This document shows positions 1-64,000 of a stretch of DNA of 64,000 bases, in pieces (position 1 is the first letter of the stretch; the number at the start of each line of letters is the position of its first letter). The notes below the pieces were generated by a model. The model made no database searches. It had not been told where the DNA came from and worked only from the letters and a program-made list of their open reading frames with translations. The DNA is from an uncultured Candidatus Saccharibacteria bacterium (lineage in GTDB: Bacteria; Patescibacteriota; Minisyncoccia; Phycocordibacterales; WO2-35-19). Where the stretch lies: the NCBI GenBank assembly GCA_964589445.1, contig CAZPQX010000004.1, positions 17,632-81,631 of the forward strand. Direction: 5' to 3'. Made by a program: the position numbers and the translations under genes.

Positions 1-219
1 AACTACCCAGACGATTGGTATAAAGGCAAAGTTTCAACAAAAGACTTCGTAGAAAAAGTAGACTTAATACAAAATCTTTTTTATAGGATCGGCGACCTAT
101 CAGATTTAGCAAATGAGGATATAGATGTGATAGATATTAAGTCGTCAAAAGACGATTCACATGTAGTATTCCGAAATAAAAACGACGGGTTTTTATGGAT
201 TCTTAGGATAACTGACTAA
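1..219 (+). CDS. Partial CDS (3' end, 72 codons) of an unknown protein; convergently overlaps the yidC 3' end by 27 nt
   Basis: Frame 1 is open from the window edge to TAA at 217-219 (...DGFLWILRITD*). No recognisable motifs. Confidence 0.3.
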   Translation, partial: NYPDDWYKGKVSTKDFVEKVDLIQNLFYRIGDLSDLANEDIDVIDIKSSKDDSHVVFRNKNDGFLWILRITD

Positions 220-918
220 ACCTCTCTTTATATACATATCTTGAAGTACACTCACAACATTACTTACAAACCAATATAGGGCTACTATACCCGAGATTTG
301 CCAGGATATAAAGAATACTACGCCCGGCATAACGTATTTCATTTGTTTTGACATCATTTTGGAAAATTCTTCGGATGTTGATGGTGTTTTGGAGTCACCT
401 ATAGAAACAGGGCTAGAATTACTCATCTGCCAATAAGTACTTGCCGATGCAAGCACAGCGAGCAAAAGGCTCTTTTTTGAAACATCAAGAATCCCTAGAA
501 AAATCATGGATATATTTTCTGGAATTTTCACAAAAGAATACAATATACTTGTATCAACATTTGGTAGACCTGATCTGAAAAAGATATAGTAAAGAGAGAA
601 AACAACGGGTATTTGTATAAGAAGAGCGAAAACACTAGAGAGTGGGTTTATTTTGTTTACTTTATAAAACTCCATCACCTTCAGAGCCTGTTCTTGGCTG
701 TCTTTATATTTTTCTTTTATGGAATTTAGTTCCCCCTCTTTTTCTTTCATTTTAACCTGAGTAACAACAGTCTTTTTAGTGAGAGGGTAGAGTACGAACT
801 TAACCAAAATAACTAAAATAACTGCAGCTAATCCAGCATCAACCGAAAATTTGTCTATTATAAAAATAAAGAAATTATAAAGGGGGGTATATACTATTGT
901 TTTGAAGAAATCTATCAT
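193..918 (-). CDS. yidC: Membrane protein insertase YidC (short Oxa1-type)
   Basis: 241 aa with multiple TM segments and a charged loop (KMKEKEGELNSIKEKYKD). Sits directly downstream of rnpA in the conserved rpmH-rnpA-yidC order next to dnaA. Confidence 0.85.
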   Translation of the reverse strand: MIDFFKTIVYTPLYNFFIFIIDKFSVDAGLAAVILVILVKFVLYPLTKKTVVTQVKMKEKEGELNSIKEKYKDSQEQALKVMEFYKVNKINPLSSVFALLIQIPVVFSLYYIFFRSGLPNVDTSILYSFVKIPENISMIFLGILDVSKKSLLLAVLASASTYWQMSNSSPVSIGDSKTPSTSEEFSKMMSKQMKYVMPGVVFFISWQISGIVALYWFVSNVVSVLQDMYIKRGLVSYPKNP

Positions 919-1245
919 TTAAATTAAGTTTGATTCTTTTAATATTGAACTTACATTATCAAAAACTTTTGCTTGAGTATCAACTTTTGTTTTAAAAGCA
1001 AAATTTCCAATTATATTTTCTTTTAAGTTTGGCCACAAAATTTCTAGACTACGGTAACCTTGGCGCCTCATTCTATTCCTATCTACAGCATTCTTGGCTA
1101 TTTTTTTAGAAACAGAAAAAGAAAATTTACTATTATTTAGATTTTTCTTAAATCTAAAATTAAGAACTGAGTTTGATTTAAAAAAAGCCCCTTTAGACAA
1201 AGAAGGGAAGTCCTCCTTCGACATTCTTTTGAGCTTAGAAAGCAT
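919..1245 (-). CDS. rnpA: RNase P protein component RnpA
   Basis: Basic protein with the RNR-type motif (AVDRNRMRRQGYRSL). The track ORF runs to 1305, but its first 20 codons overlap rpmH in another frame. The likely start is the ATG at 1243-1245 (MLSKLKR...), 1 nt after the rpmH stop. Confidence 0.75.
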   Translation of the reverse strand: MLSKLKRMSKEDFPSLSKGAFFKSNSVLNFRFKKNLNNSKFSFSVSKKIAKNAVDRNRMRRQGYRSLEILWPNLKENIIGNFAFKTKVDTQAKVFDNVSSILKESNLI

Positions 1246-1246
1246 T

Positions 1247-1381
1247 TTAAACTGATATTTTGCTCCTACCTTTTCTTCTTCTCTCCTGCAAAACCTTTTT
1301 ACCACTAGTTGATTTGCTTCTTTTTAGGAAACCGTGCTTCTTAGACCTTTTTCTTTTTTTGGGTTGGTAAGTTACTGACAT
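1247..1381 (-). CDS. rpmH: Ribosomal protein L34
   Basis: Not in the ORF track (44 aa). My translation of the minus strand gives [44 protein letters not shown], which matches the L34 consensus MKRTYQPS.RKR...HGFR.RM.T..GR.VL..RR.KGR..L. Confidence 0.85.
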
Positions 1382-1525
1382 TTGTATTTACTTAATAAAC
1401 GAATCTTGTATAAAGTTGTTATTCGCACATTATAAACAAAATTGTCTATAAAAACAAGTTCCGCCAAAATAATTTAAATATATAATTGAGGCATCCAAAA
1501 ATTATTTGGTTAACGCAAAAAAAGA
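1382..1525. promoter_or_regulatory. AT-rich rpmH/dnaA divergent intergenic region (putative dnaA promoter, possibly part of oriC)
   Basis: 144 bp of very AT-rich spacer between divergent rpmH and dnaA. No perfect DnaA box was seen. Confidence 0.3.
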
Positions 1526-2866
1526 ATGGATACTCAAGAACTTTGGAACGATATCTTGGTTAAGATAGAATCCTCAGTATCAAAAGCCAATTTTGCCACT
1601 TGGTTTAAAGACACAAAGATACATGGCTTTGAAAATGGAGTAGTTTATTTAAGCGTTCCAAACACTTTCGTAAAAGAGTGGCTCACTAAAAAATTTCACC
1701 AGATTATACTCAAGTTTTTGAGAGAATCTTCTGAATCAATAAATGCTTTAGAGTATGTAATCAAAGAGGAGAGTAGTGCCAAGAAACACTATATACCTAC
1801 AAAAGCACAAGCAACAAAAGAACTTCCTTTATCTGATTGTTATGTAAACAAAGACGATAATCTAAACCCAAGATACACTTTTGAGTCTTTTGTAGTTGGA
1901 CCTTTCAACGAACTTGCTTATGCAGCAGCTCAGGCAGTCATAAAAAACTTAGGAGTTGCTTATAACCCATTTTTTATATGGGGAAATACAGGACATGGCA
2001 AAACTCACATGATCCAAGCAATAGGCAATGCAGTAAAGAGTGCTTACCCAGACAAAAAGATACTTTATTTTAATTCAGAAAAGTTTATAAATGACTATGT
2101 CACCTCTGTTCAAGCAAACAAAGTAACTCAATTCAAGGATAAATATAGGAAATATGACATGCTTATCATGGACGATGTGCAATTCCTCTCAGGAAAAGAA
2201 AAGACTCAAGAAGAGTTATTCCACCTTTTCAATATAATGAAGGATAGCAACAAACATATTGTATTCTCTTGCGATAAACACCCAAACTTCGTAACTGGTT
2301 TAGAAGATAGGCTAAAATCTAGGTTTGCTGCTGGTATGGTTATTGATATTCCTCCACCAGACCAAGAGTCTAGAGTGGCGATAATAAAGAAAAAATGTGC
2401 CAGCATAAACCTATTTCTAGAAGACAACATAATCGAATATTTAGCTGACTCTATAAAAGGTAATATTAGAGACCTTGAAGGTGTTATAAACCTTATAGTT
2501 TGCCAAACAGAGGCTAAAAATAGGTCACTATGGATAAACGAGATAAAGGATTTGGTAAAAAACAGTATAAAACAAAAGAAACTCCTTTCTTATAAAGAAG
2601 TAGTAAAGATAATTTCAGATTTCTATAAAATAGAAGAAGGTTCTATTTATGAAAAGACTAGAAAAAAGGAGATAATAAAACCAAGACAGATAATAATGTA
2701 TATATTGAGAGAAGACTTCAATATATCTTATCCTTCAATAGGAGAAAAGCTTGGTGGTAGAGACCATACTACTGTCATACACTCCTGTGAAAAAATAAAA
2801 ACAGAGATGAAAATGGACCCAATACTTCTAAAGGAGCTTCAAGAAATAAGATCTTTGATAGGTTAG
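1526..2866 (+). CDS. dnaA: Chromosomal replication initiator DnaA
   Basis: Walker A motif GNTGHGKTHM, AAA+ core (DDVQFL), C-terminal DnaA-box-binding helix-turn-helix. Followed by dnaN. Confidence 0.95.
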   Translation: MDTQELWNDILVKIESSVSKANFATWFKDTKIHGFENGVVYLSVPNTFVKEWLTKKFHQIILKFLRESSESINALEYVIKEESSAKKHYIPTKAQATKELPLSDCYVNKDDNLNPRYTFESFVVGPFNELAYAAAQAVIKNLGVAYNPFFIWGNTGHGKTHMIQAIGNAVKSAYPDKKILYFNSEKFINDYVTSVQANKVTQFKDKYRKYDMLIMDDVQFLSGKEKTQEELFHLFNIMKDSNKHIVFSCDKHPNFVTGLEDRLKSRFAAGMVIDIPPPDQESRVAIIKKKCASINLFLEDNIIEYLADSIKGNIRDLEGVINLIVCQTEAKNRSLWINEIKDLVKNSIKQKKLLSYKEVVKIISDFYKIEEGSIYEKTRKKEIIKPRQIIMYILREDFNISYPSIGEKLGGRDHTTVIHSCEKIKTEMKMDPILLKELQEIRSLIG

Positions 2867-3082
2867 GTGTTTAAAACCTGTAGATAACTTGTTATTTATC
2901 TGGTTAGAAACTGTTGCAAAGTAAGTCATTTTTGGATAAAAATTAGATAGAGGCTTTTATTCAACCAGTTTATTAACAGTTATCAACAACCACTAGTCTA
3001 AATAACCTTTATGGTTTAAGGTTTAAAGTAGTAATCCACAAATCCACAGCCTTTATATAGTCCTTGTATTAAAAATATAGAA
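2867..3082. promoter_or_regulatory. dnaA-dnaN intergenic region with a DnaA-box-like 9-mer cluster; candidate oriC
   Basis: One-mismatch matches to TTATCCACA: ttatcaaca (2979-2987), taatccaca (3032-3040), aatccacag (3041-3049), and ttatccaaa on the minus strand (~2931-2939). AT-rich. Confidence 0.4.
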
Positions 3083-4189
3083 ATGAAAATAAAAATAGAG
3101 AAAAACAAAATAGAGTCTCATATCCAAAAAGTTTCTAGATTGGCTGGTAAACACCTGACACTACCCGTGTTGTCATGTGTTTATATTGAGGCTAATTCTC
3201 AAAAATTAATCTTTAAATCTACAAATTTAGATGTTGGTCTCGAGATTAGTATAAAGGCGGACGTTATTGAAGAGGGTAATATAGCAGTACCGGCGGCTAT
3301 ATTACTAGGTTCACTACAGTCTATAAAAGAAAATGACATTGTAATTGAAACTAATGATAATAATTTAAAAATATCATCTACTAAAAATTCTGTGGTTATA
3401 AAATCTATGCCACATGAAGACTTTCCTAGTATCCCTGTTATAAATAAAGAAGACAATCTAAAATCAATAAAAATAAATGCTAAAGATTTGATGCTTGGTT
3501 TTAAGTCAGTTTGGTATAGCTCATCAAATTCAAATATAAAACCAGAACTAAGTAGTGTTTTTGTTTATACTGAAGATTCAAAATTAGTATTCGTATCCAC
3601 AGACTCTTTTAGATTGGCTGAAAAAAGAGTAAATACAAAAGTCGATAGTGATTTTCCTCAAACTCTCATACCTTACAAAAATGTATCAGAAATCTTAAAG
3701 CTTTTTGAAGACTATGCAGGAGATATAGATATCTTGTTTGATAAAAATCAAGCTGCATTTATGGCTCCAAATATATACCTTGTCTCTAGGTTGGTTGATG
3801 GATCTTTCCCTGATTACAAACAAATAATACCTAAAGTATTCACTACTAAAGCTATCTTACTAAAGGCAGATCTTTTAAATTCCATAAAAGCTTCAAATTT
3901 ATTTTCTGACTCTTTAAATCAGGTCAGGATAAAAATAAAACCAAACGATAAGGATTTATCCATAGAAGCCAAAAATAATGACGTAGGAGAGTATAAGGAG
4001 TCTTTGAGAGCTAATTTAGAAGGGGATGATATAGAAATCAACTTCAATAATAAATATATTATAGATTCATTTCAGTCCATATCAGGAGACAGTGTTACTC
4101 TTGAATTTGGAGGAACAAATAAACCCTTGATAATAAAAGGATCTTCAGATAATAGTTTTATGTATATGGTGATGCCTATGAATAGATAA
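3083..4189 (+). CDS. dnaN: DNA polymerase III beta sliding clamp
   Basis: 368 aa with a three-domain clamp-like repeat structure, immediately downstream of dnaA. Confidence 0.9.
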   Translation: MKIKIEKNKIESHIQKVSRLAGKHLTLPVLSCVYIEANSQKLIFKSTNLDVGLEISIKADVIEEGNIAVPAAILLGSLQSIKENDIVIETNDNNLKISSTKNSVVIKSMPHEDFPSIPVINKEDNLKSIKINAKDLMLGFKSVWYSSSNSNIKPELSSVFVYTEDSKLVFVSTDSFRLAEKRVNTKVDSDFPQTLIPYKNVSEILKLFEDYAGDIDILFDKNQAAFMAPNIYLVSRLVDGSFPDYKQIIPKVFTTKAILLKADLLNSIKASNLFSDSLNQVRIKIKPNDKDLSIEAKNNDVGEYKESLRANLEGDDIEINFNNKYIIDSFQSISGDSVTLEFGGTNKPLIIKGSSDNSFMYMVMPMNR

Positions 4190-4190
4190 T

Positions 4191-4439
4191 ATGTTAGGTA
4201 TATCAAATTTTCTTAAAAAGTTTATTGTTATTCAAAAAAACAATGAAGATATTTTTTTGAATATATTAAAAACAATAAAAGAATTCACAGGTATTGAACT
4301 TAATAAAAGTCATATAGAGATAAAAGGGGATAATCTATATTTCAAAATAAAACCAGCAGTAAAAAATGCTATTTTTCTAAAAAAAGACTCCATAGAGTCT
4401 TCCTTTAAAAACAATAAAATTTTTTTAAAAATAAAATAA
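4191..4439 (+). CDS. Small Lys-rich hypothetical protein (82 aa) downstream of dnaN; possibly DUF721/DciA-like (speculative)
   Basis: ORF starts 2 nt after the dnaN stop. Position matches the small proteins often found after dnaN/recF. No motif confirmed. Confidence 0.35.
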   Translation: MLGISNFLKKFIVIQKNNEDIFLNILKTIKEFTGIELNKSHIEIKGDNLYFKIKPAVKNAIFLKKDSIESSFKNNKIFLKIK

Positions 4440-4442
4440 TTA

Positions 4443-6575
4443 TTATTGATTAACCACAAACGGGTTATCTTGATGTAGATTGTTTTGTTGCGCCCAAATT
4501 CTTACGGGGTATTCCCATCTTTCAAACTGTGAATCTTCACTAGGATTTTCTGGAATTTCTCCTTTAGGATCATCTTTTTTTACCCAATTAAGTATTGTGT
4601 GCACACCCCCCGTTACAATCCTTTCGTTTCGTGTTGATGTACTATAAACTCCACCTTGCCATATTCCTTCTAAAACTGGTTTAACTCCTTTTTCTTCTAT
4701 TAGAGGTGATTCGAATTGTTCTGAAGGTAGCTTTGTAAGTGCTCTATCCATAAAAGCTCTCCACATAGGTGCCACTATATATCCAGCAACTCTTTTTTCC
4801 ATAGATGTATTGTCGTTGTTTCCTGCCCAAGCACCCACTGCTATGTTTGGAGTATACCCAATTATCCAAGCGTCTTTATAGTCGTTTGTGGTACCAGTTT
4901 TTACAGCTACATCTGTGTTGGGGAAGTTTAATACCGAAGTTTGTCCATATGCAGGTGTCCTCGCTACGTTATCTGAAAGCACATCTGAAATTTTTAATGC
5001 TATTTCTTTATCTAAAACTTCCTTAGAAGAGTTGTCCGATTCTTCTATTACTTCTCCAGTCTTATCTTTTATTTCTAAAATAGAGTCTGTAGTTGCCTTT
5101 ACTCCATTGTTTGCAAAAACTCCATAAGCAGAAGTAAGTTCTAGTGGGGTAACTTCACCACCTCCAAGTACTAGTGTTAGACCATAGTCTCCTTTATTGC
5201 TAAGAGAGAGTATCCCCATATCTCTAGCCAATCTTATTGATTCGTTTAATCCGGCGAGGTAGAGCACTTTTACAGAGGGTATGTTTAGGGATTGAGCCAA
5301 GGCATTTCTGAGTGTTATAGGGCCTCTAAACAGCCCATCATAATTTTCTGGAGAATAACACCCGTTTCCCATAGTCATATCATTTGGGGCACATTTAGTA
5401 GAAAATTGCGTTTTAAGGTCAAATACTACTGTATCTGGTGTGTATCCTTTTTTAAATGCTTCTGCATAAACAAAGGGTTTAAAGGTTGAACCAGGCTGTC
5501 TTTTTGCTAATGTCACGTTGAATGCACCGTCTATTTCTTTATCAAAATAATCCCTGGAACCAACCATGGTCAATATTTCTCCTGTTTTAGGGTCCACAGC
5601 TACTATCGCAGCGTTTTCTGCATTGAACTTTTCTTTATTCTCTTTTGCATAATCAAAAGCTATTTCTTCTGCTATTTGTTGTAATTCGTAATTTAGAGTT
5701 GTTTTGACTCTTAGACCACCAGTGTTTATTATTTCTTCCCCATACTTATTTTTTATTTGCTCTAAAACATAAAATACAAAATGTGGTGCTTTTATACTAG
5801 AATCATTCTTTTTTAAGAATTCAACTTTTTCTTTTTTTGCCGAATCATATTCTTCTTGTGTTATAAAACCACTCTCAAGCATTTCTGATAACACAAGATT
5901 TTTTCTCTCATCAAGCCTGTCTTTATTTGGCCCATAAGGGGAGTAGAAACTAGGTGCTTTAGGTAGAGCTGCAAGGTAAGCAGCTTCGCTTAAAGTTACT
6001 TCTGAAGCACTTTTACCGAAAAAGCTTTCTGATGCCTCTTCTACACCATAAATAACTCCTCCATAAGGTATTTCATTTAAATACATAGAAAGGATTTCTT
6101 CTTTTGTTGATACTTGTTCAAGCTTGATTGCTAGTACCCACTCCTTTAATTTTCTAGAAATATCTTTATCGTTTGTAAGTATTGAATTTTTTACAACTTG
6201 CTGTGTAATTGTAGAGCCACCCTGGCTAAAATCAAATGTTAGGATATTTACCAAAATTGCTCTTAAAAATGCAGTAGGCTTAACACCTATATGGCTATAA
6301 AACTCTTTATCTTCTATGGCTATCGTGGCGTTTTTTATATTTTTGGATATTTCTTCTATAGGAACAATACTTCTGCGTATGTTGCCACCGGTGTCGTATA
6401 GAAGTATATCTCCAGTCCTATCATATATTTTGGTTGATTCGGTGACCCGCCTCTCTCTTATAGACTCTGTGGTAGGTACTTTAAATGTACTTATCCATAT
6501 AAGTATAGAAGCCCCAAGGATGAGACTTAAGGAAATAAATAATAAAGCAAGGTTCTTTTTTAACATAACTATCAT
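4443..6575 (-). CDS. Class A penicillin-binding protein (bifunctional transglycosylase/transpeptidase, PBP1A family)
   Basis: N-terminal TM; GT51 motifs (EDKEFYSHIGV, QGGSTITQQVVKN); transpeptidase SXXK (STFKPFVY) and KTGT. Confidence 0.85.
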   Translation of the reverse strand: MIVMLKKNLALLFISLSLILGASILIWISTFKVPTTESIRERRVTESTKIYDRTGDILLYDTGGNIRRSIVPIEEISKNIKNATIAIEDKEFYSHIGVKPTAFLRAILVNILTFDFSQGGSTITQQVVKNSILTNDKDISRKLKEWVLAIKLEQVSTKEEILSMYLNEIPYGGVIYGVEEASESFFGKSASEVTLSEAAYLAALPKAPSFYSPYGPNKDRLDERKNLVLSEMLESGFITQEEYDSAKKEKVEFLKKNDSSIKAPHFVFYVLEQIKNKYGEEIINTGGLRVKTTLNYELQQIAEEIAFDYAKENKEKFNAENAAIVAVDPKTGEILTMVGSRDYFDKEIDGAFNVTLAKRQPGSTFKPFVYAEAFKKGYTPDTVVFDLKTQFSTKCAPNDMTMGNGCYSPENYDGLFRGPITLRNALAQSLNIPSVKVLYLAGLNESIRLARDMGILSLSNKGDYGLTLVLGGGEVTPLELTSAYGVFANNGVKATTDSILEIKDKTGEVIEESDNSSKEVLDKEIALKISDVLSDNVARTPAYGQTSVLNFPNTDVAVKTGTTNDYKDAWIIGYTPNIAVGAWAGNNDNTSMEKRVAGYIVAPMWRAFMDRALTKLPSEQFESPLIEEKGVKPVLEGIWQGGVYSTSTRNERIVTGGVHTILNWVKKDDPKGEIPENPSEDSQFERWEYPVRIWAQQNNLHQDNPFVVNQ

Positions 6576-6611
6576 TATGCCAAAAATTTTGAATTATGGT
6601 AGAGTTTTAAG

Positions 6612-7985
6612 ATGAAGCAGGATATTTTTGAAGACGGAAGGATATTTGAATTTGTTGATCCAAACAACACTTTTAAGGACAAATTATCCAAAAAAATAAA
6701 CGGATCTTACGATAAAGACATAATAATTAAATTTGGAGTTGATCCAACAAGGCCAGATATTCACCTCGGGCATGCTGTCATTTTTAGGTTCTTACGAAAA
6801 ATGCAAGATTTAGGTTGTAAGGTGGTTTTCTTAGTTGGCGACTTTACTGCTCGAATAGGCGACCCTACTGGAAAGAGTAAGGTAAGACCCGAGATTGATC
6901 AAAAAGAAATAGAACACAATATGAATACCTACCTTGAGCAGGTGGGAAAGGTTTTAAATACAGACCCTAAATTTTTTTCTTGGATAAGAAATTCTGATTG
7001 GTTTGTTGGTATATCTGATATTTTTGGCGAAGAGGGTGCCCAGGTAAAATTGCCAGAGCCTTTAGTGGGGGAAGTACCTGGCAATACTTTTATTGGAAAA
7101 TCTATTTTATACGAAAATTCAAGGATGCAGAGGACACATCTAGGCAAGCAAGGGATTGTAGGTATCACCCTCTCTACTTTTATTTGGACACTCAAAAAAA
7201 TAACCCATCAAAATCTTATAGATAGAGACATGTTTCAAGATAGGATAAAAAATGGGGAGGAGCTCTATATGCATGAAATGATGTACCCAGTGCTCCAAGG
7301 GATAGACTCTTTCGTTCTACACCAAATATACGGATCTTGTGATTTGGAGATTGGTGGTACTGATCAAACATTTAACATGCTTTTGGGCAGGGAAGTGATG
7401 AAGTTTAACTCTGTAGAGCCTCAAAGCGTCATATCTATGAAACTACTTCGTGGCACTGATGGAAAAGAAAAGATGAGTAAGAGCCTTTTGAATTATATTT
7501 CTATAAATGACACAGCTTCCGATATTTTTGGAAAAGTCATGTCAATCCCAGATGATTTGATGCCTGAATATTTTGATTTGTGTACTGATATGACCAAAGA
7601 AGAAATAGAATTGGTCAAGTCACAGATAAACAAAAAAGAAAATCTGAAGTCTATAAAGATGGATTTGGCCAGAAAGATCGTAGAAATATATCATGGCAAC
7701 TTGGCGGCAAGCTCAGCTTTTTCTATGTTTGAAAATGTTTTTTCAAACGGTGATTTCCCTAGTGACGCACCTATCATAGAAGCTGTTATTGGTGAAAAAT
7801 TGATAGATGTTTTTGTTTCTAATAATATAGTCGAATCCAAATCAGAAGCGAGGCGCCTCATAGAAGCAGGTGCTCTTTCAGAATATCCTGATAAAAAAAT
7901 ATTAGATACTTCTGTTACTGTTGAAGAAGGGGAGAAGAAGTTTAGGTTAGGTAAAAAAACTTTTTTGATTGTAAGGTCAAAATAA
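6612..7985 (+). CDS. tyrS: Tyrosyl-tRNA synthetase (with ~65-aa lineage-specific insertion and C-terminal S4 domain)
   Basis: HIGH region (DPTRPDIHLGH), GDFTARIGDPTGKS, KMSKS (EKMSKS), C-terminal S4-like domain (ESKSEARRLIEAGA). Confidence 0.85.
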   Translation: MKQDIFEDGRIFEFVDPNNTFKDKLSKKINGSYDKDIIIKFGVDPTRPDIHLGHAVIFRFLRKMQDLGCKVVFLVGDFTARIGDPTGKSKVRPEIDQKEIEHNMNTYLEQVGKVLNTDPKFFSWIRNSDWFVGISDIFGEEGAQVKLPEPLVGEVPGNTFIGKSILYENSRMQRTHLGKQGIVGITLSTFIWTLKKITHQNLIDRDMFQDRIKNGEELYMHEMMYPVLQGIDSFVLHQIYGSCDLEIGGTDQTFNMLLGREVMKFNSVEPQSVISMKLLRGTDGKEKMSKSLLNYISINDTASDIFGKVMSIPDDLMPEYFDLCTDMTKEEIELVKSQINKKENLKSIKMDLARKIVEIYHGNLAASSAFSMFENVFSNGDFPSDAPIIEAVIGEKLIDVFVSNNIVESKSEARRLIEAGALSEYPDKKILDTSVTVEEGEKKFRLGKKTFLIVRSK

Positions 7986-7993
7986 AAATATAA

Positions 7994-8027
7994 AAACAAA
8001 AACACCCTGACTACCAGGGTGTTTTTG
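7994..8027. terminator. Rho-independent terminator hairpin shared by convergent genes
   Basis: aaaaacaccctg-acta-ccagggtgtttttgtt: 9-bp GC-rich stem followed by a T-run, directly after the tyrS stop. Confidence 0.6.
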
Positions 8028-8043
8028 TTTGATTACATTACTT

Positions 8044-8146
8044 CTTCATCCTCTACTTCACCTTCTAATTCTTCCTCTTCTCCTTCTTCATTATCCTCTA
8101 CTTCATCTGATTCTGGATCTAATACTGGATCAAGTTCATCACTCAT
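8044..8146 (-). CDS. Tiny, highly acidic ORF (34 aa: MSDELDPVLDPESDEVEDNEEGEEEELEGEVEDEEVM)
   Basis: Below the ORF-track cutoff; read by eye on the minus strand downstream of ruvC. Could be chance or a small acidic peptide. Confidence 0.25.
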
Positions 8147-8256
8147 TATATTTAAATTACTTTTTAATTCCGCTTGCGCGGGTCCGAAATGTTTAAATTT
8201 CCGGACAAGTTTTTAATTTTTAACATATTAAAAATCTTTTGCAAGACTTTTTAGTA

Positions 8257-8781
8257 TTATTTGTGGATAGTGGTGGCGCTGCAAGTCAGGGCTATAGCTA
8301 TAGCATCGTATTCATCATCAATCCTTTTTTTACCATCCTTTGTTGGTTTAACTTTTATTATCCTTTCTACCATTGCCTCTACTTGTTTTTTGTCACTTTT
8401 GCCGTAGCCAGTTATAGCAAGTTTTACTTGGTTTGGATTAAACTCTCTTATTAAAAGGCCTGCTTCCTCTGCCTCTACGATTATGACACCACGAGCTTCA
8501 GAAACTTTGAAAGCTGTTTTTTTATTTTTACTCCAAAGGAGTGATTCTATGGCTAGTACAGAAGGGGAGTATTCTTTTATTACTGATCTAATTTTTTCTT
8601 TGAGTAGAAGCAGTCTCTCACTCGGTTCGGTCGTCTTATTTGTTTCTAGGCATTCAGAATGCAAAAGGTTTTCTCTACCTTTGGTTTTTTCTAATACAGC
8701 TATACCAATCCTTCCGTAGCCTGGATCTATACCCAAAATAATTGAATCATGAGTCATGAAGTATGAATCATGATTATTCAT
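8257..8781 (-). CDS. ruvC: Holliday junction resolvase RuvC
   Basis: ILGIDPGYGRIGIAVLE matches the RuvC N-terminal catalytic motif. An alternative start at 8757 (MTHDS...) is likely. Confidence 0.85.
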   Translation of the reverse strand: MNNHDSYFMTHDSIILGIDPGYGRIGIAVLEKTKGRENLLHSECLETNKTTEPSERLLLLKEKIRSVIKEYSPSVLAIESLLWSKNKKTAFKVSEARGVIIVEAEEAGLLIREFNPNQVKLAITGYGKSDKKQVEAMVERIIKVKPTKDGKKRIDDEYDAIAIALTCSATTIHK

Positions 8782-8805
8782 AATTCCTACTTCTTAAACC
8801 ATATT

Positions 8806-9339
8806 CTATACTGCGTTTGTATAAACTTCTTGGACTTCCTCGTTTTCCTCGAGCATATCTATAAGCTCGTCCAGTTTTTTGCCATCTTCCTCGCTTATTT
8901 CTATCTCTAGATTTGGCTTCCACTCTCCTTCAATTGTTTTTGTAAATCCCCAAGATGCAGATCCGGGTACTGCAAGCTCGTAACCATTTTTGGTCAGAAT
9001 ATGTTTTATTTCTTGAGCAGCTTTATTTCTATTTGAGGTAAGGCTTTGTATGATGAGGGCACAACCCCCAGGACCATAACTCTCATAAGTTATACTCTCC
9101 ATGTTTTCGTCATTTCCGCCCACTCCTTTTTTGATAGCTCTTTCTATATTGTCGTTCGGTACATTTGCAGCTTTTGCTTTTTCTATAGCACTACGCAGTG
9201 AAGGAGAATTTACATCTCCTTTGCATATTTTTGATTCAACAGTTAGAAGTTTGATTAGTTTACTGAAGATTTTTGCTTTCTGGCCATCTGTGACGGCTTT
9301 CCTGTTTTTTATTTTTGACCATTTATTATGTCCTGCCAT
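8806..9339 (-). CDS. yebC: YebC/PmpR family DNA-binding regulator
   Basis: MAGHNKWSKIKNRKA... is the canonical YebC N-terminus. The true start is at the ATG complementary to 9337-9339; the track ORF extends 8 codons further upstream. Confidence 0.8.
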   Translation of the reverse strand: MAGHNKWSKIKNRKAVTDGQKAKIFSKLIKLLTVESKICKGDVNSPSLRSAIEKAKAANVPNDNIERAIKKGVGGNDENMESITYESYGPGGCALIIQSLTSNRNKAAQEIKHILTKNGYELAVPGSASWGFTKTIEGEWKPNLEIEISEEDGKKLDELIDMLEENEEVQEVYTNAV

Positions 9340-9386
9340 AAAGACAGGATATAAAATATACATACAATAATCAAGAATCTAGTTGC

Positions 9387-10406
9387 TTAGTTATCTTTGT
9401 TTGGGTTCTTTATATCTACATGGTTAAAACCCATTTCAGTCAAAACTCTTCCTCTTGGTGTCCTCTCTATGAGACCCACCTGCAAAAGGTACGGTTCACT
9501 AAATTCCTCTATTGTGGCTTGTTCTTCTGACATAGAGGCCGCTATCGTACTTAGTCCTACGGGCCCTCCACCGAACTTTTCTGCTATGGTCCTTAGTACA
9601 TTTCTATCTTCATTTGTAAGCCCAAGGTGATCTATTTGTAATAACTTAAAAGCTTTTTCTGCTAGTGCACCATTTATTTCACTTCTCTCCATCTGTGCGT
9701 AGTCACGAGCCCTTTTTAAAAGGTAATTGGCTGTTCTTGGTGTAAACCTACTTCTTCTTGCGATACTTACAAGTGCATCGTCTGTTATTTTTACACCAAG
9801 TATTTTTGCAGACCTACTTATTATTTTTTGTATTTCTTCTGGAGTGTAAAATTCGAGTCTAAAAATACCACCTGAAAATCTACTCCTTAAAGGAGATGAT
9901 ATATTTGCCACCTTAGTAGTCGCTCCAATGAGGGTAAATTTCTGGAGTTCAAGTTGAATAGTCCTTGCGCTCGGTCCTTTTCCTATAATAATATCAAGCG
10001 ATCCAGACTCCATGGCAGGGTAGAGGACCTCTTCGATACTTTTGTTTAGTCGATGTATCTCGTCTATAAACAGGATATCCCCATCTCCTAAGTTGGTGAG
10101 TATCGAAGCTAGATCACCCACTTTTTCAATGGCTGGCCCTGATGTTGATTTCATTTGGCTGCTTGTTTCCTTGGCTATAAGGTGTGCAAGGGTGGTCTTG
10201 CCGAGTCCTGGAGGGCCATAAAAGAGTAAATGCTCAGGAGGGTGACCCCTTTCGCTTGCCGCGGATAGTAAAATCTTAAGATTACTCTTTATATTTTCTT
10301 GTCCTATATAATCATCCCATTCTGAAGGTCGAAGAGTTTTGTCTAAAAATTCTAAATTTTCCTCCGCTTCCTCTCGAGGGTTTTCTCTATCAATTTCGCT
10401 TGACAT
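9387..10406 (-). CDS. ruvB: Holliday junction branch-migration ATPase RuvB
   Basis: Walker A motif GPPGLGKTTLA; AAA+ and winged-helix regions typical of RuvB. Confidence 0.9.
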   Translation of the reverse strand: MSSEIDRENPREEAEENLEFLDKTLRPSEWDDYIGQENIKSNLKILLSAASERGHPPEHLLFYGPPGLGKTTLAHLIAKETSSQMKSTSGPAIEKVGDLASILTNLGDGDILFIDEIHRLNKSIEEVLYPAMESGSLDIIIGKGPSARTIQLELQKFTLIGATTKVANISSPLRSRFSGGIFRLEFYTPEEIQKIISRSAKILGVKITDDALVSIARRSRFTPRTANYLLKRARDYAQMERSEINGALAEKAFKLLQIDHLGLTNEDRNVLRTIAEKFGGGPVGLSTIAASMSEEQATIEEFSEPYLLQVGLIERTPRGRVLTEMGFNHVDIKNPNKDN

Positions 10407-10455
10407 AATTTTTTAGATATGCTATACTTCCTAGGAAGTTAATATATTGTTTTTT

Positions 10456-10630
10456 GAGGGGTACAAATCTCTAAGCAGCGTTCTGCCTCAGGTGGGATTA
10501 GACGTTAAATCAAGGAATAACCGGTTCCATTCTTCAAGGAGGGAGCGCTAGTTATTTCCTCAGAGTAATGTTTTGCTTTTGGTATAAATATTAAAAGTGC
10601 TGCTTAGAGATTTACACCTCTCCCTCCCAA
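10456..10630. ncRNA. Candidate structured ncRNA or MITE-like element in the pilB-ruvB spacer
   Basis: A perfect 15-bp inverted repeat (aaatctctaagcagc at 10465-10479; gctgcttagagattt at 10599-10613) with imperfect extension (gagggg.../...ccctcc) closes ~120 nt containing internal hairpins. The 335-bp spacer is noncoding. Confidence 0.3.
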
Positions 10631-10741
10631 ATATTGATAGGAAGGTACAATTCCCATTATTCATAAAACAAGATTTGCAGCAACGAAATTTGTGTATAAC
10701 TCAATAAATCTCTGACGTGGAGTTTATTCTATAAGGATATT

Positions 10742-12421
10742 TTAATTTTCAAGATCTATGACTCTAGCGAGTTCTTTTATTGAGGTTACTCCCTGAAGCA
10801 CTTTTATTATCCCATCCTGAAGCATTGTTGGGATACCCTGGTCTTCTGCTGCTTTTGCCAACTCTCTTTCGCTCGGATTGTTTACCACAACTTCTTCTAT
10901 TTTCTCGTCTATTATTATGGCTTCGTATATTCCTGTCCTTCCTTTGAACCCAGTAAAATTACATTCTTTACAGCCCACTGGTTCATAAACATCTTGCATA
11001 TTAATACCTTTCAAAAGTTCTTTGTCTTTTACGCTGTCTACCACTTTTTTTATTATTTTTTTGTCTGTGTCGCTCGGGGCACTTTTCTTTTTGCATGCAG
11101 GACAAAGTTTTCTTATTAGTCTTTGGGCCATTGCGAGGTTGATGGCAGAGGTAAGTACTTTAGGGTTTACTCCAAGGTCGATGAGACGGGGAAAAGTACC
11201 AGCTGCGTTGTTTGTGTGTAGAGTTGAAAAAACAAGGTGTCCAGTCAAGGCTGAGTTTACAGCTATTTGAGCTGTTTCCTCGTCTCTAATTTCTCCAACC
11301 ATAATTATGTCAGGATCTTGTCTCAAGGCGCTCCTCAAACCCTCTGAAAAAGTATATTCCTTTTCTTCACTAGTTTGTGTTTGCAATATTCCTTTTATAT
11401 GGTATTCGATAGGATTTTCTATGGTAATAATTTTTATTTCGGGAGAATATGTTTTTTTAAGAAATGCATAGAGTGTAGTGGTCTTTCCTGAACCAGTAGG
11501 ACCAGTGTTCAGTATCATCCCGTTCGGTTTGTTTATCTCTTTCAAAATTATTTGTAGGAGTTTGTCGCTGATACCCAAATCTTCTAGAGGCACTGATATC
11601 GCATCGGGATTCAAAATCCTCAATACTACTGATTCACCGTATCCACCAGGTAAAAGGGAAGTTCTTATTTCTATTTCTACATCTGCTATTTTTATACTAA
11701 ACCTTCCGTCTTGTGCCTTACCATGCAGGTTTAGTTTTAGGTTTGATATTAATTTAATTCTTGATAGGAGGAGATTGTAAACATTTTCTTCAAGTTGTAA
11801 TACATCATTTAATACGCCGTCCATTCTATATCTAAGTCTTATAGAGGTTTCTTCTGGTTCTATGTGTACGTCCGATGCGCCTACAGATATTGCTCCGGCT
11901 AATATAATTTCTAGAATTCTAGATATCCTATAGCTTTTTCTTTGAGATAGTATCTCATCTACAGAAGATTTTATGTCTGATATATTTTTTACATCTTTTA
12001 TTATTTTTTGTATTTCTTCATTTTCTATGTCGAGGGCACCACTTTTTGTTTCCATTGAGTATGAAAGATCTCTGTATCTTTCCCATACCTTTTCAAGACT
12101 TTGATGAGAAACCATAAAGAGATTTAATTTATAGCCCCTTTCTTTCAAACCTTCTATTGTGGTTATTGTTTTTGGATTGTTAGGCGAAATAATCGCTAGA
12201 GATACATTTTTGTTTATTATGTTGAAAGGAGCAACTTCTGAGCTTCTTGACTCGGACTCTTTAAGTATCCTAAGAGCATCTATGTTTATTGGGCTTATCC
12301 CTAGATCTACATAAGAGAGGCCGTATTTTTGGGACATGAGTTTGGCGAGTCCCTCCTCCTCTTCTTCCCTTAAAACAGAGAGTTTTCTTATTTGTTTGTT
12401 TTCATTAAACTCTATTGTCAT
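10742..12421 (-). CDS. pilB: Type IV pilus assembly ATPase (GspE/PilB family)
   Basis: N-terminal GSPII_E-like domain, Walker A motif GPTGSGKTTTL, Asp box, C-terminal tetracysteine (CPACKK...CKEC). Confidence 0.8.
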   Translation of the reverse strand: MTIEFNENKQIRKLSVLREEEEEGLAKLMSQKYGLSYVDLGISPINIDALRILKESESRSSEVAPFNIINKNVSLAIISPNNPKTITTIEGLKERGYKLNLFMVSHQSLEKVWERYRDLSYSMETKSGALDIENEEIQKIIKDVKNISDIKSSVDEILSQRKSYRISRILEIILAGAISVGASDVHIEPEETSIRLRYRMDGVLNDVLQLEENVYNLLLSRIKLISNLKLNLHGKAQDGRFSIKIADVEIEIRTSLLPGGYGESVVLRILNPDAISVPLEDLGISDKLLQIILKEINKPNGMILNTGPTGSGKTTTLYAFLKKTYSPEIKIITIENPIEYHIKGILQTQTSEEKEYTFSEGLRSALRQDPDIIMVGEIRDEETAQIAVNSALTGHLVFSTLHTNNAAGTFPRLIDLGVNPKVLTSAINLAMAQRLIRKLCPACKKKSAPSDTDKKIIKKVVDSVKDKELLKGINMQDVYEPVGCKECNFTGFKGRTGIYEAIIIDEKIEEVVVNNPSERELAKAAEDQGIPTMLQDGIIKVLQGVTSIKELARVIDLEN

Positions 12422-12472
12422 ACAAAAATTGTATCATGAATTAACAATTGTTAATTATGGTAGGATAGGAAT

Positions 12473-12904
12473 ATGGAGTTTTTATCCAAAAATACTGAAG
12501 ATACAAAAAATATAGCGACCAAGTTTGTTTCTGGTTTAAAAAACAACTACCCAGAAGCCTTGGTTTTTGGCTTGTATGGTGAGCTTGGAGCTGGAAAGAC
12601 TACTTTTATGAAATATGTGGCTCTGTCTTTTGGTATAAAAGAAACCATCCAAAGCCCCACTTTTGTAATTATGAAGAGATATAAACTAATCAATTCATTT
12701 TTTGATTTTTTAGTTCATATCGATGCTTACAGGATGGAGAGGGGTGAGGAGATATTAAACCTTGGGTGGCTCCAAATTGTAAATGATCCCAAAAATATTA
12801 TTTTTATAGAGTGGCCTGATAAAATAAAAGATGTTATGCCTCCACACAAGAAGATATTTTTTGAACATGTGGGAGAAAATGAAAGGAAAATAATTTTTGA
12901 ATAA
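12473..12904 (+). CDS. tsaE: tRNA t6A37 biosynthesis ATPase TsaE
   Basis: P-loop LYGELGAGKTTF, SPTFVIMKRY and HIDAYRM motifs typical of TsaE/YjeE. Confidence 0.8.
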   Translation: MEFLSKNTEDTKNIATKFVSGLKNNYPEALVFGLYGELGAGKTTFMKYVALSFGIKETIQSPTFVIMKRYKLINSFFDFLVHIDAYRMERGEEILNLGWLQIVNDPKNIIFIEWPDKIKDVMPPHKKIFFEHVGENERKIIFE

Positions 12905-15266
12905 AATGGCAAAATCTAAGTCTAAAAAAAATCCTGAAAAAAAAGAAAGATTAATTCTTCTTGATGCACACGCTATAATACATAGGGCATATCACGCTCT
13001 ACCTGATTTCGCTACAAGTAAAGGGGAACCGACAGGAGCACTCTACGGCCTTGTGTCTATGGTTTTGAAAATAGCAACTGATTTTAATCCGGATTATTTA
13101 GTCGCGTGCTTTGATTTGCCCAAACCTACGTACAGGCACGAGGTTTACGACGCTTATAAAGCAGGCAGAGCAAAAACAGATGAAAATCTTTCTTTGCAAC
13201 TTGAAAAATCAAAAGAGGTTTGCAGAGCACTTAACATACCTATTTACTCAAAAGAAGGTTTTGAAGCAGATGATATGCTCGGTACCATCGTAGAACAACT
13301 TAAACAAAAAGACATAGAGACTGTGATAGCTTCGGGTGACATGGACACATTGCAGCTAGTAGGTAGGGGCGTACAAGTGTATACCTTAAAAAAGGGTATA
13401 CACGATACTGTCTTGTATGATGAAGAAAAGGTTCAAGAAAGATTTGGTTTTGGACCAAGTCTGCTGCCTGACTTTAAGGGTTTGCGAGGCGATCCATCGG
13501 ATAACATAATCGGTATAGAAGGAATAGGCGAGAAGACCGCCACAGAACTCATAAAAGAATTTGGAGATATCGATAGTATATATAAATCTTTAAATAAAGG
13601 GCTGCTTGAGGGGAAGGTAAAACCAAGAATTATAGGCTTACTAAAGGATGGTGAAGAGGAGGCTAGGTTTAGTAAAATGCTTGCAACTATAAGGAGAGAC
13701 GCTCCTATAGAGTTTGTTTTACCAACGCGAAAATGGAAAGAGGGTATAGATATAGTAAAGGCCAAGAGGTTTTTTGCAGATCTTGAATTTAGAAATATGG
13801 GTCAAAGGCTAGATCAGGTAATTGGTGTCGAACCCTCAAAAGAGGTGCATCCTCAAGAGGACGTTGACCCAAAACTTTTAGAAGAAACAAAAATAGCTCT
13901 TTGGGTCGTTGATTCTAATATTACAGATCCATCTCAAGAAGACATATTTAATTTCACAGGGAATAAAAATTTTACTAAATCCAGAGAAATAATTTTGAGT
14001 GAACTAAAGAAAAGGGATTCAGAATTTGTGTTTGAGTCAATAGAAAAACCTCTCATACCTATTTTGAAAAAAGCAGAAGAGTATGGAGTACTTGTCGATA
14101 AAGAAGTATTTTTGTTTTTGGATCAAAAATATTCAAAAGAAATTAAGGAAATAGAAAAAAAGATTTGGGCATACGCAGGGGGAGAATTTAATGTATCTTC
14201 CCCAAAACAACTCGGTGAGGTACTTTTCGGAAAACTTGAGCTTTCTGTTAAAAACCAAAAGAAAACATCGACAGGTGCTGCCTCAACCAAAGAGTCAGAG
14301 CTTGAAAAAATGAAAGACCTGCACCCCATAATCCCACTAGTGCTTGACTATAGGGAGCTCAGGAAACTCCTCTCTTCTTACATAGAACCCATACCAAAAC
14401 TTTTAGATGATAAATCTAGGTTGCACGCCAGGTTCATACAGACAGGCACCACTACAGGAAGGATGGCTTCCGAAAATCCAAATATGCAAAATATTCCTAT
14501 TGGTAGTGATAAAGGTAGAGTCATAAGAGATGCTTTTATTGCAGAAAAAGGTAAAAGTCTTGTGGCACTAGACTATTCTCAAGTGGAGCTCCGAATAGCC
14601 GCCTTTCTTTCTGGAGACCAGATACTCATAAATATCTTTAAAGAAGGTAAAGATATTCACTCAGCTGTTGCAAGTCAGATGTTTAAAGTCGCTGATTCAG
14701 AAGTGACTAAAGATATGAGGCGTCAGGCAAAGGTGATAAATTTTGGAATTCTTTATGGTATGGGTGTTACAGCTCTGCAGGCAAATTTAGGAACCGATAG
14801 AAAGACCGCTCAAGAATTTTTAAATTCTTATTTTGAAAACTTCAAAGGCCTCGCGTTGTATCTTGAAGACGTAAAAAGGCAGGCAGAAAAAGATGGTTAT
14901 ACAAAAACTTTTTTTGGTAGACGAAGATATTTTGAAGGTATTAAGTCGAGCATTCCTTTCATAAAAGCAGCAGCAGAGAGGATGGCAATAAACGCACCCA
15001 TTCAGGGTACCCAAGCTGACATGATCAAAATTGCTATGGCTCAAATTTATGATTTTATGGAAGAACAAAAAATAGAAGGATCATTGATTATGCAAATACA
15101 TGACGAGGTTATTTATGAGATTTCAAATAAAGATTTAGAAAAATTTGGAAAAAATGCAAAAAATATAATGCAAGAAGTTTTGTCTCTCGATGATACAAAA
15201 GGGGTACCAATAATTGCTAATGTCTCAGTAGGGGATAATTGGGGTAAAATGAAAGAGTTAAAATAA
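12897..15266 (+). CDS. polA: DNA polymerase I (5'-3' exonuclease plus polymerase domains)
   Basis: N-terminal FEN-like domain; Pol A motifs (RRQAKVINFGILYGMG; QIHDEVIYE). Overlaps the tsaE stop by 8 nt. Confidence 0.9.
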   Translation: MNKMAKSKSKKNPEKKERLILLDAHAIIHRAYHALPDFATSKGEPTGALYGLVSMVLKIATDFNPDYLVACFDLPKPTYRHEVYDAYKAGRAKTDENLSLQLEKSKEVCRALNIPIYSKEGFEADDMLGTIVEQLKQKDIETVIASGDMDTLQLVGRGVQVYTLKKGIHDTVLYDEEKVQERFGFGPSLLPDFKGLRGDPSDNIIGIEGIGEKTATELIKEFGDIDSIYKSLNKGLLEGKVKPRIIGLLKDGEEEARFSKMLATIRRDAPIEFVLPTRKWKEGIDIVKAKRFFADLEFRNMGQRLDQVIGVEPSKEVHPQEDVDPKLLEETKIALWVVDSNITDPSQEDIFNFTGNKNFTKSREIILSELKKRDSEFVFESIEKPLIPILKKAEEYGVLVDKEVFLFLDQKYSKEIKEIEKKIWAYAGGEFNVSSPKQLGEVLFGKLELSVKNQKKTSTGAASTKESELEKMKDLHPIIPLVLDYRELRKLLSSYIEPIPKLLDDKSRLHARFIQTGTTTGRMASENPNMQNIPIGSDKGRVIRDAFIAEKGKSLVALDYSQVELRIAAFLSGDQILINIFKEGKDIHSAVASQMFKVADSEVTKDMRRQAKVINFGILYGMGVTALQANLGTDRKTAQEFLNSYFENFKGLALYLEDVKRQAEKDGYTKTFFGRRRYFEGIKSSIPFIKAAAERMAINAPIQGTQADMIKIAMAQIYDFMEEQKIEGSLIMQIHDEVIYEISNKDLEKFGKNAKNIMQEVLSLDDTKGVPIIANVSVGDNWGKMKELK

Positions 15267-15267
15267 A

Positions 15268-15702
15268 ATGAGTGAACAAATAAATTTATTTAAACAGTTT
15301 GAAAATATCTTTAAAGCAGAAGAGGAACAGGAAGAAAAAAAGCCTTTTCAAAAAACTTATGATTATTCTCCTTTTGCATTACAAGATGCTATTGGTATAG
15401 CTGACAACAAGAGAGCCTGGATAGAATATCAGAAGTTAAAATTTGCGGGTATAGAAGATGAAGAAATTGTACACAACATCATAAGCAAAGTTCGTGACAT
15501 GATGCTTATAAATAAGGGGGCGAGTATCTTAGATATTGGTATAAAAGAATACCCGTATAATAAATCAAAAAAAGATATCAAAAATTGGAAAGAACACAGA
15601 CTTATTGGTTTCTATGAAAGACTTGTTGCGCTCTACCATGAGTCACGTATGGGGGGAGAGCCTTTGGACATTGCTTTGGAAAAGACCATCCTAAAACTTT
15701 GA
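15268..15702 (+). CDS. Hypothetical protein (144 aa), probably co-transcribed with polA
   Basis: Starts 2 nt after the polA stop. No recognisable motif. Confidence 0.5.
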   Translation: MSEQINLFKQFENIFKAEEEQEEKKPFQKTYDYSPFALQDAIGIADNKRAWIEYQKLKFAGIEDEEIVHNIISKVRDMMLINKGASILDIGIKEYPYNKSKKDIKNWKEHRLIGFYERLVALYHESRMGGEPLDIALEKTILKL

Positions 15703-15740
15703 GTTTTTAATATTTTGTAGTATATTTTGTCTCTGTAAGA

Positions 15741-15813
15741 CCGCCCGTAGCTCAGTCGGTAGAGCAGCTCCCTTTTAAGGAGATGGTCGTAGGTTCGATT
15801 CCTACCGGGCGGA
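15741..15813 (+). tRNA. tRNA-Lys (anticodon TTT)
   Basis: Cloverleaf folded by hand: 7-bp acceptor ccgcccg/cgggcgg, D arm gctc-agtcggta-gagc, anticodon loop cTTTTaa, T arm gtagg-ttcgatt-cctac. No encoded CCA. Confidence 0.8.
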
Positions 15814-15824
15814 CTAGTAAATAA

Positions 15825-15850
15825 AAAACGCAAACCGCTTTGCGTTTTTT
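15825..15850. terminator. Intrinsic terminator (bidirectional position between tRNA-Lys and doxX)
   Basis: aacgcaaa-ccgc-tttgcgtt: 8-bp stem followed by a T-run. Confidence 0.5.
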
Positions 15851-15852
15851 AG

Positions 15853-16257
15853 CTACAAAGGCAAATCTATTGCGAATGCTCCGGCACCTGATAAGAGGAG
15901 AGAGAGGAGGATGGTGAAAACCAACATATAGAAGACAATGTTTCTTTTTAGGATACTTGGGTCTTTGTACTCAAGATAAATTTCTATAAACGTGATAATT
16001 CCCAATACTAAGGCTGCGATTTGAGTATAGAACCCAGCAATAAGCATAATACCTCCAATTATTTGAATTAATGATAGTATTTTGGTTGCTACTTCAGGGC
16101 GGGGTATCCTGAGTGTTTTGAAAGATATAAGCCACCTCTCATTTTCTTTTTTGAATAATAGAATGCCCAGATCTATAAAAACGAAACCAACTATTAATCT
16201 TAATAAAAATGGTGCAAGAAGCGAATATGTGAGCAAGTCTGGAAATGGATTTAACAT
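15853..16257 (-). CDS. DoxX family membrane protein
   Basis: 134 aa, four TM helices, DoxX-like hydrophobic profile. Confidence 0.6.
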   Translation of the reverse strand: MLNPFPDLLTYSLLAPFLLRLIVGFVFIDLGILLFKKENERWLISFKTLRIPRPEVATKILSLIQIIGGIMLIAGFYTQIAALVLGIITFIEIYLEYKDPSILKRNIVFYMLVFTILLSLLLSGAGAFAIDLPL

Positions 16258-16275
16258 AAGTGTAGTATAGCAATT

Positions 16276-16881
16276 ATGGCAGAAAATTTAAATATGGTTG
16301 TTATATTGAACAATATAAGGAGCTCGGAAAATGTCGGCTCTATTTTTCGTACCGCGGATGCCTTTGGTGTTAAGAAAATATACTTGTGCGGCTACACTCC
16401 TAGTCCCTTAGATAGGTTTAATAGGAAAAACACCAAACTCATCAAAGCTTCTTTGGGTGCGGAGGAGTTTGTGGAGTGGGAAAAGTGTGAAAATTTGGAA
16501 GAAGTTATTGAGAAAAATAGAATCAACTTAAAAAATTCTGAAAATTATGTCTCCTCGCTCAGCACGGATAAAAGCCTGCTGGCTTTTTCCTCTGCTCGGC
16601 TCGTCAGCCTGCGCAAGGCATGCTCGGAGAATAATTTTCAGAATTTTTTGATCGTTGGAGTAGAGCAGAGTGAAGACTCAATTGATTATCGTGAATTAAA
16701 AAAGTCATGTCTCGCATCTCATAAAAATAACATCGCTTTGGTATTTGGAAATGAGGTAGAAGGGTTGTCAGAAGAAGATTTGAAACTTTGTGATGTTATT
16801 GCCGAAATCCCTATGCAGGGTAAAAAAGAATCTTTAAATGTTGCCGTATCTGTGGGTATAATTCTTTCAAGTCTAAACTAA
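16276..16881 (+). CDS. SpoU/TrmH family RNA 2'-O-methyltransferase carrying an in-frame ~33-aa repeat-element insertion
   Basis: SpoU motifs NVGSIFRTADAFGV, LVFGNEVEGLS, IPMQGKKESLNVAVSVGIIL. The inserted segment NYVSSLSTDKSLLAFSSARLVSLRKACSENNF is encoded by the repeat at 16544-16643. Confidence 0.75.
   Translation: MAENLNMVVILNNIRSSENVGSIFRTADAFGVKKIYLCGYTPSPLDRFNRKNTKLIKASLGAEEFVEWEKCENLEEVIEKNRINLKNSENYVSSLSTDKSLLAFSSARLVSLRKACSENNFQNFLIVGVEQSEDSIDYRELKKSCLASHKNNIALVFGNEVEGLSEEDLKLCDVIAEIPMQGKKESLNVAVSVGIILSSLN
16544..16643 (+). repeat. Palindromic repeat element copy 1 (~100 bp, terminal inverted repeats aaaattat/ataatttt), inserted in-frame in the trmH-like gene
   Basis: ~92% identical to the reverse complement of 18434-18538. 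GC-richer than its surroundings. Internal hairpin aaaagcc-tgct-ggctttt. Confidence 0.7.
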
Positions 16882-17831
16882 TAATTGACTGTAAAAGTAT
16901 CAACTATAAGTCCGTTTTTGTCGTAGAGGTTTACCTTTTCGCGTTTTTCTCTCCATAGAGGTCCAAATTTATTCAAGAAAATACGATATTCATTTCCGGG
17001 GAAATTTGTATCACTAAAATGTTTGGCTACACATGAATTGTAGTTTATCTGTGTTTGCATATAAGTTTTGCAGGAAGAAGATACTGTATCGGGCAAGTCT
17101 CTTATATACTCACTATTTACGGTTGTGCAACGAGACAGGCTTTCAAGTAGGTCTATACACTCATCATTCCTGTCTAAATCATTTGAAAATTTAGGAAGTT
17201 TGTCATCTTCTATTAGAGGACATTCGGTTGAGAGGCTTGGATAAAATGTCCTATTTTCTTCAAAGTATCCAGTACATTTGTTTGTTCTAAACGATATGCC
17301 TATTGGTGAAAAACCTTTTGTTATTATTGCTCGGTCTCCGTTTTTGAGTACCACGTTGCTTTCATTTTTAGAAAAAGGGAAGGGGAGAAGGGAGGCCCCA
17401 CCTATAAAAACAAAATTTCCAGTAACTTCACTTTTAAAATACCAACCGGTAATATTTACCTCTTCGTCTTTACCAAGATTTGTGTAGAGGTATATGTACT
17501 CTTTGCTGGGGTCGTCATCCCACGACTTGGAGAGGCTCGAAAGTGTCACTTTGCCATAATAAGGTGAACGGGTGCTTTCTTCTATTTTTTTCTGTACTTC
17601 TTCTTCTAGGTTTTCAATTTTTCTCTCTGTATTTTTTATTTCTTCTTCTGGTGTTTGATTTGAATTTTGATTTCCAAATCCAAAGAAAGAATTATTATTG
17701 CTTTGTATGGAAGATGGGTTGTTGCTACTAGTTGCTTCTCTATTTTCAGCTGCTTTTTTTAGTGGGGCATATGCAATGCCGAGGATGATAAACCCTATGA
17801 GTATTACTAATGCTGGTGAAGCTTCTTTCAT
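16878..17831 (-). CDS. Hypothetical membrane-anchored protein with N/S/Q-rich linker, coiled-coil and a C-terminal Lamin-tail-domain (LTD)-like Cys-containing domain
   Basis: N-terminal TM, NSNQ low-complexity region, EEE/K-rich heptads, and LTD-like segment EEVNITGWYFKSEVTGNFVF...VLKNGDRAIITKG. Confidence 0.55.
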   Translation of the reverse strand: MKEASPALVILIGFIILGIAYAPLKKAAENREATSSNNPSSIQSNNNSFFGFGNQNSNQTPEEEIKNTERKIENLEEEVQKKIEESTRSPYYGKVTLSSLSKSWDDDPSKEYIYLYTNLGKDEEVNITGWYFKSEVTGNFVFIGGASLLPFPFSKNESNVVLKNGDRAIITKGFSPIGISFRTNKCTGYFEENRTFYPSLSTECPLIEDDKLPKFSNDLDRNDECIDLLESLSRCTTVNSEYIRDLPDTVSSSCKTYMQTQINYNSCVAKHFSDTNFPGNEYRIFLNKFGPLWREKREKVNLYDKNGLIVDTFTVNY

Positions 17832-18856
17832 TTAAATAATTTTTGATGAACAGGGCAGAAGTGACTACTTCTAGTTTTGACCACTATTCTTTCTATTATA
17901 CCAGAGCATTTATTTCTTGGACATTTTTTGCCTTTATTTCCGTATGCTTTATGGAAGTTTTGGAAACCTCCCTTCTCACCAAAAATATTTCTATAGTCTG
18001 ATTTGGAATCGCCGCCTTTGCCTATTGAAAATTTCAAAATCCTTTTCATTTCTTTGTAAATTTCTGACAGTTTGGTTTCTGGTACTTTGTTTGCGGGGGA
18101 GAGTGGGTGCACTCCTGTTTGCCAAAGTATTTCATCCGAGTAAATATTTCCTATACCAGCTATTATTTCTTGATCTAGGAGCACTGTTTTTATGGGTCTC
18201 ATTTTGCCCATTTCTTTTATTCTTTTTTTGAAATCCTTAATGTCTATTTTGAGAGCATCTGGGCCGAGTAGTGAAAGGCTCGCGTGGGTGTGTAGGGAGT
18301 CACTTTTAAATATAGAAACACTCGCAAATCTTCGCATGTCTGAAAGTACCAAATGTTTGCCGCACGAGAGGGAGGCTACAAAATGTATGTATTGGTTGTA
18401 GGGATCCTGAAGAGGGCCTTCTTCTATGGTTTTCCAAAAATTATTTCCTGAGCGTGCCTTTCGCAGGCTGACGAGCCGAGAAGAGGAAAAAGCCAGCAGG
18501 CTTTTATCCGTGCTAAGCGAGGGAACATAATTTTTGGAAACACGAAAGGGATATTTTTGGAGTTCATATTTCCCATACATCAAATGCCCGGTCATTTTTA
18601 TGTGTATAGAAATAGTGTACCCAGACGATAGATGGATCAAAATATTTTTACCAAGTCTTTCTACATTTTCTATTTTTGATCCGGTAGCCAACTTTTTTAA
18701 ATTTTTATAATGCTTCTCGTTCTTTATATTGTCTCTCTCTCCGTGACTTGTTGAAACGTGAAAATCAGACCATATTTCTAGTATGGTTTTGCCCATGGCA
18801 ACTTTTTTTAACCCTGTGACCGTTGTGTGTACTTCTGGAAGTTCAGGCATACCCAA
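17828..18856 (-). CDS. mutM: Formamidopyrimidine-DNA glycosylase (Fpg/MutM) carrying an in-frame repeat-element insertion
   Basis: N-terminal MPELPEVHTTV with catalytic Pro2/Glu3; C-terminal zinc finger CPRNKC...CPVHQ. Insert NYVPSLSTDKSLLAFSSSRLVSLRKARSGNNF. Confidence 0.85.
   Translation of the reverse strand: MGMPELPEVHTTVTGLKKVAMGKTILEIWSDFHVSTSHGERDNIKNEKHYKNLKKLATGSKIENVERLGKNILIHLSSGYTISIHIKMTGHLMYGKYELQKYPFRVSKNYVPSLSTDKSLLAFSSSRLVSLRKARSGNNFWKTIEEGPLQDPYNQYIHFVASLSCGKHLVLSDMRRFASVSIFKSDSLHTHASLSLLGPDALKIDIKDFKKRIKEMGKMRPIKTVLLDQEIIAGIGNIYSDEILWQTGVHPLSPANKVPETKLSEIYKEMKRILKFSIGKGGDSKSDYRNIFGEKGGFQNFHKAYGNKGKKCPRNKCSGIIERIVVKTRSSHFCPVHQKLFK
18434..18538 (-). repeat. Palindromic repeat element copy 2, inserted in-frame in fpg (opposite chromosomal orientation to copy 1, same sense relative to host gene)
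   Basis: Its reverse complement aligns base-for-base with 16544-16643 (~8 mismatches per 95 nt), including the terminal aaaattatgt.../...ataatttt ends. Confidence 0.7.
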
Positions 18857-18897
18857 AAGTTAATAGATAATAGAAGATAGTCAATAGTTTAGTTTCT

Positions 18898-20253
18898 CTA
18901 TTTTTCAGTTTTCAAAACTTTTATAAGCTCCTCTCGTGCGACTGTCGCATCGTCCCATTTTTGTTTAGTGCCGTTTGGACCCATTATATAAGGGTCTGTA
19001 CCTTTACCAGTAATCAAAACAGCTGTTTTTTCTTTTTCTTGCATGCTCTTAGCTTTTGTTAGGGCAGAGGCCACGGCAGTTCTTCTGTCCATTATTATTT
19101 CTACTTTTTTCTTGTCTTGTATTCCAGAAAGCATTTCCTCGAGTATTTGGCGCGGATCTTCGTCGTAAGGATCTTCGTTGGTAAGTATTATTTCATCGCA
19201 ATATTCTCCTGCTATTTTGCCCATTTCTGGTCTTTTCCATTTATCTCTTCCACCACCCGTGTTTCCAAGTACACAAATCTTTTTTTGGTTTTTATAAGTT
19301 TCGTACACTGCTTTTAGGGAATCTGGGGTGTGGGCATAATCTACAACCACATCAAAGTCTTGTCCTTCACTTATTTTTTCCATTCTGCCTCTTATAAAAT
19401 TTATTCCTTCAAGCGACTTTTTTATAATCTCCTCTTTTATTCCTATAAATTTAGCAAGGGCGATACAACCGAGCATGTTTGATACATTGAATATTCCGGG
19501 TAGATTACTCCTTATAACTGTTTTACCAACTTGAAATATAGAACCACTTTCATCTGCTTTTATATTTATAGCATCGCTAAGAGAGTAGGGGATTTTATTT
19601 TTTATTCTTAGAGAAAGAAACTTTTCTGATTCCTTGTCGTCTATGTTTGCTACTAGTACTTTGCCCCCGTAATCAAAACAAAAATTTTTATCAGTGTGGG
19701 AACCCTTTAGGGAGGAACTGTAAAAAATTTTGTTTTGATTACGGGGTTCTAGCTCCCTCCCTATATTCAGTTTTGCATCGACGTATTTTTCATAAGAGCC
19801 ATGTGACTCAATATGCTCAGGTGCCAGGTTGGTAAAAATGAGTGCATCTAAAAAGAGAAATTTATGGCCAAATCTGAGCGTTGCCTCACTGCTTATTTCG
19901 AGGATTGCAAATCTCGCGCCTTTATTTAGAGCTTCTCTCAATAATCTTTGTGTAAAAAATCTACCCCTAGTTGTCATTTTTGAGAGATTTTTCCTTTCTT
20001 CCCCAACAACTTTTGTTCTTATGGTATTTGAAAGTACTGTTTTTTCGCCACATTCTTCTAAAATCGCATTCATTATTTCTGTGGTTGTAGATTTACCCTT
20101 GGTACCAGTCACCGCTATCACATACATTTTTTTAGCAGGGAAGCGGTATATGATCGCTCCAAGTAGAGAGAGTGTGAAGTGGTAGTAGGGTTGTAACTCC
20201 TTGAAAATTTTTTTAGGAATAATTTTTCTGCCTAAATCTAATATCTTTTCCAT
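18898..20253 (-). CDS. Mur ligase family protein (probably MurE-like UDP-MurNAc-tripeptide ligase)
   Basis: ATP-binding P-loop AVTGTKGKSTTTEIM; Mur ligase middle and C-terminal domains; GKGTDPY near the C-terminus resembles MurE GKGHE.Y. Confidence 0.6.
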   Translation of the reverse strand: MEKILDLGRKIIPKKIFKELQPYYHFTLSLLGAIIYRFPAKKMYVIAVTGTKGKSTTTEIMNAILEECGEKTVLSNTIRTKVVGEERKNLSKMTTRGRFFTQRLLREALNKGARFAILEISSEATLRFGHKFLFLDALIFTNLAPEHIESHGSYEKYVDAKLNIGRELEPRNQNKIFYSSSLKGSHTDKNFCFDYGGKVLVANIDDKESEKFLSLRIKNKIPYSLSDAINIKADESGSIFQVGKTVIRSNLPGIFNVSNMLGCIALAKFIGIKEEIIKKSLEGINFIRGRMEKISEGQDFDVVVDYAHTPDSLKAVYETYKNQKKICVLGNTGGGRDKWKRPEMGKIAGEYCDEIILTNEDPYDEDPRQILEEMLSGIQDKKKVEIIMDRRTAVASALTKAKSMQEKEKTAVLITGKGTDPYIMGPNGTKQKWDDATVAREELIKVLKTEK

Positions 20254-20255
20254 TT

Positions 20256-20816
20256 TTATTTTCCTAAGTTTACAAGAGCATATTTAATTTTTTCGTTCAT
20301 ACTCTCCAATTTTTCTGGCATCCCCCTCAATACATCTTGGATTTGTTTCTCTTTGTACCCAAGAGATTTTAAGGCTTCAAACACATCACTATTACTATCT
20401 TTAAAATCTTTTTCACTTCTTACTATTTTACCTGATAGCTCGAGTACTATCTTGTCAGCAGTTTTTTTACCGACACCTGATATTGTGGTGAGGTGAGATG
20501 TGTCTCCAGTTGAAACGGCAGCTTCTATTGCTCTTATGCCAGCCACACCTATTATGGTGAGTGCCGATTTTGGTCCCACTCCAGATACTGTCATGAGAAG
20601 CTCAAATATTTTAAGTTCTTCTTCTGTTTGAAAACCATAAATTTCTATAGAATTTTCTCTTACTGCGGTATGAGTCCAAAATGATGACTCAGCACCTAGC
20701 CTCAGGTTTTCTGTCGTACTTGGGGTAGTATTTATGTTAAAACCAATACCAGCAGTCCTGACTATGACTCTAGTTGGTTTTATATCGAATATTTCTCCTA
20801 TTATATATCCAAACAT
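20256..20816 (-). CDS. ruvA: Holliday junction DNA helicase subunit RuvA
   Basis: MFGYIIGEIFDIKPTRVIVRTAGIGFNI OB-fold N-terminus, paired HhH motifs (GVGPKSALTI; GVGKKTADKIV), C-terminal domain III. Confidence 0.85.
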   Translation of the reverse strand: MFGYIIGEIFDIKPTRVIVRTAGIGFNINTTPSTTENLRLGAESSFWTHTAVRENSIEIYGFQTEEELKIFELLMTVSGVGPKSALTIIGVAGIRAIEAAVSTGDTSHLTTISGVGKKTADKIVLELSGKIVRSEKDFKDSNSDVFEALKSLGYKEKQIQDVLRGMPEKLESMNEKIKYALVNLGK

Positions 20817-20965
20817 GTAAATAATGCTTAGAGCCTAAGGCTAAAAGTTATTAGTAATAATACATTAAAAACAAATATAGAGCATTTGCCAAATTTGGTC
20901 AGGTATGTTAAATTGCTCCTGCTTGGTAGCTCTAAGCCATAAGCTTTTAGCTCTAAGCTAAAAAC

Positions 20966-21223
20966 ATGCCAATAACAACTTCAGCAAAAAAAGCAATCAG
21001 ATCTTCTACAAAGAAGAAAATTTTTAATTTAAGAAAGAAAAACCAGATGAGTTCTGTGGTTAAGCAATACAAAAAGCTTATAGACACAAAAGATTCAAAG
21101 GGTGCCGAAAAGCTCCTACCGAGCTTGCAGAAGGCGATAGACAAGGCGGCCAAGACGGGACTCATAAAGAAAAATACAGCAGCTCGCAAAAAATCAAGAC
21201 TTATGAAAAAACTGGCAAAATAG
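20966..21223 (+). CDS. rpsT: Ribosomal protein S20
   Basis: 85 aa basic protein. SAKKAIRSSTKKK...KKNTAARKKSRLMKKLAK matches S20 (SAKKR....HNAS..K...AARHK..L). Confidence 0.85.
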   Translation: MPITTSAKKAIRSSTKKKIFNLRKKNQMSSVVKQYKKLIDTKDSKGAEKLLPSLQKAIDKAAKTGLIKKNTAARKKSRLMKKLAK

Positions 21224-21247
21224 CCAGTTTTTTCTTTTCCACACACT

Positions 21248-21787
21248 TTGATTGCTTATAGTGCTACACAATATAAAATTGTATACATGGAAAACTCTCT
21301 AAACAATCAACCCAATTCTTTTGGGGCGGCACAGGCGCCAAAAAAGAGCGGGGCAGTTAAAATTTTAAAATTATTTTTTGTATTGGTGGTCTTTGGGCTA
21401 CTTATATATTTTGGTCTATCGTTTTACCAAAAGTATAAAGTATCAAAAATAGTCCCAGAAGATTTTTTGGTTGATTCAGGGGTTGATTTCAATATTGTTA
21501 AATCTGAGCCTTTGCCAATAATGAAATTTGAGACTAACGAGGTACTGGCCGAAGAGGCAGTGGTTTATACAGAAAGTAAATACCAATACGAAGTATTGAA
21601 AGATTTCTATAATAGGATAATAAGCGGCGAGTGGGTCGCGGTAGATGGTACCAAACAAGAAGAGGACAAGAGTATATTTAAGGTCGTAGATCAGTCAGGT
21701 ACCCTTATGTTTATATATATAGAAGGTGGTTTGAACGAACCTTCTACTAGTGTAAAAATATACAAGGTTTATAAAAATGTAAATTAA
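21248..21787 (+). CDS. Hypothetical membrane protein (single TM, 179 aa)
   Basis: TM helix ILKLFFVLVVFGLLIYFGL; no known motif. Confidence 0.5.
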   Translation: MIAYSATQYKIVYMENSLNNQPNSFGAAQAPKKSGAVKILKLFFVLVVFGLLIYFGLSFYQKYKVSKIVPEDFLVDSGVDFNIVKSEPLPIMKFETNEVLAEEAVVYTESKYQYEVLKDFYNRIISGEWVAVDGTKQEEDKSIFKVVDQSGTLMFIYIEGGLNEPSTSVKIYKVYKNVN

Positions 21788-21788
21788 T

Positions 21789-24700
21789 ATGAACTTTAAT
21801 TCAATAAAAAAGGTAATTTTATTTTCTCTATTTCTTCTTTTTGGAAATACCATGGTTGCTTCGGCTGCGAGTACAGTCACTATAAATAACTACTACAATC
21901 TTAATAGTGGTCAGACTTGTAACCTAAGCTCTTCTTCTATCGAAACCTGTAGCTCTTTTGTAAGTGATCTTGGAGGTTACTCTTTTTTACCAGTCTCCAA
22001 TAACAAAATGAATTACAACTCCGCTTCCTACGGAGGCGAGTCCATTACAAATTTTACCAATAATGTAATAGGTCCAAATGCGGTCACTCAATATGTAGGA
22101 AGTAGTGTCGCGTCTAATGTTGCAGTGGCTTATGTTCCCGGGGATATTACTGCAGTTAGTGCCACATATCTCTGTAGTGGACCTGGTGGCGTGAGGCAAT
22201 ATTCTGTCCCGGTCACACAAACAAACGGTACAGTATCAACTTTTGCTAATGTTGACACAACAGCACAGGATTGTTCTGTAACTATAAATTTCAATCAAAT
22301 TAACACCAATTCTGGTGATGGCGATAGTGGAAGCGGGGGCACACCCCCTCCAACTCCTCCACCCCCACCTATAATAGACGATCCTTTTTCAAGTATTTCC
22401 ATTTCAGCCACACCAGAATCAACAACAGTTGATTATGGAGTCGCTACTACGACTTACTTCACTGTAGTTGTTAATAAAAATGGAGATTTTCCTGCAGATA
22501 TTTTGGTTGACTGTGAAAGATTTTCTATACCAGGCAACGGAGGGGGCGAGTGTTCTTTTGTAGATAACTCCAATAATCCTATACCAAGGACCCAAGCAAA
22601 CCAACCTACACAACCTGCTGCATTTTCTAGGTACCCAAAATATTATATGAACCCAGGACTTTCCTCTGTAACACTTAGACTTGCTGTAAGAAATTATGAT
22701 CAGTATGGAGGTGTTTCGAGCGTTAAGACTCATACAATACCTATACAGGCTGGGCTCTTGGATTCTCCAATACCAATAATTACTTTCAATGGTCCACAAA
22801 TACAAAGCCCAAGATGTAGTGGTAGTTGCACAGCAGGAGACACTATAAACTTAGTCGTTCAAAATCCAGCTATTTGTGAACCTACTACTTCTGTAAATGC
22901 TACTTCGCCAGCTAATGCAAATAGGACATTTACTTTATCCTGGGCTCCTGTTTCGAATGCTCTAAATTATACAGTTGAGGTGAGAGACCAAACCTCTTGT
23001 GTATCACAGGGGTGCGGACCCGTTGTTTATAGCTCAACTGTATCGGGTACTTCCGCAACCATACCTTTTGGTGGTGATGTCGCTGGTGTACCAAATAAAA
23101 GATTTGGTTACTTTATAGGCACAAATTATTCTCCAGCAAGAACTGCTTGTAGTAATATTGGCTCGGTATTTGTCTCTCAACCTACGGGAGGATCTACGTC
23201 TACACCATCAGGTCCGTCTGGAACAGTAAATATTACTTGTAACGGATCTCAAAATGTAACCATAAGCTCGGGGCAGAATTGTAACCTAGCCTGGAACTCT
23301 TCTAATATTGTGGCTGGTTCTTGTAACGCTTCTGGTAACTGGTCTGGTGCAAAAGCGGGGAGTGGCACAGAAACTAGGTCAAACATAACTCAAAATAGTA
23401 GCTACACTATTACTTGTAGAGACAACAATGGCGCCAATGTGACTTCAACTGCTAATGTAAATGTAGCAAATGCGCCTACTGCAGATATAAGGTGTAATGG
23501 AGGTGATGCGTGTACTGCCATTAGATTTTCAAGTACACCAAACCTCACATGGAGTTGTACAAATACTAATGGAGGTTCTGCCAGTGTTTCTCCTGGGGGG
23601 TACACTGCTCACCCCAATGGTGCGGTCACGGTAGGGCCATTTTCTGGGACAAGTGCGACTTACAACCTAACATGTACTTCAGCTACTGGTGCAGTGGCTA
23701 CCGATAGTGTGACTATAAACGTGGTAAACAATGTAGCACCAGGTACTCCTGCATACAGGGTAGACTTATACCCAGATCCTCTTACGTTTAATGTTGAGAA
23801 GGGTGGAAGTTGGAGTGGTAGTGCAACCATTACTAACATAGGTGATACGACTCTAAATATAAGTGCTTTTATAGATAATGTTGTAAGTAATTTTGGTGGT
23901 TGGTATTCTCAAATAAACCCTTCTCTTGTTTGTCCAAATCTTTTGCCATCAACATTTTATACATGTTCTGTTGGTTTTGGTGGACATACTATAAATGTTG
24001 ATCAGTTTACCACTAACACCTTTGACCTAAACTTTACCGAGCCAACAGCAGGTAATAGGCTTGATATACCAGTAACTGTAAATGTGGGTGGAAGACCGTC
24101 TTGTCCCACTGCTTCTGTTTCTCTTTCAAGTAACACCGTGGATGTAGGAAGTTCAGTTACAGCCAGTGCCCCAAATAGTGATCTTTCAAATTGTACTTAT
24201 TCTACAAGCAATGCCTCCGTTGCATCTCTTTCTGGTAACCCAAGGAATGTTGTAAATGGTGTAAGTGTCGGTACTTCAAATATATCAGCTCAGTGTGATT
24301 TTATGAGTAATTGGAGATGTAATGTAAATCCAGCTACATTAAACGTAGTAAACCCATCAGCTCCTTCTCCTACTACGTACTCATTCTCTGTGGCTCCAAC
24401 ATCACTTTCTTTTAGTGCAATCCAAAATGCAGCGGCGCCTGCTTCTAAGACAGTGACTGTGACAAATACAGGTACAGGAGCTTTGAATATAACTAGAACT
24501 CAAAACATGACGAGCGGCCCATTTAACTGGGGTAGCAGCGACTCTTCAAATTTCTCTCTTGCAGTAGGTGCTTCTAGAGTTGTCACTGTTTCTATAAATA
24601 GTACTGCAGGTGACCCAGGCAACTATGATGGCATAGTTACTTTTACTGATAGTAATGCTGGTTCAAAACAAGTACCTGTGGCTTTGGTGCTCGCACCATC

Positions 24701-24971
24701 TTCTTCTACTAGAACAATAGATGTAGGTACAAACTGGTGCGGTACGGTGACAAGCTCTCCAGCTGGGATAAGTTGTGGTACTACATGTAATGCTGGGTTT
24801 ACTTACAACAACACAGTGACTCTCACCGCTACTCCAAATACTCAATGCCTCTTTATTGGGTGGCTAGGGGACTGTGCTGGGCAAGACGCTACTTGTGACT
24901 TACTCATGACTTCAAATAGGAGTGCCACTCCAATATTTGGCCTCAAACCTTTCAACTACGAGGAATTCTAA
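21789..24971 (+). CDS. Giant secreted Cys/Thr/Ser/Asn-rich surface protein (1060 aa) with a proline-rich linker
   Basis: Signal peptide (LFLLFGNTMVASAAS), GDGDSGSGGTPPPTPPPPPI linker, numerous Cys-containing beta-rich repeats (Ig/FN3-like by composition). Confidence 0.7.
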   Translation: MNFNSIKKVILFSLFLLFGNTMVASAASTVTINNYYNLNSGQTCNLSSSSIETCSSFVSDLGGYSFLPVSNNKMNYNSASYGGESITNFTNNVIGPNAVTQYVGSSVASNVAVAYVPGDITAVSATYLCSGPGGVRQYSVPVTQTNGTVSTFANVDTTAQDCSVTINFNQINTNSGDGDSGSGGTPPPTPPPPPIIDDPFSSISISATPESTTVDYGVATTTYFTVVVNKNGDFPADILVDCERFSIPGNGGGECSFVDNSNNPIPRTQANQPTQPAAFSRYPKYYMNPGLSSVTLRLAVRNYDQYGGVSSVKTHTIPIQAGLLDSPIPIITFNGPQIQSPRCSGSCTAGDTINLVVQNPAICEPTTSVNATSPANANRTFTLSWAPVSNALNYTVEVRDQTSCVSQGCGPVVYSSTVSGTSATIPFGGDVAGVPNKRFGYFIGTNYSPARTACSNIGSVFVSQPTGGSTSTPSGPSGTVNITCNGSQNVTISSGQNCNLAWNSSNIVAGSCNASGNWSGAKAGSGTETRSNITQNSSYTITCRDNNGANVTSTANVNVANAPTADIRCNGGDACTAIRFSSTPNLTWSCTNTNGGSASVSPGGYTAHPNGAVTVGPFSGTSATYNLTCTSATGAVATDSVTINVVNNVAPGTPAYRVDLYPDPLTFNVEKGGSWSGSATITNIGDTTLNISAFIDNVVSNFGGWYSQINPSLVCPNLLPSTFYTCSVGFGGHTINVDQFTTNTFDLNFTEPTAGNRLDIPVTVNVGGRPSCPTASVSLSSNTVDVGSSVTASAPNSDLSNCTYSTSNASVASLSGNPRNVVNGVSVGTSNISAQCDFMSNWRCNVNPATLNVVNPSAPSPTTYSFSVAPTSLSFSAIQNAAAPASKTVTVTNTGTGALNITRTQNMTSGPFNWGSSDSSNFSLAVGASRVVTVSINSTAGDPGNYDGIVTFTDSNAGSKQVPVALVLAPSSSTRTIDVGTNWCGTVTSSPAGISCGTTCNAGFTYNNTVTLTATPNTQCLFIGWLGDCAGQDATCDLLMTSNRSATPIFGLKPFNYEEF

Positions 24972-25016
24972 GCCAAACCTAAGCCTAAATTAGGACATAA
25001 ACTTTTATGAAATAAA

Positions 25017-25046
25017 ATAACCCTATTGACAAACAGGGTTATTTTA
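25017..25046 (+). terminator. Intrinsic terminator of the giant secreted-protein gene
   Basis: aaccct-attgacaaac-agggtt followed by atttta. Confidence 0.55.
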
Positions 25047-25114
25047 TGATATTATATTAGGTAGATACCAGCGGTTAAACCGTCGGTCAAGATTTTTGAT
25101 ATTAGGAGACTACC

Positions 25115-26578
25115 ATGTCCTTTCGCTTATTTTTTGCGATGTACCTTGTCTTTGGTACAACCTCGTCCTTCTCTCAAATGGTTCCGCCCGAACGGGCAGA
25201 GCTAGTCAGTATCGGAGGACAATGGGGGGACGTGTTGCCTCCCAAAACCGAAGTCCGTGCCGTGGAGGTTCTCGGGTCGTCTGACCCGCTGCTGCCTTGG
25301 CAGGAGGAACTCTTCCAGAAGACGGGCTATGCTCGTCTCTTGGAACAGCGCGGCGCGGGTTTTTCCCACATTCGCGGAGCGGCTGTCGTCGTGATGGGTA
25401 CGGGGGTAGATGCAAATCACCCCGACCTTGTCGGCCGGGTGGATTGTGCCGTCTCGGAGACGTTCATTGAAGGAGGGGGAGACCCCTGTGTCGATGAATA
25501 CGGACATGATACCGCTGTTGCCACCATTGGCTTCGCCAATGGTGGGGACGGCATTGGGATGAAAGGATTTGCGAATAATACGCGAATCATCTCCCTCAAA
25601 GTCATGACGACCGGGATCAACGAATTCGGTCGGACAGTACTCAAGACTTCTCTTGACGCCATCATTAAGGCGTTCAGACGGGTTGGGGAGCTCGCTTTGA
25701 CCGAGGAAGCAGTGATTGTTATTGCTGCCTTTTCGATCGACGGCGTTGACCCGACGCTTCGAGGACTCTTCGCTGAGCTCGAGAAACAGGATCGAGTTTA
25801 TGTTGTCAGTTCAACTGACAACATACGCTTCTTGAACTCGGAGACCCAACCGGGTCTTCCATGTTCGGCGTCGACGCTCTCCAATGTGGATTGCGTCGCT
25901 ACGTTGACCATGGATGGCGGGCTCGCTCCCTGGAGTGCTTATGGCAAGCGTATCACCCAAACTGGGCGTGCTGCTTCATCCGGTGTGATCGCTGGGTACC
26001 CTGGAGGTCGCTACGGCAACTTCCTAGGGAACAGCGGAAGCGCTCCTCAGGTTGCGGCTCTTGCTTCACTCGTGTGGGGCTACGCGTACGGGAGGGGGAG
26101 GAACCTCACGGCTGCAGAGCTTAAAATGCTTATGCAGAGAGGCGCGAGCTTTTCTCCTGGCCTCGTCTCGGCGATCGTGCAGTACGAGGTGGCCACACCC
26201 CACACCTTGGACGCCTACCGGCTGTTTGAGGTAGTTGACCTTTACCTCGAAGGGAAGCTCCAGGCGCTCACCGAAGGGACTCTCAGGGTCTCTGGGGTGA
26301 AGTCGGGAGAGTTCGGTGTCGCTACTGACCTAAAGGTCCGTGAGCGGTACACAATTGTCGGACAGGGTTTTTCGGAGGGCTACTTGCTATTACTGAACGG
26401 GATGCCGATCCGGTTCAGTTACTCGGGGGAAATCGCGGAGTTTGAGCTCCCTGAGGCAGCATCTTTCTTCTCTTTGAGAGGAGGAGACAATGTCTTGTAC
26501 TTCGCCAGAGTGGACGAGGAGGGGAGGGCCTGTCCTTTCTCAGTCACTAAAGTCCTTAGCGGATTCCAAATCCGCTAA
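25115..26578 (+). CDS. Subtilase (peptidase S8)-like protein encoded in a foreign GC-rich island; the catalytic Asp may be substituted
   Basis: Signal peptide; VVVMGTGVDANHPDL (subtilase Asp-region, with G where the catalytic D of IDTG is expected); GHDTAVATIG (His-region); GNSGSAPQVAALAS (Ser-region, Ser conserved). RBS aggaga at -10. GC ~58-60% versus ~35% in the flanks. Confidence 0.7.
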   Translation: MSFRLFFAMYLVFGTTSSFSQMVPPERAELVSIGGQWGDVLPPKTEVRAVEVLGSSDPLLPWQEELFQKTGYARLLEQRGAGFSHIRGAAVVVMGTGVDANHPDLVGRVDCAVSETFIEGGGDPCVDEYGHDTAVATIGFANGGDGIGMKGFANNTRIISLKVMTTGINEFGRTVLKTSLDAIIKAFRRVGELALTEEAVIVIAAFSIDGVDPTLRGLFAELEKQDRVYVVSSTDNIRFLNSETQPGLPCSASTLSNVDCVATLTMDGGLAPWSAYGKRITQTGRAASSGVIAGYPGGRYGNFLGNSGSAPQVAALASLVWGYAYGRGRNLTAAELKMLMQRGASFSPGLVSAIVQYEVATPHTLDAYRLFEVVDLYLEGKLQALTEGTLRVSGVKSGEFGVATDLKVRERYTIVGQGFSEGYLLLLNGMPIRFSYSGEIAEFELPEAASFFSLRGGDNVLYFARVDEEGRACPFSVTKVLSGFQIR

Positions 26579-26651
26579 GGCACGCAATGGTTCGCCGCGA
26601 CACGCGGCAAAACAAAAGCGAGTTCGTTTTGTTGTGGAGGGTGACTCTACG

Positions 26652-26676
26652 GCAAGCGACTCGCTTTTTATCTTTT
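26652..26676 (+). terminator. Intrinsic terminator at the right edge of the GC-rich island
   Basis: aagcga-c-tcgctt palindrome followed by ttttatctttt. Confidence 0.5.
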
Positions 26677-26690
26677 ATTAATTTTTAATT

Positions 26691-28469
26691 TTACTGAACA
26701 ACTATCTCAATCCAAGTGTTTGCTGGTACCAAGCCTCCAAAAGCTGCTATTTGGTTGCTTGGATTGTTGTTTGTGCCTATTGAGACAATGTGCTGAGCAT
26801 TTGCTGGGCTTGGATTGTTCTCAGTGAGCAGTCTTATTTTAGATACATTTTTGGTTGATCCATAGTCGAGGACTATCCAGCCAGTACGATCCATCCTTGT
26901 GTTGTCTATGTTTGCAGCTATGCAAGCGTCTATTGTTTCGTTTAGTTTGGACCAGTCACAGCCTGGGGCAGTTTCTCCCGCATTCCATGTTGTGCTTATA
27001 TTTCCGTCATAAACCTTGTTTGCACCACCTGTATTGTTGTCTCTAAAGTAACTGTTTTTACACCACTCACAACTTACTTGGCCTGATGTTGGAGTTATTT
27101 TATTTCCCTGCAAATCATAAATTTCTATTTCTCTCCAACCTACCCAAGACCTACTCTTTGTATCAACTTTTAAATATCTGAAAGAAAGGGGACCTGTAAT
27201 TGTCTTTGAAGGGGAGAAGGTGGTAGGGATGGTAACAGTAGTACCTGTGTTTGTATTGCCTCCAGTACTTGTGTTGCCGGTGCCATTTAATTGAGCTAAG
27301 AGTGAATCTATAAGTGCTTGCAAACTACTTATCTGGGTTTGTAGTCCGCCTGCGGTGGTATTGCTGCCTGTAGTTGAGCCTCCTGTGGTGGACCCGCCGG
27401 TGTTCGAAGATGAGCAGGTCATTTTTGAATTCATAAAACTCAAAGTTGATGGACCTACAAACCCGCTACCTCGAGTCAAACCAACAGGGGAGAGTATGTA
27501 AGAAGCATACTTTTCTTGGTAAGCGATCACAGCATTATAAACTTGTGTATCGAAGGTTGTCTTTGATTGAGACAACAAGCCTTCTTTTACTAGTTCTGCT
27601 GTGAGTAGCGCTACTTCTGATCCGCTGTCTCCCATTCTTAGGCTAGAGGTTATCCTGGCGCAACTACTATTGTTTGTGGCTGTTGAGTTGTTGCTAGGTG
27701 TAATTGGGCTCGTTGGTGTTGTGAAGGTTGGGAGGGTGTAGCTTGAGCTTCCGGAAGTGATAAATGAAAGTGCATTTTTGGCTGCATTTACTTGGTTTGC
27801 CACAACTCCACTTATTGTAGTGGGGTAGTTTGTGCTACCTGAAGCAAATCCTGACCCCGTGCTTGTATTTGTGTTGGTATTTGTACTAGTGTTGTTTGTG
27901 CCCGTGTTTGTGTTGGTGGGAGTTGCACTAGTAAATAGAGACCATGTCGGGTTTAGATTTGAGTTTGTGAGTGCTGTGCCGTTATATCCTGCGAGTAGCA
28001 CAGCGTCGTGTCCAGTGCTCCCGTTTACTGTACAAGGAATATTGTAGTAGTAACCAGGAAGCCCTGGTGCAGATAATGGGTATGTAGCGATGCTTACTTG
28101 GCAGCTCACATTTAGTCCTCTCGCAAGACCTTCTTGTCTTGCTATTTGTGCACAAGCCAGGGCATCCTCCATGTTTAGTCTTGGATCACCGGTACATACA
28201 GTAGAGCTGGAGTTGCTATCGGAATTTGAATTATCAGAATTATTTGTACCCACATTGGAAAGATTTTGGTAGAAAGTTCCGTAGTAAGTTTGATTTGCTT
28301 GTTGTAGCTGGCTCTGTGTTGCAGGCTGTCCTGTAGCAGGATCTGTACCAGTAGAGAGTATTATCCTGGCTATTTCCTGATCAGAAGTTAGAGTTGATTG
28401 TGCAAATCCGTAAAATGGGTAAACAAGAAATAAGGAAAGAGTCAGGATTGATATTGTTTTTTTATTCAT
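26691..28469 (-). CDS. Secreted protein with peptidoglycan-binding-like domain, Q-rich heptad motif and C-terminal F5/8 type C (discoidin) domain
   Basis: Signal peptide; MGDSGSEVALLTAELVKEGLL (PG_binding_1-like); LQTQISSLQALIDSLLAQLNG; C-terminal KVYDGNISTTWNAG...WIVLDYG discoidin signature; Thr/Asn-rich linkers. Confidence 0.65.
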   Translation of the reverse strand: MNKKTISILTLSLFLVYPFYGFAQSTLTSDQEIARIILSTGTDPATGQPATQSQLQQANQTYYGTFYQNLSNVGTNNSDNSNSDSNSSSTVCTGDPRLNMEDALACAQIARQEGLARGLNVSCQVSIATYPLSAPGLPGYYYNIPCTVNGSTGHDAVLLAGYNGTALTNSNLNPTWSLFTSATPTNTNTGTNNTSTNTNTNTSTGSGFASGSTNYPTTISGVVANQVNAAKNALSFITSGSSSYTLPTFTTPTSPITPSNNSTATNNSSCARITSSLRMGDSGSEVALLTAELVKEGLLSQSKTTFDTQVYNAVIAYQEKYASYILSPVGLTRGSGFVGPSTLSFMNSKMTCSSSNTGGSTTGGSTTGSNTTAGGLQTQISSLQALIDSLLAQLNGTGNTSTGGNTNTGTTVTIPTTFSPSKTITGPLSFRYLKVDTKSRSWVGWREIEIYDLQGNKITPTSGQVSCEWCKNSYFRDNNTGGANKVYDGNISTTWNAGETAPGCDWSKLNETIDACIAANIDNTRMDRTGWIVLDYGSTKNVSKIRLLTENNPSPANAQHIVSIGTNNNPSNQIAAFGGLVPANTWIEIVVQ

Positions 28470-28482
28470 GTTTTTTGTCTAA

Positions 28483-31197
28483 CTACTTAGTAGTACATGA
28501 CCATGTTTCATCTTTAAATACCTGATTTGCTTGTCCAAAGTTACATACCGCTGCAGTTCTAAACCAGTATTTTGTTTTTGGTTTAAGACCCGTGACCTGT
28601 ATGCCGCCTCCTGCCATATCACCATCTTGTTGTGCATACCCCACATTCACACCCCATATCTGGTCTAGCTTCAAGAAACACTCTGAGGCATTGGCGCAAC
28701 CTCCTTTGACTGCTGCTTCACCTTTACCACCGTTATCCTCTGCTACTCTAAGGACCATTCTTGCATTAGGGAAGTTTTTTGGATACCAAGCCGTTGTTAC
28801 AGGAAGTCCGACATCAACCATTGTTGATGTAACATTTGAACAGCTACTATTTCCTGTCCAACCTACTTGAGGCATACCAACTTTTGTAAAGTCTAGGGTA
28901 GCCAGTGCTTGTTCACATGAAGAAGTAAATGTGGGGGCAGCAGGGGGATTTACTTTTGTTCCATAATCTCCGCTCTTGTACTCTGTATTTACTTGTCCAT
29001 TTAGGAATATATTTTTGCTATCTCCAAATATTCCATTGTCTGCTACTACGCGCACAAAGAAGTTTGCTTGTGTTTTTTGTACTGCTTGATCGAGCACACC
29101 TCCAGATAGGCTTCCGTATAATCTACTTCCAGCGTGTACCTGTCCCGGTACTGGTAGGGAAGTCTCTGGAGGTATCGTGAAGTTAAATGTGTTCACACCT
29201 TGTCCACTAGAAATACCTTCAGCAAGAGTTGCCTCCACACCCAGTTCGTTTTCGTGTCCAGGCACTACTCCTCTTGTAAGAAGATATATACTTACATTTC
29301 TTACTCCGCTTGGAGCCTGCCAAGAAACTGTACCAGTCCTATCTGAGGTTGTATTGACACTAACATTTACTATACCCATACACGACTGAGGTACTGTTGT
29401 AAGTGTGGTTGCTGTATTAGGTCTAAATACACCTTTTGTTGCGTCATATGTTACGTCCCAAGCACCAGCTGCTTTTCTAGCCAATTCTGCATTAAAGTAC
29501 CATAGCCACTGATACCAACCTTGAGGTTCTCCATGTGGGGATGAGGCTCCAAAATCATTACCTACAGCTGAACTTGCTTCTCCTACAAATAATTTTTCTC
29601 CGCGCTCTCCTAGGCTACATGATGTTGCTCTACCCCAATATTGCTGGTTTGCACTACAGAAACCGTCTGGGGTGCCATCTCCAACTCCACAGTATTCACC
29701 GACGCTGCATGATGCGTCGTCAAACCCTAGTCTTTTTGCTTGTGATACGAATAGGTCGGCACATTCTTGGGCATATCTTCTCTGGTCAGCCAAGCTTACT
29801 GTGTTTATAACCTTTCCGTCCGGACCTGCGTGGTTGAACCCAGCACCACCCGCTGCATAGTGACACCTTTGCCAAGTTTTCATTTCTTGAGCTAGACTTG
29901 AAGAAACTGTAAATCTTGGTGAAATAGCAGTTCCTGGTGAGAATTTCTGATTTCCTAGTGCCGCAAGACACGAATTAACATTTTCTGATTTTGGAGTTGA
30001 AGCGGGGCATTGATCAAACTGACAACTCTTCAAATTGTTTCTATATGTAAGGCTTCCATCTGGGCATACCTCAGGATAAGGGTCACATGTGCCGTATATT
30101 CCTGTTATCTTACTATTATTTTCACATTCAGAGAATGAACATATTCCTCCTGCAAAAATTTTTCCGTGGGCCGTTGTTCTGTTAGGGCAAACCCTTAGAG
30201 TGTCAGTAGGACAAACGTTATTAGGAGGATTTACAATAGTTACAGTCATGGTCTTGGCATTTGTTAAGGAGTTTGCTTGGGCTACAGTAGGACATTGTTC
30301 ATTTGAACATACTGCTGTACCCGTGTTAGTACAGATTACGAAATTTTTACATTGAGAATCTGAAGTATAAACTTTTGCGGTTACTACCTGGGTACCTGTT
30401 GGATACCCTGCGTAAGGATCTTGTGGAACTGGGCGAGTTATTATTGTTAGTGGCCCTGTTGCTGTGTTGGTCGAGCTTCCTGTTGTTGTAGTGCCGGTTG
30501 TACCTATAGGAATGTTTGCTACTGTTGTATTTCCACCAAGTTTTGCCAAGAGAGATTGTACTATTGCAAGGAGTTGGTTTATTTGAGCCTGGAGGCCTGC
30601 GATCGTTTGGTCTCCAGATGTGGTTGTTGTGGTGGTCGTAGTATCTGCTGTAACTGAAGTACCTCCTCTTGAGATTGGTATTTCCGAAACTGACATAACT
30701 CTGCCACTTTCGTTCCTAGTATTGAAATATACGCTTCTTATTATTGCACATTCTGGGTCGCTGCTACCAAGACTTTCATTACATAGACTGCTTGGTCCAG
30801 CGAAATATTTAACTACATACCTTGTCGCCGGATCGAGTTTTACTGCTAGTGGATTTGATGATGTGCGTTCTCTTCCAGCGGGGTCTACGTCTACTACATA
30901 GGAGTATTCATTTGTAGCAGGGGCTACAACGAACCTACCTTCAGAGTCCCGAGTTCTTTTCCATGTGAAATTGTATGTCCACTTGCCTCCACTAAACTCG
31001 ATTGCTTGTGTTTGGAGAAGGAAATTTACATCCCCAGAGTCTGTTAGTGTTGCTACTGGGTATGATGTGCTTTGAGCGAAAGCGCCCATCTTTGATCCAA
31101 GAAACACAGCAGACAAAATCAGTATCACGGCCGCTGGCAGGGTAGCTGAAATTATTTTTTTATTTAACATAAACCTTATTTTTAATTTAATCCACAA
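28483..31197 (-). CDS. Giant secreted Cys-rich protein (904 aa) with FN3-like C-terminal domains and Q-rich heptad motif
   Basis: Signal peptide/TM; poly-Thr (TTTTTTTT) linker; LQAQINQLLAIVQSLLAKLGG; FN3-like segments (TGTVSWQAP...; LKPKTKYWFRTAAV). Confidence 0.65.
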   Translation of the reverse strand: MWIKLKIRFMLNKKIISATLPAAVILILSAVFLGSKMGAFAQSTSYPVATLTDSGDVNFLLQTQAIEFSGGKWTYNFTWKRTRDSEGRFVVAPATNEYSYVVDVDPAGRERTSSNPLAVKLDPATRYVVKYFAGPSSLCNESLGSSDPECAIIRSVYFNTRNESGRVMSVSEIPISRGGTSVTADTTTTTTTTSGDQTIAGLQAQINQLLAIVQSLLAKLGGNTTVANIPIGTTGTTTTGSSTNTATGPLTIITRPVPQDPYAGYPTGTQVVTAKVYTSDSQCKNFVICTNTGTAVCSNEQCPTVAQANSLTNAKTMTVTIVNPPNNVCPTDTLRVCPNRTTAHGKIFAGGICSFSECENNSKITGIYGTCDPYPEVCPDGSLTYRNNLKSCQFDQCPASTPKSENVNSCLAALGNQKFSPGTAISPRFTVSSSLAQEMKTWQRCHYAAGGAGFNHAGPDGKVINTVSLADQRRYAQECADLFVSQAKRLGFDDASCSVGEYCGVGDGTPDGFCSANQQYWGRATSCSLGERGEKLFVGEASSAVGNDFGASSPHGEPQGWYQWLWYFNAELARKAAGAWDVTYDATKGVFRPNTATTLTTVPQSCMGIVNVSVNTTSDRTGTVSWQAPSGVRNVSIYLLTRGVVPGHENELGVEATLAEGISSGQGVNTFNFTIPPETSLPVPGQVHAGSRLYGSLSGGVLDQAVQKTQANFFVRVVADNGIFGDSKNIFLNGQVNTEYKSGDYGTKVNPPAAPTFTSSCEQALATLDFTKVGMPQVGWTGNSSCSNVTSTMVDVGLPVTTAWYPKNFPNARMVLRVAEDNGGKGEAAVKGGCANASECFLKLDQIWGVNVGYAQQDGDMAGGGIQVTGLKPKTKYWFRTAAVCNFGQANQVFKDETWSCTTK

Positions 31198-31310
31198 TTA
31201 ATAAAATTCTCTTTTTTCAGAGATTGATAACTAATAAAATTATCGCAATTTGGTACCTTTGTGTCTATCGCGTGTGTGTATAAGTTGATATAATTTTTTA
31301 AAACAAAACA

Positions 31311-34001
31311 ATGTTCCCACACACAAAAACAATACCCGAGGTGATGACAATCTTAGACTCTAGTGAGGGTGGTTTAACCGAGACCCAGGTATCTGAAAGG
31401 TTTTTAAAATATGGGCACAACAAACTCCCCGAAGAGAAAAAAGAAACTATCCTAAGTATTTTTTTAAGGCAATTTCAAAGTCCTCTCATATATCTCCTTC
31501 TCCTGGCTGCTATTACGGTTTTTATTATGGGTGATGTGACAGAGGCACTTATAATATTTGTTGTTCTTTTTATAAATGCACTTATTGGGATGGTGCAAGA
31601 AGGTAGGGTGCAGAATACACTCTCTGCTCTTAAGAAGTTTTCCGAGACATCTGCCACTGTCTTGCGTAATGGTCGCGAAGTAATTGTTAAAGATTACGAA
31701 ATAGTTCCAGGTGACATCATAATCCTTCAAGAGGGAGAAAAGGTGCCTTCTGATGCCAGGATTATTTTTGAGAACTCTCTTAAGGTGGACGAAGCAAGTC
31801 TTACAGGTGAGTCTATGCCTGTTATTAAGACATCCAAAGAGATGGAAGATAAAAATACTCCCATATCAGATCAAAAGAATATGGTTTTTAAGGGCACCAA
31901 TATATTAAGCGGTAATGCGACAGCTGTTGTCGTGTCTACTGGTATAAATACAGAGATAGGTAAGATAGCCCAAAAAATATCATCAATCGATACAGAAATC
32001 CCTCTCAAAAAAAATATAAAATATTTATCTCAGCTTGTCATAGCGGTTGTAGTTTCGATTAGTGTCATTTTGTTTATCGTTGGAATTTTTGTAGGTAAAG
32101 ATCCTAAAGAAATATTTAGAGTAGTTGTAGCTCTTTCAGTCTCTGTAATTCCAGAAGGTTTACCAATCGTAATGACTCTTATTTTGGCGACAGGCGTAAG
32201 GCGAATGTCAAAGAGTAATGTTTTAGTGAAGAGGTTACAGGCCGTAGAGGCCTTAGGTCAGACAAAGGTCATTGCAGTGGATAAAACAGGTACTCTTACT
32301 AGAAATGAAATGGTTGTCCAAAAAGTTTTTGTTGGAGGGAAACTTTTTGAAGTTGATGGAAAAGGTTATGAGCCAAATGGCGATATTGTTTTTGGAGGCA
32401 ATATAATAGAGCCCCTTAGTCACGCAGATATTTTACTAAGTGGTAAGGTTGCCGCCTTTTGTGCAAACGCAAAAATTTCTTTCCTTGAAGAGGAGAAACT
32501 TTGGAGGGTCACTGGGGATCCAACAGAGGCTGCCATGTTGGTGTTCTCAAAAAAAGTGGGATTTTCTAAAGAAACAATCGAGAACGAATTCCCTAAAGTA
32601 CTAGAAATTCCTTTTAACTATAAAAATAAATATCATGCCGTAGTCAGGAAGTTTCAAGAGGGTAATTTTTTAAGTGTAGTCGGTGCCCCAGAGAGTGTAC
32701 TTGGTAAATGTTCAAGAATTTTTGAAAATGGAAAATATCAAAAGCTTACTGAGCAAAAAATAAAAGAGATAGAACAAACGTTTTTTGATTTGGCTAGACA
32801 AGGGCTTCGTGTCATAGCTTTTGCTGTAAATGAAAATTTAAAAAAAATAGAAGACGCAGGTACGGATCATTTGCCGGAGCTTGCCTTCGCAGGCTTTTTT
32901 GGGATGAAAGATGCGCTTAGGTTTGAAGTCAAAGATTCGGTTGAAAAGGTGAGGAAGGCTGGGATGAGAGTGGTCATGATAACTGGGGATCATGTGCTAA
33001 CTGCAGAGGCCATAGGCAAGGAAGCTGGTATTTGGAGACATGGAGACATCATCATTACAGGAGAGGAGATAGAGTCTTTAAGTGATGATTTACTTATAAA
33101 AAAACTTCCAAAGACAACTATATTTGCGAGAGTCACTCCTGAACATAAATTTAGGATAATCGAAGCATTTAAAAAAACAGGTGAAGTGGTAGCCATGACC
33201 GGGGATGGTGTAAACGATGCGCCGTCTCTCGTTGCTGCAGACTTAGGGGTTGCGATGGGTAAGATAGGTACTGAAGTCGCAAAAGAGGCTTCTGACATTG
33301 TTTTACTCGATGACAATTTTGAAGGTATTGTGAGCGCTGCTGAGGAGGGAAGGTCTATTTATAAAACAATAAAGAAAGTAATTTTGTATCTTTTCTCAAC
33401 TAGCGCAGCTGAAATAGTAGTTATAGTCGTCGCGGTGTTCTCAGGTTTTCCTTTGTTGTTTCTGGCTACTCAAATAATATGGTTAAACTTTGTGACGGAT
33501 GGATTTCTTGTGCTCGCTCTATCTATGGAATCAAAAGAAAAAGGCCTTATAAACAACACTTTTGAAAAACCTAAAAAATGGATAATAGATGGACTGATGG
33601 CAGAAAGGATGTTACTTATGGCAATAGTGATGGCACTCGGCACTCTCTATTTGTTTAAAATTTCCTTACCTCAAAATTTTGGAGAAGCGGATCTTTTAAA
33701 ATCCCAAAGTATAGCCCTGACTGCCTTAGCTGTATTTCAATGGTTTAATGCTTGGAACTGTAGATCTGAAAAGAAGTCTGTTTTTACTAAAAATCCTTTT
33801 TCAAATATTCATCTTGTATTTGCAACACTTATCGTTATTATGCTACAAATACTCGCTCTAAATACTAGTTTTTTACAAAAGATATTGCATACGGTGCCAC
33901 TTTCTTTTGGTGATTGGCAGATGGTATTAATCGTTTCTATTTCAATAATAGTAGTCGAAGAAATAAGGAAGGGTGTTTATAATTTAATGTATTCAAAATG
34001 A
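31311..34001 (+). CDS. P-type cation-transporting ATPase (P2-type, Ca2+/Mg2+-like)
   Basis: DKTGTLT phosphorylation site, TGES, GDGVNDAPSL hinge motif, 10 predicted TM helices. Confidence 0.9.
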   Translation: MFPHTKTIPEVMTILDSSEGGLTETQVSERFLKYGHNKLPEEKKETILSIFLRQFQSPLIYLLLLAAITVFIMGDVTEALIIFVVLFINALIGMVQEGRVQNTLSALKKFSETSATVLRNGREVIVKDYEIVPGDIIILQEGEKVPSDARIIFENSLKVDEASLTGESMPVIKTSKEMEDKNTPISDQKNMVFKGTNILSGNATAVVVSTGINTEIGKIAQKISSIDTEIPLKKNIKYLSQLVIAVVVSISVILFIVGIFVGKDPKEIFRVVVALSVSVIPEGLPIVMTLILATGVRRMSKSNVLVKRLQAVEALGQTKVIAVDKTGTLTRNEMVVQKVFVGGKLFEVDGKGYEPNGDIVFGGNIIEPLSHADILLSGKVAAFCANAKISFLEEEKLWRVTGDPTEAAMLVFSKKVGFSKETIENEFPKVLEIPFNYKNKYHAVVRKFQEGNFLSVVGAPESVLGKCSRIFENGKYQKLTEQKIKEIEQTFFDLARQGLRVIAFAVNENLKKIEDAGTDHLPELAFAGFFGMKDALRFEVKDSVEKVRKAGMRVVMITGDHVLTAEAIGKEAGIWRHGDIIITGEEIESLSDDLLIKKLPKTTIFARVTPEHKFRIIEAFKKTGEVVAMTGDGVNDAPSLVAADLGVAMGKIGTEVAKEASDIVLLDDNFEGIVSAAEEGRSIYKTIKKVILYLFSTSAAEIVVIVVAVFSGFPLLFLATQIIWLNFVTDGFLVLALSMESKEKGLINNTFEKPKKWIIDGLMAERMLLMAIVMALGTLYLFKISLPQNFGEADLLKSQSIALTALAVFQWFNAWNCRSEKKSVFTKNPFSNIHLVFATLIVIMLQILALNTSFLQKILHTVPLSFGDWQMVLIVSISIIVVEEIRKGVYNLMYSK

Positions 34002-34378
34002 GATATTTAGGTGTTGATTTCGGAGCAAAAAGAGTAGGCCTTTCTCTTTCTGATGAAAATTTATCTTTTGCATTACCGCACTCTGTTTTAGATAATGATA
34101 AAAAGATAATTGGAAAAATTAAAAAAATTATTTCTGAAAATAATGTAGGGATGGTTATTTTGGGTGAATCTCTTGATTATGCAGGTAAACCAAACAAGAT
34201 AATGGAGAAGATAGAAGAGTTTAAAAAAAACTTACAAGAAGAAACTAAAATTAGTATAATATTTGAACCAGAATTCATGACATCATCCCAAGCAAAACTT
34301 TTGCAGGGTGAAAATAAAATGCATGATGCATCCGCAGCAAGTTTGATACTCCAAAGTTATTTAAATAAATTAAAATAA
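33998..34378 (+). CDS. ruvX: YqgF/RuvX putative pre-16S rRNA nuclease / Holliday junction resolvase-like
   Basis: MRYLGVDFGAKRVGLSLSD N-terminus typical of the RNase H-fold YqgF family. Overlaps the ATPase stop by 4 nt. Confidence 0.8.
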   Translation: MRYLGVDFGAKRVGLSLSDENLSFALPHSVLDNDKKIIGKIKKIISENNVGMVILGESLDYAGKPNKIMEKIEEFKKNLQEETKISIIFEPEFMTSSQAKLLQGENKMHDASAASLILQSYLNKLK

Positions 34379-34408
34379 TTTTATTTGTGATATAATTTTT
34401 TATGAATT

Positions 34409-35371
34409 ATGAATCTTGTTTTTATATCTAAATATTTTCCTACTCCAGAATTTATAAACCCTAGACACATAGGAGTTTCCTTTTCTGATTCAAATATCAA
34501 AGCCATATATTTCCATTCTGAAAGTAATAACTCCGAAATAAAAAGTGTGGTAATACCACTTGAAAAAGGTATCATATCAGAGGGTAAAATCCTCGATGAA
34601 AAGCGTTTGATACCAAAGATTTCTGCACTCAAAGAAGTTTTTGATTCTAGGTTTATATTCTTTACTCTACCAGACGAACTTACTTTTGTATTCAATGTTT
34701 CTGTGCCTGTAAATAAAAAAGATGATGTGACTGAAAGCGTTTCTTTTATGATTGAAGAAAATGTACCTTTTAAACTTTCAGAAACTATTTTTGATTTTGT
34801 GCCTACGGATTTAACAAGTATTCCCGGAGGCTATCAATCTAGAGTGGTTGTTGTTGCTTCTGAAAAAACAGAAACAGAAAAATTTGTAAAGTGTGTAAGA
34901 CTGGCGGGTTTTGATTCCCTTGGTTGTATCCATGAGTCCCAGGCAATAGCAAACGCTCTATTGTCTCCCAAGTTGGGAGGGATGGTTTCTATAGTGCACG
35001 CAAGACAGGAAAGGGTGGGTATATATCTGGTCAAGGACAAAGTAGTTTACTTTTCTACAATTAGAAATTTAGAGGGAGGGGACTACAAAACACAGTTTCT
35101 AGACGAATATATGAAATTTTTAGAATATTCTATTCGTTATGGCAAAACTAAGGAACAGGTCATATCATCCACCTTTGTGTGTGGGGAGTTTGAATATGCT
35201 AAAAAATCAGTAGAGGCTTTGTCGGGCATTAAAGAAAATGTGGGCAATGTCAAACTTTCAAATGTTTGGACCAATGTTTTAGAAATAGAAAAAACAACAC
35301 CGTCGATAAGTTATGAGGAGTCTTTAAATTTCGCAGGACCTATTGGTGCTGTTATATCTGATTTAACATAA
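34409..35371 (+). CDS. pilM: Type IV pilus assembly protein PilM-like (actin-like ATPase fold)
   Basis: 320 aa cytoplasmic protein, first in an M-N-O-like cluster. N-terminal HIGVSFSDSNIKAIYF resembles the PilM GIDIGS.SIK motif. Assignment is by synteny and weak motif. Confidence 0.5.
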   Translation: MNLVFISKYFPTPEFINPRHIGVSFSDSNIKAIYFHSESNNSEIKSVVIPLEKGIISEGKILDEKRLIPKISALKEVFDSRFIFFTLPDELTFVFNVSVPVNKKDDVTESVSFMIEENVPFKLSETIFDFVPTDLTSIPGGYQSRVVVVASEKTETEKFVKCVRLAGFDSLGCIHESQAIANALLSPKLGGMVSIVHARQERVGIYLVKDKVVYFSTIRNLEGGDYKTQFLDEYMKFLEYSIRYGKTKEQVISSTFVCGEFEYAKKSVEALSGIKENVGNVKLSNVWTNVLEIEKTTPSISYEESLNFAGPIGAVISDLT

Positions 35372-35938
35372 ATGAATCTTTTACCAAGTGAAGAAAAAGA
35401 AATATTAAAGAAAGGTTTTAGAATCAGGGTTTTTATTCTGCTCAATATTTTTCTGACTATATTTTTTATTGCGGCTTCTATATTTTTGATACCATCATAT
35501 TTTTTAGCGAGAGAACAGCTTTCGGTCATTTATTCCTTAAATACCTCTATAAAACCTGAAGATGAAGAATCAATAAGTAAAACGCTTCTTGTGCCTGCAG
35601 AGCTTGAAAATAAAATTAAATTCTTCGAGACGAACTTGAGGAATAAAAAAACATTTGAAGCAATATCAGAGGTTGTTTCCTTAAAAAATTCGGGTATAAA
35701 AATTGGCTCGATCTTCTTTAGTAAGATACCAGAAGGTCCAGAGGCAAAAGTATCGATTTTGATTTCAGGTAGGGCAGAAAGGAGGGACTCTCTTATAAAT
35801 TTTCAGACAGCCCTTAGAGAGTCTCAAAAGTTTCAATCTGTGGATGTGCCAGTCTCTAGTCTTGCTAAGGATAAGGACTTACCGTTTTCGATAGATTTAA
35901 TAATCTCAAGAGAGAAAAATGAAAAATTGGATTCCTAA
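35372..35938 (+). CDS. pilN: PilN-like bitopic membrane protein
   Basis: 188 aa, single N-terminal TM then periplasmic domain; starts at the pilM stop. Confidence 0.45.
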   Translation: MNLLPSEEKEILKKGFRIRVFILLNIFLTIFFIAASIFLIPSYFLAREQLSVIYSLNTSIKPEDEESISKTLLVPAELENKIKFFETNLRNKKTFEAISEVVSLKNSGIKIGSIFFSKIPEGPEAKVSILISGRAERRDSLINFQTALRESQKFQSVDVPVSSLAKDKDLPFSIDLIISREKNEKLDS

Positions 35939-36446
35939 AAAAAGTTTGGTAATAGTTTCCTCTGCATTTTCTGTGGGATTCTTTCTTATTTATCTCATTT
36001 CTTCAATTTATGTTTTTTGGCAGATAGATAAGATTGAAAGTTATTATTCTGATACAGAGTCAAGATCTGGGAGGGAGGAGAGGGCAATGGCCATAAGGTT
36101 ATTTTCTGAGAATAATAAAGAACAGATAAATACTATTCGCAGTTTTTTTATAAAAGAAGGTGAAGAAGCTAATTTTATAGAGAATATAGAGCTTGCAGCA
36201 ACTAAATCAGGAGTCAAATTTGATATAGCAGAAATAAATATACAGAATAGTGAAAATCAAAACTTCAAAGAAAATGTTGAAGTTAATATGAAGGTTGAAG
36301 GTGATTGGGGTTCGATCATGTCATTTATTGATTCTTTGGAAAAAATGCCTTTTGGTACTTACGTTTATGATGTCGGTTTAGATAAGGGAAATAGTGTTTG
36401 GTCAGGCACTATTAATTTTTTAGTATTTAGAGAAAAGAATATATGA
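35919..36446 (+). CDS. pilO: PilO-like bitopic membrane protein
   Basis: 175 aa, N-terminal TM and coiled-coil; overlaps the pilN end by 20 nt. Confidence 0.4.
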   Translation: MKNWIPKKSLVIVSSAFSVGFFLIYLISSIYVFWQIDKIESYYSDTESRSGREERAMAIRLFSENNKEQINTIRSFFIKEGEEANFIENIELAATKSGVKFDIAEINIQNSENQNFKENVEVNMKVEGDWGSIMSFIDSLEKMPFGTYVYDVGLDKGNSVWSGTINFLVFREKNI

Positions 36447-36748
36447 ACCTTTCCTTTTTGAAATTCAATAGAAATGCGATGCCTGAAAATTCTTCTTTGC
36501 GACCGCTAATTTTCAACGTAAATCTTTATTGGTTTTTGATACTACTCGCTTCTTTATTTATTTTTATATTTGGAGCTGCTCTTGGATTCAAACTTTTTTC
36601 AACTTTGTATCTTGAGAGTTATAAAAAAGATACTTCTAATTTAAGTGCTAATGACCTTTTAGATCTTAAAAGACTTGAAAGAAATATAGAAAATAGGAAT
36701 AAATTTATTCTTTCCCCAAGAGAAATTCCAACTGACCCGTCGATATAA
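36443..36748 (+). CDS. Small membrane protein (101 aa), possibly PilP-like last gene of the pilMNO cluster
   Basis: Single TM (LYWFLILLASLFIFIFGAALGF); overlaps the upstream stop by 4 nt. Confidence 0.3.
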   Translation: MNLSFLKFNRNAMPENSSLRPLIFNVNLYWFLILLASLFIFIFGAALGFKLFSTLYLESYKKDTSNLSANDLLDLKRLERNIENRNKFILSPREIPTDPSI

Positions 36749-36757
36749 AATTATTTT

Positions 36758-36782
36758 AGTGTGTGCTTACGCCAGGAATCGC
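36758..36782 (-). pseudogene. Duplicated 3'-end fragment of tRNA-Arg (partial T-arm plus acceptor), possible att-site remnant
   Basis: tgtgcttacgccaggaatcg versus the tRNA-Arg 3' end tgtgctcccgccaggaatcg: 18/20 identical. Does not fold into a complete tRNA. Confidence 0.35.
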
Positions 36783-36873
36783 CTCTCGCTACGGTCGAGA
36801 TGCACCATTTTTATAGTCGCTAACACTCCTTAAAAATGGGCACCTTTGGTTCGATTCCTGCCGAGGCTATCTG

Positions 36874-36915
36874 ATATGAAAAATGTCGAGTAAAAATACT
36901 CGACATTTTTCATAT
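36874..36915. repeat. Perfect 19-bp stem / 4-nt loop palindrome abutting the tRNA-Arg 3' end
   Basis: atatgaaaaatgtcgagta-aaaa-tactcgacatttttcatat; both arms exactly complementary. Confidence 0.6.
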
Positions 36916-36917
36916 TG

Positions 36918-36989
36918 TGCTCCCGCCAGGAATCGAACCTAGAATAAGGAATTAGAAGTTCCTCGTTATATCCATTTAACTACGGGAGC
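36918..36989 (-). tRNA. tRNA-Arg (anticodon TCT)
   Basis: Hand-folded: acceptor gctcccg/cgggagc, D arm gtta-aatggata-taac, anticodon arm aggaa-cTTCTaa-ttcct, T arm ctagg-ttcgatt-cctgg. No encoded CCA. Confidence 0.8.
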
Positions 36990-37040
36990 GTTTCTTCGTG
37001 CTTGCACCGCGAAGAACTTAAACCTGGGTGAACATCGAAG

Positions 37041-37116
37041 TGGTGCGCGCTGAGGGACTTGAACCCCCGACCTTCCCAGTGTAAATGGGTTGCTCTACCA
37101 ACTGAGCTAAGCGCGC
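37041..37116 (-). tRNA. tRNA-Val (anticodon TAC) with encoded CCA
   Basis: Hand-folded: acceptor gcgcgct/agcgcgc, D arm gctc-agttggta-gagc, anticodon loop ttTACac, T arm ggggg-ttcaagt-ccctc, 3' acca. Confidence 0.8.
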
Positions 37117-37166
37117 GATTTCACGAACCAATATACCATAACATACTTTTATGTCATAGTATACTT

Positions 37167-37934
37167 ATGGAAATTAAAATATTATATGAAGACGAATCTG
37201 TCTTGGCAGTTAACAAGCCATCTGGTCTTTTAGTTCACCCCGATGGTCGGGCTAGTGATTACACCCTGACTCATTGGATAGGCGAAAAATACCCGGAGCT
37301 TGCTGATGTGGGCGAGCTACAGGTGTTACATTCTGGGGGTGTGATAAAACGTCCAGGCATAGTACATAGACTTGATAGAGACACGAGCGGAGTCATTTTG
37401 ATTGCTAAAACAAAAGAATCTCACCAGTTTTTGAAGGAGCAGTTTCAATCTCATAATGTTGAAAAAATATATAACACAGTTGTGTATGGAAAATTTGGCG
37501 AAGATAAACTAGAGGGAATAATTGATCTCGGTATTGGTAGAAGTGCTCATGACTTTAGGAAGTGGATAGCTAATGATGGTAAGGCTTCTGTACAGGGAGA
37601 TGTGAGAGAAGCGCTAACTCAATATAAGGTATTAGCCCAGGGAGAAGTAGAAGGGGCAAATTTTGCCTATGTTGAAGTTAGACCTAAAACTGGCAGGACT
37701 CACCAAATCAGGGTGCATATGAAAGCCGTGGGGCATATTGTGGTTTGTGACAAAGTGTATGCGCCAAAAATGATTTGTGATGGTTCACTTGGTTGCCTTG
37801 GATTTAATAGGTTAGCTCTCCACGCTCTTTCAATTAGTCTTATGCTTCCAAACCATACAATTATAAAGATAGAGTCCGAATTACCACAGGAATTCGAAAA
37901 CGCCAAAAACCTTTTGAAAAATAAAGAAAACTGA
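37167..37934 (+). CDS. RluA family pseudouridine synthase
   Basis: HRLDRDTSGVILIAK (catalytic Asp motif), KPSGLLVHP. The track ORF begins inside tRNA-Val; the real start is the ATG at 37167 (MEIKILYEDE). Confidence 0.8.
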   Translation: MEIKILYEDESVLAVNKPSGLLVHPDGRASDYTLTHWIGEKYPELADVGELQVLHSGGVIKRPGIVHRLDRDTSGVILIAKTKESHQFLKEQFQSHNVEKIYNTVVYGKFGEDKLEGIIDLGIGRSAHDFRKWIANDGKASVQGDVREALTQYKVLAQGEVEGANFAYVEVRPKTGRTHQIRVHMKAVGHIVVCDKVYAPKMICDGSLGCLGFNRLALHALSISLMLPNHTIIKIESELPQEFENAKNLLKNKEN

Positions 37935-37946
37935 TAATATGGGTTT

Positions 37947-40900
37947 ATGTCTCAAGAACCTATAAAAAAATCAGAAGCTGCTGAAAGGGAAGAGCAAATA
38001 CTCAAATTTTGGCAAGAAAATAAAATATTTGAAAAGACTCTCCAAAAACCTTCTCCAAAGGGAGAATTTGTTTTTTATGATGGGCCACCATTTGCAACGG
38101 GACTGCCTCATTATGGTCATATGCTTGCCGGCACAATGAAAGATGTGATTCCTAGGTATAAGACCATGAATGGTTATCATGTAAATCGTGTTTGGGGTTG
38201 GGACTGTCACGGGCTACCAATTGAAAACTTGGTAGAAAAGGAGCTCGGTCTCGAAACGAAAAAAGATATAGAAAAATATGGTATAGATAAATTTAATAAA
38301 GCAGCTAGAGAAAGTGTGCTTCGATATGATGCAGAATGGAAAAAGTTTGTACCTAGGTTTGGAAGGTGGGTTGATATGGATACTCCATACAAAACTATGG
38401 ACTCCAAATATACTGAATCAGTATGGTGGTCTTGGAAGGAGCTTACTCAAAAAAATCTTGTTTACGAAGGATTTAAGGTGATGCCATACTGCCCTCATTG
38501 TGGTACGACCCTCTCCAATTTTGAGGTCAACCAAGGATATAAGGATATTTCTGATATTTCTGTATATGTAAAATTTAAAATAAAAAAATTTCCAAATAGC
38601 TATTTTGTGGCTTGGACCACCACCCCCTGGACTCTTCCGGGCAACACGGCTTTGGCTGTAGGTGCTGAAATAGAATATGTAGAAGTAGAAGTAAAGGATC
38701 AGGTTTTGGTTTTAGCAAAAGAGAAACTTTCTTTAATAAAAGAAGAATACAAAATCCTCGCAACTCATAAGGGTAGTGAAATGGTGGGTATGGAATATGA
38801 ACCAGTCTTTAATTATTTCGAAAGCCAAGATATAAAAAACAAAGAAAATGGATGGAGGGTGGTGGCGGGTGATTTCGTGACCACTGAAGATGGTACGGGC
38901 ATTGTGCATATTGCACCTGCTTTTGGTGGCGATGACTATGAGTTATCACAGAAAGAAAACCTACCGATTATTGTGCATGTTGATCTCGAGGGTAAGATGA
39001 AACCGGAAATCAAAGATTTTGCCGGAATGCTTGTTAAACCAAAGAGTAATGATGAAAAAGAAAGATTGGCGACAGATATTTCAATAATAAGATATTTGCA
39101 GGATAGAGGTAGTTTTTTTGATAAAGAAAAAATAAAACACTCTTATCCTCACTGTTGGAGATGTGATACACCTCTCTTAAACTACGCCACCTCTTCCTGG
39201 TTTATAAAGGTGACTGATCTTAAAGATAAAATGCTCAGTCTAAATTCAAAAGTAAGTTGGGTGCCAAGTGATATTGGGGAAAATAGATTTGGTAAGTGGA
39301 TAGAGGGTGCAAGAGATTGGGCCGTATCAAGGTCGCGTTATTGGGGCGCACCAATACCTGTATGGAAGTGTAACTCGTGCAAAGCGGTAGAAACCCTTGG
39401 TTCTTTTGAAGAACTAAAAAATAAAATCCACAAGAGTGGCAACAAATACTTTACTATACGCCACGGTGAGGCCGAGCAAAATATAAAAGATCTAATAAAT
39501 TCTGAGCTTTCAAACAATATTTATCATTTGACTGAAGAGGGTAGGAAGAGAGTTTTGGAAGCTAGTGAAAATATAAAAAAAGAAAAAATAGATTTTATAA
39601 TCACTTCTCCATTTTTAAGGTGTAAGGAAACTGCTGAGATAGTGCGAGGGGCTTTAGGTCTCGATGCTTCTTGTGTCCAAGAAGACGAGAGGCTTGCTGA
39701 ATTCAAGAAGGGCCCAGGATTTGAAGGTAAAAGTTGGCAAGAATATTGGGGACTGTTCTCTAGCACCAAAGAGAGATTTGAAAAGTCTCCTGACGGTGGA
39801 GAAAATCTTACTGATCTAAATAAAAGAGCAGGAGAATTTATTTATGATTTAGAGAAAAGATACTCAGGAAAAAATATTTTGATTGTGAGTCATCAGGGTC
39901 CTATTGCCTCTATGCATATGATTGCTGAAGGTGCTGATGCCGGTAGATTTATAGAGGCCAAAGAAAAGCAGATTTATACATTTGGTTTTGCTGATTTTAG
40001 AAAATTGGATTTCGCCCCGCTACCTCACAATGAAAATTATGAACTCGATGTGCACCGACCCTTTATTGATGAGGTAAGGTGGTCTTGTGAATGTGGAGGT
40101 GAGTTTGAGAGGATAAAAGAAGTGTTTGATACTTGGTATGACTCTGGTTCGATGCCCTATGCTTCAGTCCATCATCCATTTGAATCAGAAGAAACATTTT
40201 TAGGTAAGAAAAAATTTCCTTTCCCGGCTGATTTTATAGCAGAAGGTTTAGATCAGACGCGAGGTTGGTTTTATACTTTGCTTGTACTAGGCGCGGGTAT
40301 TTTTAGTAAGTCTCCTTACGACAACGTTATAGTAAATGGCATTGTGCTTGCAGAAGATGGTCAGAAAATGAGTAAAAAATTAAAAAACTATCCTGATCCA
40401 ATGGATATGGTCAATAAGTATGGCGCTGATACCATAAGGTATTACATGACAGCTTCTCCTGTCGTTAGGGCAGAAGACTTAGCTTTTTCTGAAAAAGGCT
40501 TGGACGAGGTAAGTAAAAAGCTTATCAAGCGACTAGGGAACGTGTGTGAATTTTATTTAATGTATGGCGATAGTTCTGTGACAGCAAATAATGAGTCTCC
40601 TAAGATAATAGACAGGTGGATTATTTCTCGCTTGAGCCAAGCAGGGAAGGATATAGATATGTACTTAAGTAAATACGAACTTGAAAAAGCTGCTAGGCCG
40701 GTCATGGATTTTGTGGAGGATTTGTCTACTTGGTACTTAAGAAGATCGCGCGACAGATTTAAGGCGGAAGATCAAGAAGAAAAGAAATTTGCTCTCGCTA
40801 CTATGAGGTTTATTTTGCTCGAACTTAGTAAATATATGGCACCTTTCACACCATTTTTTGCGGAAGACTTATATAGAAGTGTAAGGGGTGATAAAGAAAC

Positions 40901-41432
40901 ACAAAGTGTCCATCTTTGCGATTGGCCGGAAGATGTAAAAATAGAAAAAGACGTACTTGAAGGAATGAAGGAGGTAAGGAGGCTCGTCTCTGTTGCTTTA
41001 GAAAAAAGGAATGTCGCCGGAGTGAAGGTTAGACAACCCCTACAAAAAGTGACTCTTAAAAACTTGAAATTTGAAGGCAAAAAAGAATATATCGATTTAA
41101 TACGAGACGAAGTAAATGTAAAGGAAGTTTTGTTTAATGAAAATCTTGAAGAAGAGATAGAGCTGGACACTCTAATAACAGAAGGGCTCAAAAAAGAGGG
41201 GATGGAAAGAGATATTATAAGGCTAATCCAAGAATTAAGAAAAACCAGCAACTTAAACCCTTCCGATTCAAAAAACCTTTTAGTAGATACAGATGAAAAT
41301 GGAAAACGTTTCCTTGAAGATGCAGCAGAAAGAATCAAAACACCTACCAACATAAATAGTTTTATTTTTGAAGCCAACGATGGTCAAGAAAATCTTATCG
41401 AAAATATGAAATTTAAATTCAAGATTAGTTAG
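37947..41432 (+). CDS. ileS: Isoleucyl-tRNA synthetase with an inserted histidine-phosphatase (PGAM-like) domain
   Basis: HIGH-type PFATGLPHYGHML, CP1 editing region, Zn-binding CWRCDTPL, KMSKKL (KMSKS), anticodon-binding C-terminus. 1161 aa versus ~920-1040 for typical IleRS. Extra ~220 aa at nt ~39420-40040 carry RHGEAEQN, SPFLRCKETA and SHQG motifs. Confidence 0.9.
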   Translation: MSQEPIKKSEAAEREEQILKFWQENKIFEKTLQKPSPKGEFVFYDGPPFATGLPHYGHMLAGTMKDVIPRYKTMNGYHVNRVWGWDCHGLPIENLVEKELGLETKKDIEKYGIDKFNKAARESVLRYDAEWKKFVPRFGRWVDMDTPYKTMDSKYTESVWWSWKELTQKNLVYEGFKVMPYCPHCGTTLSNFEVNQGYKDISDISVYVKFKIKKFPNSYFVAWTTTPWTLPGNTALAVGAEIEYVEVEVKDQVLVLAKEKLSLIKEEYKILATHKGSEMVGMEYEPVFNYFESQDIKNKENGWRVVAGDFVTTEDGTGIVHIAPAFGGDDYELSQKENLPIIVHVDLEGKMKPEIKDFAGMLVKPKSNDEKERLATDISIIRYLQDRGSFFDKEKIKHSYPHCWRCDTPLLNYATSSWFIKVTDLKDKMLSLNSKVSWVPSDIGENRFGKWIEGARDWAVSRSRYWGAPIPVWKCNSCKAVETLGSFEELKNKIHKSGNKYFTIRHGEAEQNIKDLINSELSNNIYHLTEEGRKRVLEASENIKKEKIDFIITSPFLRCKETAEIVRGALGLDASCVQEDERLAEFKKGPGFEGKSWQEYWGLFSSTKERFEKSPDGGENLTDLNKRAGEFIYDLEKRYSGKNILIVSHQGPIASMHMIAEGADAGRFIEAKEKQIYTFGFADFRKLDFAPLPHNENYELDVHRPFIDEVRWSCECGGEFERIKEVFDTWYDSGSMPYASVHHPFESEETFLGKKKFPFPADFIAEGLDQTRGWFYTLLVLGAGIFSKSPYDNVIVNGIVLAEDGQKMSKKLKNYPDPMDMVNKYGADTIRYYMTASPVVRAEDLAFSEKGLDEVSKKLIKRLGNVCEFYLMYGDSSVTANNESPKIIDRWIISRLSQAGKDIDMYLSKYELEKAARPVMDFVEDLSTWYLRRSRDRFKAEDQEEKKFALATMRFILLELSKYMAPFTPFFAEDLYRSVRGDKETQSVHLCDWPEDVKIEKDVLEGMKEVRRLVSVALEKRNVAGVKVRQPLQKVTLKNLKFEGKKEYIDLIRDEVNVKEVLFNENLEEEIELDTLITEGLKKEGMERDIIRLIQELRKTSNLNPSDSKNLLVDTDENGKRFLEDAAERIKTPTNINSFIFEANDGQENLIENMKFKFKIS

Positions 41433-41436
41433 TGCT

Positions 41437-42018
41437 ATGTATCACAAGTATCATGTAAAAGGGCTAATCTTGTCATCTTTGGAAGAGGGGCAGGATAATA
41501 AAAGGGTGTGGATGTTGACTGATCACTTGGGTCTCATAAGTGCTAAATCAGTTTCTGGGAGGTCTTTAAGTTCAAAAATGAGACTTGCCATACAAGAATA
41601 CACGCTGGGCAATTTTTCTCTTGTTTATGGTAAGGGTGGCTGGAGACTTGTGGGAGCTTCCTCCGATAAAAATTATTTTGAGTTGATGAGAGGTTATTCT
41701 TTGAAATTGAAAGCATTTCTCAATGTATCTAATCTTTTAAAGAGGCTAGTAATGGAACAGGAAATGGGCAGAGAACTTTTTGATGTGGTCGTGAGTTTCT
41801 TAGATTTTATTTATTCTTCAGAAGAAAAACATGTTTTTTTGGCAGAATGTATTACTGTACTCAGGGTTTTGTATAGGCTTGGATTTTTAGATAAAGATGT
41901 TTCCCCAGATTTATATTTACAGGATGTTGATTTGAAAAATTCTTTTGTTTATTTGCCATATGAAAGTTCATATTTGGTTTCAATAATAAACAAATCTCTT
42001 AAAGAAACAGGGATATAA
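41437..42018 (+). CDS. Hypothetical protein, possibly a short RecO-like recombination mediator
   Basis: N-terminal OB-like segment HVKGLILSSLEEGQDNKRVWMLTDHLGLISAKSVSGRS resembles the RecO N-terminus (...G.VL......E.D.....FT...G...A.A.GA..). Only 193 aa. Confidence 0.35.
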   Translation: MYHKYHVKGLILSSLEEGQDNKRVWMLTDHLGLISAKSVSGRSLSSKMRLAIQEYTLGNFSLVYGKGGWRLVGASSDKNYFELMRGYSLKLKAFLNVSNLLKRLVMEQEMGRELFDVVVSFLDFIYSSEEKHVFLAECITVLRVLYRLGFLDKDVSPDLYLQDVDLKNSFVYLPYESSYLVSIINKSLKETGI

Positions 42019-42037
42019 TTGTGATATAATATTAAAA

Positions 42038-43996
42038 ATGAGTTACGAAGAGGGGGATAAAGAAAAACTTAATAATTTAGAGAATAAGCTCTATTCTAGA
42101 GGTGCCCCAGATATTTTAGATAAGGGCAGGAGTTCTCTTGTAAAAGAAGAAGTCGATCAAGTTGGACTGGTTACTCCTAAGGAAACTATTTGGGGTAATG
42201 CCAAGCCTGGTAAGTTTGATGAAATTTCTGCAAAAATGTCTCACCTAAGCCAAAAAAAAAGTAATTTTATAAACAAACTATTTATTGTTTCTTTGTTATT
42301 TTTTGCTCTAGCTTCTGTCGTTGCTATTTTTGTATTTATAGGCGGCGGCAACTTAGTATCTTCCAAAAATGTAGATATTCTTGTTTTTGGACCAGTTTCA
42401 ATACCGAGCGGCCAAGAAGTTTCTTTTGATATAAATGTTGTAAACAACAACAATACTGACCTTACGAGTGCAGTCCTTTTAGTCGAGTATCCAAACGGTA
42501 CGAGGTCCTCTCTAGATTTATCTAAGGATTTAATCCGCGAGAAGTTTGATATCGGGGTTGTAAAATCAAAAGAAAGTTATAAACAAACAGTAAACCCAGT
42601 CATATTTGGTGATAAGGATGAATTAAGAAATATAAAAATATCTCTTGAATATAGAGTTGAAAATTCAAGTGCTCTTTTTTATAAGGAAAAGAATCACGAG
42701 GTGGTTATAAGTTCTGCTCCTGTGATAATCACACCTATATATCCAAAAGAGATAAATTCAAATCAAGATATTTCATTTGATTTAGAGCTTACGTCAAACT
42801 CAAAAGATAAATTAAGTAATTTGCTAGTAAACTTAGAGTATCCTTTCGGCTTTGTTTTTAAAGGTGCTTCTCCAGAAGCTAGTTTCGGTAATGATGTTTG
42901 GAAAGTATCGAGTCTAAATCCGGGAGAAAAAAAGAAAATTACAATAATAGGGGCCATTATAGGTCAAAACAATGAAGAAAAAGTTTTTAGGATAAAGGTG
43001 GGCACACCAAGTGAAGACGATGAAAGAGTTATTGCTGTAGCTTTTTCTGAAGTCACAGAGACTATTTTGTTAAAGAGATCTTTTATTGAACTCTCGGCAA
43101 AAGTTAATGGGGTGGAGGGTGATGCGGTTGTCCCCGCTAGTGGTGCGGTGAATGTAAATTTAGATGTAAGAAATAACCTCCCATCAAGACTTTTCAATTT
43201 GGTTACAAAGGTGGAATTCAATGGGAGCGCTTTTGATAGGACCGCAGTCTCTCCAAGTAATGGAGGTTTTTTTGAGTCTTCATCAAACAGGATAATTTGG
43301 GACAAAAGGGGCGTGAGTAATTTTGCAGACATGGAGCCAGGGCGTAGTCAGTCTCTAAGTTTTTCATTCACACCTCTTCCCTACGGAAGTATACCAAAGG
43401 GTTCTAAACCACAAGTGGACGTCACTATAACAACCGAGGGAGAGAGGGTCCTTGAGTCTGGTTCTGTGGAGAAAGTTTCAGCAACGGAAACATTTAAAGT
43501 TTCTCTTTCTACCAATATTTATCTTGGGTCAAAAATTTATAGGTCCGAGGGTAATATTGAAAATTATGGTCCGATACCTCCAAAGGCCGACACTCCTACA
43601 AGTTATACAGTGCATTGGTCTCTTGGTAATACTTTTAATCAAGTAAGTAATGTTGAGGTAAGGGCAGAGCTCCCTTTGTATGTTAAGTGGAAGGGTTTAT
43701 ATAGTCCTTCAGGAGAAAAGATTTCTTTCAATTCGGTTACTAATCAAGTGGTGTGGGAAGTAGGTTCTGTTTTGCCTGATACCGGCTCTTCTTCAAAGAG
43801 GGAGGTTTATTTCCAGATTGAGCTTACTCCTAGCATCAATCAAATTGGAAATAGTCCTATGTTGATAGGGGATGCGATGCTTACCGGCATAGACAAGGTA
43901 ACGGGTTTGAAGTTAAATACATCAGCGCGTTCTCTTGATACAAATTTTGGTGGAGATTCTACATTTAGAATTGGTGACGAAAAGGTGTCACAATAA
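42038..43996 (+). CDS. Hypothetical bitopic membrane protein with large beta-rich extracytoplasmic region (652 aa)
   Basis: ~85-aa cytoplasmic N-terminus, TM (LFIVSLLFFALASVVAIFVFIGG), then repetitive beta-strand-like domains. Contains an A9 homopolymer at 42252-42260. Confidence 0.5.
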   Translation: MSYEEGDKEKLNNLENKLYSRGAPDILDKGRSSLVKEEVDQVGLVTPKETIWGNAKPGKFDEISAKMSHLSQKKSNFINKLFIVSLLFFALASVVAIFVFIGGGNLVSSKNVDILVFGPVSIPSGQEVSFDINVVNNNNTDLTSAVLLVEYPNGTRSSLDLSKDLIREKFDIGVVKSKESYKQTVNPVIFGDKDELRNIKISLEYRVENSSALFYKEKNHEVVISSAPVIITPIYPKEINSNQDISFDLELTSNSKDKLSNLLVNLEYPFGFVFKGASPEASFGNDVWKVSSLNPGEKKKITIIGAIIGQNNEEKVFRIKVGTPSEDDERVIAVAFSEVTETILLKRSFIELSAKVNGVEGDAVVPASGAVNVNLDVRNNLPSRLFNLVTKVEFNGSAFDRTAVSPSNGGFFESSSNRIIWDKRGVSNFADMEPGRSQSLSFSFTPLPYGSIPKGSKPQVDVTITTEGERVLESGSVEKVSATETFKVSLSTNIYLGSKIYRSEGNIENYGPIPPKADTPTSYTVHWSLGNTFNQVSNVEVRAELPLYVKWKGLYSPSGEKISFNSVTNQVVWEVGSVLPDTGSSSKREVYFQIELTPSINQIGNSPMLIGDAMLTGIDKVTGLKLNTSARSLDTNFGGDSTFRIGDEKVSQ

Positions 43997-44041
43997 ATAA
44001 AAAACTTGAAGTGCAATGCTTTAGGTGTTAGAAATAAAAAC

Positions 44042-45424
44042 ATGTCACAAGAAAATAAAATGGAAAAGTTGGTTTCTCTCTGTAAGAGGCGAGGTTTTGT
44101 ATTTCAAGGTAGTGATATATATGGGGGAATGGCGGGTCTTTATGATTTCGGTCCATATGGCACAGAGCTTTTGAATAATCTAAAAAGGGAGTGGTGGAAC
44201 GCTCATGTGCAATACCGGGATGATTTTGTAGGTATAGATTCTGCTATGTTTAAAGATCCTAAGGTTTGGGAGGCGTCAGGTCACACAAGTGGCTTTTCCG
44301 ATCCACTTTCAGAATGTAAAAAATGCAATACCAGGATCAGGGTAGATAAAGAGTTAAATAAAATAGGTATAGAAGCTGATGAAAAGATGGGTGAAGAAGA
44401 GCTCGCAAGGATTTTTGATGAAAATAAAAATAAAATATCTTGTCCAAAATGTGGCTCACATGATTTTTCTCCGGCCAGATCTTTCAATTTGCTTGTAAAA
44501 TCAAATTTAGGAGATTTTACGGGAGAGGGAAAAACTCCAGTATATCTTCCTGGTGAAGCATGTCAGGGTATATACTTAAATTTTAAAAATGTAGTGAATT
44601 CAACTAGGATGCAAATACCATTCGGTATTGCTCAAATAGGAAAAGCTTTTAGAAATGAGATATCACCAAGGAATTTTTTGTTCCGTACTCGTGAACTAGA
44701 GCAGGCAGATACACAATACTTTGTTCGTCCAAATGAAAACAAAGTGCAATATGAAAAAATAAAAAAAGATAGGTTTGATTGGTATATAAGTCTCGGTATA
44801 AAACCTGAAAATCTTAAATTTTCTCAACACAAAAATTTAGTTTTTTATGCCAAAGACGCTTGGGATATTGAATACAATTTTCCTACGGGTTTTGATGAGC
44901 TTGAAGGTATTCATGATAGGTCTGATTATGATTTAAGTCAGCACATGAAGTATTCGGGTACAGATTTGAATTACACAGATCCACATACAGGAGAAAAATA
45001 TATCCCGTGGATTTTGGAAACTTCAGTTGGTATGGGTAGGATGTTCCTCGCATTTATTTCGGACGCATACTATGAGGATGAGCTAGGCGGGGAAGCTCGC
45101 ACGGTACTAAAGCTTTCCCCAAAGATTGCTCCTATAAAGGTGGCAGTATTTCCACTACTTAAAAACAAACCACAGCTCTTAGAGAAGGCGAGAGAAGTCT
45201 ATGTAGAATTGAAAAAACATTTTATGTGTGAGTTTGATGATAATGGTAATATTGGTAAAAGATATCGAAGGCAGGATGAAATAGGAACCCCGTTTTGTGT
45301 CACTGTGGATTTCGACACAATAGAAAAAGATGGCACTGTCACAGTGAGAGATAGGGATAGTGGTGAACAGCAAAGAATAAACTCTTCAGAACTTGTTCAT
45401 TACTTCAAAGAAAAGTTGTGCTAA
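44042..45424 (+). CDS. glyQS: Glycyl-tRNA synthetase (alpha2 dimeric type)
   Basis: MSQENKMEKLVSLCKRRGFVFQGSDIYGG... class II motifs and C-terminal anticodon-binding domain. The track ORF starts 12 codons earlier at 44006. Confidence 0.85.
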   Translation: MSQENKMEKLVSLCKRRGFVFQGSDIYGGMAGLYDFGPYGTELLNNLKREWWNAHVQYRDDFVGIDSAMFKDPKVWEASGHTSGFSDPLSECKKCNTRIRVDKELNKIGIEADEKMGEEELARIFDENKNKISCPKCGSHDFSPARSFNLLVKSNLGDFTGEGKTPVYLPGEACQGIYLNFKNVVNSTRMQIPFGIAQIGKAFRNEISPRNFLFRTRELEQADTQYFVRPNENKVQYEKIKKDRFDWYISLGIKPENLKFSQHKNLVFYAKDAWDIEYNFPTGFDELEGIHDRSDYDLSQHMKYSGTDLNYTDPHTGEKYIPWILETSVGMGRMFLAFISDAYYEDELGGEARTVLKLSPKIAPIKVAVFPLLKNKPQLLEKAREVYVELKKHFMCEFDDNGNIGKRYRRQDEIGTPFCVTVDFDTIEKDGTVTVRDRDSGEQQRINSSELVHYFKEKLC

Positions 45425-45434
45425 AATAAAGCGA

Positions 45435-46526
45435 ATGAATCGCTCTCAAGAAGATAAAATAATCCAAATAAGCTCAGGTACCATAATAAAATCCATACTT
45501 ATAGTTTTGGGTTTTGCTGTTATATATTATTTGCGTGACATTGCTCTTGTCGTAGTGCTTGCAATTATAATAGCTTCGGCTGTTGAGCCTGGAGCACAAA
45601 AGTTTTTAAAGTGGGGTGTTCCTAGGATAATTTCTGTTCTATTCTTATATTTTTCTGTTCTTATGATGCTTGTGGGTGTATTTTATTTTCTTTTTCTACC
45701 TCTCCTAAATCAATCAGCAAGCTTCCTCTCTACACTACCTGGGTATTTGGGAGAACTTCAGGTTTGGAATCCTCTCCAGGATAGTGAACTCTTATCATCA
45801 AATTCTGCCATAGAAGGTTTTTCCAAAAACTTTTCTCTTGCACAAATAGTCGATCAGATAAATACCTCCGTTTCTAATTTATCGAATGGTTTCTTTAGTG
45901 CTGCGAGTACTATCTTTGGAGGCGTTCTCAGCTTTATTCTTGTTATAGTATTGTCATTTTATCTTTCAGTTGAAACTGACGGTGTTGGTAAGTTTTTACG
46001 CATTGTTACGCCGTTAAAAAATGAGCAGTATGTTTTAGATTTGTGGAAGAGGTCTCAGTCAAAGATTGGTCTTTGGATGCAAGGTCAGATAATACTTGCT
46101 GTAATCGTGGCTATGCTTGTATTTTTAGGCCTTACTCTTCTTAGGGTTGAAAACGCTCTTCTTCTTGCTGTTATAGCTGGTATATTTGAAATTATACCTC
46201 TATTTGGCCCCATACTTGCTGCGATCCCAGCCGTTACTCTGGCTCTCGTGAGCGATGGTCTTACAAGTGCTCTTCTTGTGATAGGTCTTTATATAATAAT
46301 TCAGCAGTTTGAAAATCAGCTTATTTATCCTCTTGTGGTGAGTAAGATCGTGGGTGTGCCGCCGCTTGTATCTATTTTGGCGCTTATTGTGGGTGGTAAA
46401 CTCGCAGGTTTTGTGGGTATGCTCATTTCTGTCCCTATAGCTACTATGCTTATGGAACTTTTGGATGATGTAGAGAAACATAAAATAGCTCTGTCTCAAA
46501 AAAATAACTCTAAAGAGGCCATCTAA
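45435..46526 (+). CDS. AI-2E family transporter (PerM/UPF0118 permease)
   Basis: 8 TM helices; conserved AI-2E C-terminal region (IPLFGPILAAIPA...QLIYPLVVSK). Start chosen at MNRSQ; the track begins at 45393. Confidence 0.75.
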   Translation: MNRSQEDKIIQISSGTIIKSILIVLGFAVIYYLRDIALVVVLAIIIASAVEPGAQKFLKWGVPRIISVLFLYFSVLMMLVGVFYFLFLPLLNQSASFLSTLPGYLGELQVWNPLQDSELLSSNSAIEGFSKNFSLAQIVDQINTSVSNLSNGFFSAASTIFGGVLSFILVIVLSFYLSVETDGVGKFLRIVTPLKNEQYVLDLWKRSQSKIGLWMQGQIILAVIVAMLVFLGLTLLRVENALLLAVIAGIFEIIPLFGPILAAIPAVTLALVSDGLTSALLVIGLYIIIQQFENQLIYPLVVSKIVGVPPLVSILALIVGGKLAGFVGMLISVPIATMLMELLDDVEKHKIALSQKNNSKEAI

Positions 46527-46557
46527 ACTTATTCCAAAATTGTGATATATTTGGAGG

Positions 46558-47997
46558 ATGAGTAAAAGTTTTTATATAACAACCACACTTCCTTATGTGA
46601 ATTCTGATCCGCATGTTGGTTTTGCTATGGAAATAATAAGAGCGGATGTTATCGCTAGATATAAAAAACTTTTAGGCTACGAGGTATTTTTTAATACCGG
46701 TACTGACGAACACGGTCAGAAGATTTTTGAAAAGGCCCTATCTCTCGGAAAGGATACACAGGAGTATGTTGATGAGTACGCTCTAAAATTTAAAGGTCTT
46801 AAATCCGCTCTCGGTCTAGACCAGGAGCTTCACTTCATAAGAACTACTGATGAACATCATAAAAAAGCAGCTCAAGAATTTTGGAATAGGTGTGCAGAAA
46901 AGGGTGACATATATAAAAAGAACTATAAAGTAAAATATTGCGTAGGTTGCGAGCTTGAAAAAACAGAATCAGAACTTGAAAATGATAGATGTATAGTCCA
47001 TCCAAATTTGAATCTTGAGATAAGGGAGGAGGAAAATTATTTTTTCAAGTGGAGTAAATATGAAAAACCTTTGCTTGATTTGTATGATAAAAATCCAGGG
47101 TTGGTTATCCCTGGATTTAGATTTAATGAAATAAAGGCCTTTGTAGAAAGGGGACTTCAGGATTTCAGTATCTCAAGATTGAAATCAAAAATGTCTTGGG
47201 GTGTGCCAGTGCCAGGGGACGAAGATCATGTGATGTATGTTTGGTTTGATGCTCTAGTCAACTACATCTCTACTTTGGGTTGGCCAGAGGATGAACAAAA
47301 TTTTGATAAGTTTTGGACAAACGGAACTCCTGTCCAATACGCAGGAAAGGATAACTTGAGGCAGCAGTCAGCTATGTGGCAGGCGATGCTTATGTCTGCT
47401 GGGTTACCAAATACACATACTATAGTTATAGATGGATTTATAACTTCTGGTGGCCACAAGATGAGTAAGTCTCTGGGTAATGTTATAAACCCTTATGACA
47501 TTGTCGCTGAGTACGGCACTGATGCTCTGAGATACTATTTGCTCCGAGAAATTTCTTCTTTTGAAGACGGAGATATGACTATAGAAAAATTTAAGGAAGT
47601 CTACAATGCCAACCTTGCAAATGGTCTCGGTAATTTAGTGAGTAGAATAATGAAGATGGCGACTGATAATCTTGATATCACTCCTGAAATCCCAGAAGAA
47701 TGGAAAAATAATACCATTATTCATGAATATCTGGATAAATTTGAAGTATCAAAGGCCATGGATCATATTTGGCTTAATATAGGTTTAATAGATAAAACTA
47801 TACAAGAGGAGCAACCTTTTAAAATTGTAAAAATAGACAAAGAGAAGGGTAAAAAAATGATTAAAGAATTGGTAAATAGATTACATGCTGTTGCCTATGC
47901 TCTTGGTGTTTTTCTCCCAGAAACTTCTTCAAAAATAAAAGCCCTTATAAAGGAAAACAAAACTCCTGAAGCTCCTCTTTTTGCCAGGAAAGACTAG
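46558..47997 (+). CDS. metG: Methionyl-tRNA synthetase (short form)
   Basis: TTTLPYVNSDPHVGFAME (HIGH-like), Zn knuckle CVGCE, KMSKSLGNVI. Confidence 0.85.
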   Translation: MSKSFYITTTLPYVNSDPHVGFAMEIIRADVIARYKKLLGYEVFFNTGTDEHGQKIFEKALSLGKDTQEYVDEYALKFKGLKSALGLDQELHFIRTTDEHHKKAAQEFWNRCAEKGDIYKKNYKVKYCVGCELEKTESELENDRCIVHPNLNLEIREEENYFFKWSKYEKPLLDLYDKNPGLVIPGFRFNEIKAFVERGLQDFSISRLKSKMSWGVPVPGDEDHVMYVWFDALVNYISTLGWPEDEQNFDKFWTNGTPVQYAGKDNLRQQSAMWQAMLMSAGLPNTHTIVIDGFITSGGHKMSKSLGNVINPYDIVAEYGTDALRYYLLREISSFEDGDMTIEKFKEVYNANLANGLGNLVSRIMKMATDNLDITPEIPEEWKNNTIIHEYLDKFEVSKAMDHIWLNIGLIDKTIQEEQPFKIVKIDKEKGKKMIKELVNRLHAVAYALGVFLPETSSKIKALIKENKTPEAPLFARKD

Positions 47998-48013
47998 TTT
48001 TGAATTAACTGAG

Positions 48014-48868
48014 ATGAAATACATCGATATACACTGTCACTTGGATTTTCCGGATTATGGAGCGGAAATTTCTGGTGTTTTAGAACGCATGAGAGATGGA
48101 GGGGTGGGTGCTGTTACTATCGGTACTGACCTAGAAAGCTCTAAGAAGGCTGTCAAAATATCGGAAGAAAATGAAAATGCCCGCCTGTCATCGCCTGAAG
48201 GCTCAGACAATGGTGGACAGGTTTGGGCGTGTATCGGGGTGCATCCGATACAAGAAACTGGCAGCCAGCAAGAACTTAAAAGAGCCGAGGATGTTATTTT
48301 TGAAGAAGGTGGATTCGAGGAACTGGTCAAAAGTCCAAAGGTTGTGGCGATAGGCGAGTGCGGTCTTGATTGGTTTCGTATACCCGAAGAAAAAATGAAG
48401 GAGGAGAGGAAGAGGCAGGGTACTCTTTTTGAGTCTCAGATAAACTTTGCTTTAAAACATGATAAGCCTTTGATGCTCCATTGCCGCAACTCTTATGATG
48501 ATGTTTTAGATATTTTAGAAGTTTACAAAAGAGAAGCTGGCGATAAACTAAGGGGTAATTCACATTTTTTTGCAGGAAATGTCGATCAAGCAAGGAGGTT
48601 CCTTGATATAGGATTTACACTTTCGTTTACAGGGGTCATTACCTTTACAAAAGACTATGATGAGGTTATCAAATTTATCCCTGATAATTCTATAATGTCT
48701 GAAACCGACGCTCCTTTTGTGGCTCCAGTGCCACACAGAGGCAAGAGAAACGAGCCTGTTTTTGTAAGGGAAGTAGTGGCTCGCATGGCTCAAATAAGAG
48801 GGGAGAGTGAGGAGGTGATGGCTAAAAAAATACTTCAAAATGCTCGTAATTTGTTTAGCTTGGCTTAA
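48014..48868 (+). CDS. tatD: TatD family metal-dependent hydrolase/DNase
   Basis: YIDIHCHLDF, ACIGVHP, ECGLDW, MLHCRNS, SETDAPF metal-ligand motifs. Extra ~35-aa loop after the first beta-strand. The track ORF starts at 47981, overlapping metG. Confidence 0.75.
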   Translation: MKYIDIHCHLDFPDYGAEISGVLERMRDGGVGAVTIGTDLESSKKAVKISEENENARLSSPEGSDNGGQVWACIGVHPIQETGSQQELKRAEDVIFEEGGFEELVKSPKVVAIGECGLDWFRIPEEKMKEERKRQGTLFESQINFALKHDKPLMLHCRNSYDDVLDILEVYKREAGDKLRGNSHFFAGNVDQARRFLDIGFTLSFTGVITFTKDYDEVIKFIPDNSIMSETDAPFVAPVPHRGKRNEPVFVREVVARMAQIRGESEEVMAKKILQNARNLFSLA

Positions 48869-49006
48869 TTGTCTTTTTATGATAGTTGTGGTATCTTGAG
48901 ATATCTGGACCAGAGGCATTTTTATTATAACAGCCTCTACTTGAGCAAAACAAAACCTTTGAAATTTTGAGGGTTGAGTGAGTAAGAGCGCCGTCCAGGT
49001 TAAATT

Positions 49007-49519
49007 ATGACAGAAAATTTGGAAGAAAATATTTTAGAAGAAGGGGACACCGATATATATGAAATCGGTTACCATTTATTGCCAACTATAGGCGATGAAA
49101 ATATGCTTGTAGAATCTTCAAAAATCAAAGAAATGATTTTGGGTTCAGGGGGACAGTTTGTTTCTGAAGGAGTGCCTTCAATGAAGCAGCTTGCTTACCC
49201 AATGATTAAGAAGCACGAAAACAAGAATCTTAACTTTACTAAGGCATACTTTGGCTGGGTAAAGTTTGAGGCTCCAACATCTAAAATAGAAGAAATAAAT
49301 AAAAATATAGAAGCAAACCAGAACGTTCTTAGGTTTCTTACAATAAAGACTGTTAAGGAAAGCACACTTTATACTCCTAAGGCACCAATGTTCAAAAAAG
49401 AAGAACATAAGGGAGATATCAAAGTAGACACAGAGGAGCTTCCAGTTGAGAATAAAGCACCTGTATCTGAAACAGAAATAGATAAGAGTATTGATGATCT
49501 TGTAACAACTATTAATTAA
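49007..49519 (+). CDS. rpsF: Ribosomal protein S6 (with acidic C-terminal extension)
   Basis: QLAYPM...KAYFGWVKFEAP...VLRFLTIKT matches the S6 core. First gene of the conserved rpsF-ssb-rpsR operon. Confidence 0.75.
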   Translation: MTENLEENILEEGDTDIYEIGYHLLPTIGDENMLVESSKIKEMILGSGGQFVSEGVPSMKQLAYPMIKKHENKNLNFTKAYFGWVKFEAPTSKIEEINKNIEANQNVLRFLTIKTVKESTLYTPKAPMFKKEEHKGDIKVDTEELPVENKAPVSETEIDKSIDDLVTTIN

Positions 49520-49534
49520 GTTAAGTATAAAATT

Positions 49535-49984
49535 ATGTATATCAATAAGGCGATAATTTACGGTAACCTTACAAGGGATCCGGAACTCAAATCTCTTCCT
49601 TCGGGTATACAGGTGTGTGAAATCGGAGTGGCTACAAACAGGACTTGGAAAGATAAAAATGGTGCTAAACAAGAATCAACTGATTATCACAATGTGGTTA
49701 CTTTTGGTAAGCAGGCTGAGCTCGTGAAGCAATATCTTTCTAAGGGAAATGGCATTTTTATTGAGGGCAGGATCCAGACAAGAAGCTGGGATGCTCAAGA
49801 CGGAACCAAGAGGTATAGGACAGAAATAGTGGCTGATAGGATACAATTTGGTCCTAAAGGTGGCCCTGCTGCCCCTGGTGCTTATCAAAAGAGTGCTCCT
49901 GTTCAGAAGAAAGAAGACCAACCAGAAACACCAACTATAGATTACCCAGAAGAAGAAATAAATGCCGAAGATATACCATTCTAA
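49535..49984 (+). CDS. ssb: Single-stranded DNA-binding protein
   Basis: MYINKAIIYGNLTRDPEL... OB fold, Gly/Pro-rich tail ending in acidic DIPF. Confidence 0.85.
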   Translation: MYINKAIIYGNLTRDPELKSLPSGIQVCEIGVATNRTWKDKNGAKQESTDYHNVVTFGKQAELVKQYLSKGNGIFIEGRIQTRSWDAQDGTKRYRTEIVADRIQFGPKGGPAAPGAYQKSAPVQKKEDQPETPTIDYPEEEINAEDIPF

Positions 49985-50008
49985 TTATTAAATCGCTAGA
50001 TAGATTAT

Positions 50009-50215
50009 ATGAAAAAACAAAATTGTTACTTTAAGCAGAACGGAATAAAGCACATAGATTATAAGGACACTGATCTTTTGAAAAAGTTTCTCAATCCTCA
50101 TGCTCGAATCCTTGGTAAGAAGAGGACTGGAGTATCGGCTGAATACCAAAAGAAGCTTGCTACAGCTATAAAAAGAGCTAGATTTATGGGTCTACTACCT
50201 TACATTTCTCACTAA
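50009..50215 (+). CDS. rpsR: Ribosomal protein S18
   Basis: IDYKDTDLLKKFL...AEYQKKLATAIKRARFMGLLPY matches S18. Confidence 0.85.
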   Translation: MKKQNCYFKQNGIKHIDYKDTDLLKKFLNPHARILGKKRTGVSAEYQKKLATAIKRARFMGLLPYISH

Positions 50216-50235
50216 ATAAAATTCCAGTTTAAAAC

Positions 50236-50270
50236 AAAACACTCCCGGCTCTGCGGGAGTGTTTTGTTTT
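50236..50270. terminator. Intrinsic terminator after rpsR (bidirectional position with efp)
   Basis: cactcccg-gctctg-cgggagtg: 8-bp stem followed by ttttgtttt. Confidence 0.7.
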
Positions 50271-50315
50271 ACTTGTTTATATTTTTTAAACTGTCTCAAT
50301 CTTCAGTTTTTGTGA

Positions 50316-50876
50316 TTAAGCTCTCTCAACATATTCACCAGTTTCTGTATTTACCACTATAGTATTTCCTTCTTCTATGAAAAGAGGTGCGTTTACAGAG
50401 GCTCCAGTCTCTACTTTGACTACTTTATTGCCTCCTTGAGCTGTATTGCCTCGCATGTTTGGAGGAGCTTCTACTACTTTCAAATTTATTTTTATTGGTA
50501 GCTTAACACCAATTATTTTGTCTTCAAAAATCATTGCCTTGGCTGTTGTGCCAGCCTTCAAAAACTTTGCACCTAAGCCAACCTGAGTATCTGAAAGAGG
50601 AAACCTTTTTGATTTGTCATCCATTTCATGGAACCAGTATTCTCCTTTTTGTTCGTATATGAAGCTTATCTGTTTTTCCTCGAGTTCGGCCTCTTCTGCT
50701 TTCTCTGACTGATGAAAGGAGTACTCAGTGACTCTACCAGTGATCATGTTTTTGAGTTTGGTCGCGTTTACGGGTTTTCTTTGTTGCTTTCTAAACACAT
50801 GAGATGCCAAAACCTCCCAAGGTTCATTATCAAATATTATAAATTTTCCAATTGTTATTTCGTTGTATTCAAGCAT
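50316..50876 (-). CDS. efp: Elongation factor P
   Basis: 186 aa; KOW-like N-terminal domain (GKFIIFDNEPWEVL), conserved TKLKNMITG loop. Confidence 0.9.
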   Translation of the reverse strand: MLEYNEITIGKFIIFDNEPWEVLASHVFRKQQRKPVNATKLKNMITGRVTEYSFHQSEKAEEAELEEKQISFIYEQKGEYWFHEMDDKSKRFPLSDTQVGLGAKFLKAGTTAKAMIFEDKIIGVKLPIKINLKVVEAPPNMRGNTAQGGNKVVKVETGASVNAPLFIEEGNTIVVNTETGEYVERA

Positions 50877-50945
50877 TTCTGATTTTTGTTAGCAGAGTAA
50901 AAACGCCAAAGGCCAGGCAATAGTAACCTAAAAATTTAAAAAAGT

Positions 50946-52025
50946 CTATTCCTCTGGTTCCTCTTCTTTTTCTTCTGTTTCTGTGACAGGGGAGACTGAG
51001 CCACCGCGTTCAAGAAGCTTTTCTTTTATCTTTAACAGCAATTCATCGCTTGTTTCGGTATTTTGTTTAAGAAATTGTCTTGTGGCATCATAACCTCTAC
51101 CAAGTGGCATGTCGCCGTATTTATATGAGGCTCCTGATTTTTGTATCATGCCAAGCTTTTCTCCTAGGGCGATTATTTCTCCTTCTCTTGATATACCTTC
51201 GTTGTACATCAGGTCAAATTCTGTTTGTTTAAATGGTGCCGCCACCTTATTTTTAACTACCTTTACTCTTACTCTTCCACCCATCACTTCCTCACCTTTT
51301 TTGATCTGAGCTATCCTCCTTATGTCGAGCCTGACTGAAGTGTAAAATTTGAGAGCTTTTCCTCCTGGTGTTGTTTCTGGGTTGCCAAACATTACTCCAA
51401 TTTGCATTCTTATTTGGTTTATAAATATGACTATAGTTTTAGATTTGGCGACTATGGCGGTGAGCTTCCTAAGTGCCTGACTCATAAGTCTTGCTTGTTT
51501 ACCTACATGGTGTGCACCCATATCACCTTCAATTTCGTCTTTAGGTGTAAGGGCGGCTACAGAGTCAATAACTATCACATCTAGCTTGCTAGATCTGACA
51601 AGTGACTCTACTATTTCAAGGGCCTGTTCACCTGTGTCTGGTTGTGAAATGAGAAGCTCATCTATTTTTACACCTATCCTTTTTGCATATTCTGGGTCAA
51701 GGGCGTGTTCTGCGTCGATAAAGGCACAAATTCCACTATGTTTTTGAGCCTCTGCAATCACATGTAAAGAAAGGGTTGTTTTACCTGAAGATTCTGGACC
51801 AAATATTTCGATAATCCTGCCTCTAGGTAGGCCACCCACCCCAAGGGCCGTGTCTAATCCTATAGAACCAGTGCTTATGCTACCCACATCTACTCTAGGC
51901 GCTTCTCCTAGGGTCATTATGGCATCTTCTCCAAATTTGGTTTTTATCTCTTTTATGGTGTCTAATATTTTGCTTGATCCGCTGTTTTCGCTTTTACTGA
52001 CCTGACCCTTTGTTTTCTTTGCCAT
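50946..52025 (-). CDS. recA: Recombinase RecA
   Basis: Walker A motif [10 protein letters not shown], Walker B motif [10 protein letters not shown]1/L2 loops, acidic C-terminal tail. Confidence 0.95.
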
Positions 52026-52035
52026 GATTTTGGTA

Positions 52036-52449
52036 TTAATTTTCTTCTTTGTAATTATCCTCTATTTGCTCTACATAATACACCTTTATTAGCTTTTTAA
52101 CCTCATTTTTAAATCTATCCTTGGCTTTTAACTCTATTATATTGGAGCCAGGGGATAATAGTATTTTTTCTTCAAATACACCATCTGTATCCACAAGTAT
52201 GCGTCTCTCGTTTAGGGTGATAGCGGATATATTTTTAGCTTCGCCCTTTATTCTTATAATTTTATCATTTGTTTCCAGGTTTTCTGATGAAGGAGAATAG
52301 ATGTCTATCGTAGGCCCGATGATCATGCCTCTAGCATTATAAAAACCATAAAATGTCATGAATAGGAAAAGTAAAAAAACAGATATTTTCTTTACTCTGG
52401 ATTCCAAGCTTTTATTAAGGGAATTTTTTTCTATTTTCTCAAAAGTCAT
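52036..52449 (-). CDS. Hypothetical membrane-anchored protein (137 aa)
   Basis: N-terminal TM ([16 protein letters not shown]); overlaps the ftsK 3' end by 11 nt, suggesting an operon. Confidence 0.4.
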
Positions 52450-54619
52450 TTTCTTTTTCTTCTATTGATTCGGTTTCGAAATTAGCTCCTCCGTCTGGTT
52501 TGATGAGTACATCTCTTGGTTTCGAGCCACTGCCTTCCCCAATAACTCCTTTTTCCTCGAGTATGTCCATGAGTCTTGCTGCGCGGGCATAGCCTATGCG
52601 GAGCTTCCTTTGAAGATAAGAAGTAGATGCTTTACCTGCTCTTATTACAGTTTCTCTAGCTTCTTCGTACAAATCATCTTCGTCACCACCATCTTCGGAC
52701 ACTGAGTCAAAAATAACATTTTTGCTCTCAGCCTCTTTTTCCATATCAATACTTGTAGGTATCTCGTCCTCGCTGTTTTTTATGAGGTAGTCAGTAACCT
52801 TTTTTACTTCTGACTCTGATATATAAGGTGACTGAAGTCTTATTGGTTTTGACATTTCGCCTGATAGGTAAAGCATGTCTCCTGCACCCATAAGTTTCTC
52901 TGCTCCTGCGCCATCGAGTATGGTCCTAGAGTCAAATTGTGAAGCTACTTGTAGCGCGATCCTGGCTGGTACGTTTGCTTTGATTAGACCAGTGATCACG
53001 TTGACGCTTGGTCTTTGAGTTGAAAGTATAAGATGTATTCCTACTGCGCGGCTCATTTGTGCAAGTCTCACGATCGCCGATTCAAGTTCTCTTGGGTATG
53101 CTTGCATTATATCAGCAAGCTCATCTATCACAACCACAATATACGGCATCAGCTCTATTTCACTATTTGTCTCTTTGTTTTTCCTAAGGCTTTCAAGTTC
53201 GGGGGCTAGGATGTTTTTGTGATAGGACTCTATGTCTCTTGTCTTCTTACCCTCAAGCACATTATACCTTCTATCCATTTCTTTTGCCGCCCACTTGAGA
53301 GACATTATTGCCTTTTTTGCGTCAGTTATCACTGGTGTAAGCAAATGTGGGATTTTGTTGTATTGAGTAAGCTCAACCCTCTTAGGGTCTATCATGAGAA
53401 GTTTTAGATTTTCTGGTGAGTTTCTAAAAAGAAGGGAGTTGATTATTGCGTGTATCGTCACAGATTTACCGCTACCTGTGGTACCCGCGATAAGTAGGTG
53501 TGGCATTTTGGCCAAGTTTGCAAACGTGGCGTTACCTGAAATGCCCTTACCTAATGATACAAGTAGAGGTTTTTCTGAAGATTTATAATCTTCTTGTGAT
53601 AGAAGGGAAGCAAGGCCCACTGTGGTTTTCACTACATTTGGTATTTCAATACCGACAAGTGACTTTCCTGGTATAGGTGCTTCAATCCTTACAGGGTGTG
53701 CTGCCAGGGCAAGTTCGAGGTTGTTTTGGAGGCCAAGTATTTTAGAAAGTTTTACTCCTTCTGCTGGTTTTAGTGCGTACCTCGTGACCGATGGTCCTAT
53801 TGATATTTCATCCATCTCTACCACTATACCGAAATTCAAGAGGGTTCTTTTTATTATATTTGCATTAGCTTTTATATCTCCAACTTCTGGTTTACCTTTG
53901 TCTCTTTCGAGTAGTGAAATAGGGGGTAGGGAAAATGGTTTTAGTAGGAGAGAATTTTTAAATATATTTATTTCAGAATCCTCTGATGCAACAGGTTTTT
54001 TTGCGACCACCTCTGCTACTTTTGTTTTTAGAGACTCATTCACTACCTCTCCGTTGTTTATTATTTTGGTTTCTTTTTTTGGAATTTCTATTTCTTCTTC
54101 CTGCTCTTCTTCTGGTTTTTTCTTTCTAAATAGTTCTACCAAGGAAGAGAAGTTTATGGTGGTGTCAAATATCACAAGGATGCTTATGACCACGAGTGCT
54201 CCTAATATGATTGATGTGGCGTAGCTTTCAAAAAGCCTTACAAGTGGTATGTGTAAAAATTTACCAACAAGACCTCCTTTGTCTGTCAGGGTTAGGTCTA
54301 GAAGGGCCAAAGATGATAAAAAGAAAAGTATAGCTCCAACAGCTCTGGTTGCTCCAAATGAATGCTTCATTGACTTAGCAAAGGAGATAGAAAGTAGTAG
54401 GCACAGTATTGGAATTAGAAAATATCCTAGACCAAATAATATGCTAAACCATTCATAAATCTTATCGCCAACAGCCCCAGCCATACCAAGGGAAGATAGT
54501 ATGGAAATAATAAAAAGTACGAAAAAAACTACCGCAACTATCATAGAAAAAGTCTCATCCTTTAAACCATTTTTTTCACTATCTATAAGTGTATCTTTTT
54601 TTGTTTTTCTTCTGCCCAT
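52439..54619 (-). CDS. ftsK: DNA translocase FtsK/SpoIIIE
   Basis: N-terminal 4-5 TM helices, linker, motor domain with Walker A motif GTTGSGKS, Walker B motif VVVIDELAD, C-terminal gamma winged helix. Confidence 0.9.
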   Translation of the reverse strand: MGRRKTKKDTLIDSEKNGLKDETFSMIVAVVFFVLFIISILSSLGMAGAVGDKIYEWFSILFGLGYFLIPILCLLLSISFAKSMKHSFGATRAVGAILFFLSSLALLDLTLTDKGGLVGKFLHIPLVRLFESYATSIILGALVVISILVIFDTTINFSSLVELFRKKKPEEEQEEEIEIPKKETKIINNGEVVNESLKTKVAEVVAKKPVASEDSEINIFKNSLLLKPFSLPPISLLERDKGKPEVGDIKANANIIKRTLLNFGIVVEMDEISIGPSVTRYALKPAEGVKLSKILGLQNNLELALAAHPVRIEAPIPGKSLVGIEIPNVVKTTVGLASLLSQEDYKSSEKPLLVSLGKGISGNATFANLAKMPHLLIAGTTGSGKSVTIHAIINSLLFRNSPENLKLLMIDPKRVELTQYNKIPHLLTPVITDAKKAIMSLKWAAKEMDRRYNVLEGKKTRDIESYHKNILAPELESLRKNKETNSEIELMPYIVVVIDELADIMQAYPRELESAIVRLAQMSRAVGIHLILSTQRPSVNVITGLIKANVPARIALQVASQFDSRTILDGAGAEKLMGAGDMLYLSGEMSKPIRLQSPYISESEVKKVTDYLIKNSEDEIPTSIDMEKEAESKNVIFDSVSEDGGDEDDLYEEARETVIRAGKASTSYLQRKLRIGYARAARLMDILEEKGVIGEGSGSKPRDVLIKPDGGANFETESIEEKENDF

Positions 54620-54821
54620 TTTTGTATTCTTATGAATTGTAACATAACGAATCTGTTAATTTTAGAAGTAGTGTTGACTTAGTCTATAAGACAATATAAC
54701 CTTCATATAAGCCATAATTTTCTTTATTGACTTTTTATGTCTTTTTGTATATAATATATAGGACAGTAATAAAGTACATAAAGTCCGATATAAGACAGTA
54801 GTCTTTTAAAATATCAAAATA

Positions 54822-55532
54822 ATGAACAGTTTAACAACCTCAAATACTGATTTTAATCAAATATATAAACATTCTCAGAGGATAGCCGCTGCGGTCTTTG
54901 CCGTCTCTTCTGTCATAGACAATAATGAAGAATTAAAGACAAAACTGAAGAGTGTCTCTATAGAAGTTGTCTCTATGACTATAAACTTAAAAGACAAAGA
55001 TTCTTTAGATATAAAAAAAGTACTTAACGAAATCCAGAAAAAAACTCTCTTGCTTATGTCACTCCTCGACATCGCATCTTTGTCTGGACTTATATCAAAA
55101 ATGAATGGGGAAGTTTTGAACGAGGAGTTCAAGGGGTTTATTTCTGGTCTACAAAAATTTGAAAATAATTTTGATCATGAAAGAAAAAATTCTGTAGAAA
55201 ATATTCTTAAAAGTGAAGCTAGTGATATAAATTTCGGAAGTCAGGAAAATGTATTAACCCAGCAAAACTTGGCAAATCATCAAAATTTTTTACCCAGAAG
55301 TAATGTTAAGAATCAATTAAAACCCCAGTCTGATACAAGTAGAAAAGCTTCTAGGAAGACAGCAATCCTAGAGTTTATTAAAGACAATAGTAATTCAAGT
55401 ATAAAGGACATAGTGCCTAATATCATAGGCTGCAGTGAAAAAACGATTCAAAGGGAGCTCATAGATCTTATAAATGAAGGAAAAATAAGGAAAGTGGGGG
55501 AAAGAAGGTGGAGTAGATACTCATTAATATAG
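54822..55532 (+). CDS. Hypothetical protein with C-terminal DeoR-like winged helix-turn-helix
   Basis: C-terminal ILEFIKDNSNSSIKDIVPNIIGCSEKTIQRELIDLINEGKIRKVGERRWSRY resembles HTH_DeoR/HTH_11. N-terminal 180 aa unknown, helical. Confidence 0.45.
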   Translation: MNSLTTSNTDFNQIYKHSQRIAAAVFAVSSVIDNNEELKTKLKSVSIEVVSMTINLKDKDSLDIKKVLNEIQKKTLLLMSLLDIASLSGLISKMNGEVLNEEFKGFISGLQKFENNFDHERKNSVENILKSEASDINFGSQENVLTQQNLANHQNFLPRSNVKNQLKPQSDTSRKASRKTAILEFIKDNSNSSIKDIVPNIIGCSEKTIQRELIDLINEGKIRKVGERRWSRYSLI

Positions 55533-55824
55533 ACAATATAATGAAATTGCTAGCCCGTGATTTCGATATAAGTACGATTGACTATTTGCTTTATTTGTGA
55601 AATCATAGGCTAGCTGTTTTATCCACACATATATATTTGATAAGTGTGGCTAAGGCGGTAAAATTCCTTTAATACTGGGCCGGTTGTTTCTTGTCGATTA
55701 CAGAAGCAGCAGGTTTAGTTGAAAAAATTATTAAGTCATTATCAGTTTCAGGTGATTCTTTAATTGGTCTCACTTGAAAGTAATCATTCGAACTACTTCA
55801 CAAAATTAGAATAAGAAGTATCGG

Positions 55825-57789
55825 GTGAATAAAAAAATTATGAATTTCAAAAAATTGGTTGCGGGCTTCGTAGGCGCAGCAATGGTTCTAGGCATGGCAG
55901 TTCCTGCTTCTGCTCAGACTACTGCAGAGCTTACAGCTCAAATAAATAGCTTGCTCGCTATGATCGCTCAGCTTCAAGCTCAGGTTGGTCAGGGCGGAAC
56001 TCCTACTACTGGAGGCGCAAGCGTTATGTTTACTCAGGATCTTACTGTAGGCTCAACAGGAGCACAGGTTACTGCTCTTCAGCAGTGGCTAGCATCTAAG
56101 GGTTACCTTATGATGCCAGCTGGCGTTGCTTACGGTTACTTCGGTAACTTGACTGCATCTGCTTTGGCTAAATACCAGGCAGAAGCTGGTATTTCTCCAG
56201 CTGCTGGTTACTTCGGTCCTATAACAAGGGCTAAAGTAAATGCTATGGCTTCAGTTCCAACAACTCCTACTACTCCTACTACTCCTACAACAGGAACAGG
56301 TATAACAACTCCTGGAGTTGAAGGTACACTTACAGCTACTTCAAACAATGCAGGTTTGGTTTCAACAGCATACGAAGGTGACTCTATGATATCTATCCTT
56401 GGTTTCAATGTAGAAGCTAAGACATCTGATATCTCTCTTCAGAGAATAAAGTTGCAGCTCGGTACTGACACAACTTTGGTATGGAGAAAGGGTTACTCAA
56501 GACTTTACGTAACAGTTGATGGTAATACTCTCGCTTCTATTGATCTAAACAGCTCAACAGTTGTAAAGGAGGGTAGCGACTACTACGTAACAGTTACTGG
56601 ATTCAACTATGTTGTTCCAAAGGGTGCCAAGAAACAAGTTGTTATCAAGGCTGACGTTATGTCATCAATTGATTCAACAGACAGAACAAACCTAAGCAGC
56701 GAACCTGTTAGCTTGGTTATCAATGGTGTAAGAGGTGTAGATGGTGCTGGTATAGACCAATACTCTCCTGCAACTGCAATATCAAGAACAGTTTCATTCA
56801 GCGCAGAGCTTTCTGAAAATGCAACTTTGAAGTTGTCTCTAAACTCTTCTTCTCCTAAGAAGGTAGATGTTGTTGCAGCTTCTGGTGCAGATGAGGATGA
56901 ACTCGACAAACTTACAACACTCGTATTCGATGTTAAGGCTGAAAAGGATGCAGTTACAATTACAGATATGAGAGTTGGAGTTGTTAAGAGCGGTTCTGGT
57001 GCAGCTACAGCTCAGACAGCTTACCTCTTCGAAGGTTCAACAGAACTTGATAACGCTTCAGTTACAGGTGGTATGGCTTCTTTCTCAGACTTTGACTACG
57101 TAGTTCCAAAAGATACTACAAAGACTTTGACTGTTAAGATTGATGTCAGAGACGCAAATGCAACTGTTGCAAACTTTGTGACTCAGGCTTCTACAACTAT
57201 CGCAGCTGACTTGGTTGCAGAAAACTCTCAGGGCGACAGCGTAGTTGAGAGCGGTTCAGCAATCGGTTACTCAATGGGTATAAGAAATGTTGGTCCTGAA
57301 GTTACTCTTGTATCTAAGAGCGTAACAACTCAGGGCGTTGCTCAGACAAATGGTTCACCAGTAAGCACATCTACTCTTACAGCTACATTTAACGTAAAAG
57401 TTAAAGCTGTAGGTGGAGACCTAATGTTCGGTACAGCTGCTTCTGGTACTCCAATGTTTGCAAGCTCAACAACAAGCTTCAAGGTTTACAGAAACGGTGC
57501 GTATGACGGATCTATCAGCGCTGCTGCTACATCTACTTCATACACAACTCCTTCTGGTGTAACTACTTCTGGTTTGACAAACAGCTTTACATTGTCTGAA
57601 GGCAATGAAGTTACTATCCCTGTAACATTCCAGATAATTGGAAGAAACGCAGCGGGTACAGCTCTAACTTCAGCTTTGTACTCTGTCGGATTTGAAGGTC
57701 TACAGTATGTTGCTAACGGCACAGCTGGAACCATCAACTTCATGGCAGGTGAGGCTGATTGGAGGACTTCTGATGTAAGCTTCCCTTAA
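55825..57789 (+). CDS. Candidate major surface (S-layer-like) protein: signal peptide, Q-rich heptad motif, peptidoglycan-binding domain, TTPTTPTTP linker, large beta-rich domain
   Basis: Signal peptide ending AQT; ELTAQINSLLAMIAQLQAQVGQGG; PG_binding_1-like TGAQVTALQQWLASKGYL...FGNLTASALAKYQAEAGI. Strong bias toward gct/ggt/act/gtt codons and elevated GC. Strong terminator downstream. Confidence 0.65.
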   Translation: MNKKIMNFKKLVAGFVGAAMVLGMAVPASAQTTAELTAQINSLLAMIAQLQAQVGQGGTPTTGGASVMFTQDLTVGSTGAQVTALQQWLASKGYLMMPAGVAYGYFGNLTASALAKYQAEAGISPAAGYFGPITRAKVNAMASVPTTPTTPTTPTTGTGITTPGVEGTLTATSNNAGLVSTAYEGDSMISILGFNVEAKTSDISLQRIKLQLGTDTTLVWRKGYSRLYVTVDGNTLASIDLNSSTVVKEGSDYYVTVTGFNYVVPKGAKKQVVIKADVMSSIDSTDRTNLSSEPVSLVINGVRGVDGAGIDQYSPATAISRTVSFSAELSENATLKLSLNSSSPKKVDVVAASGADEDELDKLTTLVFDVKAEKDAVTITDMRVGVVKSGSGAATAQTAYLFEGSTELDNASVTGGMASFSDFDYVVPKDTTKTLTVKIDVRDANATVANFVTQASTTIAADLVAENSQGDSVVESGSAIGYSMGIRNVGPEVTLVSKSVTTQGVAQTNGSPVSTSTLTATFNVKVKAVGGDLMFGTAASGTPMFASSTTSFKVYRNGAYDGSISAAATSTSYTTPSGVTTSGLTNSFTLSEGNEVTIPVTFQIIGRNAAGTALTSALYSVGFEGLQYVANGTAGTINFMAGEADWRTSDVSFP

Positions 57790-57816
57790 TCTAATCTCGA
57801 AAGAGATAAGTATTAA

Positions 57817-57846
57817 CAAAAAACCGCCTCAGGGCGGTTTTTTGTT
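57817..57846 (+). terminator. Strong intrinsic terminator
   Basis: aaaaaaccgcc-tcag-ggcggttttttgtt. Confidence 0.75.
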
Positions 57847-57898
57847 TGCTTGTGTAAAACTTTTTACATAATTTGTAAGGTTTTGATATTATTTATTT

Positions 57899-59245
57899 AT
57901 GATTAAATTTTTCAATAAGAATTTTTTTAAATTTTCCTTAGGTTTTCTCGCTATAATTTTAACAAGCCTCCTATTTATGGTGGCGGTTTCCGCTTATGCT
58001 GCGACTGTCTCTAAAATATCTTTCACCTCCGAAGAGAGGAGTGTGGCAATAAACCAAATATCGGAAGCACTCACTTTTCAAACTCAAGATTCATCAGGCA
58101 CTTCAATTCAAACTCCAGAGACTCTAGACCTGGAGTTTTTTTCTACATCACCAACAGGCGAGTTTGTAAGTTCGACCGGAGCTGCTGCCACCAAGACTAT
58201 GAACAAAAATACCTCAAACAGGACCTTTTATTATAGAGATTCTACAAGTGGGTCTTTTACTTTGAGGGTTAAGGCCACTGGCAGGGATAGTGGTCAGTCT
58301 TTTGAAGCAAGCCAGAAGATATCTGTAGGAGATGGCACCTCATTAACTGAGGGTAATGTTTTGGGAGTTTCTACCAATAGCAATGAACAACAAAACTCAA
58401 CCCTCTCTGCGACGTCTGGTGCCTCCTCTCCCTCTTATTCAACCCAAGATACAAAACTTGAGGTTTCGGCTGGGCAAGACAGGCTTACATCGATCGGAAG
58501 TCCAATAAACTTCCAGGCTCAGATAAAGAAAAATACATCGGCCAATAGCTCGGTAAAATTCAGTTGGTCTTTTGGTGATGGACATGTAGGTGAAGGCCCG
58601 CTTGTTAATCATATTTACAAATATCCAGGCGAATATGCACTTGTCCTAAATGCAATTTCTGGGAATACTTTTGCTTCTAGTAGGCTCAAGGTTTTAGTGA
58701 TAGATCCAGAAATTTCTATTTTTGATAAAGGAGAACATGTTGAAATACTAAATAATTCAAAGTACGAGATTAATTTATTTAAATGGAAAATTGTGAGTGA
58801 CAATAAAGGCTTTATTTTTCAACCAGATACTATAATTTTCCCAAAATCAAAAATAAAATTGGATAAAAACTTTTTTACTATGAGGGGAGAAGATAGCTCA
58901 GGTATTGTTTTAAAAAATTCTATTGGTGACGTGATCGCACACTCTTCTTCTTTAAAGGAGATGGAAAAAATGAAGCAGGAATTAGAGGATGCCAAGGTAG
59001 AGGTTTCAAAAATAATTGATTTGGCTGTTGCTATAGGTGCTGTTAGAGAGCTTCGTCCGCAAGTTTCCCTAAAAGAAACTGTACTCAATAAGATAGAGGG
59101 AGAAAAAATAGCGGTAGATACCGGGAAGACCGACGTACTTGACCAAGACGTTTCTAGTACTAGTTCTGAAATTATATATGAAGCAGAGCAGACGGGGCTT
59201 GTTTATAAGTTGACAAATTTCATAAAAAGGTTATTTTATGAGTAA
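57899..59245 (+). CDS. Secreted/membrane-anchored protein with PKD domain and Lamin-tail-domain (LTD)
   Basis: N-terminal TM/signal; PKD signature KFSWSFGDGHVGEGPLVNHIYKYPGEYALVLNAISGN; LTD-like GEHVEILNNSKYEINLFKWKIVSD...FIFQPDTIIFPKSKIKL. Confidence 0.6.
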   Translation: MIKFFNKNFFKFSLGFLAIILTSLLFMVAVSAYAATVSKISFTSEERSVAINQISEALTFQTQDSSGTSIQTPETLDLEFFSTSPTGEFVSSTGAAATKTMNKNTSNRTFYYRDSTSGSFTLRVKATGRDSGQSFEASQKISVGDGTSLTEGNVLGVSTNSNEQQNSTLSATSGASSPSYSTQDTKLEVSAGQDRLTSIGSPINFQAQIKKNTSANSSVKFSWSFGDGHVGEGPLVNHIYKYPGEYALVLNAISGNTFASSRLKVLVIDPEISIFDKGEHVEILNNSKYEINLFKWKIVSDNKGFIFQPDTIIFPKSKIKLDKNFFTMRGEDSSGIVLKNSIGDVIAHSSSLKEMEKMKQELEDAKVEVSKIIDLAVAIGAVRELRPQVSLKETVLNKIEGEKIAVDTGKTDVLDQDVSSTSSEIIYEAEQTGLVYKLTNFIKRLFYE

Positions 59246-59280
59246 CGGCTTCAAAGACTGTGGGTTGGGGATCTCAAGAT

Positions 59281-59392
59281 TTATCTAGGAGTGCCCATAA
59301 ATCCTGCATAGGAGTTTATCTCAATTGTTGCTGCCGTTTGGTCGAAATTTAACCAGTTTTTAGGTATGTGCTTAGCATATGCCACAAAATTT
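59281..59392 (+). promoter_or_regulatory. rplJ 5' leader (candidate L10(L12)4 autoregulatory leader)
   Basis: ~110-nt untranslated leader upstream of rplJ with hairpin-forming segments (gcatatgc). By analogy to the L10 leaders of other bacteria. Confidence 0.3.
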
Positions 59393-59881
59393 ATGGCTAT
59401 TACAAAAGAAAAGAAACAAAGTATAATCTCGAAACTCGAGGATGTGCTTAAGACTTCAAAGTCTGTGGTTTTTGTAAACTTCAATAAACTTCTAGTTAAG
59501 GACGTTTCTGAAATAAGAAGGTCTCTAAAAAAAGAAGGTGTTGGATATACAGTAGCCAAGAAAACTCTTGTAAAAAGAGTGTTTGGTAATTCTTCCACAA
59601 AGGGTGAGATTCCTTCTCTTGAAGGAGAGCTCGCTATTGCTTACGGAGAAGATCCACTTTCTGCATCAAGAGAAATACTTGGTTTCCAGAAAAAGTTAGA
59701 TGGGAAGGTGAACATTGTTGGGGGTATCTATGATGGTGAATACAAAACTAAGGAGGAAATGTTGGTAATCGCTTCGATTCCTTCTATACAAGTACTTCGT
59801 GGTATGTTTGTAAATATCATCAACTCTCCTATACAGAGATTTGCTATCGCTCTAAACCAGATAGCTGAGAAAAAGGTCTAA
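59393..59881 (+). CDS. rplJ: Ribosomal protein L10
   Basis: [49 protein letters not shown] matches L10. The track ORF starts 9 codons earlier. Confidence 0.85.
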
Positions 59882-59907
59882 TAAAATTAATAATTAAATT
59901 TAAAAAT

Positions 59908-60324
59908 ATGTCAGAAGAAACAAATATTCCTGCAGCTACAGAAACAGTAGAAGTACCTGCTAAATTCGCAAAGATAGTTGAAGAAATAGAAAAGATGTCA
60001 GTGCTTGATCTTAATGAACTTGTAAAAGTTTTTGAAAAGAAGTTTGGTGTGTCAGCTACAGCTGTGGCTGCTGCTGGGCCTGCAGCTAGCGGTGCAGCTG
60101 CTGCAGAAGAGAAATCTTCATTCGTAGTGGAGCTCACAGATGGTGGTGCAACCAAGATTGCGGTTATAAAGGTTGTTAAGGAAGCTCTTGCTCTAGGTCT
60201 CAAGGATGCTAAAGACAAGGTAGACGCTGCTCCTTCTGTGCTTTCTGAAAGCATGAAGAAAGAGGAGGCAGAAGCTCTCAAAGCTGCTATCGAGGCAGCA
60301 GGAGGAAAAGTGACATTGAAGTAA
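59908..60324 (+). CDS. rplL: Ribosomal protein L7/L12
   Basis: N-terminal dimerisation helix, Ala-rich hinge, C-terminal [24 protein letters not shown]...[19 protein letters not shown]. Confidence 0.9.
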
Positions 60325-60350
60325 ATCTTTTTATTGTAAAAGGAAAAATC

Positions 60351-60383
60351 AAAAAATCCCTTCACGGGATTTTTTGATTTTTT
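60351..60383 (+). terminator. Intrinsic terminator after rplL
   Basis: aaaaaatccc-ttcac-gggattttttgattttttt. Confidence 0.7.
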
Positions 60384-60400
60384 TCATGTTTGGTAATAGA

Positions 60401-61027
60401 ATGCCAAAGATGAATGTATTAGAAAACTTATTTGGCCTGGGGACGAGAGTTAAACTCATAAAACTTTTTCTTATGAATCCAGACTCTGTTTTTGATGCGC
60501 AGGAAGTTTCGGAAAGGCTTTCTATTTCTCCTGTAGTGGCTAAAAAAGAAATACATGACTTACAAAAAACTGGGTTCATAAGAGATAAGTCTCATTTAAA
60601 GGAATTTAAGAAGCAGAAGGATAGGACAATAGTTTTGTCTAAAAAGCGTGTGGATGGCTGGATCTTAGACAAGAGTTTCCCTTATCTCGAACCACTCGAA
60701 TCTTTTATTTCAAACGTAAACCCATTTAAAAATAGGGAAACTGTAGACAGGATACTCCGCACCGGCAAGATACACCTCCTCCTTATTTCTGGAGTTTTTA
60801 TAAAATATGAAGATGCGAGGGTTGACCTCCTTGTTGTAGGTGATGATATAAAAAATCACCAAATCGAAAATGTGATAAAAGAAATAGAGGCTGAAATTGG
60901 TAGAGAAATAAAATACGTTGTTTTTGACACCTCTGAATTCAAATATAGACATTCTCTTTTTGATAAACTCGTGATGGATATCATTGAATTTCCTCATGAA
61001 AAAATAATAAATAAGCTCGGTATTTAG
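60401..61027 (+). CDS. Hypothetical protein with N-terminal winged-helix-like domain
   Basis: MNVLENLFGLGTRVKLIKLFLMNPDSVFDAQEVSERLSISPVVAKKEIHDLQKTGFI resembles ArsR/MarR-like wHTH. C-terminal half unknown. Start uncertain; the track ORF begins at 60374. Confidence 0.45.
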   Translation: MPKMNVLENLFGLGTRVKLIKLFLMNPDSVFDAQEVSERLSISPVVAKKEIHDLQKTGFIRDKSHLKEFKKQKDRTIVLSKKRVDGWILDKSFPYLEPLESFISNVNPFKNRETVDRILRTGKIHLLLISGVFIKYEDARVDLLVVGDDIKNHQIENVIKEIEAEIGREIKYVVFDTSEFKYRHSLFDKLVMDIIEFPHEKIINKLGI

Positions 61028-61138
61028 GCTTTTTGATCGTAAACTCGATAAAGGGGATATCCACAAAGTATGTTGTAAAAACCCTTGTTCGATGTATATT
61101 TTATTGTGTAATTACAAGTTTTTAATATTAGTAAATTT

Positions 61139-61825
61139 ATGACAATAAGTACTTGGAGCGAAGTTTTGACACTTTCTTTCCAGAATCTGTGGTATGGCGT
61201 GGTTGGTTTCGTGCCAAATCTGCTCGCTGCTGCAGTAATAGTTTTTGTTGGTTGGGGTATAGGAGCTATATTTGGTAGGGTAGTGTCTCAGATAATAAAG
61301 TCTATAAAAGTAGACGATATGCTAAGAAGGGCTGGTGTTGAAGACTTTCTAAATAAGGGAGGCCTCGAACTTAATTCGGGTGACTTCTTGGGAGCACTTG
61401 TGAAGTGGTTTGTAATGTTGGTGTTCCTTATCGGCGCTTTTGAGATTTTGAAACTAAATCAAGTAACAGCATTTCTCCGAGATATACTCGACTACTTGCC
61501 ACAGGTTATAGTAGCTGTGATTATACTTATCGCTGCTGGTATGGTAGCTGATGTTATGAAGAGAGTTGTGCAGTCATCAGCTATGACAGCAGGTGTTTCT
61601 TCTTCAGGATTTTTGGCCACTATTACTAAGTGGGTCATATGGGTATTTGCAATACTTGTAGCACTCTCTCAACTTGGTATAGCTTCTGCTTTTATCCAGA
61701 CAATATTTACAGGACTCATAGTTGCATTGTCTCTTGGCCTAGGTCTTGCTTTTGGTCTCGGTGGTCAAGAAGCTGCCTCTAAATTGATTGAAAAGGTGGG
61801 CAAAGAAATTTCTGATAAAAGATAA
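61139..61825 (+). CDS. Membrane protein with repeated conserved-TM-helix motifs (mechanosensitive-channel-associated type)
   Basis: Several TM helices each preceded by similar amphipathic segments (LLAAAVIVFVGWGIGAIFGRVVSQII; VIVAVIILIAAGMVADVMKRVV; VIWVFAILVALSQLGIASAFIQ). Confidence 0.55.
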   Translation: MTISTWSEVLTLSFQNLWYGVVGFVPNLLAAAVIVFVGWGIGAIFGRVVSQIIKSIKVDDMLRRAGVEDFLNKGGLELNSGDFLGALVKWFVMLVFLIGAFEILKLNQVTAFLRDILDYLPQVIVAVIILIAAGMVADVMKRVVQSSAMTAGVSSSGFLATITKWVIWVFAILVALSQLGIASAFIQTIFTGLIVALSLGLGLAFGLGGQEAASKLIEKVGKEISDKR

Positions 61826-61857
61826 ATTAGTCACTCGTTTCTAAAATTAGAATACCT

Positions 61858-61888
61858 AAAAAACCGCTTTAAATTAAGCGGTTTTTTG
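61858..61888 (+). terminator. Intrinsic terminator
   Basis: aaaaaccgctt-taaatt-aagcggttttttgg. Confidence 0.75.
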
Positions 61889-62051
61889 GAGTTTGAGTCC
61901 ATATTCCACTATCCCCAGGATCTCCACATAGAAATTTCATAGTAAGTTTGACAGTTTAAATTCGGCGTGTATACTTATGGCACATGTTTATAAGGTTTAA
62001 CTTTAAGAAGCGTTAAAGAGGGTAAAGACCCTTTATGCCTTTGCGGGCAAC

Positions 62052-62074
62052 GCTTCCGAAAGGAAGCTTTTTTG
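62052..62074 (+). terminator. Terminator-like GNRA hairpin with T-run in the 23S upstream region (candidate end of a small RNA or leader attenuator)
   Basis: gcttcc-gaaa-ggaagc followed by ttttttg. Lies ~170 nt after the previous terminator and ~360 nt before the 23S 5' end. Confidence 0.4.
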
Positions 62075-62431
62075 TTTCGTTTCTGGATCGCCGAGAGACC
62101 TGCAATAAATGCTAGTTTCCCGGCGGTAGAGAAGATTTCAAGTTCGGAATGAGAGAATTTTGACAAATAAAAGCCACTGCAACATCGCTTTTCGATAGAC
62201 TTTGTTCTCTAAGGGTTAGCCCTAAGTGAGCGGAGCGAGTCGGAGGGGTCTTTGTTTGTTGTAAGTGGACAAAATCCCGTGACCTTTAATTTATTAAAGA
62301 TTTTACGGGAGTAAGGTAAGGTCCTATGCTGTTCAACACAGCGATAGGACAAATTGCCTTTTAAGTTTGGTCTTAAAAGGCAGGATAGAATGATGAATTT
62401 TCCTTTGCCGCCAATAGGGTAGGCTTGGAAA

Positions 62432-64000
<1,569 letters not shown>

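Follow-up and report, generated by a model that had tools for sequence, protein, structure and literature searches.

A histidine-phosphatase domain in the CP3 hairpin of a patescibacterial type-2 isoleucyl-tRNA synthetase

Introduction

Aminoacyl-tRNA synthetases rank among the best studied enzymes, and to our knowledge the catalytic accessory domains of the bacterial ones are essentially editing modules alone. Why would an isoleucyl-tRNA synthetase (IleRS) carry a phosphatase? The question is raised by an ileS gene in the 64-kb stretch of patescibacterial DNA analysed here (the window), for which the original prediction, made from the letters of the DNA, had proposed a histidine-phosphatase domain embedded in the catalytic core of the encoded enzyme. 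Synthetases with accessory catalytic domains are already known, and a histidine phosphatase adds a different enzyme class to them. A literature search found no paper on an IleRS or a valyl-tRNA synthetase (ValRS) with a histidine phosphatase.

Results

As had been predicted, the window encodes an ileS of 1161 residues in a continuous frame (Table 1). Its product scores 905 bits against the ileS model TIGR00392 (cut-off 621), in two stretches that flank the insert, and the Pfam tRNA-synt_1 match likewise falls into two stretches with the phosphatase domain between them. The best solved relative is the type-2 IleRS 8c8u (778 bits), and yeast IleRS reaches 742 bits, against 328 and 316 bits for the type-1 enzymes 8c9e and 1ffy. 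By these scores the window enzyme is a type-2 IleRS, nearer to IleRS2, eukaryotic and MupA-type enzymes than to type-1, and the flanks described as typical of IleRS are indeed so, of type 2, in both the TIGR00392 match and the 8c8u alignment. The AlphaFold model of the whole chain has a pLDDT of 90.9 and a pTM of 0.83, and Foldseek superposes it on 8c8u with a TM score of 0.82. The proposed check for a second, canonical ileS found no second ileS within the 64-kb window; in one metagenome-assembled genome with two ileS copies, the insert is present in both. The type-2 isoleucyl-tRNA synthetase at work in this organism appears to be the one that the window encodes.

Table 1. Features of the window ileS and of the insert in its product (positions are those of the window; aa, residue numbers of the protein).
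Feature	Position	Strand	Remark
ileS, type-2 isoleucyl-tRNA synthetase with internal histidine-phosphatase domain	37947..41432	+	1161 aa, one uninterrupted ORF
HIGH signature, HYGH aa 55-58, class I active site	38109..38120	+	P54 invariant; H55, G57, H58 >=90% (101 homologues)
CP1 editing-domain motif WTTTPWTLPGN, aa 223-233	38613..38645	+	W223, T224-T226, P227, W228 invariant (101 homologues)
CP3 zinc knuckle, first half, CNSC aa 475-478	39369..39380	+	Cys kept in 78% of 120 homologues
Insert, complete small histidine phosphatase with linkers, aa 492-696 (~205 aa)	39420..40034	+	8c8u alignment
Pfam His_Phos_1 (PF00300) match, aa 504-668	39456..39950	+	E=6e-29, 101.5 bits vs 21.7 gathering cut-off, profile 4-166 of 194
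RHGEAEQN, aa 505-512: Arg505, putative nucleophile His506, Gly507, Asn512	39459..39482	+	G507 100%, N512 99% (120 sequences)
SPFLRCKETAEIV, aa 554-566: putative phosphate-pocket Arg558	39606..39644	+	R558 100% in 265 inserted domains; S554 invariant
DERLAEF: putative general acid Glu585	39684..39704	+	E 99% (120 sequences)
VSHQGPI, aa 647-653: putative second catalytic His649	39885..39905	+	H649 100% in 265 inserted + 36 adjacent
C-terminal linker and return to IleRS, PLPHNENYELDVHRPFIDEV aa 691-710	40017..40076	+	H703, P705, D708 are invariant IleRS residues
CP3 zinc knuckle, second half, CECGG aa 714-718	40086..40100	+	alignment
DTWYDSGSMPY block, Rossmann fold, aa 728-738	40128..40160	+	D728, W730, S733 invariant
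KMSKS-type loop, KMSKK aa 807-811	40365..40379	+	K807, K810 invariant (101 homologues)

The Rossmann fold carries, in its second half, a protruding hairpin with the CP3 zinc knuckle, and the insert sits at the tip of this hairpin. In the alignment with Priestia megaterium IleRS2 (8c8u), query residue 491 pairs with chain residue 475 and query residue 697 with chain residue 483, so that residues 492-696 stand in for about 7 residues; the predicted extent of 39420-40040 was thus nearly exact. The SRSRYWGAPIPVWKC block (aa 461-475) is separated from DTWYDSGSMPY by 252 residues. Among 120 homologues the spacing from G485 to H703 is nearly constant (210-221 aa). The distance from WGxP to WFDSG is 261-269 aa in inserted forms and 66-83 aa in insert-free relatives, and the insertion point is identical across all CP3-inserted IleRS. 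The PLPHNENYELDVHRPFIDEV region is mostly coil in the AlphaFold model, with mean pLDDT values of 93-95 in the 10-residue blocks that cover it. The synthetase motifs (HIGH, KMSKS and CP1 editing) are, on alignment, left intact by the insert; the CP1 editing site looks intact because W223, T224-T226, P227 and W228 are invariant.

A Pfam search, proposed as a check, confirmed the histidine-phosphatase domain in the IleRS core, and the signatures RHGEAEQN, SPFLRCKETAEIV and VSHQGPI follow one another in the predicted order. Modelled alone, the domain has a pLDDT of 96.0 and a pTM of 0.92, and it folds confidently both by itself and in the context of the whole chain, which answers the suggestion that a model might reveal a separate lobe. 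Foldseek matches it to GpgP, PspA, PhoE, HFP and CobC (TM 0.66-0.76; E ~1e-12), with probability 1.00 for PhoE, PspA and GpgP. The insert is a branch-1 His_Phos domain of ~190 aa and of the PhoE/PspA/CobC/GpgP type, predicted to form a compact separate module; the profile match, the RHG motif, the pocket Arg and His with the acid, and the fold all agree with branch 1 of the histidine phosphatase superfamily. Its GC content (0.371) is close to that of the rest of ileS (0.377), without a break in GC or GC3, which, together with the deep divergence of the copies, rules out a recent horizontal insertion.

We weighed whether the arrangement might be an artefact: the product of a frameshift or of a chimeric assembly, or else a selfish, intein-like element excised from the translated protein. 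Fragmented relatives do exist (at one locus, L010, ileS extends across four ORFs), contig ends cut many gene calls short, and a His-Asn dipeptide (PHN) lies at the C-terminal junction. However, the frame is continuous, the identical protein was called on 4 contigs (the 3 that are shown come from three different sequencing runs), and the same junctions recur in hundreds of diverged homologues, ruling out a frameshift or chimera. The predicted lack of intein and endonuclease held up in Pfam, where no Hint or LAGLIDADG domain is found; the fold is that of His_Phos, and the HN at the junction (PHN-E) precedes Glu rather than Cys, Ser or Thr and is missing in other clades, so that an intein is ruled out as well. 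We give an artefact virtually no chance. An apparent split IleRS, seen as eight clusters of ~750-aa proteins starting 45 aa before WGxP, was also rejected; the two starts that were looked up lie 32-51 nt from contig ends, indicating truncated calls at a recurrent assembly break. The short fragments of P0011 on long contigs stem from an ileS that is split over four ORFs, with frameshift errors as the probable cause.

Arg505 and His506, to which the strand formed by residues 500-505 leads in the AlphaFold model, are conserved in 100% of 265 domains inserted in IleRS, 36 proteins encoded next to ileS and 81 copies in ValRS. Position 585 is E or D in 263/265 inserted domains and in all 36 adjacent proteins. 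The insert is apparently an active phosphomonoesterase, similar to PhoE, PspA and CobC. By the chemistry of the family, His506 would attack a terminal phosphoryl group held by Arg505, Arg558, His649 and Asn512, Glu585 would protonate the leaving group, and the phospho-histidine intermediate would then be hydrolysed. A module without catalysis, serving as a structural or tRNA-binding lobe that grips RNA via the phosphate pocket, or surviving as a decaying relic, would fit the conservation of the insert, which is lower than that of any other region of the protein (pairwise identity ~43%, against 61% for the IleRS core), as well as the ValRS copies, of which 9/81 have lost the second His and 24/81 lack Glu at the general-acid position. 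Against this, every one of the 265 inserted and 36 adjacent sequences keeps the nucleophilic His, the two Arg and the second His, and at least 99% have E or D as general acid, a pattern that binding alone would not need; moreover, the length of the insert is nearly invariant and its fold is predicted with very high confidence. We regard a non-catalytic module as very improbable.

Every NCBIfam equivalog cut-off is missed by the insert, and no characterised phosphatase subfamily could be assigned. A cofactor-dependent identity as dPGM was rejected on scores (dPGM_arch, 74 bits vs 225; GpmB, 29.8 vs 261) and because dPGM structures rank below small phosphatases; after the general acid the insert reads E-F-K-K-G-P-G-F-E-G-K, and the motif typical of dPGM after the acid is E-R-H-Y-G. 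PspA (45 bits vs a cut-off of 350), CobC (TIGR03162; 66 vs 162.9) and SixA (29 vs 74.5, over the N-terminal third alone) were rejected likewise.

How widespread is this architecture? PF00300 is present in all 120 best full-length homologues, and an exhaustive search returned 644 representative clusters at E<=1e-10. Phosphatase-bearing IleRS is, judged by homology, a widespread lineage trait of Patescibacteria, with hundreds of database clusters. The domain was suggested to be a lineage marker, which agrees with this distribution; the embedding of a phosphatase in a synthetase, there called unusual, is not rare. Outside Patescibacteria we found no evidence for it: in a genome scan with a single-sequence query, covering 6 loci, those from Woesearchaeota and Clostridiales carry insert-free IleRS.

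The 80 metagenomic loci of the phosphatase clade, retrieved with a query subgroup built around an ileS-adjacent member and representing that clade only, reveal two genetic forms. In 44 loci the domain lies inside ileS. Another 32 loci have a standalone phosphatase gene, followed immediately and on the same strand by an ileS that lacks the insert; in 29 of them the gap between the phosphatase stop and the ileS start measures -40 to +9 nt. Not one of the 80 loci has both forms. The standalone proteins align with the insert from end to end, and a phosphatase tree and an IleRS tree group the same inserted and adjacent sets together. In these neighbour-joining trees the inserted and adjacent states are interleaved, one inserted group falling with one adjacent group in both, and the junction is the same everywhere among inserted forms; this combination makes a single origin followed by recombination inseparable from repeated insertion.

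The overlapping or abutting starts suggest translational coupling, and since in relatives this phosphatase has a gene of its own that abuts ileS, IleRS and phosphatase look like obligate partners. We consider it probable that in Patescibacteria the two form a partnership with two interchangeable genetic forms, of which the internalised one is seen here; the phosphatase would then be present 1:1 with IleRS and most likely act while attached to it.

Alternatively, an ordinary metabolic phosphatase, of the phosphoserine or sugar-phosphate type, might have come to lie beside ileS and been fused into a tolerant loop during streamlining, without any functional tie to aminoacylation and with co-expression with an essential gene as its sole gain. 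The neighbourhood is compatible with this: the loci belong to a generic translation and housekeeping cluster (argS, ileS, recO, smpB, infC), so that adjacency could partly mirror inherited synteny, and no pathway-specific neighbour was found, the recurring genes being housekeeping ones and a NUDIX gene in 7 loci. The nearest structures belong to metabolic phosphatases of small molecules, sequence change is faster in the insert than in the core, and conservation of the insert is limited to generic family motifs, which account for nearly all of its conserved positions. One clade member, P0262, is encoded far from any synthetase. The synthetases also contain unrelated domains (GNAT, IS200-like Y1_Tnp, DUF559 and HU), suggesting that the scaffold is permissive, and no standalone phosphatase adjoins the insert-free valS in 3 loci.

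What argues for a functional tie is the overlapping or directly adjoining gene ends in 29 of the 32 pairs, which point to stoichiometric co-translation, the strict either/or of the two forms across the 80 loci, and the repeated capture of this one family. Three further IleRS sites carry additional His_Phos copies (P0225 and P0271), and ValRS has the domain at two sites, the homologous CP3 site among them, as 1-4 copies with a mutual identity of 30-36%; its capture by ValRS was independent. The family has thus entered two paralogous synthetases at at least 5 sites, whereas the other domains are sporadic, and it has expanded to 2-4 diverged, catalytically intact copies. A mere passenger therefore seems unlikely to us, if far from negligible. 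The source names of the His_Phos copies at other IleRS sites and in ValRS include Gracilibacteria/Peregrinibacteria.

If IleRS and phosphatase are partners, what would be hydrolysed? The substrate might be a small phosphomonoester or a nucleotide-type terminal phosphoanhydride tied to the aminoacylation and editing cycle, a suggestion that we favour tentatively. A different kind of substrate would be the synthetase itself or its tRNA, from which a repair or immunity phosphatase would strip an inhibitory phosphoryl group, e.g., from the KMSKS-loop serine that is the target of HipA/HipT-type kinase toxins in other class I synthetases, or from the 3'-CCA end. An obligate physical association would suit such a substrate, and protein phosphatases do exist in the histidine-phosphatase superfamily (SixA, PGAM5 and Sts-1). 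In addition, the clade has an H-x-x-P motif past the second His that is somewhat SixA-like. The corresponding attacks are documented: kinase toxins phosphorylate class I synthetases (PMC6581861), and toxSAS enzymes pyrophosphorylate tRNA CCA ends, which blocks charging (PMC11559606).

Neither a kinase gene nor a toxSAS gene accompanies the locus, however, and no PADLOC defence profile matches the insert or two standalone relatives at E<=0.01. The SixA score is well below its cut-off and covers the N-terminal third alone, the nearest folds are small-molecule enzymes, no clade-specific conserved surface patch is seen beyond the generic motifs, and the varied insertion sites speak against a strict geometry. 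Finally, we know of no toxin that targets IleRS or ValRS. Repair or immunity is therefore improbable in our estimate, and it would be a long shot to propose the phosphatase as a dedicated guardian of branched-chain aminoacylation, a fixed subunit or domain of IleRS, and in other Patescibacteria of ValRS, that dephosphorylates the synthetase's KMSKS loop or the bound tRNA 3'-CCA. If true, it would confer intrinsic resistance to kinase and pyrophosphokinase toxins from hosts, competitors and phages, and would represent a previously unknown, self-repairing synthetase.

Discussion

These data point to a phospho-histidine phosphatase that, over much of the Patescibacteria radiation, would be bound 1:1 to IleRS by fusion or translational coupling. 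The combination of fusion and conserved operon is a textbook Rosetta-stone signal for a functional link. Many of these essential genes carry no more than the NCBI names 'class I tRNA ligase family protein', 'histidine phosphatase family protein' or 'GNAT family N-acetyltransferase', so that a metabolic reconstruction might overlook IleRS or count a phosphatase wrongly. In addition, the CP3 hairpin proves to be a natural permissive insertion site in class Ia synthetases, which is useful for engineering.

Outside the insert, the window IleRS is collinear throughout with type-2 IleRS (P. megaterium IleRS2, 8C8U, and Thermus thermophilus, 1ILE), the eukaryote-like, mupirocin-resistant type, and shares with it the CxxC...CxC hairpin, HIGH, KMSKS, CP1 editing and C-terminal domains; the difference lies at the hairpin tip, where type-2 enzymes have ~7 aa and the window IleRS has 205 aa. 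The insert in turn resembles in fold the small branch-1 phosphatases PhoE/YhfR (1EBB, 1H2E), PspA (4IJ5), the glucosyl-3-phosphoglycerate phosphatase Rv2419c (4PZ9, 4QIH), the riboflavin-pathway HFP (9MMH) and CobC (6E4B), with which it has in common a length of ~190-210 aa, a small cap and the RHG/Arg/Glu/His set at 20-26% identity. Unlike those enzymes, and P0262 apart, the window clade sits inside ileS or appears to be translationally coupled to it.

A precedent for IleRS with an extra enzymatic domain is NCBIfam NF040702 ('ileS_w_GNAT'), which differs from the window IleRS in both domain and site (the window protein scores 350 bits vs a cut-off of 1999). Two relatives of the window protein, P0067 and P0298, combine GNAT with His_Phos, the GNAT of P0067 lying in CP1; no NCBIfam model for IleRS with His_Phos is among the matches listed (best 25 of 30). 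Comparable, too, is the RNase H/acid phosphatase of the Rv2228c type (PRK07238), in which a CobC-like His_Phos is fused to a nucleic-acid enzyme. PRK07238 is the top NCBIfam match of P0232, the closest standalone relative (97 bits; cut-off 326), but the Rv2228c-type protein is a terminal fusion to another partner enzyme, whereas the window protein has an internal insertion. In being in frame and self-contained, and in occurring in an essential enzyme at several sites and in paralogues, the insert is reminiscent of inteins; unlike these, it has no Hint fold, splice-junction residues or homing endonuclease, and the mature protein would keep it as a catalytic domain under conservation.

A histidine phosphatase domain within the IleRS catalytic core

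The ileS gene encodes an isoleucyl-tRNA synthetase (IleRS) that scores 905 bits against TIGR00392 (cut-off 621) and is of type 2, with 778 bits to Priestia megaterium IleRS2 (8c8u) versus 328 bits to type-1 enzymes. The original prediction, made from sequence alone, placed a PGAM-like domain at 39420-40040 in a continuous frame of 1161 aa, with three phosphatase signatures and no intein or endonuclease. The ORF is indeed single and unbroken, and Pfam places His_Phos_1 (PF00300; E=6e-29, 101.5 bits, cut-off 21.7) inside the tRNA-synt_1 match, dividing it in two. Residue-by-residue alignment to 8c8u, in which query residues 491 and 697 correspond to chain residues 475 and 483, shows that the insert stands in place of approximately 7 residues and that the predicted interval was correct to within two codons; all three signatures were recovered as well. 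The insertion site is the tip of a hairpin off the Rossmann fold, between the WGxPIPVW and DxW(F/Y)(D/E)SG strands, which we take to be CP3 by analogy with class Ia nomenclature. The insert is flanked by the halves of a CxxC...CxC zinc knuckle, whose four cysteines persist in only 78% of 120 homologues; some relatives have therefore lost the zinc site and retained the insert.

Coordinates of ileS, its insert and other features of the window
Feature	Window position (nt)	Strand	Residues (aa)	Remarks
tRNA-Arg	36917-36989	minus		just upstream of the 291-aa ORF
tRNA-Val	37041-37116	minus		overlapped by the 291-aa ORF
291-aa ORF	37059-37934			as listed, TTG start
ileS	37947-41432	+	1-1161	type-2 IleRS
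Insert	39420-40034	+	492-696	in CP3 hairpin
His_Phos_1 match		+	504-668	PF00300
Phosphatase signatures		+	505-512, 554-566, 647-653
Zinc-knuckle cysteines		+	475/478, 714/716	before and after the insert
RecO-like gene and DUF11/CLIPPER-like gene	41437-43996			652-aa DUF11/CLIPPER-like protein
MetRS-like class I synthetase	46546-47994			short, 482 aa
23S rRNA gene, 5' part	62424-64000			runs off the window end

An assembly artefact can be ruled out: gene calling yields the identical protein on four contigs, with the three listed coming from three different sequencing runs, and the HYGH, KMSKK and WTTTPWT (editing) motifs of IleRS are conserved among 101 homologues. Nor is the insert an intein, since it adopts a histidine phosphatase fold, the Pfam matches in the window IleRS include neither a Hint nor an endonuclease domain, in line with the original prediction, and the His-Asn at the C-terminal junction precedes Glu and is missing from other clades. 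Recent arrival is ruled out because GC (0.371 versus 0.377) and GC3 (0.293 versus 0.319) of the insert match the remainder of the gene.

Distribution of the insert

PF00300 is present in all 120 of the best 120 full-length matches (1144-1325 aa), whose source names, where given, are those of Patescibacteria/Parcubacteria (Zambryski-, Nomura-, Taylor-, Campbell-, Yonath- and Pacebacteria, Paceibacterota, Minisyncoccia); the inserted phosphatase is a lineage trait that extends beyond one genome. At both genome-scan loci outside Patescibacteria, IleRS is insert-free. When the insert alone was searched exhaustively with HMMER against 1.84 billion representatives, 6266 matches reached E<=1e-3, of which 644 reached 1e-10 and 41 reached 1e-30; the 150 best consist of IleRS with the domain at approximately residues 490-710, fragments of IleRS, a single ValRS, and small proteins that stand alone.

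Several related sequences call for comment. In the CAZAXK01 bin, titled Saccharibacteria, two contigs (L005 and L006) hold intact ileS genes, each of 1168 aa with the insert and very similar to the other; the bin may be a mixture of two strains. On a 733-kb contig (L010, 4337-7857), an insert-bearing ileS is split into four ORFs (489, 195, 113 and 186 aa) with synteny otherwise conserved, probably through a long-read frameshift error or as a pseudogene. Eight protein clusters (P0175, P0201, P0203, P0229, P0231, P0277, P0290 and P0309; see also loci L100 and L101) start at one ileS position, approximately aa 421. In the two checked, P0175 and P0203, the start lies 32-51 nt from a contig end, which makes these truncated gene calls; the conserved stretch is probably a recurrent breakpoint of metagenome assemblies, yielding gene calls that resemble a split IleRS. 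NCBI names P0001, P0054, P0067, P0093 and other relatives "class I tRNA ligase family protein", "histidine phosphatase family protein" or "GNAT family N-acetyltransferase", not isoleucine--tRNA ligase, and automated reconstructions could overlook this essential synthetase owing to such names.

Fold and catalytic residues

AlphaFold2 models the insert confidently, both within the whole chain (mean pLDDT 90.9, pTM 0.83; insert blocks 89-97) and alone (pLDDT 96.0, pTM 0.92). Among the 120 full-length homologues, which are 53-67% identical overall, it varies more than any other region (pairwise identity averaging 43% versus 61% for the rest) and has a near-constant length of 210-221 aa. R505, H506, G507, R558 and H649 are invariant in this set, with N512 and E585 conserved at 99%; extending the comparison to 265 inserted domains leaves all four core residues unchanged (100%) and puts Glu or Asp at the general-acid position in 99%. 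Judged by these residues, the domain looks catalytically competent, and such conservation makes it unlikely that the insert is purely structural.

The nearest solved proteins by sequence are PhoE and PspA, and the nearest folds are GpgP Rv2419c, PspA, a riboflavin-pathway HFP, PhoE and CobC (TM 0.66-0.76), with true mutases ranking structurally below small-molecule phosphatases. No NCBIfam equivalog cut-off is reached (dPGM_arch 74/225, CobC 66/163, PspA 45/350, SixA 29/74.5), and the insert is not an equivalog of any of these four. We assign it to the histidine phosphatase superfamily, outside every characterised subfamily.

Inserted and adjacent forms of one partnership

The nearest standalone relatives, P0232 (46% identity) and P0237, adjoin ileS and align with the insert from the N-x-Y-F-x-x-R-H-G start through the last strand. 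A metagenome scan seeded with the subgroup around an ileS-adjacent member yielded 80 loci, which were sorted with our own HMMs and represent that clade only. The domain lies inside ileS at 44 of the 80; at 32, a 188-227-aa ORF is followed by a same-strand, insert-free ileS of 905-995 aa; none has both forms. Of the 32 adjacent pairs, 29 have stop-to-start distances between -40 and +9 nt, many with ATGA-type overlaps, and the others have 85, 941 and 1381 nt. Three of the four unclassified loci terminate 13-284 bp from the phosphatase gene. One housekeeping cluster (infC-rplT, smpB, argS, [phosphatase], ileS, recO, DUF11/CLIPPER-like protein) surrounds both states, and the order of its downstream half, which recurs in many related loci, is preserved in the window. 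Since the two states share this cluster and never occur together, the inserted and the adjacent, translationally coupled forms are alternative encodings of one partnership. Clade member P0262 is located away from ileS, near a NUDIX gene. At 7 of the 80 loci (L078:101-595 and six others), the phosphatase-ileS unit has a small NUDIX hydrolase gene upstream of it, and another (L016:9195-9668) lies two genes from P0262.

Both forms are intermixed in NJ trees of the IleRS core and of the phosphatase, trees that come without reliable support values. In both, inserted L044, L058, L063 and L084 group with adjacent L049, L090 and L096, and the IleRS of all seven loci have a derived EVIDCWFDSG signature in common; this concordance suggests co-inheritance of IleRS and phosphatase with more than one change of state. 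Recombination after a single insertion could also account for the pattern, because all CP3-inserted proteins have one insertion point, after (V/I)GSxxEL and before ELDxHRPYID (hairpin length 261-269 aa versus 66-83 aa otherwise).

Repeated capture by synthetases

The phosphatase domain has been captured repeatedly by synthetases. The complete IleRS P0225 (1419 aa) has a second His_Phos copy right before the anticodon-binding domain, and three sites are occupied in the IleRS P0271: one follows the second half of the zinc knuckle, one follows HYPFxN and one precedes the anticodon domain. In the ValRS P0183, one copy follows the editing domain and a tandem run of three occupies the homologous CP3 site. 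Searching with P0183 revealed a large family of ValRS with PF00300 (P0317-P0434; 1030-1626 aa), with source names including Gracilibacteria and Peregrinibacteria; 76 instances map to CP3, where tandem pairs and triplets occur, and 9 to a second site after the editing domain. Copies that share a protein have diverged to 30-36% identity, with the nucleophile His retained. Domain-free close ValRS relatives exist, one from Nomurabacteria, and no phosphatase neighbours domain-free valS at the three loci examined. Other domains in these synthetases are sporadic: GNAT (within the CP1 editing domain of the IleRS P0067, which also has His_Phos, and in P0298), IS200-like Y1_Tnp (the IleRS P0298, combined with His_Phos and GNAT) and DUF559 plus HU (ValRS).

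Proposed function

The IleRS insert is thus predicted to be a folded, conserved and catalytically complete histidine phosphatase, produced together with IleRS as a domain or as a translationally coupled product (in the 80-locus clade; P0262 is unlinked). By superfamily chemistry, His506 would attack a terminal phosphoryl group bound by Arg505, Arg558, His649 and Asn512, Glu585 would protonate the leaving group, and hydrolysis of the phospho-enzyme would come last. The genetics suggests that the phosphatase acts in physical association with IleRS and that a complex existing beforehand, at or near the CP3 hairpin, was probably made permanent by the insertion. As substrate we tentatively propose a small nucleotide-type phosphoester or terminal anhydride tied to the aminoacylation/editing cycle, a candidate that falls short of probable. 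It is rather unlikely that the domain is an unrelated housekeeping phosphatase, a mere hitch-hiker on IleRS. A macromolecular target, either a phospho-synthetase or a 3'-phosphorylated or 3'-pyrophosphorylated tRNA, has precedents, as kinase toxins phosphorylating class I synthetases (PMC6581861) and toxSAS enzymes pyrophosphorylating tRNA CCA ends (PMC11559606) are documented; however, the loci show no linked toxin gene and no defence-profile match, and we consider it improbable. These gradings are rough class weights, separate from confidence figures, and do not form a single partition.

Other features of the window

For the 291-aa ORF overlapping tRNA-Val, a PseudoU_synth_2 match (E=1.6e-31) is obtained from an ATG at 37164, and the real gene is probably an RluA-type pseudouridine synthase starting there. 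The 1577 nt of the 23S rRNA gene span model positions 1-1442; the extra approximately 135 nt could be an insertion.

Relation to known systems

Full-text literature searches found no description of IleRS or ValRS with a histidine phosphatase, or of a phosphatase-ileS operon. Specialists would be surprised to find IleRS partnered by a conserved phosphatase across a major bacterial radiation. What is already known is that the homologue sequences are public, with PF00300 precomputed on them. Synthetases with accessory domains are likewise a known kind: the NCBIfam IleRS-with-GNAT model also describes an IleRS joined to an accessory domain.
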